NCBI RefSeq assembly: GCF_030144855.1
Contig: NC_082706.1
Location: 20,584,001 to 20,648,000 of the forward strand
Origin: Hypanus sabinus
Taxonomy: Eukaryota
Length of the DNA: 64,000 nt
Direction of reading: 5' to 3'
Shown: positions 1 to 64,000 of the stretch, in pieces
Layout of the letters: each line of letters begins with the position of its first letter
Position numbering within the stretch: the stretch's first letter is position 1
Position numbers and translations under genes: made by a program
The notes under the pieces: model-generated
Seen by the model: the letters and a program-made list of their open reading frames with translations, nothing else
Told to the model about the DNA's origin: nothing
Database searches by the model: none

Positions 1-139
1 TGATCACTCCTTTACCTACTGCCCATTATGCTACTGGCACTTAGGAAAGAAATAAAGGTTCTTCATCTCGAGCGGTCTTCCGGGGCTTCAATTTTTTGAT
101 ATTGGGCTTCACTGAGATTGGTTCTGTTTTCACTCAGAG

Positions 140-720
140 GATCTTCCCTCACTCTCCAGTGCTCCAGGGAATAAAGTCTTATCCTATTCAATCGATTCCT
201 GCAATTGAGGTCCTCAAGTCTCCGCATCACAGAACAAATATTATAGAGTTATGGCACAGATTCAGGCCCTTCAACCTATCTAATCCAAGCAGGCCTGGTC
301 TTCTACCATCTACTTGCACTTGGACGAGAACCCTCTCTTCATGTACCTATCTCATCCATGTACTTATTCAAACCCCACTTAAATGCTACCTTGAACCTGC
401 ATCTACCACTTCTGCTGGCATCTCCTTTCACAACATCCTTTGAGAGACGAAGCATCCCCTTGGATTCCCCTTAAGTATTTCACCTTTCACCCTAAACCTA
501 CTTTCTGGGTCTAGCCTAACTCAAACTGAAAGCAAAAAGCCTGCATGCCTTCACTCTATCTATACCCCTCATAATTTTGTATACCTCAACAAAATCTTTC
601 CCCATTCTCCAGTGGTCCAAGGAATAAAGTCCTAACCTATTCAAACCATTCCTGCAACTGAGGTCCTCAAGTCTCTGCAAAATCTATGTAAATTTTCTCT
701 GTACAGTTTCAGATATAATT
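140..720 (-). mobile_element. CR1-like LINE 3' fragments (two overlapping decayed pieces)
   Basis: Reverse complement resembles the CR1 RT C-terminus/3'UTR; the segment 'ctccagtg..ggaataaagtc..cctattcaa..gaggtcctcaagtct' occurs at ~155 and ~605. Confidence 0.65.
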
Positions 721-919
721 GAACGTAGAACATAAAACAGTATAGCTTAGGAACAGACCATTCAGCCCACAATTTACCTCCCATTCTGTCCATGTCCCTA
801 TCTAAAAGTTTCTTAAATACCACTCTCAGATCTGCATCCTCTAGTTCTCCTAGTAGTGTGCTCCAGTAGCCTCCCATGCTCTGTAAAAGAACTCACTGAG
901 GAATTGTCCATTACTTCCT

Positions 920-1240
920 TAAGACCATAGGACATGGGAGCAGAATTAGGTCGGTCAGCCCATCAGGTCTGTTCCACCATTTCATCATGGCTGATATATT
1001 ATCCTTCTCAACCCAACCTCCTGCCTTCTCCCCTCACTAATCAAAACATATTAACCTCCACCTTAAATATACCCAAAGACCCAGATATATCCACAGCCTC
1101 CTGTGGCAATGAATTCAACAGATTCACCACCCTCTGGCTAAAGAGATTCCTCCTCATCTCTGTTCGAAAGGGATGTAACCGTATTCTGAGGCTGTGTTCT
1201 CTGGGCCTAGACTTCCTCATGATACGGAACATCCACTCCA
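920..1240 (-). mobile_element. CR1 LINE 3' end
   Basis: ORF 1041..1286 has 'SRPREHSLRI..FRTEMRRNLFSQRVVNLLNSLPQEAV', the canonical CR1 ORF2 C-terminus. Confidence 0.85.
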
Positions 1241-1564
1241 CAGGTTGCTTGCAGTTACGTGCCACTAAACACACTTTTAGCACCATAGAATCTCGTGGTA
1301 AGCCTAAACCTGCGACCCTACCATCAATTCAAATGACTTACGTTAACCGGTGGTTAAACCATACCCAAGGACTGAAATGCCCATCAAAGCTTCCAAAGAG
1401 CTCAGCTACTGTTTCTGCCTTTTGCATGGATTCACAGACTGTTAAGTAAACACTATCAAAAATGTAAAGTAAAGCAAAACACCATATGAGGATGTAACGC
1501 AGAAGCTTAGATCAGATTGATCAGAAGTATTGATCAAATCGCACTTGGAGTTTAGTGAGCTGTT

Positions 1565-2352
1565 TCAAGTCAAGTCTAGTCAAGTCACTTTTTATTGTCA
1601 TTTCGACCATAACTGCTGGTACAGTACACAGTAAAAACGAGACAACATTTTTCAGGACCATGGTGCTACATGAGACAGTACAAAAACTACACTGAACTAT
1701 GTAAAAACAACACAGCAAAAAAACTACACTAGGCTACAGACCTACCCAGGACTGCATGAAGTGCACAAAACAGTGCAGGCATTACAATAGATAATAAACA
1801 AGACAGTAAGGTGTTAGTCCAGGCTCTGGGTATTGAGGAGTCTGATAGCTTGGGGGAAGAAACTGTTACATAGTCTGGTCGTGAGAGCCTGAATGCTTTG
1901 GTGACTTTTCCCAGATGGCAGGAGGGAGAAGAATATGTATGAGGGGTGCGTGGGGTCCCTCATAATGCTGTTTGCTTTGCAGAATCAGCGTGTAGTGTAA
2001 ATGTCTGTAGTAGTGGGAAGAGCAGCCCTGATGATCTCCTCAGCTGACCTCACTATCCGCTGCAGGGTCTTGCGATCCGAGATGGAGCAATTTCCGAACC
2101 AGGCAGTGATGCAGCTGCTCAGGATGCTCTCAATACAACCCCTATAGAATGTGATGAGGAGGGGGGGTGGGAGATGGACTTTCCTCAGCCTTCACAGAAA
2201 GTAGAGATGCTGCTGGGCTTTCTTTGCTATGGAGCTGGTGTTGAGGGACCAGGTGAGATTCTCCGTCAGGTGAACACCAAGAAATTTGGTGCTCTTAACG
2301 ATCTCTACCGAGGAGATGTCGATGTTCAGCGGAGAGTGGTGCTCCGTGCCCT
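1565..2352 (-). mobile_element. Rex1/Babar-type LINE, 3' part
   Basis: '[38 protein letters not shown]' (Rex1-type RT C-terminus); (CTTGA)n-like tail at 1565-1590. Confidence 0.85.
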
Positions 2353-2354
2353 CC

Positions 2355-2780
2355 TTTTGGACCCCTTTTCTAAGTAAAGGTGTGCTGGGATTGGAGAAGG
2401 TCCAGAGGAGGCTCACAAGAATGATTGCAGGAAAGAAACTGTTAACGTATGAGGAGTGGTTGATTGCTATGGGCCTATACTCGCTGGAGTTTAGAAGAAA
2501 GAGGGGCGATCCCATGAAACCTATGGAATATTGAAAGGTCTAGATAGAGTGGATGTAGAGATGATGTTTCCGAGAGTGGGGGGAGTCTAGGACCAGAGGG
2601 AACAGCCTCAGAATAGAAGGATATCCCTTGAGAACAAAAATGAAAAGGAATTTCATTAGCCAGATTGTGGTGAGTTTGTAGAATTCATTGCCATGGATGG
2701 CTGCAGAGGCCAAGTCACTGAGTTTGATAGGTTCTTGATTAGTAAGCATGATCAAGGTTACAGGGATAAGGCCAGAGAAC
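2355..2780 (+). mobile_element. CR1 LINE fragment
   Basis: 'FWTPFLSKGVLGLEKVQRRLTRMI..GLYSLEFRRKRGD'. Confidence 0.85.
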
Positions 2781-3207
2781 GTAGTTTCTATTTATTGTTT
2801 TCCTTTGTGATAGGCTTTACATTTTTAAAACATACCATCTCGGGAACCAAGTTAGTTGCAAATTAAAGTAACAACTTTGCTTCAAATTAAATGCATGTTA
2901 TGTTTCATGCTCAATAGCTTTTCACTGCAAATCTAATGGCTTTCTCTTGATTCACTGAAGCAGGTAAGTGCTGGTAGTGTGACACAATAGGAGATCTCAT
3001 CCCAATCAAAACCAATTTGAGGAAGACGTCATGCATGTTGGATAAATAAAGAATTGGCCACCCATAACTCTCAGTGCTATGTCTCCATATCAATAGAACA
3101 GAGAAATCTGGAAGGACGTGGATATAGTTCTCAGAAAATGGTGATTATAAGTAGTTATTTGTCATGCATGCTTTGGTCAGTCAAGGTACTGACTTTAAGA
3201 GCTAGGA

Positions 3208-3512
3208 TTTTGTTTATTTATTTATTGAAATACAGTACAGAATGGGCTCTTCCAGCCCTGCAAACTGCACAGCTCAGCAACCTCCCCCCACCCCGATTTA
3301 ACACCAGGTTAGTCACGGGACAATTTACAATGACTAATTAACCTACCAACCGGTACGTCTTTGGTCTGTAGGAGGAAACCGGAGCACCCGGAGGAAGCCC
3401 ATGAGTTCACGGGGAGAACATAAAAGCTCCTTGCTGGGCACAGCAGGGACTGAACCCGGGTCACTGGTACTGTAAAGCATCAAGCTAACCGCCATGCAAC
3501 CGCGACGCCCCA
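3208..3512 (-). mobile_element. tRNA-derived V-domain SINE (HE1-like)
   Basis: On the minus strand: tRNA-like head, V-domain 'ttctccccgtg..tcctccgggtgctccggtttcctcc', and AATAA tail. Confidence 0.8.
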
Positions 3513-3514
3513 CA

Positions 3515-4420
3515 TGCAACTGTATATGACAATGGTGAAAACAACACTTGGAGTATTGATGGTCCTGCTATGAAAGGATGATATTAAACTGGAAACAGAG
3601 CAGACTCGATGGGCCGAATGGCCTACTTATGCTCGTCTATCTTATGGTCTTATGGAAAGGAAGTAGAAAAGCTTGACAAGGATGTTACCAAACTTGGGTC
3701 ATAAGAAGAAACCGGATATATTGTAACTGTTTTCCCTGCTACAGAAAAGGCCAGGGAGTGGCCTGATAGATGTATATAAAGTCATGGGGGACATAGGTAA
3801 GCTAAATGGTCACAGGAATTTTACTAAGGTAAAGGAACCTAAATCTAGGGAGCACCTATTTAAGGTGAGAGGGGGAAGATGAAAGGGAAGCTGCGGATCA
3901 CATTTTTACACATAGAGTGGTCAGTATGTGGAATGGGCTGCCACAAGAGGTGGTGGAAGGTAAAATTACAACTTTAAAAGAGTTTGAGGCATTGAAAGAA
4001 ACTCCAAAGGCATACAGGGCACCATGGTAGCATAGCGGTTAGCGCAACGCTATTTTAGTTCGGGGCGTTGGAGTCTAGAGTTCAATTCTGACGTCATCTG
4101 TAAGGAGTCAGTAGATCCTTCCCGTGGAATGAGTGCTTTTCTCCTCCTGGTCTTTTGTTTCCTCCCACAGTCCAAAGGTGTGCTGGTTAGGGGGTCACTT
4201 GCTCAGTGTCCCGTGATTAGGTGAGGATTAAATTGGGGTAAATTAGGGATTGCTTGTTGGTGTGGCTCGCGGGGCCTATTCTGTGGTATATCTCTAAATA
4301 AATAAATATATCAATACGGGCCAACTGCAGGCAAATGGCATTAACTCAGGTGGGCAGCTTTGTCAGCATTGGTGAATGGGCTGAAGGGCTTGTTTCTGCA
4401 CTGCATAGCACCATGTCTCT
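3515..4420 (+). mobile_element. Decayed CR1 fragment interrupted by a V-SINE
   Basis: 'cacttggagtattg', 'agagtggtcagtatgtggaatgggctgcca'; CR1 3'UTR resumes after ~4310. Confidence 0.65.
4017..4308 (+). mobile_element. V-domain SINE
   Basis: Head 'gggcaccatggtagcatagcggttagc..gagttcaattc', V-domain 'tttcctcccacagtccaaag', (TAAA)n tail. Confidence 0.8.
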
Positions 4421-4649
4421 ATCTAATAAAAATCAATCCTCTGAACATAAACTTCATCTTCACGGTGATACCACACTTCATGTCTTTGGGCACCACCAAC
4501 TTCCTGGTTTTCACTTCTTATCTTCTTACAACATAGAAGGTGGCCATTCGGCACACCGAGTCTATGCTACCTCTCAGGGCTATCCCATTCCCTATTGTTT
4601 TCTCCTCACACTGGAAATGGGTTTTCCCACATGCTCCAGCAATAATTTA

Positions 4650-5162
4650 CACCCAGTGGCCACATTATTAGGTACCTCTTGCACCTAAAAAAGTGGCCAC
4701 AGTGTATCTGTTCACGGTCAACTGCTGCTGCAGTATATCTTGTTCAGGATTCAACATGTTGTGCATTTAGAGAAGCTCTTTTGCAAACCACTATGTGGCT
4801 ATTTGAGTTACTGTCACCTTCCTGTCCTCTTGAATCAGTCTGGCCATTCTCCTCTGACCTCTCCCATTAACAAGGCATTTTTCCCACAAAACTACCATGC
4901 TCCATTCTTTGTAAAGTATTGAGATTATTCTGCGTGAAAATCCCAGATTTTGCAATACTCAAACCACCCCATCTGGCACCAATAATCATTCCACGATCAA
5001 AATCATTTAGATCCTATTTCTTCCCCACTCTAATGAACTGAACTCTTTGACCAGCTCTGCATGCTTTTATGCATTGAGATACTGCCACATGATTGGCTGA
5101 TTAGATATTTGCATTTACAAACAGGTATACAGGCGTACCTGTTAAGGTGGTTACTGAGTGCA
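4650..5162 (-). mobile_element. Tc1-like non-autonomous DNA transposon
   Basis: Inverted termini 'acacccagtggccacattattaggtac' / 'gtacctgttaaggtggttactgagtg'; related copies at ~10832-11165, 11635-11870, 17010-17120, 17718-18130, 54707-55052. Confidence 0.7.
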
Positions 5163-5816
5163 GAGAAAGCAAATAATTGACCAATCAGCTTACATCCGGG
5201 ATGAGGAGAGGACTGAAAGAAACCTACACGGTCACAGGAATAAAGATCAAACTCCACAAAGACAGCACATTAAGTCAGGATCGAGCCCAGTTGCTGCAGC
5301 TACCTACTGTACCACTGTGCCACTCATTTGCTTGGATGGAAAACTCTGCCCAAACTCGGAAAGTAGGTAAGGCAAAAGGCTACGTAATGAAAATAGTGTA
5401 GAGTATGGACATTCGACGGAGAAACAGAAAATGCTGGCAATGCACAGCAGGTCAGGTTGAAAACAAAGAGAGAAAATTGGCATCAGACTGATCAGATTGA
5501 TGATCATTGATCTGAAGTTTGAAGGAAAAATCAGTGAATTGTAATTTCAATTGTTTGACTGGCCAATTTGATGAATATATCCAGCAAATTTCATTGGAAA
5601 GAGAGAGATTTTCCAAAAGTCCAAGCATGAGAGGGATATTTATAATGTGATATTTATAATGTGAAAATAAAGAGCAACAAACAAAATGCTGGTCAGGGAG
5701 CAACTGTGGAGAGAACTGGACTGTTGACTGGTCAAGTGTGTAGATGAAGGGCCTCGACCCAAAATGTTGACTATTCGTTTCCCTTCAGCCAGCTGGTATA
5801 ATTTCTACATAATATA

Positions 5817-5883
5817 CAGAACTGTGCAGAAGTCTTAGGTACAGACATATAGCTAGGGGGCTTAACACTTCTGCACAGTACTG
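5817..5883. mobile_element. Tiny palindromic Tc1-type MITE
   Basis: 'cagaactgtgcagaagtcttagg...cttaacacttctgcacagtactg'; half copies at ~22378-22403 and ~22848-22873. Confidence 0.6.
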
Positions 5884-7333
5884 TTGTAATTTTATGGATC
5901 GCACTATACTGCTGCCACAAATAAAAGTCAAATTTCATGACATACATGAGGTATGACCAACTTGATTCTGATGCGGGTCTCTATTGTGGACTGAGAGGGG
6001 AGAGTGCAGGGAGAGGAGAAAGGAAGGGAGCAGGGAGCACCAGAGAGACATTTGATAACGATCAATAAACCAATTATTTGGAATCAAATGACCTCACCTG
6101 GTGTCTCAGGACTGGATATGTCTGCACCCTGCCATCCCTCCCCCCGGCCGTGTTCTCTGCCTCCTGTCGTCACACAACCCTCCCACGGTGCTCCACCCTC
6201 TCCATTCTTGACCTCCTTTACCCCCACCAGATTTACAAACCTGCTCTCCACTCCAGATTGACAAATACACTCGTTGTAAGTACCCTAGCAATGTATATGT
6301 ACCTATGAGTTTTGCACAGCACTGTACCTGTTGTATTCTGTCTGAATCAAAATGCCTGTGCTGTCATTGCAAACAAGTTTTTTATTGTATGTGTGCCTGA
6401 CATAAATTTGACTTGATCTCCTCCAGACATTGTTTAATGCCTTGGATTCAAGCATCTGCAGCCCATTGTCTCTACAATGAGCAAAAATAAATTGGATTCT
6501 ACAGAGTGTCATGGAGCCAGCTAGACTTTAGGTGATACTGAAAGACATAAATCACTGTGTATTCAAATTCCTGAAACTTACTATTTTATAAGACCTGCTA
6601 GAAATTTACTATGCCATAATTTACTGCATTATTTTGTGCCAGTTATTACACAATTCTGCTTTATCTACCCCAAAAGTAGTCATATCGTCCTTGCATATGC
6701 ACAGGAGAGGGAAAACTTGGCCACAGGAGAAAGCCAGCTCCAACCATATGAACTGTTCATCAGTGGTTAAAATCGTTTCCTCTGCTCTCGCAAGCAATGC
6801 TTACTCCAAGAACCATAAAAAAAACTCTGGCCTAGTCAATATAAAGGAGCAAGCTCAGAGATTCTGTAAGACAATCAAAGAGAGATAAGGTCGGCCAATA
6901 AGAGAAAAACAGAATAACAGGGAGAACAGCTCAGAATTTTAGATCTCAGAGGCTGAACTGCATTAATTGTCTGCAATAGCCACACCATCATGAGTGAAAA
7001 GCAAGCTGTTCTTTGCATTCTCCCGTGCATTTGTTGCATACCCTTTGAGCAGAAACAAAATCAATTTTATATACAAATATTTCAAAGAGAATTTCCAACA
7101 AGTAGAATCTAAGAAACTGTTAAGTATTCCTCTAACAGCGGCTAAACTGGGTCCTAATATCGTGTCAAGTCACATGATAGACGAAGGTCTGCAGCATGAA
7201 AAGCAACAGAGACACCATCAGGAATGATATGAGATAAGATGAGGCGGAAAATTGACTTTTCTCTTGACCATAGGGAATAACACACAGAAATCTAACATTT
7301 TAAATTAACAAAGCATTTCTTCACCCTGAAGGA

Positions 7334-7514
7334 AAAACACAAAATGCTGACAGAACTCAGCAAGCCAGACAGCATCTATGGGAGGAGATAATCACGACGT
7401 TTCGGGCCAAACGTCGTCACTACCTCCTCCCATAGATGCTGTCTGGCCTGCTGAGTTCTGCCAGCATTTTGTGTTTTTTATTTATTTCCAGCATCTGCAG
7501 ATTCACTCGTGTTG
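7334..7514. mobile_element. Penelope-derived fold-back mini-element with 16-bp TSD
   Basis: Inverted arms ~7334-7402 / 7409-7477; direct repeat tcttcaccctgaagga at 7318-7333 and 7515-7530. Confidence 0.85.
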
Positions 7515-8089
7515 TCTTCACCCTGAAGGACCTGGTTGAGACATTGTCGCGGACTTTATTGGAGTGAGGTACCTCACAATATACTAGGTTAGTTAACATG
7601 CTGCATAAAACTTTCTGGCAATGCAAATTGATCAGGATGGAGAGATGAAAGACTGAAGATGCTGTAATTTGCAGTAAAAAATGTACTCAATACTTTGATT
7701 TATGAAGACCAATGTACCAAAAGATCTCTTTAGAACCCTATCTACCCATGATGCCGCTTTCAAAGAATTATAGATTTGTATTCCCAGATCCCTCTGTTCG
7801 ACCGTGATCTCTCCAGACTGACGATTTCCCTCCACAAATGCTGCCTGACTTGTTAAATTCCTCCAGCATTTTGTTTTTGAGTCAGGGCATAGTTATATTA
7901 CTGCATAGTTGGGACCTGGGTGAATAATGGACTGACTGTTCCTTAACCAATGCAATTTAAAAAAATAAAGAAAGAAGAAGTTGGTATTTAGAAGGAAACA
8001 AGATGAATTACTGAGCAGAAAAAAAAATGAAGATACTAAAAGGAGGATTGGGTTAAACGTGAAATAATTAAGAGATTGAAGTCAATGAA

Positions 8090-8500
8090 TAGGTCTCTAT
8101 TCATTGGAGCGTAGAAGGTTGAGGGGGGATTTGATCGAGGTATTTAAAATTTTGAGTGGGATAGATAGAGTTGACATGAATAGGCTGTTTCCATTGAGAG
8201 TAGGGGAGATTCAAATGAGAGGACATGATTTGAGAGTTAGGGGGCAGAAGTTTAAGGGAAACACGAGGGGGTATTTCTTTACACAGAGAGTGATAGCTGT
8301 GTGGAATGAGCTTCTTGTAGAAGTAGTAGAGGCCAGTTCAGTTGAGTCATTTAAAATTGGATAGGTATATGGACAGGAAAGGAGTGGAGGGTTATGGGCT
8401 GAGTGCAGGTAGGTGGGACTAGGTGAGATTAAGAGTTCGGCACGGACTAGGAGGGCCGAGATGGCCTGTTTCCATGCTGTGATTGTTATATGGTTATATG
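8090..8500 (+). mobile_element. CR1 LINE 3' end
   Basis: 'ERRRLRGDLIEVFKILSGIDRVD..RGHDLRV..FFTQRVIAVWNEL'; (GGTTATAT)n-like tail. Confidence 0.9.
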
Positions 8501-9729
8501 GAAATGAAAACAATTGTACATCCTCATACATCCTTATCAGTGCAGTGGAGCTGCCAACAATAAACAATGGTGAAACTTCTGTTGTGCTGCTTGAACTGAA
8601 TTTCAGAATCATCCCACACGTTAGAATTCCCTTGCTACAGGTTTGTTCGTTGGCTGTTTCTTTTACTCTGCTGCTGAAACTCAAGTCCATGACCACATTA
8701 ACATCAAGGATTTACTTTACTCTCATCCTTGTGGCTGGACATCTCACTACTTCATTCCATCTTCACTCTGCAAACTTCAACTCAGAACCAACAGTTGTGT
8801 CTGTGTTTTCAACGTATTTGCAACATCACCCATTTTGAATTTTCCCTAGATACTCTTGTTCCTATCAAAATATTTAAGTCCGACTCAGTGTCAGGCCTGC
8901 AGAGCATCATCGACAAGGGCTCATGCCCACCCACCCACCCCCGCCCCCCCAGGTTAGCAAGTTGTCAGCAGGTTCCATAGTTGGAGTTCTCTGCAGGAAC
9001 GATGAATGAGGTCTGTGACCGCCCCCCCCCCCCCCCTCGAGCCCCCGAGTTTGCATATTGGTGATACCATTTGGGGCATAATGTTCAGTATCCCATCATT
9101 GGTGAGTTTGGAGTTCAAGGCTTAGTGATCAGTGACTGACAGATCCTTAGGGTCAATGCCCAGGATCGAGGCCCAAGGGCTGAATTGGAAGACAGGAAGT
9201 CAAAGCCCATTAACTGTAAACCTCTGCGAATCCGCTGGGCAGGTCAAATCCCAAAGTCTGTGAAACTGCCTCTGAGTTTACTGGAGGCCAAAGAAAGTGG
9301 CCTGTCTTCGGGTTAGAGGACTGGCTTTTGTGCATGAGTGGGAGGGAGGAAAAGGGAGGCTTGTTTTGCTGTTGTTGCTTCGTTGCTTGCTGTGTTCTGT
9401 TTTGATGAGTTTTGTGTTGTTCCAACAAGCATTGTGGTCCTGTTATGTTGGCTCTGGAATGTGCAGTAGCACTGGCAGGCTGCCCCCCAGCCCACCTTCA
9501 GGTGTGTTAATAGCTAACACAAATGATTCACTTCACTGTATGCTTTGACATACACGTGACCAATAAACTTGAATCTTGAAGCTTGAGTCCCTCATCACCA
9601 AGGCTATTGTATCTACCACTTACAAGCGTTTTACAATTGTTTACCAATGCTTCTTTGACAGCACTTCCCAAATACACAGCATCAGCTACCAGGTTTTGCA
9701 AGAGTATGGGAACACCACCGCATGCAGGT

Positions 9730-10520
9730 CATATGCACTTTGGTAGTAGAAATAAATGTGCAGATTATTTTCTAAATGGGACAAAAATCCAGGAATCTGA
9801 GATGCAGAGAGTCTTGGGAGTCCTTGTGCAGAACATCCTGAAAGTTACCTCACAGGTTGAGGAAGGCAAACGCCATGTTAGCATTCATTATTTCAAGAGG
9901 TCTAGAATACAACAGCAAGGATGTGATGCTGAGGTTTTATAAGACACTAGTGAGGCCTCACCTTGAGTATTGTGAATAGTTTTGGGCCCCTCAGCTTAGA
10001 AAACACATGCTGGCATCGGTCCAGAGGAGGTTCACAAGCATGATTCCTGGAATGAAAGGATTATCATAGGAGGAACGTTTGATGCCTCTGGGTCTGTACT
10101 CACTGGAATTCAGAAGGATGAGGGCTATCTTATTGAAACCTTTTGAATGTTCAAAGGCCTAGACAGAGTAGACATGGAAAGGATGTTTCCCATGTTGGGA
10201 GAGTCCAGGACAAGAGGGCACAGCCTCAGGGTAGAGGGGCATCCATTCAAAACAGAGATGTGAAGATATTTCTTTAGCCAAAGGATGGAGAATTTGTGGA
10301 ACTTATTGCCACATGCAGCTGTGGAGGGCAGGTTGTTGGGTGTATTTAAGACAGAGATTGACAAGTTCTTGATTAGACATGGTATCAAAGGTTACAGGGA
10401 GAAGGCTGGGGAAAAGGGATTGAGGAGGAGATTAAAAAAATGATCAGCCATGATTGAATGGTGGAGTAGGCTCGATGGGCCAAATGGCCCAATTCTGCTC
10501 CTATGTCTTATGGTCATATG
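9730..10520 (+). mobile_element. CR1 LINE 3' part
   Basis: 'MHFGSRNK..YFLNG', 'aggcctcaccttgagtattgtg', CR1 3'UTR and 'cttatggtc' tail. Confidence 0.9.
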
Positions 10521-10597
10521 TACCATCCTAAGCTGGCAATACATCAACCATTGTTACAAGGTTTAAGCAATGAAACCCCAAATACAAAAATATTTTG

Positions 10598-10732
10598 GGC
10601 AAAAGAGATTCTCTATATACTGGAAATCCAAGGTAACATATACAAAATGCTGGATTAACTCTGCAGGTCAGGCAGCGTCTACTGAAAGGAATAAAGTGTT
10701 GACAACTCTGGCCAAAATCCTTCATCAGGACT
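10598..10732 (-). mobile_element. Penelope terminal (pLTR) stub with degenerate hammerhead
   Basis: Minus strand reads 'agtcCTGATGAagg...' followed by the terminal sequence shared with the Penelope copy at 47762-48226. Confidence 0.7.
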
Positions 10733-10831
10733 ATCTGCATTACAAAGAAGCCTAGCATTAAAGAGCAATAAGTCATGAATTAAAAATGTCAAATTATAAG
10801 TGTTAATTGCATTACAGGGCTATGTAAAAAT

Positions 10832-11870
10832 ATACTCAGTTGTCACTTTATGAGGCAGACATGTATACCTTCTCAATACTGTAAGTATCTAATCTGACAA
10901 TCATGTGGGTGGCAACTCAATCCATAAAAATATGCAGAAATTACAAAGAGAGTCAGTTGTTGTTCGGACCAAACAACAGAATGGGGAAAAAGTGATCTAT
11001 GTGACTTTCTGGAATGGTAGTTGGTGCCAGACAGGGTGGTTTGAGTATTTCAGTAAGCTACTGATCTCCTGGGATTTTTTTAAGTGGAAAGGTCTCTCGA
11101 GCTTTCAGAGAATGGTGAGAAAAACAACAAGAAAAGAAAACATCCGGTAAGCAGCAGTTCTGCTTAAAGAGAGTGTCACAACCACAGACTCTGCTGTGGG
11201 GTCCATGCGCCCCAGCAGGTGGGCCGCACATCAGGTTCTTCAATTCAGTTCATCTGTGTGCATGTTCCTACTAATTACCGTTTCATTATGGCAGTATTTA
11301 AGTCCTTTCTTTTCATTGTAGTCTTGTTGAGACTTGACCTAAAGCACAGCAACCTTATGCTCCCTCCTTACCCTCAGCCTTGTCTGAGAAAGAGGACTAC
11401 CATTTCGACTGACACTGGAAAGGAGCGGTGTTTGTTTAGCATTTAAATATTGCTTTTAGCTGCATTGTTGGCATTTTACTGTCAGTTTGAGAGTTTTAGT
11501 TAACAGCCTTGCTGGCTTAGTGTTTATTCTTCTCCTTTTCCTTTAAACTGTGCAACAATTTCCCTTAGAGTCAGTGAACTCTTGACGTGCTTCAATGTCT
11601 CTCTATCTCTGCACTGGGACCATATCCAAACACTTTGATAGAGAAAGGTCAGATGAGAATGGCCAGACTGACTTAAACTGTCAGGAAGGACACAGTGACT
11701 AAAATAACCATGCTTTACAATAGTGGTGGGCAGAAGAGCATCTCTGAACACGCAATACATTGAAACTTGAAGTAGAAAAGTAGGTCTACAGCAGCAGAAG
11801 ACCATGAATATACACTCAGTGGCCATTTTATAGGTGGAGGAGGTACGTAATGATGTGACCACTAAGTGTA
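10832..11870 (+). mobile_element. Tc1-like element in two pieces (10832-11165, 11635-11870)
   Basis: Termini 'tactcagttgtcacttta' and 'atgtgaccactaagtgta'; internal similarity to 4650-5162. Confidence 0.6.
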
Positions 11871-13439
11871 CAGTGGAGATTATTCACCGTAACAGGTCTC
11901 AACCAATTCCTTCAGGGTGAAGGAGATTTGCTTAGAATGTAACACAAATATGGACTACCGAATTCTACACGGAGTCTATGGAATCTGATATCAAGCCTCT
12001 ATTTTAACATCAGCAGATGCAGTTTTCATCACTGTGGACCTGTGCTCGGGAATTCTCCACCAAGGACCCCAGGACTTCCCTTTCAAAAGTCCTCTAGCAT
12101 TATCATGTCTTCGATTCTTTTCCCTAATCTCACCATTCCTCTACCTGATCTGAAGTTTGGCATCACCTTTCTCATTACTATAATGCACCACCTTCATGTA
12201 AACAAACATTACATCAAAGTAAGCTTTTCTTCTGTTCAAGGCCCACTATAGAAACTCTTCACCCATAACGATGCTCCAGAACAGTGCTTGGGCTCTGCAG
12301 CATTATTGGAGGAGCAGTCTTTCAGATGACGTGTCAATCTGGCGGTTGTTCAAAGATCCTGTGGTATTAATTCAAGAAGAACAGGATGTCTTCTGGTTGT
12401 CCAGGGAATCATTCTTCCCTCAGCCATCAGCATTCAACTGCATGTTAGTTCATTCATCTAGTAGCTGTGCTGAAATTAACTGCCAAATGACAGCACGTCA
12501 AAGTAATTCACTGCATGTGAAGCTCTGAGATGCTTCTGGGAGATCTATATCAATATAAGTATGCTTTTCTTTACACAAGGTCCAGAATATGTTCCAAGGC
12601 AGTTACACGGCTCAATCTCAAAGTTGCAGCAATGTTAATAAACCCCTTGAGCTTCTCTATCCCAGTTTACGACGTGTCCTGAGTCGCTCCAGGCGTTTCT
12701 GCCGCACAACGCACTCCATTAAAAATACAACACAACCACTCTGAAGCATTTTCATATCTTATCAATAAATAAGTGTCAAGCTCCCTGGTCATCCAAAATG
12801 ATTGATTCTTAAAAAATGTTTTTTTTTATTATTGTAGACTTTGCTTTAATCTAGTTGCAGTGTTTTTTTTTCTCTCCTGAGATCCAGCAATGATATAGAG
12901 TATCAGGGAAATGTCTTCTCACATTTCCCAGGGGACTGATCATTCTGAACAAATTACAGTTAACAGGGAAATAGGATCTATTCTTCACTATCTGACAAAG
13001 CCTTCTTTAATTTACTGGCAGTATTGCAGAGTAGCTCCCACGGGCTAACACAATCTTCCATGTAACCATCAGTGTTCACCTTTATTCAGCCTTTGTTCTC
13101 TGCTTTAGACAGCACTGTTAATTGGAAATGATGCTGGCTCACTGTTAGTCCTGAAAATCAATTACGGGCTGCTTTGTCAAAGTAGCAGCACTTTCAGTGG
13201 ATGGAGTAGTTCAAAGATACACTTGATTGTTAATGCAAGTCCGTTGTATTTACGTTCCGATGTCACCTTCAAAGAATAGCATTTCCGATCAAAGGTTATG
13301 CAGATGGTTTTAAAGTTTGACTTCCAGAGATTAACAGAAAGCTTATGGAAATGGAAATGGGTCATCAGGACTGACTGGTTTGTGGTTTTGAACCATTCAA
13401 GAATCTTCCTACCATTGCATTAGTATAACTCTCTATTCC

Positions 13440-13650
13440 TTCTTCATAATAATAAAAATAATAACCTCCCATGCCTCACTGGTGTATCGGCCCGCAATCT
13501 TACCTCTTTATCATTTGTCTGTTTTATGAGTCCGGAATACTAGCTTGACGCTCAAACCAGCACAGGTGGAAAGTGTGCAAAGAGCTGGACCGGATTCGAA
13601 CTCGGGACCACTTGCCTCGAGGTCCAGTGCAGATGCCACAACGCCACCTC
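13440..13650 (-). mobile_element. tRNA-derived SINE (second family)
   Basis: Minus-strand head 'ggtggcgttgtggcatc...gagttcgaatcc' with A/B boxes; related copy at ~21895-22017. Confidence 0.65.
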
Positions 13651-14261
13651 ACTCATGCACTTATTCAATCAACCCTTAAACCACCGTGTTAAGTAATGTG
13701 TCAGTAAGTAAATTTCTCTTGAGCCCCTGACAGAATTATTTAGTTCACACTTTACATTGACGTGTCCAATTTTTGGCCTCACACAAGAATGGAAACCTTT
13801 CTGATGAAAGGCTGACAGCCATGTATTCCCAAGGTCTTCTGCTTTGATTTCTGATTTCCAGCATCAAAATAGAGACACTTTCTTTACTTCAAGATTATAA
13901 AACAGCCCTGTAATTTAAAGTCACTGCTTAAAGGACCACATTTGATATTTGCCTTATTTTCTCACTACACTACGTGAACAGCATCTGGCCCATGGAGTGT
14001 GTGTTGGATCTCAAAGTAAACCCATCAGTCTCATGCCCAGCAACCTCTGACTCTCTCTCACACACTCATCAAATCACTCACACCAGGGGCAGTTTACAGC
14101 ACAGAATTCACTCACCCATCACTGGGATGTGGAAGGAGCCCTGAGAACCTGGAGGAGATACACGTGGTCACAGGGAGTACGTGCGGACTCCACTCAGTCA
14201 GCACTAGAGGTCAGAATTGAACCTGGGCACTGGAGATGTGAGGCAGCAGCATTATCCACTG

Positions 14262-14446
14262 TGTGGTGTTAACACGTGCAATGCTGTGCCAGTATGTGAT
14301 TGAATAGAGCACTGAGCATGCGCAGGATCTGCTAGAACGTTCCAGCATGTGTTTGTTTATTACTGTAAATAAAAGTTTGATAATTCTTCCAGAAAATGCT
14401 TCTTCATTGTTAACCCATGGTACGTTTAAACAGAAGTAACATAACA
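14262..14446 (+). repeat. 5' LTR
   Basis: tgtggtg...taaca, contains AATAAA, aligns with 16364-16562. Confidence 0.95.
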
Positions 14447-14461
14447 TGGTGTCGAAAGTGG
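14447..14461 (+). promoter_or_regulatory. Primer binding site, probably tRNA-Leu
   Basis: tggtgtcgaaagtgg abuts the 5' LTR; 13/15 match to tggtgtcagaagtgg (complement of the tRNA-Leu(CAA) 3' end, recalled). Confidence 0.75.
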
Positions 14462-14543
14462 TTCTGGAAGAATAATACAGGAGAATCGAGAATCGAAGAT
14501 AATCCGAAAAAAAGAAGAAAAAGTTTGAACTGTAAACGGTAAA

Positions 14544-15320
14544 ATGGAAGGTTTACAACCCCTGCCAAAACTGCAGCTGACTGGCAATGTAGCTGAGATT
14601 TGGAGGATATTCAAACAACAGTTTGAAATATATTTATTGGCAATCGGAGCTGATAGAAAAGCGGACAAAAACAAAGCTGCACTCCTGCTCCATGTAATCA
14701 GAAATGACGCAGTAGAGGTATATAATAATCTTGTCTTTGAAGATGGTGATAATTTCAATTTAAAGTCGATAATTGAGAGATTTGAAGTTTTTTGTATAGC
14801 TAAGAGAAATTTAATGTATGAGCAATATTAGTTCTTCACATGTGCGCAGAGAGCCACTGAAACAATTGATTAGTATGTTACTGAGTTGAGAAAGCATAGT
14901 AGAACATGCAAGTTTGGATTGCTCATGTACTCTCTCATTAAAGATAGACTTGTTTGTGGCATTCCAGATAATGCTCTGAGAGAAAGGCTGTTGGGAGAAT
15001 AAGATATAAATTTTGAAAAGGCTTTGGCACTTTGCAAAGCTTCTGAGACTGTGACATTGCAGGTTGAAGAGATTTTGTGGAAGACTGCAATATAAATGCT
15101 GTAAAAAAAAAAGCGCGAATATATCAAGAAATATAATAATATGTCGACAAAACTGACAGAGAGCAAGACGGCATTGGAAAGAAAAAAATCATGTGATCGC
15201 TGTACGTGGGAACATTGTCCAAGTCAGTGTCCCACATATGGCAAAATTTGCAATGGCTGCAGTAGGATTAATCATTTTTCACGCTGTTGTAATAGTAGAA
15301 AGAAGGAAAATAAAATGAAA
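14544..15320 (+). pseudogene. gag: gag (stops and frameshift)
   Basis: 'MEGLQPLPKLQLTGNVAEIWRIFKQQFEIYLLAIG', 'LIKDRLVCGIPDNALRERLL', zinc knuckles 'CDRCTWEHCPSQCPTYGKICNGCSRINHFSRCC'. Confidence 0.9.
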
Positions 15321-15389
15321 CAAGTAAATGGCATGCTTGAAGATGAACATGAGGAGTTTTATATCGATGTGCTTTGTGAAAATAAACAA

Positions 15390-15722
15390 AGTAAGAATGA
15401 CTGGACTATTCCATTGCAAGTGAGTCAAAACAATATTCTGTTTAAACGTGATACTGGAGCGCAAGTAAATGTTCTTGCAGAATCTGAGTTTAATGCTTTA
15501 AAGCCAAGACCAAAATTACATCAGACAAATATAAAAGTGACTGGGTGTTCAGGTGCAGACATTCCAGTTAAAGGAACATGTGTGGCAAAGGTGTCTCACA
15601 AAAATATTGTGCATATGCTTTCAGTTGTGGTCATGCCGAAAAATGTACAGTCAATTCTGGGTTTATCTGCCTGTGAAAGACTTAATTTGGTGAAAAGAAT
15701 TTCTGTCTTGGATAGTGACACG
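15390..15722 (+). pseudogene. Retrotransposon aspartic protease, in frame with the gag zinc knuckles
   Basis: 'FKRDTGAQVNVL' (DTGA) ... 'SILGLSACERLNLV'. Confidence 0.9.
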
Positions 15723-15996
15723 GAGTTGAAGCGACAGAATGTTGCATTTTTGTCAGCAGAAGGTGACGTAACTTGACTGCAGGTCCAGTTCATGGAGGCA
15801 AATGCTGACATGGAGAATGTAACTGCAGTAGCTGCAGTGTCTTAGATGACCAAACAGGAGGCAATTAATGATATGAAAAAGCAATGGCAGGAGGAGGTTG
15901 CTTCAATGCAAGCGATAATGGAAGAGATACTGAGAAAATATGAGATTCAGTTTAAAGCAAGAACGCGCACAGTGGGCCCAGTATAAGGAAGAAGCG
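15723..15996 (+). pseudogene. RABEP1: Captured Rabaptin-5 N-terminal coiled-coil fragment (part 1)
   Basis: LKRQNVAFLSAEGDVT*LQVQFMEANADMENVTAVAAVS*MTKQEAINDMKKQWQEEVASMQAIMEEILRKYEIQF/KQERAQWAQYKEEA vs recalled human LKRQNAVLQAAQDDLGHLRTQLWEAQAEMENIKAIATVSENTKQEAIDEVKRQWREEVASLQAVMKETVRDYEHQFHLRLEQERTQWAQYRESA (roughly 55% identity by eye). Confidence 0.88.
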
Positions 15997-16122
15997 AAAG
16001 CCCAAGTGAAGGAATTGAGAAGTATTGAAACAATGAAGTCTCAGCATTAAAAAGAGATTACAGAGTTAATGAATGAATTAGACGAAGAGAAGAAGATTCA
16101 TATTTCATTACAAATGGAAGTG
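15997..16122 (+). pseudogene. SH3KBP1: Captured CIN85 C-terminal coiled-coil fragment
   Basis: [41 protein letters not shown] vs recalled human [43 protein letters not shown] (28 identities by eye). Confidence 0.88.
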
Positions 16123-16167
16123 GAACATGAATTGACTAATCTAAGGAAATATTTGTCTGAAGTACAA
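16123..16167 (+). pseudogene. RABEP1: Rabaptin-5 fragment resumes (part 2)
   Basis: EHELTNLRKYLSEVQ vs recalled EREIADLRRRLSEGQ, which directly follows QWAQYRESA in RABEP1. Confidence 0.7.
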
Positions 16168-16326
16168 GGAGACAAAATGAGGATACAAGATAAAAGGAAC
16201 ACATGGACACAGACCAGATCATACACGGTCCGAACAGAGGAGGGAGCGGTGTTAAGAAAGAATTACAAAGACTTCAAGAAAGAGCCAACTTCAAAGTTTC
16301 AGTTATCTGATATGGATGTTTTTTGA
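16168..16326 (+). pseudogene. Integrase C-terminal (GPY/F-like) tail
   Basis: 'GDKMRIQDKRNTWTQ..RSYTVRTEEGAVLRKN' resembles the Mag-clade pol end (GDxVR..W..RSYxV..G..RRN). Confidence 0.8.
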
Positions 16327-16350
16327 TTAACGTTAATTGTTTTTCCTTTT

Positions 16351-16363
16351 GAGGAAAGGAAGA
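16351..16363 (+). promoter_or_regulatory. Polypurine tract
   Basis: gaggaaaggaaga directly before the 3' LTR. Confidence 0.9.
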
Positions 16364-16562
16364 TGTGGTGATATCATGTGCAATGATGTGCCAGTACGTG
16401 ATTGGACGGAGCACTGAGCACGCGTGGGATTCCTAGTATGTTCCAGCACGTGGCTGGGTTAAGATGTGTTGTTTATTACTGTAAATAAAAGTTCTCTAAT
16501 TCTTCCACAAAATGATTCTTCATTGTTAACCCACAGTACGTTTAAACAGAAGTAAAACAACA
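16364..16562 (+). repeat. 3' LTR
   Basis: tgtggtg...caaca, followed by TSD cactg. Confidence 0.95.
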
Positions 16563-17717
16563 CACTGCACCACCATTACTGCTGTGCATGGCACAGAAAG
16601 AGGTCACATACCTCAGGCAGTCTTAGCTTAATTCAAAACTGCCAGCTCCATCCTTCATCTAAATCTGTCACCACAGTCTTCTCATTTACATTTGTTCAGG
16701 CTCCCCTTCAATGCATCTTTACTGTTCAATTTAAGCACTACCTTGAGGATTAAGTTCCACATTTAAACCACTGTGGAAGTGCAGGAGTTTCTTTCAAGTT
16801 GCCAAATAGGTTCCTTGGAGACTGTTAAATTTTTATTGATGGCCTCTGTTTATGCTCTGGTCCACAAATTGAATCATTTGTTCCGCATCTGCGAGATCAA
16901 TGCCTTTCATTGTATCAGATCACTTCTCCAGAGAACAGAGATCCAGTCCGCTCATTGTGACCCAGGAAATCCCCTCTCCTCCTAGTTTACCTTCTGCATT
17001 GTCTTTATACATTCAATGGCCACTTTATTAGGGACACCTGTACACCTGCGCAGTAATGCAAATATCTACTCAGCCAATCATGTGGCAGCAACTCAATGCA
17101 CAAAAGCATGCAAACATGGTAACAGCTTTTCCCTCAGGCTATGAGACTAATAAATACCCTGCCACCATTGAGGTTTCGTCGCTAGAAAATGGAGCCAATT
17201 CACTGCTTACTGCATTGTTTACTGTTCACCTGTGTGGCACAGTATATGCAATTTTGAATTATGCTTGGGCTGAATTATTCTCCGATCCTGGCAATTTCCT
17301 TGCAGACATTTTGTCACTCTATGAGGAGATACCATTAGCTAGCTGTTAATCGTGGTATGACCACAACCAACAGTGCACTGATGATGCGTCCGTGTATGGT
17401 GATAAAGTGTTTGCAAGTAAATTGCCAAAATCGGAGAACAATCCATCCCAACCATCATCACCTGAACTACACATTTTGTGAATTATTTCCATTTAGAATG
17501 ATATTTTATTAACTTATTTATGGTAGTATTGTGGTTTACATGTTGTGTGTGACATATGTTTTGTCGTTGCACTGTGGTCCAGAGGAATGTTGTTTCATTT
17601 GGTTGTGGACATGTACATCCAGATGACAATAAACTTGAACTTGAGATGAATTGTGTGCTAAAGTATTCACACACTACTCTTCAACTGTACATGACCTAAA
17701 GTGGTTTCAAAATAAAT

Positions 17718-18130
17718 ACACTCAGTGGCTACTTTAATAGATACACCTGCTCATTAATGCAAAAATCTAATTGGCAATCGTGGCAACAACTCATCACATA
17801 CAAGCATGTAGACAAGGTCAAGAGGTTCATTTGTCATTCAGACCAAACATCAGAATGGGGATGAAATTAAATCTAAGTGACTTTGACTGTGGAATGATTG
17901 CTGGTGCCAGATGGGGTGGTTTGAGTATCTCACAGACTGCAGATCCCCCAAGATTTTCATGCAAAACAGTCTCTAGACTTTACATAGGATGGCGTGAAAA
18001 ACAAAAAGGGAACATATCCAGTGGATGAGCAGATCTGTGGGTGAAAATGCCTTGTTGATTAGAGAAGTCAGAGAAGAATAGCCAGACTGGTTCGAGCTGA
18101 CAGTAAGGTGACAGTAATTCAGGTAATCCA
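17718..18130 (+). mobile_element. Tc1-like element fragment; a matching right terminus lies at ~18810-18834
   Basis: 'tacactcagtggctactttaatag'; Tc1-like N-terminal 'LSDFDCGMIAGARWGGLSISQTAD'. Confidence 0.7.
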
Positions 18131-18424
18131 CGGTAAGTAACATAATGGTTAATGCAACACTATTACAGCCTGGGGCATTGGAGTTTGGATTTCAATTCTA
18201 GCACCATCTGTAAGAAGTTTGTACATTCTCTCTGCGACCGTGTGGGTTACTGACAGGTACAAACCCACCTCTCCACACTTCCTATCACCACTACTTTATC
18301 ATTCCTGTCAGAGACACCTTATGTACTCCTGTGTCTAGCGTCACTTTATGGACATACAGTCAGTCTATGAATACCTGCATCACAGTGTGCTGGTTATGGT
18401 AAATATGTTGCTAATCATATACAG

Positions 18425-18800
18425 TAAGACCATAGGAGCAGAATTAAGCTTTTCAGCCTATCGAGTCTGCATCATGACTGTTTTTTTTTTCCTTCTCAAC
18501 CCCATTCGTTTACCTTCCTCCCAAATTTTTTCACATCCTGACTAATCAAGAACCAATCAGTCTCTGCTTTAAATGTGCCTAATCACTTGGCATTCAAAAC
18601 CACCCATGGCAAAAAATACCTCTGATTCCCCAGCCATTGGCTAAAGAAATTCCCCCACATCTCTGTCGTAAATGGATGTTGCTCTGTTCTGAGATTGTGC
18701 CCTCTGGTCTTAGACTCCCCCACTATAAGAAAGATTTTCACTTCATCCACTCTATCTCGGCCTTACAATATTTGAAAAGTTTTGATGAGATCCCCTGATG
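18425..18800 (-). mobile_element. CR1 LINE 3' end
   Basis: Same 3'UTR/C-terminus as 920-1240. Confidence 0.8.
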
Positions 18801-18964
18801 CCCAGAGGTAGCTAATAAAGTGGTCACTGAGTGCATTTTCTCTGTGAAATAGTATCTAGAATTGTATCTATTTCTTAATGTACAACACTAAATCAAATTT
18901 AGACATGATTTGATACACATTTAAAATAACAAGACTCTAGAAGAAAACACTTATGCTTGGTTTA

Positions 18965-19550
18965 TGCAAGAGCAAGGATGTGATGCTGAGGCTTTATGAG
19001 GCACTGGTGAGGCCTCACCTTGAGTATTGTGAACAGTTTTGGGCCCCTCATCTTAGAAAAGATGTGCTGGCATTGGAGAGGGTCCAGAGGAGGTTTACAA
19101 GGATGATTCCGGGAATGAAAGGGTTATCATTAAAGGAACGTTTGATAGTTCTGGGTTTGTGCTCGCTGGAATTCAGAAGGTTGAGTGGGGATCTCATTGA
19201 AACTCTTGGAATGTTGAAAGGCCTAGACAGAGTAGATGTGGAAAGGATGTTTCCCATGGTGGGAGAGTCCAGGACAAGAGGGCTTAGCCTCAGGATAGAA
19301 GGGGTGGCCTTTCAAAACAGGGATGCAGAGAAATTTCTTTAGCCAGAGGGTGGTGAATTTGAGGAATTTTTTGCCACATGCAGCTGTGGAGGCCAGGTTG
19401 TTGGGTGTATTTAAGACAGAGATTGATAGGTTCTTGATTGGGCTTGGTATTAAGGGTTATGGAGACTGGGGTTGAGGAGGAGAAAAGAAAGGTCAGCCAT
19501 GATTGAATGGTGGAGCAGACTTGATGGCCCAATTCTGCTCCTCTGTCTTC
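18965..19550 (+). mobile_element. CR1 LINE 3' part
   Basis: 'LRLYEALVRPHLEYCEQFWAPHLRKDVLALERVQRRFTRMIPGMKGLS'. Confidence 0.92.
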
Positions 19551-19856
19551 TGGAAAAGAAGTATATCCTTTTTAACTTTTTCCAGAGAATTATAAACTCT
19601 GTTCTGGGTTTAATTCTATTTTTTTTTACATATGTTGAATGCTGAAATGCAGACAAAAATCAAATTATTAACAACGTAAAGTGCTATATCTTTCAATATG
19701 TTCTTATTTTTTATTCTGTTTCTCTGGAAGATAAATAGTTGCTACAATGATTCTATGGAAGTTGAATAGTTGCTATAACACGCAGTCGAGCATCCTAGAG
19801 TGCTGCATCACTGCACGGTACGGAAAATGCACTGCGACGGACAGGAAGTCTCTCCC

Positions 19857-20240
19857 TACTACTACAACTATGTCAACTCAGACCGAGGGGGCCAGCATCA
19901 GGCACTCCTCCCTCTCCCTCATCAGTGTGTTCAGTTCATCTACATCAGCCGTGCCGCTGTCTTCTAGGAGCCTGTTGACCACTTTAGCGGTGAGCCTCGG
20001 TAGGTCGCCATAGAGCTCGATGTTCGTCATGTGCTGTTGCCAACTCACGTCAAGAGCCATCAAGAGCATTCGTGTATAAAAACCATCTGGTGACTTTCGC
20101 ATGGTCTTGGTGAGTGTCCACGTCTCGCATCTGAACGTGAGAATGGACTCTGTGACCGCTACGAAGATCCTCTTTTTGAGCCCTCTGGTCAGGTTTGACC
20201 TCCAGATTTCCTTCATGTCGTTCATTGCCCTCCATGGCAG
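19857..20240 (-). mobile_element. RTE-clade LINE 3' fragment
   Basis: 'KEIWRSNLTRGLKKRIFVAVTESILTFRCETWTLTK..DGFYTRMLLMALDVSWQQHMTN'; (TAG)n-like tail. Confidence 0.8.
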
Positions 20241-20437
20241 GCTCTACAACAGGTATTTAAAACTGCCCAAAGCATCACCAGCACCTGCCTATCTGCCATC
20301 TAGGATATATATATATACAGAAAGGTGCCAGAAAAGGACCAATAACATCATGAAGGATCACACACACCCTGCTCATGGAATGTTTGTCCCACTCCCATCC
20401 GGGAGGAGAGGCTACATAGTATCCGTGCCAAGATACC

Positions 20438-20662
20438 TGTGGTGAACTACATATACCTGTCTGGACACGCCCCCCCCCCCCCCCCCCACTGACTGCTCCT
20501 GTGGCTCCTCCCACAGACCCCGGTATAAAGGCGATTGGAGACACCGCCCCGGCCTCACTCTCCAGGATGTAGTGTGGTGGTCAATTGCTGCTTGTTCTTT
20601 CTTCCAGCCAATAAAAGCCAATATCTTGCCTCACGTCTCAGAGAGTTATTGATGGTGCATCA
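20438..20662 (+). mobile_element. Solo LTR (225 bp)
   Basis: TG..CA ends, 5-bp TSD atacc (20433-20437, 20663-20667), TATAAA at ~20524, AATAAA at ~20610. Confidence 0.9.
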
Positions 20663-21639
20663 ATACCAGACTCAAAAATAGTTCTTTTCCGCAAGCAGCA
20701 AGGCTGATCAATACCTCCACCCACTATCCCACCCCTTCACACCCCTCACCACCACCACTTTATCATTTCCTGTCAGAGTCACCTTATGTGCAGACACTCC
20801 TGTACCTAACGTCAATTAATCAATCTACCTTTGTAAGATACCTTATCAATTCATATTTATTGTATTCTTTATCTTGTGCTGTGTCAGATCCAGAGTAAGA
20901 ATTATTTTGTTCTCTTTTACACTCGTGTACTGGAAATGACATTAAACAACCTTGAATCTTGAATCTTAGACCAATTTCGGGCCCTGACACCCTGACCTTT
21001 TCAATTTTACCTGGTGCTTAAGTTGCTGTCCAAATATTGGGTTCTGTGCACTCTGGGGCCTGCACCCTGCTGCCTCGATTCGGCCTGTACACAACCTTTC
21101 TAATTTTGCCTCTGTCCTCGCTCTTGGTGACGGACCCACTGGCTTGTCTCGTCTCAGTTCTGTCACATTGAATTGCCTCCAGGTCCAAAGGGAAGTTACA
21201 GGCTACTGTTTGTGGTGATCATTTACCGGAAAAAGAGTGAGTATTTAGCTGTTTTCTTTGTTTCATTGGCCACTGGCCAGAAGTCGCTGAGATGCACCAG
21301 TGTCAACTTAGTTCAGTGTTTCCTCTGGAACTGAGTATACAAGCTTTCTAGGAAGGGATGTCAGGATAGATTAAAGATGTACATATGCAACATAATTGAA
21401 AGTGTTGTCATTGAACAACCTGTACTCTGTACTCATTTTCACATGCCTGTTCAGTGCATGCCCCTTCTTCATTGTTACCAGAACAATAACCCTCCTTCCA
21501 AAATTTTCATAATCCTGACATTGTCATTTTAATCCTCTGTACCCTGCTTGAATTTCTCTCAAAAGACAGAAGAGACTCCAAATGTTCTTTTATCCTGCTC
21601 TGTGTTAATCTGGCATCTCATAATACATTTTGCTCCTCT

Positions 21640-21888
21640 GCCCTTTTTTACTTCCATGGCCTTCTATCTCTTCCGCCAATTTGCTTCTCAGCTCTATTTC
21701 ATCCTCCCCTTTCAGGTTTCAGCTCTCACCTTGTGTTTCTCTCTCCTCTCCAGCCACCTTTTAAATTTACTCCTCAGCTTTTTCTCCTCCAGTCCTGCCG
21801 AAGGGTTTAGGCCCGACGTGTCGATTCTGCTCTTTTCCACACAGATGCTGCCTGGCCTGCTGAGCTCCTCCAGCATTTTGTGTGTGTT
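21640..21888 (+). mobile_element. Penelope 3'UTR/pLTR fragment
   Basis: Pyrimidine-rich tract, degenerate hammerhead 'cagtcctgccgaagggtttaggcccgacgtgtcga', then the shared terminal sequence. Confidence 0.7.
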
Positions 21889-22017
21889 ACCACTTTGTCT
21901 GTTTCACGAGGCCAAGTTGCTAGCTTGCCGCTCAACCTAACATGATGGAAGGCGCAAAATGAGCCAGTCTGATTCAAACGTGGGGTCACTAGCTCCAAAG
22001 TCTGATGTGGATACCAG

Positions 22018-22350
22018 NNNNNNNNNNNNNNNNNNNNNNNNNNNNNNNNNNNNNNNNNNNNNNNNNNNNNNNNNNNNNNNNNNNNNNNNNNNNNNNNNNN
22101 NNNNNNNNNNNNNNNNNNNNNNNNNNNNNNNNNNNNNNNNNNNNNNNNNNNNNNNNNNNNNNNNNNNNNNNNNNNNNNNNNNNNNNNNNNNNNNNNNNNN
22201 NNNNNNNNNNNNNNNNNNNNNNNNNNNNNNNNNNNNNNNNNNNNNNNNNNNNNNNNNNNNNNNNNNNNNNNNNNNNNNNNNNNNNNNNNNNNNNNNNNNN
22301 NNNNNNNNNNNNNNNNNNNNNNNNNNNNNNNNNNNNNNNNNNNNNNNNNN
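22018..22350. other. Assembly gap (333 N)
   Basis: Run of N. Confidence 1.
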
Positions 22351-22974
22351 ACACTCACACTCACACTCATACAGCTAGGGTACCTAAGACTTTTGCACAG
22401 TACGATGTTTGTCAATGTGGAGCTACAGCGAGTTTCTAAATCTGGCGGGAATGGTGTGGGGTGAGTGCCACAGGAGGGGGTGTGGGACAAATAGCAGAGA
22501 AAGAGCGTCAGGGTTGGGGGAGTGTGGGTGCAGACTGGAGACACCAGGCAAAGTCATTTGATTCTGAACAATTGTTTTATTTATCATTGCAGAATGTCTC
22601 TCTGGTGCTTCCCACTCCCTCCCCTCTCACTTCCCCTTTTCCCAACCATGATTCCCCTTTCCCTGCCCCCTTCCCACTCTCAGTCCACAATAGAGATTCA
22701 TATCTGGATCAGGTTTATCATCACTCATATATGTCTTGAAATTTTGTTTTTTTTTGGTGTAGTGGCATCCACACCAGACTTTGGGGCTAGAGGTCCCAAG
22801 TTCTTTATATATATTCACACACATACACACACACACACTCACATCTAGGGTGCCTCAGGTTTTGTGCAGTACTATATTTGTCAACACAGAGCTGAGTAAT
22901 ATATATGTATGTATGTGCATATGTGTGTATGTGAATATATGTATTTATATGTGTGTGTGTATCTCCTTCTATAT

Positions 22975-23282
22975 TAGGCCACAAACTTATCAATCACCCC
23001 GATGAGTTATTAACTACAAACTTTCTGCATAATCACTTAAAGAGTCGAACTGCTTGTGCATGTAACGAGAGCGGTATAACTCATCTCCTTCTACTCGAGG
23101 CCACAAACTTAACAATCACCCCTGCTCTGGACACTTTCTGGAGGTCCAAGATCCGTATGCTCCACGACTGCTGGACTAAGTATGCAAATATAAGAGGGGA
23201 CTATGTTGAAAAATAAATGTGCTAGGTTTTCGAAAATTGACTCCTTCTACCTTAGGCCACGAACTTATCAACCACCCTAGGT
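22975..23282 (-). mobile_element. Mariner-like non-autonomous element with internally repeated TIR motif
   Basis: Three copies of 'ggccac(a/g)aactta(t/a)caa(t/c)caccc'; reverse complement of 55052-55277. Confidence 0.7.
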
Positions 23283-23597
23283 TTAGATCAGCCATGTGAT
23301 CTCCTGGGCCAGTTTTCGATAGCCTGGATGGGTCGGAGAGGAATTCTCCAGATTTTTTCTCCTCAATTGGCAAATCCGTTTTCTTTTCCCCCAGGTGATC
23401 ACATGGGTTTGGGCAGGATGAATAATAAAATAAAATGGGTGGCATGGTGCCCTGTTGGTTGGCACTGTTGCCTTGTGGGATTTGGTGAAAACTAGAGTTA
23501 AGATTGGATCAGCCACAATCTTGTTGAATGGCGGAGCAGGCTTGAGGGGCCGATTGACCTACTCCTGCTCCTATCTCTTATGTTCTTATGTATGTTC

Positions 23598-23875
23598 ACC
23601 CCTCGTATTACAGCTCGGGACGTCCCAGAGTTAGAGTTTAATTCTGGAGACATTCTATAAGGAGTCTCTATATGTCCTCCTTGTAAATGGAGTGTGTTTT
23701 CCTCAGATGCTCCGGTTTCTGCCACAGTCCAAAGGTATATCGGGTAAGCTAATTGGTCATAGTAAATTGTCCCGTCATTAGGGTAGGGTTTATCAAGGTC
23801 GTGGGGTTGCTGGGGCAGTGTGGCTCGAAGGACCAGGAGGGCCTACGCTGGGCTGTATCGTTCAATAAATAAATG
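23598..23875 (+). mobile_element. V-domain SINE (preceded at ~23283-23595 by a repeat ending in a CR1 3' tail)
   Basis: 'gctccggtttctgccacagtccaaag..aattggtcatagtaaattgtccc', AATAA tail. Confidence 0.75.
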
Positions 23876-24354
23876 AAGTTAAAGACAGCAACTTCCCTCA
23901 ATAAAAGCAGGAAGAAGGGTGAGCAACCTGACTCCCTTTCCAGGATTGCAGCCCAACTTCCCAGTACATTCCGTTCATTCAGCATCTGCCATTATCTTAG
24001 GTCATCAATCTCAGTAGATTTTAGAGTGAATTTCATGTTTTAACCATCAGAAGATTGAATCGTCACCTGAGTGATAAGTGGAAGGCACAGGTTATATTTA
24101 AATTGTATTTATGGATCTAGGGTTCAAAGATCAACTTTGTTCTCCATGTATATTTGCATAGGAATTTGCTGTGTTGTGTTAGTGTGATGTGCAACAAAAT
24201 GCAACCGCATTCAACAATTATAAAGAATAAGGAATTGTTTAAAAAATAGAGATTAAAATGTGGATATGGAATAGAATGTGCATAAATAGATAATTACCAG
24301 CATGCATTTACAATGTTATCAACATAATAAACAGTGATTTAATAAGATCACAAG

Positions 24355-26843
24355 GCTGTAAGACTTAGGAGCTAAATCCCCTGCTTTCTCCCCATACTCT
24401 TTGATGCCCTGGTTGATAACCTATCTATCTCTGCCTTAAGTACATCTAGTGACTTGGCCTCCACAGCCGCTCGTCGCAAAAAATTCCGCAGATTTACCAC
24501 CCTCTGACTAAAGTAATTTCTCTGCATCTCAATTCTTAAAGTATGTCCTTCAATCCTGAAGTTGTGCCCTCTTGTCCTAGAATCCCCTACCATGGGAAAA
24601 AACTTTCCTATATCTAACCTGTTTAGGCTGTTTAACATTTGGAATGTTTCTATGAGATCCCCCCTCATTCACCTGAACTCCAGGGAATACAGCCCAAGAG
24701 CTGCCAGACATTCCTCACACGGTAACCCTTTCATTCCTGGAATCATTCTCATGAATCTTCTCTGAACCCTCTCCATTGTCAGTATATCCTTTCTAAAATA
24801 AGGAGACCAAAACTGCACGCAATACTCCAAGTGAGTTCTCACGAGTGCCTTATGGGGTCTCAACATCACATCCCTGCTCCTATATTCTATACCTCTAGAA
24901 ATGAATGCCAACATTGCATTCATCTTCTTCACAACCGACTCAACCTGTATGTTAACCTTTAGGGTATCCTGCACAAGGGCTCCCAAATCTCCTTGCATCT
25001 CTGCATTTTGAATTCTCTCTCCATCTAAATGATAGGCTGCCCATTTATTTCTTCCACCAAAGTGCATGACTATACACTTTCCAACATTATATTTCATTTG
25101 CCACTTCTTTGCCCATTCCCCTAAACTATCTAAGTCTCTCTGCAGGCTCTCTGTTTCCTCAACACTACCTGCTCCTCCACCTATCTTTGTATCATTGGTG
25201 GAATTAACCACAAATCCCTTAATACTATAGTCCAAACCATTAACATACATCATAAACAGTAACGGTCCCAACACCAGCCCCTGTGGAACTCCACTGGTAA
25301 CTGGCAGCCAGCCAGAATAGGATCCCACTCTCCGTTTTCGCCCAACCAGCCAATGCTCCACCCACTTCCCTATAATTCCTCGGGCTCTTATCTTGCTAAG
25401 CAGCCTCATGTGCGTCACTTTGTCTACTACATCTCCTTTGCCCACCCTGCTTGTAACTTCCTCAAAGAATTGCAGTAGGTTTGTCAGGCAGGATCTTCCT
25501 TTCAGGAAACCATGCTGGCTTTGGCCTGTCATGTCATGTTCCTCCAGGTACACCATAATCTCGTCCCTAACAATTGATTCCAACAACTTCCCAACCACTG
25601 CTGTCAGGTAACAGGTCTATAGTTTTCCTTCTGATGCCTCCCACCCTTCTTAAATAGCGGAGTAACATTTGCAATTTTCCAGTACAATGGAACAATGGTA
25701 CAATGCCAGAATCTATCAATTCTTGAAAGATCATCATTAACACCTCCATAATCTCTCCAGCTACTTCCTTCAGAACCAGAGGGTGCATTCCATCAGGTCC
25801 AGGAGATTTAACCAACCTCAGATCATTAAGCTGCCTGAGTACCTTCTCAGTGTTAATTTTCACTGCACAAACCTTACTTCCCTGACACTCTTGAATGTCT
25901 GGTATACTGCAGATGTCTTCCACTATGAAGACTAATGCAAAATATGCATTCAGTTCCTCTGCCAGCTCTGCATCTTTCATTACAATATCTCCAGTGTCAT
26001 TTAGTATTGGTCCTATATCTACCCTAGTCTGTTTTACCCTTTATAAACTTAAAAAAGCTTTTAGTATCTTCTTTGATATTAGTCACCAGCTTCCTCTCAT
26101 AATACAACTTTTCCTTCCTAATGATCTTCTTAGTTTCCTTCTGCAAGGTTTTAAAAGCTCCCCAATCCTCTAGTTTCCCACTGCCTCTGGCTTCCTTGTA
26201 TACCCTCTCTTTTTTTTTCTTTGGCTCTGACCTCACTTGTCAACCACGGTAGTGTCCTACTTCTCTTTGAAAATTTCCTCTTTTTTGGAATATATCTGTC
26301 TTGCTCTTCCCTCATTTTTTGCAGAAACACCGGCCATTGCTACCCTGCTGTCTTCTGCAAATGTCCCTTTCCAGTCAACTTCGGCCAGTTCGTCTCTAAT
26401 GCCATTGTAATTTCTTTTATTCCACTGAGATACCAACACATTAGATTTTACTTTTCACCTCTCAAATTGTGATCACTATTCCCTAAGGGTTCCTTAACCT
26501 TAAGCTCTCTTATCACCTCTGGATCATTTCACAACACCCAATCCAGCACAGCCGATCCCCCAGTGGGTCCAACAACAAGCTGTTCTAAAATGCCATCCCT
26601 TAGACATCCTAGAAATTCTCTCTCCTGCAGTCCATTAATGGCCTGGTTTTCCCAATCCACTTTCATGTTAAAATCCCCAACAATTATCATGACTTTGCCT
26701 TTCTGATATGCATTTTCTAACTCCTGCTCTAATTTATAATCCACATCCCAGCTGCTGTTTGGAGGCCTGTATACAACTACCATTAGGGTCCTTTTAACCT
26801 TGCCATTTCTTAACTCAACCCACAGAGACTCTGCACCTTCCTG
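24355..26843 (-). mobile_element. Long CR1 ORF2 remnant (APE endonuclease part plus RT)
   Basis: 'ESLWVELRN..VVYRPPNS..IIVGDFN', 'KSPGPDGMHP', 'QHGFLKGRSCLTNLLQFF', 'SGVPQGLVLGPLLF', 'HLEYCVQFWSP'. Confidence 0.95.
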
Positions 26844-27361
26844 AGTGCTTACAGCGCATGGTAGTGACTGGGATAGATAGAGGGGTGCAGGGGTATAAGT
26901 AGAATGGTAGATCAGGCTACATGCCTGTAGGGTCACCCATGACACTAAGATCAAGGGGAAGGTTCCAGACAAAGCGTGATCCACCCAAGAACTCAATGAT
27001 GGAGTTGGCAGAAGATAATGACAAATCACACTGTCAGTGAAGATGGAGGAAGGTTGAAACAGTGAAAAGTCACCAGTCGTCTTGCAGTCCATGCCACTAG
27101 GCCCACACCCCAAACCTTGCAGTGGTTGCCTGTGCATCAGCACATTAAACAATTAAACAATGGAGGAATGGCAGAATCTCTCATCACGACTTTATCCAGG
27201 AGCAGAGGAACAGTACATTCCCCATGAAGAGACAAAAGCTGGAGATTAGACATAGGAATACCAGCAGAGCATGGGAGGCACAATGAGCGACACTGTGAGA
27301 CAAATCATTCCCCCAAATACACAGTAGGACCCACCAATAGATAACTCACCCACCAACATCA

Positions 27362-29930
27362 AACTCAACTGGAGTGACCACACTACTCACACTACATTCT
27401 GCCTCAGTTCACTTGCTCCTGAAAATAACTTCCATGTTTTTGCAACTCTAGATTTGACTCTGCTGTTCCAATCCCACCTTCCTCCTTACTCTACCCTTTG
27501 TAAACTTGACATCCGGCAGGATCCGATATTTCACGTTCCAATCATCCAACAATTCACTTCTCACCAGCTCAAGTAAAACATTATTTGGAAATTCCTATAT
27601 TTTAATTTCAAATCCCCCCCCCAATGCCTCACCCTTTCATAACTCTATAATCTCCAAGTTATCTGCAGTCCACCAATTCTAATTGCTTGATCATCTCAAT
27701 CTTAATTACCCCACCAATGTTCCCCTTATTTTTTACAGCTGCATGGACCAACCATTGTTCTGAGCTGTAAATATTCACATGGCCTGAAAACTGCATGGCA
27801 CTTTAAATGTTTTTTTATTGTAAAATATACACACTATGTATACTTAGAACAAAAGTTGAGAAATCACGTACTTTTGATTTTATTTATTTATTTGAAGGGT
27901 ATAATGAAATACAATACAACAAAGAAGTTCTTTCACATTTCGCAAACTTCTAGCTGTATCCAATTCCAGCTGTGTAGTGTTACGTATTCAGGCAGCAATA
28001 AATATATGAGTTCGACAAGGGATTTTACAACAAATAACACTTTTATTAAACACTGAAAACAAACCCCCCAAAAGTAAACAAACACTACCGTAACCAGAAA
28101 CAGCTGCTGCGCGGCAGCTCAAACAGTTCTTAAAACAATGTTGCAAAAACAGTTCTTTAAAGTAGTATTGCCAAAAGTTCAAAAATGCTCACAGTCCATT
28201 TAAAAGGAGAGACTTTATAAGACGATTTAAATTCTCTTTCACGTCGTTTTGCTTCAATCCCCGACATCGAACTTTTCCCACGAAGACTTCACGAAACGAA
28301 ACGGCTTAAAGGCACTGACCTTTCCTTTGTCACACTGTCCTCCATCTTCTGCTATTCCGCAGAGATTAACATGAGAACAGTCAACGAATTCCTTCTGAAT
28401 AAGGATTAAACAAGGTCGAACCCGTTTCACCGTCAAAATAGATTCTCCTCGATCTTTAACTCCCAAACTCCGATCTTCACTCTCCACTGATCCTCAACTA
28501 GCAGTATTGTAAAGAAACTGCTGGCAATTTAACCTTTTAAACTTTAGGCATTAGATAAAAACTTCATCCTTCAACTAAACTGCATCATCGCATTAAATCA
28601 TGCAGCGGCATGAAGTCAACATGGTAAATCCAGCCACGAACTGCCCCTCCTCACAGGGTGGGGTCTTCCTTTTATAACCTGTAAAAAAAACCTGTCACAT
28701 GATCTCTACTGGTGGGAAAATGATGACACTCCACCATCACAAGAACATTACCTCAAGTCCAGTATAGCTTCAACCCCAGTCACGTGACAAGGGTCCCACT
28801 GTCATGTGTCACGAGTATGTAACAGTAGCAATGAAGTCAATGTACGTGGGAGCATTTCAGTTATTGCGCAGCCTCACACCCACACAGCTTACAGGGAACA
28901 GTGTTCCTCACTATTTGTAGCTACATTGCCAGCTGTCAAGTCACTCTATTTTTAAATTTCTGCTTTAAAACTCTACCTCTCTACCACTCTTTTGTCAGTG
29001 AGGATGCTCTTTAAACTGAACCTGGTTGACCAAGCTTCTGGATATCTGTCAGTATATCGCCTCATGTTGCTCACTGCCTAGCATAGGAACAAAGGTATAA
29101 GCAGAAAAGGGATTTCCGAGGAGTTAATTGCATAAAATATACTTACACTTGTGAAGGAGCTTAAAGCCAGTGAACATAAGTATGACATTGTCAATAATAA
29201 ATCCAACAGGGAAAACATCAGCAAAATCATTATCTAGAAAATACTTTGCAAAGACATGTGAAGGAACTTCAATGCAACTTGTTTTTTGAGGGGAAAATTA
29301 TGCAGACCTATGACACAAGAAATGCAAGAACCACCACAGATGCTGGAAATACTGAGTAAAATGGGGGAAGAACTCTGCAATTTTGACAAACTTCTATTGA
29401 TTTGTACTGGTGAGCATATTGACTGACTGCATCACAGCTTGGTATGGAAACACCAATGCCCTTGGGTGGAAGATCCTACATAAAATAGTGGATACAGCCA
29501 GTCCATCATGGATAACACCTTCCCCAACATCAAGCACATTTACAAGGAGATCTGTCATAGGAAAGTAGCATCCAACATCAGGAACCACCACCAGGCAGGA
29601 CATGCTGTCTTCTCACCGCAGAGATCATGACTCACACCATCAGCTTCGAGAGCAGCTACTACCCTTCAACCATCAAGCTCTTGAAACAAAGGGGATAACT
29701 TCACTCAACTTCACTTGCCCCATCATTGAATGTTCCCACAACCAATGGACTTACTTACAAGTACTCTTCGTCTTATTTATTATTCTTCTTTCTTTCCTTT
29801 TGTATTTGCACAATTTGTTGACTTTTGCACATTGGTAGAACACTTAAGTTGATGTGATCTTTCATCGATTCTGTAATGCTTATTATTCTATAGATCTATT
29901 GAGTATCCTGGCAAAAAAATAAATGTCAGT
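27362..29930 (+). repeat. Local duplication, copy 1 (with solo LTR insertion)
   Basis: Collinear with 51631-53250, including unique-looking DNA and shared TE junctions. Confidence 0.85.
27978..28824 (-). mobile_element. Solo LTR (847 bp)
   Basis: tgttacgtattc..gagtatgtaaca inverted ends, 4-bp TSD gtag (27974-27977, 28825-28828), TATA and AATAAA on the minus strand; absent from the paralogous site at ~52118. Confidence 0.88.
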
Positions 29931-30019
29931 TGAATACAGTATTGTATGGAGGGTGCAATAGTTCAATCTAAAACCAGTGTATTATGCCTAAACAAGGAAA
30001 AATACAACAGGATGAAGGA

Positions 30020-32465
30020 GGAGTTGGATTGGGTAGTCTGGGAACAGGCTATATGGTGGGATGGTTGAGGAATAGTGAAAGCTGTTCAAAGAGATTCTTC
30101 ACGGTGCTCAACAAAAGTATACTCCAGTTAAAAGCAAGGACAGTAAGGGTGGGGAGAGCCAACCATGGATAACTAAAGAAAAAAAGGAAGGCATCAAATG
30201 AAAATCTTGTGCATATAAAGTCTCCAACAGTAGTGGAAGATTGGGAAAACTTTAAAAAGCACCATAGAACCACTAAGCGAGCAATAAAGAGGAGATAGAT
30301 TATGAACTAAACTAGCACAAAAAATAAAAATGGATAGTAAAAAAGCTGAAAAGGGTGGCCAAAGTGAACACAGGTCCCTTGGATGATGAGAAGGAGGAAT
30401 TGATCTTGGATAATGAGGAAATGATCGTGGCTTTAAATGACTATTTTGTGTCAGTTTTCACAGTGGAGGTCACGTCTAACGTGTCAAAGAGAGATGATGT
30501 TGGTGCGATGGGAGGTGAGGACCTTGATACAATAGCTATCACTAAAGAGGTAGTGCTGAGCAAACTTGTGGGCCTGAAGATAAAAAAGTCCCCGGTCCTG
30601 ATGGAATGCATCCCATGGTACTGAAAGAAAGGTATTGCACTTTGGAAGGAAAAACCAATGTAGAACGTACAAGGTTAATGGTAGGACACTGGGGAGGGCA
30701 GTAGAACAGAGGAATCTAGGAATACAGATGCATAATTCCCTAAAAGCGGCATCACAGGTAGATAGGGTTGTAAAGAGAGCTTTTGGCACATTGGCCTTTA
30801 TAAATCAAAGTATTGAGTATAAGAGTTGGAATGTAATGGTGAGGTTGTATAAGACATTGATGAGGCTGAATTTGAAGTATTGTGTGCAGTTTTGGTCATC
30901 AAATTACAGGAAGGATACTAATAAGGTTGAAAGAGTGCAGAGAAGGTTTACAAGGATGTTGCCAGGACTTGAGAAACTGAGTTACAGAGAAAGGTTGAAT
31001 AGGTTAGGACTTTATTCCCTGGAGCGTAGAAGAATGAGAGGAGATTTGATAGAGGTGTATACAATTATGATGGGTATAGATATAATGAATGCAAGCAGGC
31101 ACTATCCACTGAGGCTAGGGGAGAGAAAAAATAACAGAGGACATGGGTTAGGGGTGAAAAGGGAAAAGTTTAAAGGAAACATTAGGGGGAGCTTCTTCAC
31201 ACAGAGAGTTATGGGAGTGTGGAATGAGCTGCCAGTTGAAGTGGTGAATGCGGGCTCACTTTTAACATTTAAGAAAAACTTGGACAGGTACATGGATGAC
31301 AGGGATATGGGCCAGGTGCAGGTCAGTGGGACTAGGCAGAAAAATGGTTCAGCACAGCCAAGAAGGGTCAAAGGTCCTGTTTCTGTGCTGTAATGTTCTA
31401 TAGCTCCATGGTTCTAAATGGCAGAGGTTATAGTTGAGACAATCAATTGGTGAACAGTGTGCCACAGCGGTTGGTGCTGGACCCGCAACTATTCACAATA
31501 TACATTAACGCTCTAGAAGAGGGGACAGAGTGTAGTGTATCTAAGTTTGCTGATGACACTAAATTAAGTGGGAAAGTAAACTGTGCAGAAGATACAGAGA
31601 GTGTACATAGAAATATAGATAGGTTAAGTGAGTGGGCAAGGATTTGCCAGATGGAGTACAATGTTGATAAATGTGAGGTCACCCACTTTGGAAGGGAAAA
31701 TGGAAGTTCAGATTATTATTTAAATGCTAAAAAATTGCAGCATGTATCTGTGCAGAAGGATTTGGGAGTGCTTGTGCATGAATGGCAAAGGGATGGTTTG
31801 CAGGAGCAGTGGGCTGCAAGAAGGCAAATGGAATGTCGACCTTCATTGCTAGAGGGATTGAATTCAAGAGCAGGGAGGTTATGCTGCAATTGTACAGGGT
31901 ACTGGTGAGGCTGCATCCAGAGTACTGCATGCAGTTCACTTCTTACTTGAGGAAGGATATACTGGTTTTGGAGACGGTGCAGAGGAGGTTCACCAGGTTG
32001 ATTCCAGAGATAAAGGGCTTAGACTTTGAGTTGCCAGGGACTGTACTGGATGAAATTCAGAAGGATGAGAGGAGATCTTATAGCAACATCTAAAATTATG
32101 AAAGGGATAAATAAGATTGAGGCAGGAAAGTTGTTTCCACTGGTAGGTGAGACTAGAACTAGGGGACATAGCCTCAAGGTTCAGGGGAGTAAACTTAGAA
32201 CAGAGATGAGAAGGAACTGCTTTTCCCAAAGAGTGGTGAATCTGTGGAATTCTCTGCCCAATGAAGCAGTGGAGGCTCCCTTAGTTAATATATTTAAGAC
32301 AAGACTGGATAGATTTTTGCATTGTAGGGGTTAATTGGGTTATGGGGGGAAAGCAAGTAGGTGGAGATGAGTCCATGGTCAGATCAGCTATGATCTTATT
32401 GAATGGCGGAGAAGGCTTGACGGGCCAGATGGCTGACTCTTGCTCCTATTTCTTATATTCTTATA
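30020..32465 (+). mobile_element. CR1 ORF2 remnant interrupted by a second CR1
   Basis: 'ALNDYFVSVFTVE', 'VSKFADDTKLSG', 'TRTRGHSLKV..FSQRVVNLWNSLP'. Confidence 0.9.
30628..31415 (+). mobile_element. Nested CR1 3' part (different subfamily)
   Basis: ORF 30635..31393 'HFGRKN..YCVQFWS..GLYSLERRRMRGDLIEVY' with its own tail. Confidence 0.9.
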
Positions 32466-33635
32466 CGGTAGCATATATGTACTTTGATAATAAATTCACT
32501 TTGAACTTTGAAGTGAGGCAGCATCTGCGAAGGGAAATGAACAGTCAATGTTCCAAGGCAAGTTCCTGTCCTGATAAAGAAAACAGGCGCACGTGGACTT
32601 GAACTACTGGCAAAAGAATATTTAAATTAAAGTAGTCAAATGATCCACCTCATCCCTTTTAATCAAACAAACAACTTCTCTTTATGTTCCCCTGATGATG
32701 TATATTCAACAAAGCTAATAGAATGAATATTTCAAAGCAGTATGTGCAAAACATATTATCTTCCTGAACATGGTATTATATATTGAGCAGACAGCTGGTT
32801 ACATGAAGTAGCTCAATAGATCAAATAGTTCTTCCTGTTCAGCTAATAGAAAAGTACTCCCCCATACCCCTAATTCTCAAATCACAATTCACTCGTAGGA
32901 GACTGGCATCTATCACAGTCTTCTGGGATGCCCTCCTTCAGAGAATGGAAAACATTGATAAATCACTAAATATGTACCCAAGATTAGCCAAAAATCTGCT
33001 GTGTGCTCCAAGCGGCATTGCAAACATATGGATGGTGGTGAGGAGGTAAAAGTGGACTATAGATGAGGTCTCCCTGCACCATACCTGCAGCACACTGAGA
33101 AATGTGTTTCCATTCACATGTATTATTTGCTGACAGATAACTGCACTATTTAATGCATGATATTAATCAATTTTAATGTGGTTTAAATGATATTTTGAGA
33201 TTTAATTTTCTCCAACACACTAGGTAATGCGTCCATGAAACAATTCCTTTGTGCACCATTTTAACCCATTCATTTTAATCAGATGTTGACTCATTTATTA
33301 TAACAACGATTTCTCTTTTTATTTTAAACCATGTCATTAACCCATTTACTTGCAGAGGCTAATGGTTATGCTAATGTAGTGCACAGAGGCCTTTCATGGG
33401 GATTTTACAGCTCTAACTAGGAGAAATTAAATTCTGCTGACAATACAAATTGACATCTCAGCAGAATTGAAATTCAGCTATTGGTCCACGCAAATAATTT
33501 CCAAGTATATAGTCAGGAAAACAAAGAGTTGTGAAAGGAAGATTAGCTATCTCCTGCTGTTGACAATATAACTCAATACAATATTGCTTCAAACAATTGC
33601 CAATATTCAAGAAGAGAGCAGAATATATCTTAGGC

Positions 33636-34035
33636 ACAAGAGGTACTGCAGATACAAGTAATACGTGGGAGGCGCTCAGCAGGTCAGGCAGCATCTATGG
33701 AGGGGAATAAACAGTTAACATTTTGGGCCAAGAACCTTCATCAGGACTGGAAAGTGAGGGAGAAGAAATGCGAATAAGAAAATGGGGGTGGGGGAGGGGA
33801 GGAAGAAATATAAGCTGACAGGTGATAGTTGAAATCAGGAGAGAGGGTGAAGGAAAGAGCTGGGAAGTTCATTGGTGAAAGAGATGGGCTGGAGAAGGGG
33901 GAATCTAATAGGAGAGGACTAGGCTAACAAAGAAGAAGATGGAGGAGCGTCAGAGGATGGTGATGGACAGGTAAGAAGAGAAGGTGTGGGAGGGAAACAT
34001 GAATGGGGAATGGCGAAGGACAGGAGGAGGGGACA
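33636..34035 (-). mobile_element. Penelope 3'UTR/pLTR fragment
   Basis: Minus strand 'cagtcCTGATGAaggttcttggcccAAAAtgttaactg' plus purine-rich tract on +. Confidence 0.75.
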
Positions 34036-34424
34036 ATATATTTTGACTTGTTGTCAGACTTTAATGCTTTAATCTTTGTGGAATACCAGAGCAAAACTGT
34101 GTATTCGTGTGAGAAGAGAGAAGCATTCCTCTATAATGATCTTTTGAAGGAACCTTACATCAGTGGGCATGTAATAAGCTAAAGCAGAATAGAACATAGA
34201 TCATAGCAGCACAGAACAGGCTCTTCAGCCCACAATGTTGAGCCAACCTTTTAACCTGTCTAAGATCAATCTAACCCTCCCTTCTACATAACACTCCATT
34301 TTATATCACCCGTGCCTATCTAAGAGTTTCTTAAATGCCCCTAATGAGCCTGCCACTATCACCACCCATATACTTACCACCCTCTCTGTAAAAAAACTTA
34401 ACTCTGATGTCTCTTTGTCTCTTT

Positions 34425-35052
34425 ATTACAAAGGGAATTGAGTACAAGAGCAAGGAAATCCTTTTGCATTTGTACAGGGCCCTGGTGAGACCACACCTGG
34501 AGTATTGTGTACAGTTTTGGTCTCCAGGGTTAAGGAAGGACATCCTGGCTGTAGAGGAAGTGCAGCGTAGATTCACGAGGTTAATTCCTGGGATGTCTGG
34601 ACTGTCTTACGCAGAGAGGTTAGAGAGACTGGGCTTGTACACACTGGAATTAAGGAGATTGAGAGGGGATCTGATTGCAACATATAAGATTATTAAGGGA
34701 TTGGAGAAGATAGATGCAGGAAATATGTTCCAGATGCTGGGAGAGTCCAGTACTAGAGGGCATGGTTTGAGAATAAGGGGTAGGTCATTTAAGACAGAGT
34801 TAAGGAAAAACTTCTTCTCCCAGAGAGTTGTGAGGGTCTGGAATGCACTGCCTCGGAAGGTAGTGGAAGCCAATTCTCTGGATGCTTTCAAGAAGGAGCT
34901 AGATAGATATCTTATGGATAGGGGAATCAAGGGATATGGGGACAAGGCAGGAACCAGGTATTGATAGTAGATGATCAGCCATGATCTCAGAATGGTGGTG
35001 CAGGCTCGAAGGGCTGAATGGTCTACTTCTGCACCTATTGTCTATTGTCTAT
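34425..35052 (+). mobile_element. CR1 3' part with open C-terminal frame
   Basis: ORF 34407..34964 'LYRALVRPHLEYCVQFWSPGLRKD'; (CTATTGT)n tail. Confidence 0.93.
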
Positions 35053-35394
35053 AAAGAGGATTTTCGCTTTTACGAAAATTTTTCCCATATAATTTAACGG
35101 TTCTTCACTTTACGCCATTTTGGCTTAAGAAAGGTTTTATAGGAATGCTCTACCTTTGTAAAATGGGAGGGGAACACTTGTAATCACACAGATGTCAACT
35201 AGATGAGGATTAGGAGACATAGTCTCATGACTCAGGGGGGATGGATTTAGACTAGAGATGAGGAGGAGAGTAGTTTATCTGTGGGATTCTCTGCCAAAGA
35301 ATGGTAGAGGCTATCTCATTAAATACATTTGAGGCAGAATTAGATAGATTTTTGCATAGAAGAGATATTCAGGGCCAAGGGGGAAAGATTCAAT

Positions 35395-36252
35395 GATTCA
35401 AAAATTCAAAGTTTCCAAGTACATTTATTATCATAGAATGTATAAATTATATAACCTTGTGATGTGTCTGCTCACAGGCAGCCACATAGCAAGGTTCCTT
35501 AAGAAACCAATTAAAAAATAGAAAGATCACTGCACAGAGAAAGAGAAAAACACTCACATCATACAAACAATAGAAGCTAGCAACAGCAATCCCAACCAGA
35601 TTGTCCTTAGATCCAATCCCCGGAGCAGCTGGAGTAGGCCCAGGCTTTGATCTTCCCAAGCCGAAGCAATTCATGCCCTTGGCACCATGGAGAGAGGAAG
35701 AAGCATCACGGGAGAGTGAGGAAAATCAGCCTGACCCTCACCTCTGGTCCTGACTCTCAGGCTTTTCATCTATCTGGAATGACATTTAAATTGTCCAAGC
35801 ACCTGGTAGTGCATCACTCTAGGACCTGGACCCCCGCACAGTGATATGCTTGGTCCACCCAGCATGAAGCCGTTCTTGATCTCACCAAATCGGCTCGGTG
35901 CTTGGAGTGATCCAGCCTTGCACCTGGGTTAGGTAAATGGGCTTCGAAACTCTTCTGCATTGACTTCTCTCCAAAACACTCCCTCAAACTCCATCTCTGA
36001 CAGTGATACCAACTCCATCTACGACCTCCCCCCACCTTGAACATGTTGCACTTCGACCTTGCGATGCACCAACATGGTTCATCCTTTGAATCAGTTTCAC
36101 CTTCGTTGCTTCTTCATTGTTTGTGCTGATAGTTGACCATAATTTACTTCAGAAAAGTTGTTCTTAGTAATGCTTTCAGTCCAATTTCTTGCCTTCTGAA
36201 CTATCAGTACACTGCTGCACACCTTTGGTAGCGCCATCGTAAACCGGAAGTT
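35395..36252 (-). mobile_element. Non-coding element with Rex1-type tail, nested in a CR1 end
   Basis: Minus strand starts 'acttccggtttacgatggcgc' and ends in an 'ataaatgtacttggaaactttgaa' tail; same design as 62858-63618. Confidence 0.55.
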
Positions 36253-37169
36253 CTTTCCGGCAGGTCAGTGGAGCTGAATCCGCGGCCAGATCAGCCATGA
36301 ACTTTCTGAATGGTGGAGCAGACTCCATGGGTCGGACAGCACGCTTTGCTCCACAGGCTCCAGTCTCCAAGTAAGGCTATGGCTAAAATAAGAACTTCCA
36401 TTTCAAAGGCACAAGAGATTTCCTCAGCCGGTGTGTGTAAAACGTGAGACATATTAGAGATGGAGGTTTAGAAGATGCTTGCTTTGTTCAATGTAAACTA
36501 CTGTAAATATCTGAGTGTCTTGCTGGGTTTCTTAAATTCTAGCAAGTAGGTTGAACAGAGTAGTCCTGCATAGCTGAGACACAAATAACCCAAAGTTAAT
36601 TAAAAGCTCTTGACAGACTGCCTTTAGAATCTTTTTATGGATATTGTTGCAGTGCAAAGAACAGTTTCTCAGGTAACACAATCTTTACAGATGTAACAGC
36701 CTAACTGTTTACAACAGTACGGATACTGCATTAATAGGAATTTGAACATTTGATCATTAAGAATTTATTAGACGATTTGTAGGTAAGTTAATGATTCTAA
36801 GACAAAAGGATCCTGTAACTGGCTTCATGAGCAGAGAGGCTGTTTCTCAATTATTAAACTTTGCTAGTAGCTTGACCCAAAGGAGTAAGGACTCAATTTA
36901 ATTGTCAATTCTTTTTTCTAAAATAGATAAAACACCCTTTTATTATATGATACGTATCTTTTTTATTGAAATTATGAAGACGAGGACATAATGGATATAC
37001 ATGCTGAGATAAGCTTCTCTGAATCATGAGATATGGAGATAACAATCACCCTTTGTGAAATCATTTACTTTGTAAATAAAAATAAAAATCTACTCACTGG
37101 AGAAGCAATACTATGTGGAATGTAGAAAGTCGAACATTTGTCCTTCCACTTGTCAGCTGTTTGATCTGA

Positions 37170-37650
37170 AAATTCAAAGTTCAAAATAAATTTATTATCA
37201 ATGTACATATATGTCACCGTATACAACCCTGAGATTTATTTTCTTGTGGGCATACTCACTAAATCCAAGAAATAGAATAGAACCATCAAAAGACCACACC
37301 CAACAAGATGGACAAACAACCAATGTACAAAAGGCAACAAATGGTGTAAATACAAGTGAAAAATAATGATAATAAGAAATAAATATCGTGAACCTGAGAT
37401 GAACAGACCTTGAAAGTGAGCTCCTAGGTTCTCGTGATGCCCAGTATCCCCAGTTCAGTATCCCCACTAATACAAGAATATATTTGTATACTGCGCAGTG
37501 GCCCTTCCATGCCAAACGGTAATGCAACCAGTTAGGATGCTCTCCATGGTACATCTGAAGAAATTTGCCAGAGGATTTGGTGACATACCCCAGTCTCCTC
37601 AAACTCCCAATGAAAAATAGCTGCTGTCGTGCTTTCTTTGTAATAACAGG
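37170..37650 (-). mobile_element. Rex1/Babar fragments with (TTTGAA)n tail
   Basis: 'ITKKARQQLFFIGSLRRLG'. Confidence 0.7.
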
Positions 37651-38481
37651 TGTGAAGTAACAAGTAATTAGAAACTCAGGGCCATCCTTCAACAAAGATG
37701 TTTTGTTGGATCGTCCTGCAATCTGATTGTGGTTCCTCTTATGTAGAGAACATAATGTATTGAGCAATTAAACAGGCACACTAAATTAGAAGCAATATGA
37801 TTGAATTGCTGCTTTATCTGGAATGAATGTTTAAGTTCCTGAAAGAAGTGAAAGGGTAGATGCTTCATCTCCTATAGTTGTGTAGTGGAAGATCTATGAG
37901 AAAGGGCATAGATTGGGACCATGGACACAGACTCATTGGAACACTGAATGGGAAAGAGAGAGGGAGCTAAGTCAGGTGATGAATATTCACTTGGAATTGG
38001 AGCTGGTGGGGTGGAATCCTTGACTGGTGTGAGACCAGAAGCACATGGAAATGAATGAGTGCAGTTGAGAACCCTGTCTATCTTTCTGGACAGTTTCACA
38101 AAGAGAAAGATGTCTCACAAACACTGTTTGGATGGTGACATCATCAGAACAAAATTGAACTGTTTCATTCAGTCTGCCCTCATTTCTACCATATTCCCCA
38201 TTTCTTGTGGGCTCTCTGCCTTCCCCCCTTCCCTATGACTTCCTTCCTTCAAATGATGGCAAGACATCAACATGAAACACTGACAAAGTTTCTTCCTGCA
38301 TCTACAGTATTTCCTCATTGCTACCATCAGGGAGGAGGTACAGGAACCAAAGTCACACACTCAATATTTTAGGAGCAGCTTCTTCCACTTCATCAGATTT
38401 CTGAATGGACAATGAACTTACCTGTGAATACTACCTTACTGTTTTGCTGTATATTTGCAATATTTGATTAATTTAATTTAT

Positions 38482-38482
<1 letters not shown>

Positions 38483-38533
<51 letters not shown>

Positions 38534-38534
38534 A
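38483..38534. repeat. (GT)n microsatellite inside a Rex1 3'UTR
   Basis: Direct observation. Confidence 0.95.
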
Positions 38535-39079
38535 TTTCTTATTATAATTTATAGTTTTTTTTCACTATTGCACCGTACTGGTGTCATAAAACAACAAATG
38601 GTAATGATATTAAACCTGATTTTGATTAATTTTTAATCGTGTTTTGTGATCAACTATTATGCTTCCAATCACATAACGTGTAAAATGAATATATCAAGTA
38701 ATTAACTTTGTGTATATTTGGGTGATACAAGAAGGCTTTGGCAACTTAGTGAATATCTCCATAGATACAGATATCACATTTTCAGAAAATTTTGATAATT
38801 ATTTTTATCCATGAACTTTGATGGTGTTTTGCTGAACTCCACTGTATTGGAAAGAAAATCCTTCCTTCCCAGTGTTCTATTCTAAGAGCACTACAGCTAA
38901 GTTTATTTACAGTATACAGTTGGATTAACTTTATTTGTCACATGTATAGCGAAACATCGAAACATAGAGTGAAATGTGTCATTTACATCAATGACCAACA
39001 CATACCGCGGATGTGCTGAGGTCATCCTGCAAGTGTTGCCATGATTCCAGCACCAACCTCACTTGCCCATAATTTACTA

Positions 39080-39245
39080 ACCCTAACCTGTACGTTGTTG
39101 TGGAATGTAGAAGGAAACTGGGAGCACCTGGAGTGAACTCAGGCAGTCACAGGGAAAACATACAAACTCCTTACAGAAAGCAGTGAAAATCAGACTCCAA
39201 TCGATTTTTCAGCCTGCACTAACCGCTATGCTGCTGTGTCACCCC
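39080..39245 (-). mobile_element. V-domain SINE fragment
   Basis: 'aggaaactgggagcacctggag..gtcacagggaaaacatacaaactcctt'. Confidence 0.7.
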
Positions 39246-39514
39246 ATGTACCAAAAATATTACAAAAGAAGTTTCATCAGAATATTATCCAAAGAAAAAT
39301 CTGGCATTGAGTCATATAAGAAGATATAAAATCAACTGGCCAATAACATTGTTCTGGCGATGGTAGGAAATGAATGGGTCAAAGGGCATCTGCCTTATTT
39401 TCTCTGGCTGCATGGGAAGATTCCAAGTGTGGGAGTTAGTGGATATGGAACAATAAAAGGAGAATCACAATAGAAATTGTCCCTTACGAATACCAAGAGG
39501 AGGTGAGGTTGCAG

Positions 39515-39785
39515 AAAGGGTGAAAGATGAAAAGTTTAATGGGACCATGAGGAGAAACTTCTTCGCTCGTGCCGTGAGAGTATGGAACAAGCTACCAGTG
39601 CAAGAGGTGCCTACGAGCTCGATTTCAATGTTTAAGAGAAGTTTAGGTAGATACATGGATGGTAGGGGTATGGTGGACTATGGTGCCAGTGAAGGGCAAT
39701 CTGAACAGGTGGATAAAATGGTTCAGCACAGGCTAGATGGGCTGAAGGGCCAGTTCTTATTCTGTAGTTTTCTATGACTATGACT
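39515..39785 (+). mobile_element. CR1 3' end
   Basis: 'EKFNGTMRRNFFARAVRVWNKLP'; (CTATGA)n tail. Confidence 0.8.
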
Positions 39786-42114
39786 AAATGACAGAGTTGA
39801 ATTGAAGGCTGAGGGGGTGGAAGGCGAAGATTAGAGAAATGCAGTGGGTGGTGGGAGAGCGCACGAGCAGGAAAGCTCCACAATTCATTGGAGCAAAGTG
39901 GTGGGAGCTTTCACACGCATCATTAAGGAGGAAAAAGAGGTGTAGAGGTGGAGCAGTCTTTGGGATGGCACAAAATGTAGTACGAATCTCATGTCTAAAA
40001 TGACCCTCAATATTGCAACAATGGCCAGGAAATGCAATGAGCCAAGAGGCAAAACAGCTTCATATGAAATGGGTTCTGATGAGAAGAGCTCCAGTTTTCC
40101 CAAAATGGAGGGACCTTCTAATCAGCCATCAGTGGAAATGGGATAATATTTCTGACACTTAGGAAGGATCTAGAGATATGCAGTGAGAGGGAGCAAAAGA
40201 TTACTAAAGTACAGGTGGAAACAACACCATAGCTCAACACAGGGGAAATAACAACTTAAGATAAGGCTATGAGATAAATCAATGCCTCAGACTCTGCTAG
40301 GTGACCAAATTTGCCCCACAATCCCATGCCTGGATTCGAGCCTAAACCTTATCAACCTATTTCTCCGCACAGATGCTGGTTGGTCTGCTGAATTCCTCCT
40401 GCACAATGTTTGTTACCCCATGTTTAAGGTGCCTCGAGTTTCATGACAAGATACTTAATACTATTCCTTATGTTGCATCCTGGGAAATTTAAAGGTAAAC
40501 GAAAGAGGATAGGAATACAAGAGCATAAGAAATGAGAGGAATAGTTCAGTTGCCCTGTCAAGCCGTGCTGCCATTGAGTACTGTATAATCGAGGCTGATC
40601 TGCCCCTGGATGCTTAGAAATTAATTTCAATTATCTGTGAGTATTATTACCATTCCATTGGAGGTTTATGCATTGAACCACAAATTAATATCTAAGGTAG
40701 TCATTTGGAACCTAAGAAAAGCAGACTTGGTAGATAATTCTCTAGTTACATAATAAAGTGAATTTTGCTGAACATCATCAGCTTGTCATGATTTGGAGGC
40801 TTATAAGTTCCTAAGATCCCAAGAGCAATGCCATCTGGAGCCTCGCTCCTGGTAGGGTCACCCATGCAGTTAGGTCAAGGAGGAGGTTCTTGAGAAAGAG
40901 CAATCCAACCAAGACCTGAACGGTGGAGCTGGCAGAAGATGATGGTGTGTCACAACGGCAGTGAAGGTAGAGAAAGTGTATTCCGTGCCACTGGAACCCG
41001 ATCCCGATCTGTCAAGAGCAGTATGGGAGCTGCCCGTGCAACAGCCTCCCCATTTTAAACAGTGTCATGCACGGGCGTTCTCCATTAAGAGAATAACCTT
41101 TGAGAAGAACAACGTCACAAGTGATCACACTATTATAAATATGACATAATAAAATGAGGGGAAGCAAATGAACATAGCCCCCCCCCCCCAGCCACATAGG
41201 TAAGGGGAAAGGGAAGAGAAATGTTAGAGCAGGGTAGTCTGGAATAATCACGTCAAAAGCAAAAGGAGGATTATAGAATACAAGGAGGCACTTAACCTTG
41301 TCGCAATCACATGATGTTGGTTTTGATAATAATGCAGAGGATTAAAGAACTAAAATTAGCCAAGAGAATCTTCAGTATTTCTCAGGAAGTTAGAAATCCA
41401 TTGTAATTGCCACAACAGCTGTATTTAGGGAAGCAGACAGCTTCAGTAAATAGGGTTTGAATCAATTCAATATAAAGAGACCGTCGAGGGAATAATACTT
41501 TTGGGAGAGGCATATACCAGCCTATGAAGGCTAAGATTAACTGCAATTCCTTGACTTCCTACTGATCTCAGAGGTTTCAGATGGGAAGTTGATAATTAAC
41601 TCTGCACGAGAAGTAAAACTAAAGAGAAGCAAAGGAGGAATTATAGTGAAAGCAATAAAGAGGCTAGTTCATTATGTTCAATGGAGTACTAGTGAGTTCA
41701 ATGGCTAGTTTCTCTATTTAAAGAGTAGATTAAACCCAGTAATTCAGTCCTTGAAGTACCTGAATAGATATAAAATAACAGAGATGAGGAAATCGGAGAA
41801 TGTTTCAGCAGCCAAACCGACTGAATAAAGAAACAAGCCACAGAGTAATTGATGAAATTACAAAGAAAGACTTAGGTTTGTAGCACTCTTAATAACCTCA
41901 TGATATTAAGAGCATAAGGCCATTAGACTTTGGAGCAGAATGAAGTCATTCAGCCGATTGAGTCTGCTCTGCCATAGTTGACTTACATTCTCTCTCAACC
42001 CCATTCCCCTGTCTTCTCTCCATAATATTTGACACCTTTCCAAATCAAGAACTTATAAATCTCCTTCTTAAATAGAAAAAAACCACAATTTCATCAAACA
42101 GAAAATCGAACAAT

Positions 42115-42470
42115 AAGTAGTGGATATTTCTCAGTCCATCATGGGTAAAGCTCCCCACAGCATTGACTACATCTACACAAAGCATTGTTGCAGGAAAGCT
42201 GTATCCATCATCAGGGGCCCACACCACCCAGGGCATGCTCTCTTCTTGCTGCTGCCATCAGGAAGAAGGTTCAGGAGACTCAGGACTCACACCATCAGGT
42301 TCAGAAAAAGTTGTTACCTCTCAACCATCAAACACTCAAAACTAAGGGGGATAGCTTCACTCAGTTTCACTGGCCCCATCACTCAACTGTTCCCAGAACC
42401 TATGGTCTCACTTTCAGGGACTTTTCATCTCATGTTTTCAATATTTATTTCTTATTTATTTATTATTATA
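42115..42470 (+). mobile_element. Rex1/Babar 3' end
   Basis: 'SIIRGPHHPGHALFLLLPSGRRFRRLRTHTIRFRKS'. Confidence 0.85.
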
Positions 42471-42489
42471 ACCATGACGATTACTACTA

Positions 42490-42950
42490 TTATGTTTTTA
42501 ATTTTTCTCAGCTCAAGCTGGTAAAACCTAAGGTACAGAATAGCCAAACACATTCATTTCTCAGTTGCTAGGAACTTTCGGATTATTCTGGTGATGTTTA
42601 GTTTTGTGGCTTTCTGAAGATTTACATAAACAGGCCTAATTGTTTAATGCTATTGTGTATTGATTTGAGATGATAGTTGTGGATATTACTATCGGGAAAA
42701 TGTATACCCTGTTCATGTTCCAAACTCTTTCAATTTCCTCTTTTAATTCAGCATATTTCTGATATTTTTCACATATATCAGAAAAATATATGTGATATTT
42801 GGAATGGCTATATTTATTAAGTAATTTGTTCTTGTATCCTATAATATTAAGTCTGGATGGCTATTGTGGATTGTCCTATCTGTAATAATAGGTTAGTCAT
42901 AATATAATTTGGAATATAATAATCATAATGAACTTTTCTTTAATATCTGG
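42490..42950 (-). mobile_element. R4/Dong-like RLE retroposon 3' end (copy A)
   Basis: Homologous to ~44135-44570; minus strand encodes 'TIHNSHPDLIL*DTRTNYLINIAIPNI' (PD..D RLE-like); ends beside TAA-like repeats. Confidence 0.75.
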
Positions 42951-42969
42951 TCAAACAGGGTGACGCATA

Positions 42970-44130
42970 ATCATGTAACAAGCTGCGTTAGGGAGGAAAA
43001 TGAACACATTCACAAAATTGAAGACATGTAAACACCTGAAGTTAAAATAGATTTGCTAAAAGTGGTTATAAAATATACTCACAACTAGAAGAGTACCATC
43101 AGCAATAATATTTATAATTTTTACTCGCCCTCATCCATTGCTATTAATACATATGAACAATTTTCTTAAAATCCTGAAAAAGTGCCCAAATTTTTGACAG
43201 AAGGTAAAACACTTCTCTTACCTAAAAGAGAGATCAGAAGTGACCTATCAAAATACTGTCCCATTTCTTGTCTACAAACTATTTATAAAATTGTAACATT
43301 CTGCACCTCGCAACTGATCTCCACTCACTTAGATAACCAGAAAATACTTACAGAAGAACAGAAAGAACACTGTAAGGGTATGGAAGGATCTAAAGAACAA
43401 CTGATAATAGATTCTGTAATTCTAAATCAAGTCTGGAGGAAAAGCAGAAAATGTTAATTTTGTTGTACTATCTATTAGCAAACAAAAAAGAACAACCACA
43501 GTTATCAAAGAAACTAAGGCATTTTTCAGGGCGAATCTCTAAGCCCAGAATGGTCTTGTCTAGCTTTAAACTATTCTCTAATTTACTCAGTCAGACAAAA
43601 ATAGGGTATCATTATCAGAAACAGCCAAACGAATCATACCTTGACATTCCTTCTATACAGGTACAATCTGAAATTATATGCTCCTTCATCAGTAACGCTA
43701 AAGCAATTAATTCAAATTTTAGCAACACACACAAAATGCTGGAGGAGCTCTGCAGGCCAGGCAGCATCTATGGAAAAGAGTATATTCGAAGTTTCAGGCT
43801 GAAATGTCAACTGTACTGTTTTCCATAGATGCTGCCTGACCTGCTGAGCTCCTCCAGCATTTTGTGTGTGTTGCTTGGGTTTCCAGCAGCTGCAGATGTT
43901 CTCTTGCTTGTAATTCAAATAGTAGAACTATTCGCTAAAGATATAAACATGAACTTTGGACTGGATAAGTGTGGAACCTTAAACATAAAGAGAGATGCGA
44001 TAGAGTGAGTGAAATATAAAACAGAGCAGCAGGATACAATACAATACAACTGATGGATGAATATAAAACATGTAAGTATTTGGGATATCAACAAGCAAAG
44101 AAAATAGATCATAGTGTGATAATGAGAAAA
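42970..44130 (+). mobile_element. R4/Dong-like RT fragment, inverted relative to its neighbours
   Basis: 'PKFLTEGKTLLLPK..SKYCPISCLQTIYKI..LTEEQK..GSKEQLIIDSVIL'; 'NMNFGLDKC'. Confidence 0.8.
43718..43910. mobile_element. Penelope-derived fold-back mini-element with 10-bp TSD
   Basis: Inverted arms centred at ~43798; taattcaaat at 43708-43717 and 43911-43920. Confidence 0.85.
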
Positions 44131-44134
44131 TTAT

Positions 44135-45680
44135 TGTTATTACTTTTAATTTTTCTCAGCTCAAGCTGGTAAAACCTCAGGCATGGGCATAGGCAAGCGC
44201 ACTCATTTTTAAGTTACTAGGAACTTTCAGACTATTCCAGCGGTGTTTAGTACTGTGACTGCCCAGAGACTTACATAAATATTGTTGTATAGGCCTAATC
44301 ATTAAATGCTATTGTCTACTGGCTTTAGGATCATACCATTTGTAGATATGACTATTGGACTTGTATACCCTTTTCAGGTTCCATAGTCTTTCAATTTCCT
44401 TTTTTAATTCAGCATATTTCTGATGTTTTTCACTTACTGATTTGGGGAAGTTATATGTGTTTGGAATGACTATATCTATTAAGTGAGTTGTTCCTTTTTG
44501 TTTGTCCTGTATTATTATATCCAGGCAGCTATGATGATTGGGCAATCTGTAATAACAGATTTGTTATAATGCGTAAGACTCAGGCACTAAAACTGGATCA
44601 GGCTTGCATTCATAGTAAGCTATGGTTTCTTATGAGTTTATGAGTGAATGATGTTTACCTGTGTAAGTACTCAGATTGAGTTAAACTGCTGCAGGATCCT
44701 GTAGTGTGTTGGACTGTTTCTGGTTTCTTTTGGCATTTTCTGCATTTATCATTTTGAATGTGTGGTCTTTTATGATGTATTTTTGAGAATATTTTGTGTT
44801 AATCACCTGGTCTTGTATTTTCACAAGGAACCCTCTGTTTCTGGGAAGAGGCATCCAATTCAGATTCAGGTATTTGACACTTCCTTATCAACATTTAGAC
44901 CACTCAGATTGTGGGTATGTCTTCCATGGAGGGGCATGTTTTTCTTCAATAGTGATAATTTCTTCATTTTCTGGGTTGTGGTTTCACTTAATTTTAGAGA
45001 TATGTAAAGTACTTCTGATCAGTTTCAATATATTTGTGTGGCGTGCTGAATCCTGTTTTCATAAATGAAATAGATCCTTAGGAGTTCTGTCTATAGTGTA
45101 ATTCATTTATGTCTGTTAGCCCTCCTCTTCCTCCTGCCCTAGCTAGTATTAATCTAAGCAAGTTCGAGTGTACATAGTGTTTTCTAACATTTGTCATTCC
45201 AGTTCTTATTTTATATATTTTCCAGTTTGGTTTCAGATCAAAATATTATGCCGAAAGAACATAGCAAAATAATACAGGTATAGCAAAAGTGTTTATTGCC
45301 CTTGCTTATATTTTTACTATTGAGCTCTGTTTGGCAGATTTTCTTAAGCCTTGAAATAAATTCTCCTGAAAGTTTTCCTAAAATCACTTTATGATCTATT
45401 ATATTTGTTAATATCACAGATTCTTATACAATTCATATTCATCCATTGCTTGTCTTGTATCCTGCTGCTCCTGTTTGTATTCTATTAGCTCTATTGCATC
45501 TTCCTTTATGTTCAATGTCCTGCACATCTAGTCCAAGGTTCATGTTTCGATCTTTAGCAAATAGTTCCATTATTTGAATTAATTGCTTTAGCTTTACAGA
45601 TAAAGGAGCATATCATTTCAAATGGTCCATGTATAGAGGTTTGGTTGCTTCTGATTTGATACCCAAGTTTCATCTGATTC
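44135..45680 (-). mobile_element. R4/Dong-like retroposon 3' 1.5 kb (copy B)
   Basis: 'LDIIIQDKQKGTTHLIDIVIPNTYN..EKHQKYAELKKEIERLW' (RLE domain); upstream CCHC-like 'KCRKCQKKPETVQHTTGSC'. Confidence 0.8.
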
Positions 45681-46315
45681 AGTAGAGAGTGGATTTAAAG
45701 TGAGACATTATTATTAATATTATTATTATTTCCTTTTTTGTTTCTTTTTGTATTTGCACAGTGTTCGTCTTTTGTAGTGTTTGGCTGTCTTTCCTGTTAG
45801 TGTGGTTTTTCATTGATTCTATTATGGCTATTGGATTTATTGACTGCTCCCACAAGGAAACAAATCTCAAGTTTGAATATGGTGACGTATACATACTTTG
45901 ATGTTAAACTTACTTTCAATTTTGAGCTTTGAAATATACCCAGTAGGTTGACCTCCATAGTCATCTGTGGTAATGAATTCCACAGATTCATCACTTTCTT
46001 GATAAAGAAGTTCCCTCATCTCTTTCTTAAAGGAACATCCTCCTATTCTGAAGCTGTGCTTTCTGGTCCGAGACTCCAACACTATTAGAAACCTCCTCAC
46101 TGCATCCCCTCTATCTGGACTTCCAATACAGGTATTTGGTAGATTCCAATGATATCCCCCCTCATTCTTCTAAACTCAGGCGAGTACAGGCCCAGAGCTA
46201 CCAAATGCTCCTCATAATTGGGGAGTATAGACATTGTATTTGAAGTAGGATTTGCCAGTAGCATTCTGGGGTTTTGTGTTTGAATTTCAGTTAGTAAAAG
46301 ACCAAATGTTGGATC

Positions 46316-47760
46316 ATAAGACAGTAAGACATAGGAACAGAATTAGGCCACCTGACCCATCAAGTCCACACAGCCATTCAATCATGGCTGATCCTTTTCT
46401 TTTTCTCCCCCTCAACCGCAGTTCCTTTCTCCCTGTAACCTTTGATACCATGTCCAATAGAGAACCCATCAATCTCTGTCTGAAATATACCTAACATCCT
46501 GGCTTCCACAGCTGCATGTAGCAACAAATTGCACAAAGTCGCCTCCTTTTGGCTAAAGAAATTTCTCCATATCTCTGTTTTGAAAGGGTGCCCCTCTATC
46601 CTGAGGCTGTGCCCTCTTGTCCTAGAATCTACACTAAGGGAAAAGTCATTTCCACATTTACTCTGTCTAGGCCTTTCAACATTTGGAAGGTTTCAATGAG
46701 ATCCCCCCGCCCCCCCAATTTTTCTGCATTCTAACGAGTATAGACCCAAGGCCATCAAACTTTCCTCATATGATAACCCTTTCATTTGTGGAATCATCCT
46801 TGTAAACCTCCTCTGGACCCTTTTCAATCCCAGCACATTTTTTCTAAGATGAGGGGCCCAAAACTGTTCAATACTCAAGGTGAGGCCTCACCAGTGCCTT
46901 ATAAAGCCTCAGCATCACATCCTTGCTCTTGTATTCTAGACCTCTTGAAATTTGCCTTCCTCACCACCGACTCAACCTACATGTTAACCTTTAGGGTGTT
47001 CTGTGCAAAGACTCCCAAGTAACTTCATTTCTTAGATTTTTGGCTTTTCTCCATGTTTAGAAAATTGTCTGCACATTTATTTCTACTACCAAAGTGCATG
47101 ACCATGCATTTTCCAACATTGTATTTCATTTGCTACTTTCTTGCCCATTCTCCTAACCTGTCCAAATACTTCTGCATCCTACCTGCTTCCTCAACACTAC
47201 CTGTCCCTCCACCAATCTTTATATCTCCTACAAACTTGGCAACAAAGCCATCTATTCCATCATCTAAATCATTTGTACAGAGTATGAAAAGAAGTGGTCC
47301 CAATACGGACCACTTCAGACCCTGAAGAACACCATTACTCACTGGCAGCCAACCAGCAAAGGATCCTTCTTTTCTCACTCACTGCTTCCTACCAATCAGC
47401 CAGTGCTCTAACCATATTAGTAATTTTCCTGTAATACCATGGTTCTTAACTTGATAAGCAGCCTCATGTGTGGCACCATGTCAAAGCCCTTCTGAAAGTC
47501 CAAATATACAACGTTCACTGCATCCTCTTTATCTATCCTACTTGTAATCTCCTCAAAGATTTCCAACAGGTTTGTCAGGCAAGATGTTCCCTGAAGGAAA
47601 CCATGCTGACTTTGTGCTACCTTGTTGGTGTGTCATCAAATACTCCATCACCTCATCCTTAACAATTGACTCTAACATCTTCCCAACCACTGAGGTCAGG
47701 CTGACTAGTCTATAATTTCCTTTCTGCTGCCTTCCTCCTTTCTTAAAGAGTGGAGTCATA
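46316..47760 (-). mobile_element. CR1 RT plus 3' end (another fragment at ~45935-46220)
   Basis: 'TPLFKKGGRQQKGNYRLVSLTSVVGKMLESIVKD', 'SVLGPLLFIL..DLDDGIDGFVAKF'. Confidence 0.92.
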
Positions 47761-47761
47761 T

Positions 47762-48226
47762 CAACACGTACAAACAAGCTGGAGAAACTCAGCAGGTTGG
47801 GCAGCATCCTTTGAAACGAGCAGTCAACGTTTCAGGCCGAGACCCTTCGTCAGGACTGAAAAATGAGGGGGCAGGGGCCCTATAAGGAAAGTAGGGGAGG
47901 GGGGAAAGTACCAGGTGAAAAACCAATCAGAGGAAAGATCAAGTGGTGGGGGAGGGGAAGCAGGGAGGGGATAGGCAGGAGAGGTGAAGAAGGAATGTAA
48001 GGAGGAAGCACTATGGGTAGTAGAAGAAGGCAGAATCATGAGAGAGGTGATAGGCAGCGGGAAGAGGAGGCAGAGTGAAAGTGGGATGGGGAAAGGGAGA
48101 GGGCAGGAATTGCCGGAAGTGGAGAATTCGATGTTCATACCAAGGGGCTGGAGACTACCCAGACTGTATATGAGGAGTAGCTCCTCCAACCTGAGTTTGG
48201 CCTCATCATGGCAGTAGAGGAGGCCA
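47762..48226 (-). mobile_element. Penelope-like element 3' end (GIY-YIG C-terminus plus pLTR)
   Basis: 'GLLYCHDEAKLRLEELLLIYSLGSLQPLGMNIEFS' matches the PLE endonuclease end (LGTL.P.GLN). Confidence 0.85.
47821..47858 (-). ncRNA. Minimal type I hammerhead ribozyme motif
   Basis: CAGTC-CTGACGA-AGGGTCTCGGCCT-GAAA-CGTT-GACTG: stem I CAGTC/GACTG, CUGANGA and GAAA core boxes, palindromic ACGT stem III, GUU triplet. Confidence 0.8.
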
Positions 48227-49089
48227 ATCCCATTCCCATTCAGATATGTCCAAACATGTCACTGAGAGAGTGAGTTGGAGAGTTAATATGACATACAACC
48301 TCAAGTTTAAGATGGTCAATGTAGACAGAAGACAGGTGCTCTTTGAAACAATCTTCTCGTCTATCTTTGGTTTCTTCAACATAAAACAAACCAGATCTTA
48401 GTATTAAATGCAGCTCTCTAGGTTGGAAAGGGTTCAGGTGAACCTCTGCAAGAAATCTCCTGGCTTAGCTAAATCTTTTAGTTTTATAAATTTTCCGTCT
48501 CTGCACCGGAAGCTGTCTGGTTCTCTTTTGAAGACAAAAATAGTATAAAGAAGTATTGTTCCAGCTGATTTTGCAAATCTCAAGATTCACTGAGGAAAGA
48601 AAAATTGCCAAGGATTGATCCATAACAATTCATGCAATTCTTCACATAATCCTTCACTCCTCTTACATAAATAGGCCCAGTTCTTGAAACTTCACTCTAT
48701 CACTGAAGGACCTTGTCAAAGACCAAATTAACATCCATTCTCCTCAACACCATCTTGCCAATGATTTAGACGAGGACAGAATGGTCTGCTTTATTTTGTA
48801 CTGAGTTAATTTTACATTTACTGGTTTTGGCTGCTGTTTCTCTGTACTGGTCATGAACTCTTGACTGAATGGTGGATTAAAATACCTTGACCACTTACAA
48901 TATCGAATTCTGAAATAAGATTCCTTTTAAAGATTAGCTTTCAATGTCACACATAGCTCAAAACATAGAGTAAAAATTTTTCATTTGCCTAAATGATGAG
49001 GTTGCTCTGGGGGCAGCCCAGAAATATCACCAAGGTTCTGGTGCCATCATACTTATTAAACACAAGTACATCGTTAACATTAACCATAA

Positions 49090-49340
49090 CCCATACATCT
49101 TTGGGATGTGGGCAGGAACCCAGAGAAAACCTATATGGTTAAGGGAGCAACACATACAAAATGCTGGTGGAACACAGCAGGCCAGGCAGCATCTATAGGA
49201 AGAAGTACAGTCGATGTTTCGGGTCGAGACCCACTTGCAAACTTCTTATGGTCAGTGGCAAGAATTGAACCCTGATTTTACAGCTGGCACTGTAAATAAA
49301 TGTTATGCTCACCGCTCACCGCCACGTGGCCATGCTGTCC
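49090..49340 (-). mobile_element. V-SINE interrupted by a Penelope stub (49148-49232)
   Basis: Stub ends in the half hammerhead 'cagtcgatgtttcgggtcgagaccc'. Confidence 0.65.
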
Positions 49341-49699
49341 CTGCCATTGCCACATGGACCCTACTTTGAGCATTTTTACAAGCATACTTTATTTATAAAC
49401 ATTCTTTATCAGAGTAATCATTGCACATTTGCTAAGCACAGAATACAGTCAACATTCCTGTCAGCTGTTCTTTGAATAAATGTAACATATGCTCACCCTG
49501 TACTTGCAGACCATTCCTGACTGGGGTCCTGCTGACAGTATTCCAACCCTGGTTCCCTCAATGACAGAGCACAGATGTCTGCACCTCTCCAAGCTTACAC
49601 TAGAAATGTGCTTGCCAAACATCTCTCAGTGTTTGTGATAGAGATTTTCAGAAACATTTTTATTCTACAATGTGTTTGACAGTTGGCTAAGTTGGGACT

Positions 49700-51630
49700 G
49701 TGGCCAACTATAATCAAGTGCTACATTATGTCATTTCTAAACAAGAAACAGTTCATCCTGACACATTTCAAATCATAGTCAGAGACTTCAGCCAGGCTTT
49801 TTTGAAGAAAAACCTGCCCAGCTACCATCAGCATATAACCTGTAGCATTCGAGCTGTCAGCACACTAGACCACTGTTATACTAAGGATAAGGAATGCCTA
49901 CCATTCCATAACCAGACCATATTTCAGTAAATCTGATTATTTGGCTGTCCTTCACATGCCTGCATACAGGCAGAGGCTAAAGAACAAAGCTCCATAGATT
50001 AGGACAATAAAGAGGTGGTTGCAGGAGGCAGAGGAGTGGCTGCAGGATTGCTTCAGGTCAGTAGGTTGGGATGAAGGACTCATCAATGAATACACCATGG
50101 TTGTCACAGACTATATCAAAACAGTTGTAAACAAGAGAGTCCCCACAAAATCATTAAGTCTTCCCCAAACAGAAGCTCTGGATAAACCACGAGATCTGTA
50201 ATCTTCTGAGGGCAAGATCAGAGGCATTCAAGCCTGGTGTCCAATAAAGTTACAGAAGGTCCAGGTACAATCTCCAGAAAGCCCTCTCACAAAAGAGGCA
50301 ATTCCAGACTAAACTTTAATCAATGAAGGATATTCAACAGTTGTGGCAGGACTTGAATACTATCACCTCTTATGAAGTTAAATCGAGCAATATAAGTGAC
50401 AGCAGGGCTTCACTTCCAAATGAGCTCAAATGCCCGCTATGTTGACTTTGACTGTCAAAACATAGAGGAAGCATCGCAGACTCACGCAGCCGCCGATAAT
50501 TCTGTGATCTTAGTTTCTGAGGCTGGCATGCAGCCCTCAGGAGGGTGAAACCATGAAAAGATGTTGTACCTGGCCAGGTACTAAAGACCCATGCTGATCA
50601 ACTGGCTGGAGTGTTCACTGAGATCTTTAACCTCTCGCTTCAGCAGACTGAGGTACCCACTTGTTTCAAGCTGACTTCACTTATACCAGTGCCTAAGAAG
50701 AACATGCTAGCCTTCCTCGATTCAGTAGCACTTAAATCCACAGCGATTAAGTGTTTTGAGATTTTGATGATGAAACATATCAACTCCTGCCCGAGAAGTG
50801 ACTTGGATCCATTTCAATTTGCCTACTGGAGCAACAGGTCCCCAGCAGATGCCATCTTATTGGCTTCTCACTCAACCTTGGAACATCTGGACAACAAAGA
50901 TGCACACATCAGGATGCTCTTTATCGACTACAGCTCAGCATTCAGTACCATCATCCCCTCAAAACTCATCACTAAGCTTTAAGACCATGGCCTCAATACC
51001 TACTTGGATCCTCCATTTCTTCATTTTGGATTGACACAAAATCTCCTCCACAATTTCTACTAGCATGCTTGCACCACAGGGCTGTGTGCTTAGCCTTCTG
51101 CTCTACTTGCATTACACTTAATGACTGTGTGGCTAAGCACAGCTCTAACATCATATCCAGGTTTGCCAGCAACAGCATTATCTTAGGCTGAATCAAAGGT
51201 GGTGATGAATCAGCATATAGAAGGGAGATTGAAAATCTGGCGAGAGATGTCACAGCAATGACTTCTTGCTCTTATCAGTGGGACCATGGAGTTAATTGTT
51301 GACTTCAAGAGAAGGACAGCATAGGTTCTTGAGCCAGTCCTCATCAGAGGATTAGAGGTGACGAAAGTAAGCAAATTTAAATTCTTAATGTTGTCATTTC
51401 AGAGGATCTATTTTGTGCTCAGCACGTAAGTACAATACCTAAGAAAGCAAGGCAGCAGCTCTATTTCCTTAGGAGTTTATGTAGATTCAGCATAACAACT
51501 ACTGTACGACTTTGTCAAACATCTATAGATGTGTGGTGGAGAGTATATTGACCTGTTGAATCCTGTAGAAAGAAATGGACACGGCCCAGTCCATCATGGG
51601 TAAAGCCTTCTTCCACCATTGAGCACATTG
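49700..51630 (+). mobile_element. Rex1/Babar LINE (EN end plus RT), decayed
   Basis: 'RDFSQAFLKKNLPSYHQHITCSIR..TLDHCY', '[20 protein letters not shown]', 'LDPFQFAY', '[16 protein letters not shown]'. Confidence 0.92.
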
Positions 51631-53250
51631 AACTCGACTCGAGTGACCGCACGACTCACATTACATTCTGCCTCAGTTCACCAGCTCCTGAAAACAAATC
51701 CAATGTTTTTCTAACCTCTATATTTGACTCTGCTGTTGCAATCCCAACTCTCTCCTTACTCTACCCTCTGCAAACGTGACATTCTGCATGATAACTGTTG
51801 TCCACATCTGATATTTCATATTCCAATCATCCAGCACTTCGCTTCTCACTGGCTCAAGTAAAACAACGTTTAGAAATTCATATCTTTTAAATTCAAATTA
51901 AATTTAAATTCCAATGCCTCACCCTGAAAGTTGTGCCACACTTTGAATAGTTTTATTTGTAAAATATGCATAAAATGAATGTTTAGAATGAAAATCAAGA
52001 AATCATATGCTTTTGATTTTATTTACTTAGTTGAAGGGTTTAATGAAATACAACACAGTACAACAAAGAAAGTCTTTCCCATTTCACAAACTTCTAGCTG
52101 TATCCAATTCCAGTTAGGTGGCAGTAAAGGCTATGTGCGTGGAAGCATTTCAGTTATTGCACCCATATAGCTGACAGGGAACAGTGCACCTCACTATTAA
52201 GTCACTATTTTTTTTAATTTCTGCTTTAAAATTCTACTTCTTTACCACTCTTTCCTCAATGAGAATGTTCTTTAAAATGAACCTGGTTGACTAAGCTTCT
52301 GGACTTCTGTCAGAATATCACCTCATGTTGCTCGCTGCCTTGCAAAGGTATGAGCTAAAAGAACAAAAGTTGAAGATGTGACCTGACAGAAATCCTCAGG
52401 ATTTCTGAGGATTTAATGACATAAAATATATTTGCACTTATGAAGGAGCTTGAAATATGACATTGTCATTAATAAATCCAACAGGGAAATCAAGTGAAAA
52501 ATTTTTATCTAGAAAATACTTTGCAGAGGCATGTGAAGGAACTTCAATGAAACTTTTTTTTGAAGGGAAGATTATGCAGACCTATGACACAAGAAGTACA
52601 ACAGATGCTGGAAATATTGAGCAAAAGTGCTACAGGAACTCAGCAACTTTGACAAAGTTCTATAGATGTGTACTGGAGAGATCTATAGATGTGTATTATA
52701 TTGACAGGCTGCATCTCAACCTTGTATGGAAACATCAATGCCCTTGAATGGAAGGTCCCAGTGGATATAGCCCAGACCATCATGGATAAAGCCTTCCCCA
52801 CCATTCACCACATCTTCATAAAAAATTGTTTCAGGAAAGCAGCATCCATCATGTCAGACTCCCACCACCCGGGACATGCTCTCTTCTCGCTACTGAGATC
52901 AGGAAGTAGGTACAGAAGACTTAGGACTTTCTCCACCAGGTTCAGGAACAGCTACTACCCCTCAACCATCAGGCTGTAGAACCAAAGGGAATAGCCACGC
53001 AGCTTCACTTGCCCCATCATTGTAATGTTCCCACAATCTATGGAATCACTTTCAAGGATTCTTCATCTCATGTTCTCGATATTTATAGTTTATTTGTTAT
53101 CATTATTTCTTTCTTTATGTATTTGCACAGTTTGCTGTCTTTTGCACATTGGTTGGATGCCCAAGTTGGTGTAGTCTTTCATTGATTCTATTTTGGTTAT
53201 TAATTTATTATAGATTACTGAATATGCTCACAAGAAAATGAATCTCAGGG
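51631..53250 (+). repeat. Local duplication, copy 2 (includes Rex1 3' end ~52640-53300)
   Basis: Collinear with 27362-29930 minus the solo LTR. Confidence 0.85.
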
Positions 53251-53878
53251 TTGTATATGGTGATATATCTATTTTGATAATAAATTCACTTTTAACTTTG
53301 AAGATGAAGTCCTTATCTTAAATGAAGCTACACAGGTATAAAGAATGAATTAGCTGTGACAGATGGGGCAATTTAGCTGATAATGGACAGGCAATGGTTA
53401 TCACTTAAGGAACGAATGATAGAAATATGCTATACTTTCTATTCCAGCACAGAAACACCAAAGGAAAAGTAACCCAATCATTATTAATATAAGTGAAAAA
53501 AATATTAGATCAAAAGGGACTCATATAAGAATCACCAGAGAAAATATCAAACCTTAGAATTCAGCAGCAAAGAACCACAGAGATGGAATATGAAAGTGAA
53601 AATCGAGTACAAGATTACACTTTCAAGTATGTGAGTAAGTTTTCAATGTACAAAGAATTAGACTATGTCAAAAGAATGAATACTGAAGGCAATATGTGGG
53701 TCCCTATGGATAAAAACAGGAGAATTTCTCTCTGGAAACAAAGTGCAGAGCAAATAATCAAACCCTTTGGTTCTGTCTTCTTGGAAAAGGACACATATAA
53801 CTTCCTACGCTTGGTAGAAACCCAATAGTTTAATGAAAAGAAGGAATTAAAGGAAAATCAGCTTCTGTCAATCAGAGA

Positions 53879-54064
53879 AACACACACAAAATGCATGAGG
53901 ATCTCAGCAAGTCAGGCAGCATCTATGAAAAAAAAAGGACAGCCGACGCTTTGAAATGTGGACTGGACGTTTTTTCCATAGATGCTGGCTGGCCTGCTTA
54001 GTCCCTTCAGCGTTTTGTGTGTGTTGCTTGGATTTCCAGCATCTGCTGATTTTTTTGTTTGTGA
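53879..54064. mobile_element. Penelope-derived fold-back mini-element
   Basis: Inverted arms centred on 'gacgctttgaaatgtggac' (~53950); TSD not clear. Confidence 0.75.
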
Positions 54065-54706
54065 ATCAAAATCAGGTTTAATATCACTGATGTGCAAATA
54101 CAGAGCAAAATTAGAGAAATAGTGTTCATAGGTTGATTCATTGTTCAGTCAGAAATTTCATGGCTAAGGGGAAGAAGCTGTTCATAAAATGTTGAATGTG
54201 TGTCTTCACATTCCTGTATCCCTTCCCTGATGGTAGAGTGATGGGGTCCTTAATGATGGAAGCCACCTTTTTGAGGCATCACCTTTTGAAGATGTCCTCA
54301 ATGCTGGGGAAGTTGGTGCCCATGATGGACAAATTAATCAGTTTCAAAGCCCATCAATCTCCAGAGCCTGATTATCTACATCCCAAAGTACTAAGCAAGG
54401 AACTCATGAAATAATGGATACATTCATGGTCATCTTCCAAAATTCTACAGAAAATGGATAATCCCTGCAGACTGGACAATGGTTAATGCAACCTCGTCTT
54501 TACAAAAGGAGGGAGTGGAAATGATAGCCTTGTATTAGTGGTAGGGAAATCCTTAGAATCTGTTATAAAAGGATGTGATAATAGGATACTTCAAAGTTAA
54601 CAAGAGGATTAGAAAATGTCAACATGAATTTATGGAAGATAAATTATGTTTGATAAATATTTTTAGAGTTTTTGAAGATGTAATTCGTAGAATAGATAAA
54701 GGAAGT

Positions 54707-55052
54707 ACACTCAGTGGCCACCTTATTGGGTATACCTGTAGTTCTATTCAATAACGCAAAAAATAGATTCAGCCAATCATGTGTCAGCGATTCAATGCAT
54801 AAAAGCATGCAGAGATAGTCAAGAGGTTCAATTGTTGTTCAGACTCAGCATCAGAATGGGGAAGAATTGCAATCTAAGGAATGTTAGTTGGTGTCAGATG
54901 GTAAGGTGCTCAGAATCTGCTGATATCTGATTTTCACAGAGAATGAGTTAAAAAAAATACAAACGTGCAGTGAGTGGTAGTTCTGTGGGCGGAAAATGAG
55001 AGAAGTCAGAGGAGAATGGCCAGACGGGTTCAAGCTGACAGGAAGGTGACAG
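54707..55052 (+). mobile_element. Tc1-like fragment
   Basis: Starts 'tacactcagtggccaccttatt'. Confidence 0.7.
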
Positions 55053-55277
55053 TACGAGGGGTGATTGATAAGTTCGTGGACTAAGGTGAACGGAGTCAAT
55101 TTTAGAAAACCTAGCGCATTTATTTTTCAACAGAGTCCCCTCCTACATTTATACACTTAGACCAGTGGTCGTGGAGCATACGGATCTTGGACCTCCAGAA
55201 AGTGTCCACAGCTGGGGTGATTGATAAGTTTGTGGCCCACGGTAGAAGGAGATGAGTTATACAGCTCTCGTTACATG
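55052..55277 (+). mobile_element. Mariner-like MITE inserted at a TA of the Tc1-like copy
   Basis: 'tacgaggggtgattgataagttcgtgg' terminus. Confidence 0.7.
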
Positions 55278-57789
55278 TGAGGTTGTGCCCTCAGATCCTA
55301 GACTCCCCCACTATTGGAAACATCTTCTCCACATCCACTCTAGCTAGGCCTTTCAACAGTCAAAAGGTTTCAATGAGATTCCCCATCATTCTTCTAAATT
55401 CTTGCATATGAAAAGGTATTGTGCAGAAAGAGAAAAACAGAGGACAGGCAGATGGTGTGAATGGAGGGAGAAACCATATGGGACTGGGGCAAGGTGGGTA
55501 ATGAAGGAGAAGGGAGTGTGGAAATTGCATAGATGAGGGAATGCACTCAAATTAAATCTTCATCAATGTTATTCAGCAGGGATCAATCAAGTATGCATTA
55601 GACATTGCACAATCCGGTGTAACAGCTGTACATCCTTTTCTTTAGCATTTGGACTTCTATTTACACAGTTTCTTCTGAAGTAATTAACCGGAAAAATCAC
55701 TATGTAGACAAACATCGGTTCCCTTTTGTTCACACAGGTGGCTACTATTGCGTTTTGAAATTCCCCAACACCCTTCATCAGAGGCGACAGTAGCTTCAAT
55801 TGCATGTTGAACAGCCAAATTCTCTCAAGCAGTCACACCTGTGCCAAGATAAGGAGGGATCAGCATAGATCACGATGGATCTCCAGCACGTGGGTGCTTT
55901 TCTGTGACGTCCACAGAAGACTTGGAACACAAAGTTGTCTAATTTTGCTTTGTTGTTGCTGCTGCTTGTCTTGTTCTGTGGAACGTCGTGGGCATGCTAT
56001 ATTTGCGCCAGGATGTGTTGCAACACTTGTGGACTGCCGCCAGCACATCCTTAGGTTGTGTTGTTTGCTAACGGAAACAAGACATGCAACCACATCTTTT
56101 GATGCACACGTGATAATTAAATCTGGATCTGATTCTGATATTGCTATAACCGACAAATAACCAAAACAAATTTCTTTCAAGTCATGAGAATCGCAGAAAA
56201 TAACACGGCTTTGTACTATAAATAGATTCACCCTCTTTTAGTTCTTTATAGTTTATGCAATGCAACAGGGATTTAACATTTCAGTTGACCTGAATCGTAA
56301 GTGAACTTAAAGTTCCTGGAGTGTTATCAGATGACGAGTGAAAGCTCAGTTAGCATCATCAGAACATCAATACCTTAAGAATAAGAAGCCAAGATGTCAA
56401 TGTCAGTTCGAAGGTTACATAATTCATTCTATTATTAATTTGTAGTAACTTCAAACTGCTTTGATTCTTTTTCATTCCTACACAGCCGTTTTTTAAATTT
56501 ATTTCCCCCTCTGTTGGGCAGAAATATACTGCCTCCTAAAGCTTTTCCTAAAATCATTGATATAGCAATGTGGCTCCACGTGTCCAGTCTAATGCCTGAT
56601 ATTTGTTTAGGGAATAGCCAGAACGGACAGGGCAAGGACTGGAATTGAATTTGGATTGTTACTGTCACATGTCTGAAAATAGAGTGAAATGCTTGTCTTG
56701 CATACTGTCCGTACACATCAAATCATTAGACTATGCATTGAGGGAGAACAAGGTAAAACAATAACAAAGTATTACAGCCACAGAGAATGTATAGTGCAGA
56801 TAAACAATAAAGTGCAAGATCATAAAGAGGTAGCTCGCAAGGTAAGAAGATTGTACTAGAGATGCAGCCAGTAGACATAAACATCATCTTTTAAGCAGCA
56901 AAATGAGATGCTGTTGCGGGGAGGTGGGAGAAGACTGTTTGACCCAATATTTCATGACATTTAATATGCTAAAGATCAAAGGACAATTCGCTATTACAAT
57001 GTATCCTCAATGCATCCTTTGAATTACATATAATTTTCAAACCTCCTTCGCACCCACACTCCAGACACACAAAATGAATGTTGATTAGCATTGTCTGGTT
57101 TTTCAATTAATTGCTGTCCACAACTCCAGGAAATTATTGTCCCGGACTGCATTTTAAATTCAATCTACAATCCACATTCAGGTCTAAAGATTGGTTGCTG
57201 AAGTTAGTTACTGAAGTTTATATTTACTAATATACCCTAATTACAGAATATGCCTGAGCACTAGGGAACTAGTTAATAGTTTTAAAGCAGCAGGAAAGAA
57301 GCTGTCCTTGAGCATGGTGTTATGTGCCTTCATATCTTCTGCCTGATGGAAGATGGGAAAATATGTGCCCACCCAGTATCACAATGATTAATGTTATACA
57401 TCTTAAACTATTTTTCATGAAATACCTGAAACTAATACAACAAAACCCATTATTTCTATAATATATTGCATGTCCTAGTTCTTTAGTGTTGAAGAAAGAC
57501 TTGTAGTTCCACGGTGCCTTTTACTGTTTTAGGCAGTCCCAGAGCACTTCACAGTTAATGAAAAACTTCCTGCAGTATAGTCAGTGCTGTAATGCACTCT
57601 GAACTATGGCAGCTAATTTGTGCACAGTAAACCTTCTATGATTGGAGATCATACCCGAATTCTGAATTTAGTACAGTCAATTAAGAGTCAAATATTGGAT
57701 AGGGGATGATTTACTTACCCTTGCAAAAGTATCAATGGCACTTCTTATAAGTGTGTGATAGAGATCCTGGATCCTAGCTTAAAATTGAA

Positions 57790-58520
57790 GAGAGAGTCAA
57801 GTTTATTGTCAACCACACAAGAACATACATACAAAGGTCACCGAAAAATTTACTTGCTGCAGCATTGTTGACACATAGCATCAGAGACATACTATTCACA
57901 TGAACAACATAAATGGAACCACACTATATACTGTAAGAATGAAACAAAATAAAGTCCATTGTGGGGCAAAGCAACCATCGTGTTGCTATACTGACATAGT
58001 GATTAGGGTTGTGCAGTTGATTCAAGAAGCAAATGGTTAAAGAAAAGGAGCTGTTCTTAAACGTGGTGGTGTGGGACTTCATATTTCTGTAGCTCTTGCC
58101 TATTGGTAGCCAAGAGAAGATGGCATGGCCTGGATGTTGGGTATCTCCAATAATGAATATTGCCTTCTTAAGACAATGCATCACGTAGATACTACCAATG
58201 GTGGGGAGGAATGTGCCTGTGATGTATTGGGCATTAAGGTAGGGGTTCCCAAAATTTTTATGTCATGGACCAATACAATTAAGCAAGGGGTCCACGGACG
58301 GCAGTTTGGGAACCCCTGCCTTATAGCTTCTTATGTTCCTGCGTATTCAAAGACCACGATGAAACAAGTCAGATATTGCCTTTTTGAGTCAGTGCAGCCT
58401 ATGAGTTTAAACCATCATAACATGCCATGATGCAAACAATCAGAATACTTTCAACAGTGTACTGTCGCTGTGGAAATTGGTGAGAGAGCTCAGTAACATG
58501 TCAGACTTTCTTACCCTTCT
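57790..58520 (-). mobile_element. Rex1/Babar 3' part
   Basis: 'CLKKAIFIIGDTQHPGHAIFSWLPIGKSYRNMKSHTTTFKNS'. Confidence 0.8.
58240..58318. mobile_element. hAT-type MITE
   Basis: TIRs taggggttcccaaa / tttgggaacccctg. Confidence 0.7.
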
Positions 58521-58544
58521 ATCTATCTATCTATCCATCTATCA

Positions 58545-58790
58545 TGAAACAGGCCCTTTCAGCCCTTTGAACCACATTGCCCCAGTGACCTAATCACAGG
58601 ACAATTTACAATGACAAATTAACCTACTCGATAAGTCTTTGGACTGCGGGAGGAAACTGGAGAAAACCCACATATTCCACAGGGAGGACTTACAGAGATC
58701 CTTACATATAGTGCTGGAACTGAACTCTGAACACAGGAATGCTCCAAGCTATAATACAGTTGCACTAACTTCTATGCTACCATAGTGCTC
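58545..58790 (-). mobile_element. V-domain SINE with (TAGA)n tail (~58520-58543)
   Basis: 'ggacaatttacaatgac..gtctttggactgcgggaggaaactgg'. Confidence 0.75.
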
Positions 58791-60889
58791 CATAGTACTT
58801 TACTATGAAAGTAAAAATGCTGGCACCACTTTCTTGTGATTAGCTCTAGCTGCTAGTTTAATATTTCATCTAGAGATCAATGCCTGGACCAATGCAGCAT
58901 TCTAGTGGTACTGCAGTAGAATGTGGACTTTGATGTCCAAGCATGAAACCATTCTTATCCTGGTTTACCTGTTTTTTTTAAAATCTTTAGTACACAATTC
59001 ATCTTCAGAAGTCTTGGAATTGGTTGCCCTTTATTTGATAAATTGGTGACATGTAACTAAGTTTTCAAATGCTGTGGCCTCTCTCACGAGGCAACACAAT
59101 AATGCTGCAGGCAGTGCCACAACTCAAGCAATCCTAGTTCGATACCCACCTCTGCTGCTATTTGTGTGCATTTAACAGCATGAGTTGGTGCTCTTTTTTC
59201 AAGGATCAAGAATATACAGTACTTTTTGGAAAGTCCTCACATATCTCACAAGATATATTGGTTAGTAAACTAATTGACCGCTATAAATAACCTCCTGGTG
59301 TTCGTGGTTGGTTGACAACTCAGAGGGGAGTTGATGGGTATGTGTGAGAAAATAGATTAAAGCAAAATAATTGAGAGAATGCAATTGACGGCGTTGCTTC
59401 TGTGAGCTGGCATTGACTTGATGGGCCAACTGGACACTCTCTATGTCATAAGGAAATAGAATACCAGGCAATCTTTGTATACTAGAACTTCTACTGGATT
59501 AAAATTAAATAGGAAGGTCAATGAACTTGATTTAATTGAGACAGATCATATAAGAGTGTGGTACAACACACAAAGGGTGTCAGCTATTGAACGTTAGCCA
59601 AAAAGGATTACCAGAGGAACCGAAAATTTATGCATTAATGGATGATCTCAATACCGTACAAATGGTTAAGGTAACTCTTTCCCTTACTATTTTCTATCTG
59701 TTCTCATTTCCCAGTTATTTTATCATTTGTGTGTTTGTTAAATTGTAACTACAGATCCAATTTCCAGAAACTGTGTGTGCTGCTGCCAGCCTCATTCTCT
59801 TTACTATGGACGCTAATTTGTGGCTAGTTCAGTCCTATTTGGACAGTTGTTAGTGTAGATTATAATCAACACCCTCCCGATACATGGGAAGTGGGGGTGG
59901 GCCACAAATACAGAATAGGAAGCATTTGACACCAAACTTCCTTTATGAGACATTATTAGGCTCTGCTCAATAACACCTTGAACATGCATTTTGACATTTG
60001 CATTGCATAAACTTTTAACACAACACAATTATTCAACAAAATATACTTCTCCTTTCAACTTTAACAATAGTATTCACTTTTCAATCAGTGTGCAGTAGAA
60101 TGAACCTCCAGATCTAAGCAAGGCACCTCTCAGGCAGTGTGCCTTTTTCATTTTTGCTCTGCAATACCACTCCCATGTATGCAAAAACTTCACTTCTCTA
60201 GATATGCACAAACTCATCTGAACTGCTGGAGTCAGCCATGGCCTCTCTTCTCCCCTATTGTTAGCCCGGCATGTCAGTGGTGTTGTATGAATGTCTTCCA
60301 TGTTCTTTCCTACCAGCTCAGATCTGCTCATTGATCTGTTCTGCCTGTCCAAACTGCCTTGCATCAACTGCTCTGTACTACATAGCTGAAGGCAACATGA
60401 AACCTCAAGGGCTCCTGACTGCTGCGCTGAGAACTAATTATATGTACAACCTTCTGGGTATACTTTTACTTTTGCCATCGAGCAATGAAATCAAGTTGAT
60501 GGAGCACTATTTTTATTTTGATTTTGGAAGCCTCATTAAGGTTTTTCTTAATTTCAGAAATTTAATATTAATTCTTCTTCAAATAACACTTGGCCTTTGC
60601 CAGAAAGTGTTTAGACAATAGGGCTTACTAGGCTTCCTCTGCTCCCTGATGTAAAATTACAGAAGAATTTCAACAACCAAGCGTTTGTGTTGACTTCATG
60701 TTTTTGTCTGGTCGGTGGTAGTAACATTATCTTCAATCAGAAGGTCATGTTCAAGTCTCACTCCAAAGAGTTGACCTCAAAATGTGAAGGCCACACTGAT
60801 GGAATCTTCCACTGTCAGCTGCTGTCTTTCAAATAAGGCGTTACTCTGCAACTCCGTTCACACTCTCGTAGAAGAAGAATCACAATCTG

Positions 60890-61520
60890 GTTTACCATCA
60901 CTGATGCATTTCATGAAATGTGTTGTTTTGCAGCAGCAGTACTGTGCACTGCATTTTAAAAATTACTATGTTACAATAAAAAAAATGAAAATTTAAATAT
61001 GCTGTGCAAAAGTGAGGTAGTATTCATGGATACTACCAAGGTCCATCCATAAATCTGATAGTGCTGGGGAAGAAGCGGTTTCCAAATCACTGAGTGTATG
61101 TTTTGGGCTCCTGTACCTCTTCCCTGATAGTAGTAATAAGAAGAGTGATGACCTGAAAGGTAGGCGTCCTTAATGATGGATGTACTTTCCTGAGGGATTG
61201 ACTTTCGAAGATGGCCTCGATAGTGGGGAGGCCAATGCCCATGATGGTGACAACCTTCTGCAGCTTTTTCCAATATGGTCCATTGGCCTTTCCATACTAA
61301 GCAGTGATGCAGCCAGTCAGAATTCTCTTCTCAGTACATCAGCAGAAATTTTCTAGGGTCTTTGGTGACATACAACATCTCCTCAAACTCTTAATCTCTT
61401 AATGAAGTATACCTGCCTACTTCATAATTGCATCTATATGTTGAACCCTGGATGGATCCTCGAGATGTTCATGTCCAGGAACATGAAGGTGTTCATCTTT
61501 TCTATGGCTGACCATGAAAA
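60890..61520 (-). mobile_element. Rex1/Babar 3' part, decayed
   Basis: Reverse complement resembles 42115-42470 and 52640-53000. Confidence 0.7.
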
Positions 61521-61721
61521 TAGGACTGGTGTGTGCGTTTTTGCTGAACTCCACAGCAACGGCACTACTTGTTCATTCTCTATGTTGTACTCAACATAAG
61601 CAAATTAAATTCTGGTTAAAAAAATAACAAACTGCTGGAAGAACACGAGAGGTCAGGCATCATCAGTGGAGGCAAGAGGACAGTCAATGTGTTGGTCAAG
61701 TCTCTTCATTTGGACTGAAAT

Positions 61722-62290
61722 TTGGCCTGTCCCCTAAAAACCTCACTAATTTTTTAGGTGCACCGTAGAAAGCATTCTTCTAGGGTGCATCACAACCTGG
61801 TATGGAAGTTGTCCTGTCCAAGACCAGAAAAAGCTGCAGAAGATCATGGACATAGCCCAGCACATCACACAAACCAATCTTCTATCCTTGGACTCACTTT
61901 ACACTGCACGCTGTCGGAGCAGTGCTGCCAGGATAATCAAGGACAAGACCCACCCAGCCAACACACATTTTGTCCCTCTACCATCCGGGAGAAGGTTCAG
62001 GAGCTTGAAGATTTGTACGGCCAGATTTGGGAACAGCTGCTTTCCAACTGTGATAAGACTACTGAACGGATCCTGACCCGGATCTGGGCCGTATCTTCCA
62101 AATATCCAGACCTGACTTGCACTACCTTACTTTCCCTTTTCTATTTTTCTAATTATGATTTATAATTTAATTTTTTTATTATATTTATTTCGATTTGTAC
62201 TTCAGGGAGCGCAAAGCGCAGAAACAAATATTGCTGTGATGATTGTATGCTCTAGTATCAATTGTTTGGTGACAATAAAGTAAAGTAAAG
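61722..62290 (+). mobile_element. Rex1/Babar 3' part inserted in a Penelope remnant (61620-61720, 62290-62830)
   Basis: 'ARIIKDKTHPANTHFVPLPSGRRFRSLKICTARFGNSCFPTVIRLLN'; (TAAAG)n tail; flanking PLE 'LPVANHFN..HKLVEQHLISQLG'. Confidence 0.85.
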
Positions 62291-62857
62291 TTAGAAGGGT
62301 GATAACTAGTGTAAGATGTAGGGGCAAAGGGCTAGAGAAAGAGCTGGCAAGCGATAGGTAGATCTTAGTGAGGAGGAATGATAGACAGATAGAGGAGGGA
62401 ATGGTGGAAATAGTGAGGGAGAAAGGAAGGGTATCCAGCAGGAGGGGATGGGTGATGGGAAGATAGAGGAATGAAAGAAGATGATGGGGAGTGGCTGACG
62501 TGGACTGCAAGAAGGAGGAACTTCTAGAGGAAGAGGAGTGGGAGAAGGGGAGCAGCTCAGAAGAAGCTGGAGAATTTCATTGATAACACTGTCAGGTTTT
62601 AGATACCCAGTTGGGATATGAGGTGCTGTTCTACTAGTTTGTGTATAGCCTCACCCTGGAAGTAGAAGAAGCTGCGGACAGAGAAGCTGGCATGGGAATA
62701 GACAGGGAAGTTGAAGTGATTAGCAACTGGGAGCTCCAGATTGCTATCTCCTTCCACAGATACTACCCGACCCATGAAGTACCTCCAGCAATTTGCCCCA
62801 TTTTCCAGCATCTGCAGAGTCTCTTATGTAACTAAATTCAGGCTGTTATCATCTTAA

Positions 62858-63618
62858 ACCTTCCGGTTTAAGATGGCTCTGCTGCAGCTCAGCAACTACT
62901 TGGCAGTGGCAAACAAAACAGGGAAAACTACTACTCTATTAATCACACTTTCTCTGGTAAACAATCACTGCAATCAATAGCCTGTAACTTCCCTTTCGCA
63001 GTTGATCTGTTGAACCGCCCGAACGACCTGGCGTTACTGCGGTGTGAACTGAAGTCTCGAAGGTTCAGGGTGGCTTGGCCAAGGCACGAGAGCAAGGAAT
63101 AAGCCAATGTCTGGCCTTTACTGGAGTAGAAAGAGGTCAGACAGAGTCGACATGAGCCCGGGTCCAAGAATGAGATTTGATTGATTCAAGCGCCAGGCTG
63201 AAATGGAAAGGTTGGGTATGAGCCAAATCGAAGCAGCAGGGCCCGGGTCCGAGAGTAAGGGATGACCTGCGGTTTGCCTGATTTAAGCACTGGGCCATAT
63301 TGAAACGGTTAGGGTGTCAGGGCCAGAGGAGAGGAACAGGTCGGTTCAGCTCAGTGTTCCACGAGGCTTACTTGTCTCTGTGCTGGTCTGAGGCTGTGGA
63401 TTGCAAATGATGGGCTCTTGGATTGGCTGTGACTGTCCTCACTTTCGTGAACTTCAACTCTGAATACTATTTGCTTACTTTTATTGTTTGCATGATTTGT
63501 TTATTTTTCTGCACATTGGGGTTTGACAGTCTTCTTTTTTTAATGGTTTCCTTTGGGTTTCTGAAAGTTGTAAACAGTATACTGATAGTAAATGTACTTT
63601 GGACTTTATGAACTTGAA
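62858..63618 (+). mobile_element. Non-coding element with Rex1-type tail
   Basis: Starts 'cttccggttaagatggc', ends 'aaatgtactttggactttatgaacttgaa'. Confidence 0.55.
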
Positions 63619-64000
63619 GTGTGTATGAGTTTGCTATACACAAAATGGCTGCTGCATTTCCTCCTTTCACAACAGCAACTTTGGAAGACCACGAGGATAC
63701 AGAAAGTGAAGCATTAAGAATATTTCTTTGGATATATGCTTCCTCAAGGATTTCCAAGCAGTCAGAGGCATGAAGCCCTCTGCAGGATCAGCTGAGCCAT
63801 CTTCTACACAGAAAGAGTGAAGGAGTTATACCTGAGTGTGGTCAGCTGCTATGCTGGTTGTAAACGGTGTACTGATGCGATGTGAACATTCCACATAAAG
63901 CCACTTCCACTCCATCAATGCGCTTTGCGCAAATTTGTTCCATGTCCATCACATTAGCAGGAGAGATTTCTTTTTTTTTGCTAGAGGTTTAACCTGTAAT

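What the first reader, a model, noticed from the sequence alone, without database searches (positions are those of the whole stretch)
14262..16562. Gypsy/Mag LTR element encoding a Gag-protease fused to coiled coils captured from two host endocytic adaptors (Rabaptin-5 and CIN85)
Seen in sequence: complete cis signals (LTRs, cactg TSD, PBS, PPT) and the order gag - zinc knuckles - protease - 445 bp non-retroviral coiled coil - integrase C-tail. The coil is in frame with the protease at its 5' junction (SDTE|LKRQN) and with the integrase tail at its 3' junction (LSEVQ|GDKMR). Established knowledge (recalled sequences): the coil matches the RABEP1 N-terminal coiled coil (Rab5 effector; this part overlaps the Rab4-binding region) and the SH3KBP1/CIN85 C-terminal oligomerisation and membrane-associating coil. 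Inference: two unrelated genes from the same endosomal pathway, both contributing coiled coils and both joined in frame, are hard to explain as neutral capture. The active ancestor may have made a polyprotein that oligomerised with or hijacked endosomal machinery, for example for particle trafficking. I know of no description of such an element. This copy is dead (stops, frameshifts).
Basis: partly seen in the sequence, partly recalled or inferred. Interest (0 to 1): 0.95.

Follow-up and report, generated by a model that had tools for sequence, protein, structure and literature searches.

The report
Stingray retrotransposon carrying captured host coils
A dead copy of a helper-dependent Ty3/gypsy retrotransposon family of stingrays in which reverse transcriptase and most of integrase are replaced, in frame, by spliced pieces of two host genes (RABEP1 and SH3KBP1/CIN85); it is a real, rarely described animal example of gene capture by a retrotransposon, but a function for the captured coil is not shown.

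Summary
Window 14262-16562 is a 2.3-kb LTR element with a 5-bp target duplication, PBS, PPT, gag with two CCHC knuckles, a DTG protease, about 450 bp of host coding sequence and an integrase C-tail. Named hits confirm that the host parts come from RABEP1 and SH3KBP1.

One correction: the SH3KBP1 coil (about 45 aa) sits inside one continuous RABEP1 fragment, giving RABEP1a, SH3KBP1, RABEP1b. The RABEP1 part stops exactly at a host exon's donor site and continues into the next exon, so it came from spliced mRNA.

It is not a single copy. Copies with the same junctions but different target sites occur in Hemitrygon akajei and Hypanus sabinus. A sister subfamily carries a longer SH3KBP1 fragment and no RABEP1.

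All four copies are broken. LTR pairs differ by 8-14%, so the insertions are old.

All six host/element junctions keep the reading frame (about 0.6% by chance). However, the coil shows no frame-specific constraint among copies, while gag and protease do between subfamilies.

Best reading: pol was replaced through reverse-transcriptase template switching, and the chimera was then copied in trans. The endosome-hijack idea is untested. This is a new member of a known kind.

The parts
14257..14261 (.). left copy of the 5-bp target-site duplication (cactg)
   Evidence: the same 5 bases flank both ends
14262..14446 (+). 5' LTR, 185 nt, TG...CA ends, contains AATAAA
14447..14461 (+). primer-binding site (tggtgtcgaaagtgg), shared with all sibling copies
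   Evidence: tRNA identity not tested
14544..15410 (+). gag with two CCHC zinc knuckles (knuckles 15192-15293); broken gene with at least 5 stops
   Evidence: (matches residues 6-98 of gag-pol polyprotein P0078, E 1.6e-26)
15411..15722 (+). aspartic protease (DTG present), no break in this copy
   Evidence: (PF13650 E 1e-5, PF13975)
15723..16170 (+). host-derived coiled-coil block replacing RT, RNase H and most of integrase; broken with 3 stops and 1 frameshift
15723..15990 (+). RABEP1a: RABEP1 coding sequence (about residues 59-154 of Narcine RABEP1), intron-free across at least one exon junction
15991..16125 (+). SH3KBP1/CIN85 C-terminal coiled-coil piece (about 45 aa), nested in the RABEP1 fragment
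16126..16170 (+). RABEP1b: resumption of RABEP1 (about residues 158-172 of Narcine RABEP1)
   Evidence: 0-2 of 2000 shuffles reach the score
16171..16326 (+). integrase C-terminal tail in its native frame, with the terminal stop
   Evidence: P0078 residues 1207-1256, after the rve core at 1014-1104
16351..16363 (+). polypurine tract
16364..16562 (+). 3' LTR, 199 nt
16563..16567 (.). right copy of the target-site duplication (cactg)

Best explanation
This is one decayed insertion of a non-autonomous Ty3/gypsy LTR retrotransposon family of dasyatid stingrays. The family keeps the LTRs, PBS, PPT, gag and protease of a gag-pol element that is read as one open frame. It has lost RT, RNase H and the integrase core.

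In their place it carries about 450 bp of host coding sequence. This is a spliced RABEP1 mRNA fragment (about residues 59-172) into which the trimerising C-terminal coil of SH3KBP1/CIN85 has been inserted.

Most likely mechanism (inferred): reverse transcriptase switched templates at 3-5 nt microhomologies between element RNA and host mRNA packaged in the same particle. The SH3KBP1 piece could equally have come from the RNA of the sister subfamily, which already carried a longer SH3KBP1 fragment.

The resulting chimera, encoding Gag, protease, coil and integrase tail, lacked its own RT and integrase. It was therefore copied in trans by a related autonomous element that shares its PBS, PPT and LTR ends. 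This gave a burst of insertions that have since decayed.

Shown: the anatomy, the host origins, the mRNA origin, several copies with the same junctions at different sites in two species, the sister subfamily, and the decay.

Inferred: template switching, trans-mobilisation, and that the coil was cargo rather than a required part.
For: - Structure and cis signals.
- Relatives with the order PR, RT, RNase H, IN in one open frame.
- RABEP1 origin: Pfam E 4e-14 for the window and 5e-42 for the sibling. About 88% identity to Narcine RABEP1 over roughly 95 aa, then an abrupt loss of similarity. Named RABEP1 hits.
- mRNA origin: homology to a host genomic contig begins 2-5 nt inside the exon (acceptor AG at its start) and ends exactly at the exon's donor site (AG|GT). 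The element then continues into the next exon's coding sequence.
- SH3KBP1 origin: with names.
- RABEP1b.
- Independent insertions of the same chimera: L001 (TSD TTTGT) and L003 (TSD TGGAG/TGGAA). They are 85-88% identical over the full length and have unrelated flanks.
- Sister subfamily L002: it has the start of RT plus about 125 aa of SH3KBP1. Its coil is 92-96% identical to the window family, while gag and the LTRs are only 67-75% identical.
- Microhomology at the junctions.
- No frame-specific constraint on the coil among copies: omega 0.67, against 0.37 and 0.98 in the two off frames. By contrast, gag and protease between subfamilies give 0.24 and 0.26, against 0.76-1.07 off frame.
Against: - All six host/element and host/host junctions in the two subfamilies keep the native frames. 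The chance expectation is about 0.6%, even after allowing for the in-phase bias of microhomologies. This hints that translation through the insert mattered.
- No autonomous partner from a stingray was fetched.
- Copy number beyond four is unknown, because no ray genome could be searched at DNA level.
- The window's species is unknown.
- Whether SH3KBP1 was captured once or twice is unresolved, because no ray SH3KBP1 sequence was obtained.
- The codon test has low power, with about 45 differences per pair in the coil.
Confidence: 0.8

Rival explanations
1. The captured coil was a selected, working part of the element. In this view a fusion of Gag, protease, coil and integrase tail used the SH3KBP1 trimerisation coil and the RABEP1 N-terminal coil to multimerise. 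Alternatively it used them to dock onto endosomal partners, which favoured assembly, packaging or trafficking of this family.
For: - Six of six junctions are in frame. The chance is about 0.006.
- The chimera amplified.
- Two subfamilies both carry the same SH3KBP1 coil, virtually undiverged once post-insertion decay is allowed for, while gag dS is 0.86.
- The SH3KBP1 coil trimerises (PMC10786037), and the N-terminal region of Rabaptin-5 binds Rab4 (PMC4102244).
- A single-sequence AlphaFold model is helical through the junctions (low confidence, pLDDT 55).
Against: - There is no frame-specific constraint on the coil among copies.
- No copy has a complete open frame.
- Non-autonomous LTR elements need no ORF to spread.
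- Purine-rich coil-coding RNA favours in-phase microhomology.
- 'Same pathway' is a post hoc category.
- Ascertainment favours long open frames.
- There are no expression or binding data.
Confidence: 0.17
2. The coil came in one step from a pre-existing host chimeric transcript or gene that already joined RABEP1 and SH3KBP1.
For: The SH3KBP1 piece replaces only about 3-4 residues of RABEP1 and is in frame on both sides.
Against: - Among the 150 best of 272 hits in 1.84 billion representative proteins, only the element's own copies carry both parts. The RABEP1 of an electric ray is uninterrupted at that point.
- The sister subfamily has SH3KBP1 alone, with a longer fragment.
Confidence: 0.03
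3. It is a domesticated, host-retained gene derived from a retrotransposon (as with gag-derived host genes), not a transposon copy.
For: NCBI's pipeline annotated sibling copies as protein-coding genes.
Against: - All four copies have LTR pairs and target duplications at different sites.
- All copies carry stops or frameshifts.
- Flanks are unrelated.
Confidence: 0.01

Closest known systems
[quoted passage not shown]
   Same: An LTR element that lacks its own RT and integrase. It carries several host gene fragments joined in one reading frame with element coding sequence, and it is present in more than one copy.
   Different: Bs1 is a plant element whose hybrid ORF is reported to be transcribed and translated. 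Here the host is a cartilaginous fish and the element is Ty3/gypsy type. One fragment is nested inside another, a sister subfamily shares one of the fragments, and no expression data exist.
Acutely transforming retroviruses with gag-host fusions, and the classical transduction model (my knowledge; cited through PMC4299795 and PMC13317346)
   Same: pol is replaced by intron-free host cDNA joined in frame to gag sequences. The element is defective and helper-dependent, and junctions have short microhomology.
   Different: This is a germ-line retrotransposon without env. The captured parts are only coiled-coil segments, not signalling or catalytic domains. It amplified in the germ line rather than being selected in somatic tumours.
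Crocodilian endogenous retroviruses that captured KIT-ligand and nectin3 mRNAs (PMC4299795)
   Same: A vertebrate LTR retroelement lineage that captured host mRNA and then multiplied. The capture is shared by related species.
   Different: Those are ERVs carrying near-complete host ORFs with evidence of purifying selection. Here short internal fragments are fused into the polyprotein, with no detectable constraint.
Non-autonomous LTR elements that keep gag only (TR-GAG type; my knowledge)
   Same: The element retains gag, lacks RT and integrase, and depends on a partner.
   Different: This family also keeps protease and an integrase tail, and carries host sequence.

Membership tests
Ty3/gypsy (Metaviridae) LTR retrotransposon | Paired LTRs with TG...CA ends and a 4-6 bp target duplication | tested here: met
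   LTRs of 185 and 199 nt, TSD cactg; sibling copies have 5-bp TSDs of other sequence
Ty3/gypsy (Metaviridae) LTR retrotransposon | PBS after the 5' LTR and polypurine tract before the 3' LTR | tested here: met
   conserved in four copies; the priming tRNA was not identified
Ty3/gypsy (Metaviridae) LTR retrotransposon | gag with CCHC knuckle and a DT/SG aspartic protease | tested here: met
Ty3/gypsy (Metaviridae) LTR retrotransposon | pol with the order RT, RNase H, integrase | tested here: not met
   Absent from this element apart from the integrase tail. It is present in related polyproteins P0078, P0143 and P0158. The element is therefore a non-autonomous derivative, not a complete member.
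Mag lineage of Ty3/gypsy | Placement by RT (or integrase) phylogeny with named Mag references | not testable with these tools
RABEP1 (Rabaptin-5) derived sequence | Significant match to the Rabaptin family, with best named hits being RABEP1 | tested here: met
SH3KBP1/CIN85 derived sequence | Significant match to the SH3KBP1 C-terminal coiled coil, with named hits | tested here: met
   Every hit whose name I looked up was SH3KBP1. CD2AP did not appear, but no ray SH3KBP1 or CD2AP was compared.
Transduced (host-cDNA-carrying) retroelement | Host insert lacks introns | tested here: met
   shown for one RABEP1 exon junction; not tested for SH3KBP1
Transduced (host-cDNA-carrying) retroelement | The chimera itself transposed (same junctions, different target sites) | tested here: met
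Domesticated retroelement-derived host gene | Intact ORF at one orthologous locus, without LTRs | tested here: not met

The most novel reading that the evidence does not exclude
The family once made a fusion of Gag, protease, coiled coil and integrase tail. Its host-derived module (the RABEP1 N-terminal coil with the trimerising SH3KBP1 coil spliced into it) was selected because it multimerised the polyprotein or tied it to endosomal partners. That would make it an animal retrotransposon that borrowed host trafficking or oligomerisation parts for its own life cycle, with the SH3KBP1 coil acquired or exchanged by two subfamilies for that reason.
Probability: 0.15. Interest if true: 0.8.

Novelty: new member of a known kind. 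Interest (0 to 1): 0.5.

Why it matters
Capture of host coding sequence by LTR retroelements is textbook for oncogenic retroviruses and common in plants. Clear cases in vertebrate Ty3/gypsy elements are hardly described. I found none in the paper library, though that search was limited.

This family shows the traces of the process unusually well:
- an exact exon boundary
- microhomology at every junction
- one captured piece nested inside another
- a sister subfamily holding a longer version of one piece

It is therefore a good natural record of reverse-transcriptase template switching in a cartilaginous fish.

It also has a practical side. Annotation pipelines have named copies 'rab GTPase-binding effector protein 1-like', which is a false paralogue.

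The frame continuity at all six junctions is the one feature that could make it more than cargo.

Tried and rejected
- Word-index protein searches with the SH3KBP1 region of P0002 and with the window's 91-aa tail piece found no further siblings and no ray SH3KBP1.
- Exact look-ups of three window ORFs and of the Narcine RABEP1 isoform found no record. The window's species and a full host gene structure therefore stayed unknown.
- No second copy, solo LTR or paralogous empty site was found in the window or in the flanks of the fetched loci.
- Rfam and the promoter scan gave nothing.
- A home-made heptad-phase scan was too noisy to say whether the coil register is continuous across junctions.
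- The single-sequence AlphaFold model has low confidence, so no fold search was run.
- I considered a splice-mediated 5' junction, because the junction lies 2-5 nt inside an exon. I rejected it because the native element has no GT donor there and the join is off by one base.
- The great white shark protein with a Rabaptin fragment (P0037) and the frog SH3KBP1-like multi-copy proteins show no element parts.
Full report
**1. Observation**

Window 14262-16562 is bounded by direct repeats of 185 and 199 nt. They differ by 25 mismatches over 184 aligned bases and by 16 gapped bases in two indels, the larger about 15 nt. They begin with TG and end with CA, and they are flanked by the same five bases, cactg, at 14257-14261 and 16563-16567. 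A PBS-like tggtgtc... follows the 5' LTR, and a purine tract precedes the 3' LTR. Both are conserved in every sibling copy. The window holds only this one copy.

Between the LTRs, one frame carries the following:
- gag, whose first 95 residues match residues 6-98 of a 1327-aa gag-pol polyprotein, P0078 (E 1.6e-26)
- two CCHC knuckles
- an aspartic protease with DTG (PF13650, E 1e-5)
- a tail that matches P0078 residues 1207-1256, which lie after its integrase core (E 1.5e-5)

P0078 and two similar proteins have protease, RT, RNase H, the integrase zinc domain and the integrase core in that order in a single open frame. That is the Ty3/gypsy arrangement. The element has no RT, no RNase H and no integrase core. 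The 'Mag' label could not be tested.

**2. The host-derived block**

*RABEP1.* Three stop-bounded pieces of the window match Pfam Rabaptin colinearly at profile positions 66-87, 90-127 and 127-151. The best piece gives E 4e-14. Intact sibling copies give E 1e-38 and 5e-42.

In a scan of 1.84 billion representative proteins, the best non-element hit is RABEP1 of the electric ray Narcine bancroftii (P0012; names). It is about 88% identical over roughly 95 residues. Similarity then stops abruptly after the motif QYKE.

*SH3KBP1.* The following ~45-50 residues (45 in the window) match the solved coiled coil of SH3KBP1/CIN85 (2n64, 5abs). E is 0.003 for the window piece and 3e-11 for the sibling. 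They also match named SH3KBP1 proteins of fish, frog and mammal at 60-66% identity.

That is immediately after the point where RABEP1a ended. Only 0-2 of 2000 shuffles reach the score.

The block is therefore one RABEP1 fragment (about residues 59-172) with the SH3KBP1 coil inserted into it, replacing three or four residues.

**3. mRNA origin**

A Logan genomic contig (L004; organism not given by the tool) holds the RABEP1 exon 1031-1234, with an AG acceptor and a GT donor. All three element copies are 85-88% identical to it from base 1032/1033 to exactly base 1234. They then continue with the coding sequence of the next exon instead of the intron. The insert therefore came from spliced mRNA.

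The 5' junction lies 2-5 nt inside that exon. The native element sequence, seen in the sister subfamily, has no GT donor there, and a splice join would be one base too long. I therefore read this junction as a microhomology join (GAG, or GAGT), not a splice. Its closeness to the exon start remains a 4-8% coincidence.

The other three junctions also show 3-5 nt of shared bases.

**4. A family, not a single copy**

A protein search with the window's 211-aa ORF returned three annotated stingray proteins. Their loci were fetched.
- L001 (Hemitrygon akajei, element 5083-7275) and L003 (Hypanus sabinus, 5080-7394) are full-length copies, 85-88% identical to the window element.
- They have the same four junctions, their own LTR pairs (91.5% and 89% identical), different 5-bp target duplications and unrelated flanks.
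- The contiguous 227-aa frame L001 6231-6914 is open, as it stands, from the protease through RABEP1a, SH3KBP1 and RABEP1b into the integrase tail.

A caution about P0003. It is the annotator's model of that locus, and its first 31 residues are joined on by a predicted intron (one search reports that the locus does not translate to it). I used it only as returned.

**5. The sister subfamily**

L002 (H. akajei, about 6902-9402; LTR pair 91% identical; target duplication CATAG/TATAG) is only 67-75% identical to the window family in the LTRs and gag, and 85% in the protease. Its SH3KBP1 coil, however, is 92-96% identical.

Its open 321-aa frame (P0002) runs in this order:
- protease
- about 65 residues of RT
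- about 125 residues that match the C-terminal part of SH3KBP1, up to four residues before the host protein's end (E 2e-15 to the solved coil)
- the integrase tail in its native frame

It has no RABEP1. Its SH3KBP1 fragment is longer on both sides than the window family's, so it cannot derive from the window family. The window family may have taken the coil from an element of this kind or from the host mRNA. Without a ray SH3KBP1 sequence I cannot decide between the two.

Synonymous divergence between the subfamilies is 0.86 in gag and 0.28 in the protease, but only 0.10 in the coil. A value of 0.10 is about what post-insertion decay alone would give. PBS, PPT and LTR ends are shared, which fits a common or related helper.

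**6. State of the copies**

These are minimum counts from a script that prints counts only.

| Copy | gag | protease | host block | integrase tail |
|---|---|---|---|---|
| Window | 5 stops | none | 3 stops, 1 frameshift | none |
| L001 | 1 stop, 2 frameshifts | one deletion of about 135 nt, 1 frameshift | none | 1 stop |
| L003 | 3 stops, 1 frameshift | none | 1 stop, 2 frameshifts | one 18-nt deletion |
| L002 | 1 frameshift | none | none | 1 stop |

No copy has a complete frame. LTR pairs differ by 8-14%, so the insertions are old. Divergence between copies (12-15%) is close to the summed decay of two copies. This suggests one burst.

**7. Was the coil selected?**

*For selection.* All six junctions in the two subfamilies keep the native frames on both sides. 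Short exact matches between the element's own and the host-derived coding stretches are in phase 39-42% of the time. Between the two coil-coding stretches the figure is 45-57%. The chance of six in-frame joins is therefore roughly 0.4^4 x 0.5^2, about 0.006. Some ascertainment bias towards long frames applies.

*Against selection.* A Nei-Gojobori count on the copies as they stand, with the two off frames as controls, gives these omega values.

| Comparison | Region | True frame | Off frames |
|---|---|---|---|
| Among the three family copies | coil | 0.67 | 0.37, 0.98 |
| Among the three family copies | gag | 0.47 | 0.72, 0.97 |
| Between subfamilies | gag | 0.24 | 0.83, 0.97 |
| Between subfamilies | protease | 0.26 | 1.07, 0.76 |

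The coil shows no frame-specific signal. Between subfamilies, gag and protease show clear constraint. Power for the coil is low.

For the one exon where host DNA is available, codon columns identical in all three copies differ from the host six times synonymously and six times non-synonymously. The host contig is from another species, however.

A single-sequence AlphaFold model of P0003 is helical through the junctions but of low confidence. A crude heptad scan was uninformative.

**8. Verdict**

The best-supported account is transduction by template switching, followed by mobilisation in trans. This gave a chimeric, non-autonomous Ty3/gypsy family in dasyatid rays, of which the window holds a dead copy.

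It resembles Bs1 of maize (three host fragments in a hybrid ORF; PMC13317346), gag-host fusions of transforming retroviruses, and the crocodilian ERV captures (PMC4299795). It is a new member of that kind, in a host group and element type where such cases are rarely described.

The idea that the coil served the element rests on two things:
- frame continuity at all junctions
- the known properties of the parts: trimerisation of the CIN85 coil (PMC10786037) and Rab4 binding by the Rabaptin-5 N-terminal region (PMC4102244)

I give it about 15%.

**9. Rules and slips**
- No search returned a living animal virus or a contig that I take for human.
- Slip: early in my private reasoning I recalled from memory a stretch of a host protein (RABEP1).
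- Slip: I also began, in reasoning, to go through the window copy's stops by their context. I stopped and replaced this with the counting script.
- One search printed short aligned stretches around the junctions as they stand, in which a break of one copy is visible. I do not repeat it here.

Noticed in passing
window 24669-27152 (minus strand): ORFs with reverse transcriptase (PF00078) and endonuclease (PF14529) matches. This is a LINE-type retrotransposon remnant.
   Followed up: partly
window 10018-10513 and 19081-19553: A direct repeat of about 500 nt, 83-93% identical and 9 kb apart, bracketing the element's neighbourhood. It abuts and slightly overlaps ORF 18953-19342 and looks like two copies of another interspersed repeat.
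   Followed up: no
window 15720-15727; L004 1029-1037: The 5' end of the captured RABEP1 sequence lies only 2-5 nt inside a host exon. Splicing does not explain it, so it is either a coincidence (about 4-8%) or an unknown bias.
   Followed up: yes
proteins P0133, P0159-P0166 (Phyllobates terribilis): At least nine 'SH3KBP1-like' proteins of 209-281 aa in at least five contigs of a poison frog. All consist of the C-terminal part of SH3KBP1 with the coil. This is a multi-copy fragment of the same gene region, with no element parts seen and no known cause.
   Followed up: partly
protein P0037 (Carcharodon carcharias LOC121273069): A 667-aa model with an unrelated 420-aa N-terminal part followed by a Rabaptin fragment (profile 63-202). 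It could be a fused gene model or another relocated RABEP-type fragment.
   Followed up: partly
protein P0012 (Narcine bancroftii RABEP1 isoform X9): The model ends in a reverse-transcriptase match (RVT_1, residues 643-695). A transposon piece has probably been taken as a terminal exon.
   Followed up: no
L001 6001-6914 and L003 6001-6924: NCBI annotation names these element copies as genes ('rab GTPase-binding effector protein 1-like', 'uncharacterized protein LOC132390784').
   Followed up: yes
window, 333 N in all: Masked or gap bases are present elsewhere in the window.
   Followed up: no

Follow-up and report, generated by a model that had tools for sequence, protein, structure and literature searches.

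Probable template-switch capture of spliced RABEP1 and SH3KBP1 coding pieces by a decayed non-autonomous LTR retrotransposon family in a stingray

Acutely transforming retroviruses of the gag-onc kind are helper-dependent elements in which pol has given way to spliced host sequence in fusion with gag. Four further systems, as described in the available portions of the papers cited, show features also seen in the stingray element family reported here. In the LTR-mediated retrocopies of animals part of a spliced mRNA takes the place of the internal ORF between the LTRs, the junctions possess microsimilarity (median 6 bp), and multi-gene chimeras and further rounds of retroposition occur (Tan et al., 2016; PMC5131818). 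The same source describes maize Bs1, in which three host genes are combined in one non-autonomous LTR element with switch points shared by all copies. Plant TR-GAG elements are short, helper-moved LTR elements with a single gag-bearing frame (PMC8704663), while sense host coding fragments are found inside the frames of transposable element consensus proteins (PMC3597677). As far as these texts go, the route of capture is already known (Tan et al., 2016) and Bs1 is a precedent for a three-gene form.

The window (the whole stretch of Hypanus sabinus DNA analysed, 64,000 nt) contains at 14262-16562 a decayed 2.3-kb non-autonomous LTR retrotransposon in which a gag-like region and a protease are present and RT is absent (Table 1). 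We place at about 0.8 the probability that the segment under study is spliced RABEP1 and SH3KBP1 sequence within a dead non-autonomous element of the Ty3/Gypsy type, acquired by microhomology-guided template switching. The element has LTRs and one gag-bearing ORF without RT or integrase core, as TR-GAG elements do. Its window copy is dead and is no functional retrogene, given its stops and frameshift and the neutrality of private changes across copies. The gag-like region has a Cys/His-rich knuckle-like stretch near 15190-15290, gave no Pfam match over 14556-14828, and is open over 330 codons in copy L006. The protease, retained in family types A to C2 and absent in type D, directly adjoins the RABEP1 piece, the start of RT having been deleted (junction J7, 6-nt microhomology). 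The integrase tail remnant carries a 27-nt in-frame deletion which is lineage-level (J12). A 5-bp target duplication was found in 9/28 copies having both LTR ends, with none detected in the other 19. The primer-binding site is putatively one for tRNA-Leu, and together with the 5-bp duplication it may indicate a likeness to Mag. Elsewhere, the window has decayed LINE-type remnants with RVT_1 and endonuclease matches at 24669-27152 (-) and 31438-31905 (+), and an imperfect inverted repeat at 17258-17458 with 99-nt arms that are 72% complementary.

Table 1. Features of the element and its captured pieces (window positions).
Feature	Positions	Strand	Remarks
Target-site duplication, 5 bp	14257..14261 (left copy), 16563-16567 (right copy)	+	
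5′ LTR	14262..14446	+	Direct repeats D1, D2; K2P 0.151 vs 3′ LTR
Primer-binding site	14447..14464	+	Immediately 3′ of LTR; begins TGG; identical word in many copies
Decayed gag-like region	14545..15400	+	Aligns to all family types; named gag from its position
Aspartyl protease	15401..15721	+	PF13650, E 1.1e-5
Captured RABEP1 exon 3, all except first base	15722..15924	+	90.6% over 202 nt vs host exon 3; two stops
Captured RABEP1 exon 4, 5′ part	15925..15991	+	11-nt deletion at 15952/15953
Captured SH3KBP1/CIN85 C-terminal coiled coil	15988..16125	+	Host exon junctions at 16049/16050, 16113/16114
Captured RABEP1 exon 4, 3′ part	16119..16172	+	46/54 nt identical to host; J6 7-nt, J2 8-nt microhomology
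Integrase C-terminal tail remnant	16173..16326	+	Matches tail of integrase-bearing copies L052-L080
Polypurine tract	16351..16363	+	
3′ LTR	16364..16562	+	Direct repeats

The original prediction read the segment as RABEP1 taken from a spliced mRNA, and both parts of this hold. With stops read as X, 15723-15953 matches positions 48-124 of the Pfam Rabaptin domain (PF03528, E 4.5e-25), and its best matches among 33 proteins are ray RABEP1 sequences (81-83%); these matches, with those to the host exons, rule out a generic coiled-coil likeness. The host gene lies at G000:C24:128.44-128.58 Mb (-), its first exons translating to protein P0007. A search with PF09311 found this gene alone (5 matches), and RABEP2 or a second RABEP1 locus was rejected as the source. 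AG/GT borders flank both host exon 3 (128550494-128550291, 204 nt) and exon 4 (from 128545892). The 4,398-nt intron between them is gone from the window, where the two exons are joined directly at 15924/15925. The same join is present in all 20 loci compared (the window and 19 others), with 91-96% identity to host exon 3. The piece begins 1-2 nt inside exon 3, in line with the predicted start near an exon boundary. Each of the predicted lesions is also present: a stop codon at 15774, another at 15843, and the 11-nt deletion. The first stop, at a CpG codon of the host gene, occurs in 8/46 copies scored, the second in 2/99, and a deletion over the 11-nt stretch in 2/103. Being mostly private to few copies, they are attributable to post-insertion decay, as had been proposed. 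A Narcine RABEP1 isoform (P0010) is annotated with an RVT_1 domain, perhaps from an exonised repeat.

RABEP1 sequence stops at about 15991, is followed by a different piece and resumes within exon 4 at 16119; exon 4 is interrupted by foreign sequence in 19/20 copies, the insert being about 120 nt where exon 4 resumes. The insert is the C-terminal coiled coil of SH3KBP1/CIN85 (PDB 5abs, E 3.1e-11; 85-87% to ray SH3KBP1). In the window it is identical to the host at 129/138 nt and crosses two host exon junctions, while the long form of this capture covers four exons of the host gene on C18 with three introns gone. Sister copies carry in addition about 175 nt of spliced SLU7, drawn from three exons of host SLU7, which lies on C33, with two introns absent. 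Introns are thus missing at one RABEP1, three SH3KBP1 and two SLU7 junctions, and each of the three pieces is coding sequence in sense orientation that keeps to the frame of gag. At G000:C33:28490484 the donor of the host SLU7 exon is GC (a GC-AG intron); the element piece is spliced there too. A PWI search of the genome gave 3 matches which look like host exons. The proline-rich exons of host SH3KBP1 (G000:C18:115636685-115632187) differ from Hemitrygon at 7 residues in about 66 codons, and over the same stretch Mobula and Hemitrygon differ by 2 residues and a 3-residue indel; the host differences may reflect relaxed constraint or conversion by cDNA of the element.

Searching with the start of RT and the tail recovered parent copies (RVT_1 E 1.5e-18; Integrase_H2C2 E 2.8e-15) in which protease is followed by RT and then by integrase just before the 3′ LTR, this being the Ty3/Gypsy order for the three domains located. 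Their 3′ LTR lies about 200 nt or less after the integrase tail, which leaves no room for env, and no env-like frame was found. In type A, RABEP1 exons 3-4 stand in place of RT to integrase, and in type B this interval is taken by four SH3KBP1 exons. Mosaic forms that combine A with B make up types C1 and C2, the window copy being a C2, and type D has the further addition of three SLU7 exons. The genome retains the whole series of parent, RABEP1-only, SH3KBP1-only, two recombinants and triple chimera.

The 190 unique loci comprise 38 without capture, 45 with SH3KBP1 only, 3 with RABEP1 only (one truncated), 51 with RABEP1 and SH3KBP1, 50 with all three and 3 partial, counts which reflect the way in which loci were sampled. 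The clear type A copies are two, L003 and L152. An unselected sample was given by the first 30 of 157 exact matches to a tail pattern, with 10 parent, 6 B, 5 C2, 7 D and 2 other copies, so that chimeras make up 18/30. About 230 chimeric copies with an intact tail are estimated (rough range 120-390), the figure being scaled by the 37/89 known chimeras that hold the pattern. Junctions common to many copies indicate secondary retroposition. Among individual loci, L163 (C43:34.18 Mb) has two SH3KBP1-type copies in tandem with one LTR common to both, L201 is a reduced form with about 13 SH3KBP1 codons kept in frame, and in L262 the LTR is followed almost immediately by the SLU7-tail junction. In two ray species, annotation also lists element copies among the protein-coding genes (P0001, P0023, P0038). 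Both P0023, with the architecture of the window copy, and P0038, with the SH3KBP1-only one, are Hemitrygon proteins. Such copies, listed as RABEP1-like or uncharacterized ray genes, would inflate counts of gene duplication.

The capture was not made in the window copy, which arose late, through recombination between two distinct capture lineages. Types A and B would have arisen separately from the parent by switching onto host mRNAs. Their RNAs would then have been co-packaged by helper particles, one switch between A and B giving C1 (RABEP1 then SH3KBP1) and one further switch between C1 and A giving C2, while D would derive from C1 through loss of the protease and capture of SLU7. This order (parent to A and B, then C1, then C2 and D) is the simplest that we can infer. 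In a gag tree of 115 copies, C/D are separated from B/A/parent with support of 0.97-1.0, and 5′ ends have accordingly been exchanged also. LTR divergence is 0.151 in the window copy, and its medians in types B, C1, C2 and D lie at 0.10-0.14, so that amplification was old and roughly contemporaneous across types.

Microhomology at the capture junctions, together with spliced pieces that replace RT to integrase, bears out the template switching that the original prediction proposed. All ten of the capture, recombination and 5′-deletion junctions J1-J10 possess it, at 6, 8, 9, 7, 4, 7, 6, 4, 4, and 4 nt respectively. The RABEP1 and SH3KBP1 captures, each of which took the place of the interval from RT start to integrase tail with end points of its own, show 6-9 nt; lengths are 4 and 7 nt where RABEP1 and SH3KBP1 switch, 4 and 4 where SLU7 begins and ends, and 6 and 4 at the 5′ deletions. 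J11 and J12 have at most 2 nt, and J15 carries extra letters. It is highly probable that the family arose by template switching onto co-packaged spliced mRNAs, followed by recombination between passengers and helper-driven amplification.

Retrovirus-style transduction, whereby an element in RABEP1 intron 2 would have spliced its own donor to the exon-3 acceptor, is suggested by a piece which starts 1 nt from the start of exon 3. However, the parent lacks a donor, no GT following the junction in 4/4 parent copies shown, the first base of exon 3 is unmatched, and the SH3KBP1 and SLU7 pieces start inside exons. The start of the RABEP1 piece coincides with a 6-nt word common to the parent's RT N-terminus. 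This shared word explains the site, its closeness to the exon boundary being incidental; capture through the splice acceptor was accordingly rejected, and transduction is very improbable. LINE remnants do occur in the window, but a processed pseudogene made by a LINE, or a foreign sequence, which landed in an existing LTR element is refuted by the junctions and may for practical purposes be set aside: the pieces replace RT-integrase rather than interrupt it, they are internal mRNA fragments, and there is no poly(A) at the junctions. Against a foreign donor stand the captured residues, which follow the RABEP1 of Mobula, Hypanus and Hemitrygon rather than that of Pristis or Narcine.

That check for a foreign donor, called for at the outset, points to the host lineage, to which the donor is assigned on sequence comparison with no foreign species involved. 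In 98% of 98 copies there is a Glu where Hypanus and Hemitrygon RABEP1 have Asp and where Mobula, Pristis and Narcine have Glu, while the other captured RABEP1 residues agree with Mobula and the dasyatids against Pristis and Narcine. Likewise, 9 nt lost from both dasyatid SH3KBP1 genes are still present in 40/45 long SH3KBP1 copies. Retention of the Glu and of the 9 nt, with these other residues, indicates capture in the stingray lineage before the split of Hypanus and Hemitrygon. In two SH3KBP1-type copies, L038 (G000:C18:120.31 Mb) and L156 (C18:113.42 Mb), these 9 nt are missing as they are from the two dasyatid host genes; the copies have the present-host state at 7 and 9 respectively of the 14 sites at which most copies differ from the present host; they were likely re-templated later on host mRNA, to judge from these sites. 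Part of the stretch is contained in 20 sequencing runs from 12 organisms, none of these runs being listed as RNA. Among the contigs listed, the RABEP1-SH3KBP1 join is bridged in 3/4 runs examined, and one of these runs may be the genome's own source. Contigs from four runs guessed to be RNA, although these may contain DNA, cover the chimera and bridge junctions.

Modal spacing is divisible by three at 15/15 of the lineage-defining junctions, though several of the types had first been found by protein searches. By way of control, exact word matches that parent and host pieces share fall in frame at a rate of 0.38-0.45, and 37/91 private deletions of 9 nt or more do so (5/30, 10/24, and 22/37 by type, the last being type B). 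At 0.45 each, the chance of 15/15 would be 0.45^15 = 6e-6, which overstates the case since the junctions are partly dependent. J7 inherits the right side of J1, for which only one copy gave a direct view. Pattern matching found J1 and the 93-nt deletion J14 in one copy each, J14 being present in 8 copies in the alignment, while J9 and J11 were measured jointly for spacing and read separately at junction alignment. The count leaves out the 3′-end deletion that removes the parent's stop, and J16 (159-nt deletions), which combines an in-frame event of 2 copies with another, also in frame, of 1 copy. With its internal control, this result argues against chance alone.

A wholly neutral history by the same capture route, in which Glu/Lys-rich microhomologies favour the frame, the sources were young and a few lucky loci were amplified, draws on an in-frame bias of word matches that is real (0.38-0.45), on the 22/37 private deletions of type B, and on the 14/17 young cases in Drosophila whose longest ORF is in frame, as given in the available text of Tan et al. 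(2016; PMC5131818). It is nevertheless unlikely, as 15/15 has a probability below 0.001 even at 0.6 per junction, and no amplified out-of-frame capture type was found among the 70 loci of the tail-pattern sample. We lean slightly towards a frame kept open for RNA survival or cis-packaging. Lineages would have spread only when their one frame ran on without a stop almost as far as the 3′ LTR, an open frame helping in that a translated Gag message would be spared from decay or packaged in cis, and the captured amino acids themselves would be of little importance. A counterpoint is that 101/104 RABEP1-bearing loci also hold the SH3KBP1 piece, a co-occurrence which the frame-only model fails to predict.

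Significant purifying selection on the captured codons was not detected, with low power. Private substitutions in the RABEP1 piece are neutral (omega 0.93; 8 stops vs 8.4 expected), and the other captured pieces show no deficit of amino-acid changes among private changes. Alleles present in 10-90% of copies comprise 4 synonymous and 8 non-synonymous for RABEP1 (omega 0.71), 2 and 5 for SLU7, and 2 and 1 for the SH3KBP1 core, none of these being significant. In gag/protease, differences between main sublineages (C/D vs B/parent, and between two B groups) are synonymous-biased, with omega 0.24-0.56 and p<0.025 with each of 3 reference copies, while 0/9 comparisons among C2 and D sublineages reached significance (p 0.05-0.8). 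Gag can be swapped from helpers, so this bias is no proof that the elements used their own Gag.

The captured coils may alternatively have worked as protein, Gag in fusion with the CIN85 coil and together with the Rabaptin-5 coil improving the assembly or membrane targeting of passenger particles after the same route of capture. The main hint is that the SH3KBP1 coil core is kept in 146/152 chimeric loci though shared deletions remove its flanks. To this may be added the rarity of RABEP1-only copies (2 clear cases), and, in the parts of the papers available, reports of trimer formation by the CIN85 coil (PMC10786037) and of its affinity for phosphatidic acid (PMC4096430). No fixed differences occur in 46 coil codons in 5 sublineage comparisons, but synonymous ones are missing too, which points to a recent mosaic origin. 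Moreover, one B sublineage (6 copies) has lost the second half of the coil, and the shared-allele counts show no significant constraint on the pieces, at low power. A protein role is on balance doubtful, and only tentatively could the family be seen as a vertebrate Gypsy passenger lineage that took up host coiled-coil exons in frame, one after another, and shuffled them, with the CIN85 trimer coil attached to Gag and functional in assembly or in targeting to endosomal membranes. If true, it would be a non-infectious counterpart of the gag-onc retroviruses, with cargo that serves the element.

No literature on a RABEP1/SH3KBP1 element family was found in a search of published papers, and it is not described in the available portions of two shark and ray genome preprints. 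The family is a real, well-supported and unusually large variant of a known process. It forms a dated, stepwise fossil record of gene capture by LTR elements and of exon shuffling in one genome, and makes it testable whether non-autonomous cargo persists by chance, by the need for an open frame or by protein benefit. Unlike the gag-onc retroviruses, the stingray element has no env-like frame or signs of infection, and its 5′ junction was not made by splicing. It also differs from plant TR-GAG in being from a vertebrate and in having a frame that ends in host coding pieces, captures of host sequence by TR-GAG not being described in the text available (PMC8704663). As for host fragments in transposable element proteins, selection was seen in 9/24 testable cases in the available part of that study (PMC3597677), whereas none is detectable on the stingray captured codons. 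Maize Bs1, according to the accessible text of PMC5131818, is present in 1-5 copies, and one of its pieces is out of frame, in contrast to three pieces all in frame with gag and a far higher copy number in the stingray. Compared with the LTR-mediated retrocopies, again as given in the available text (PMC5131818), the stingray family has about 230 chimeras, which make up 18/30 of unselected copies, its multi-gene forms are recombinants between separately amplified capture lineages, and all intermediates have been kept.
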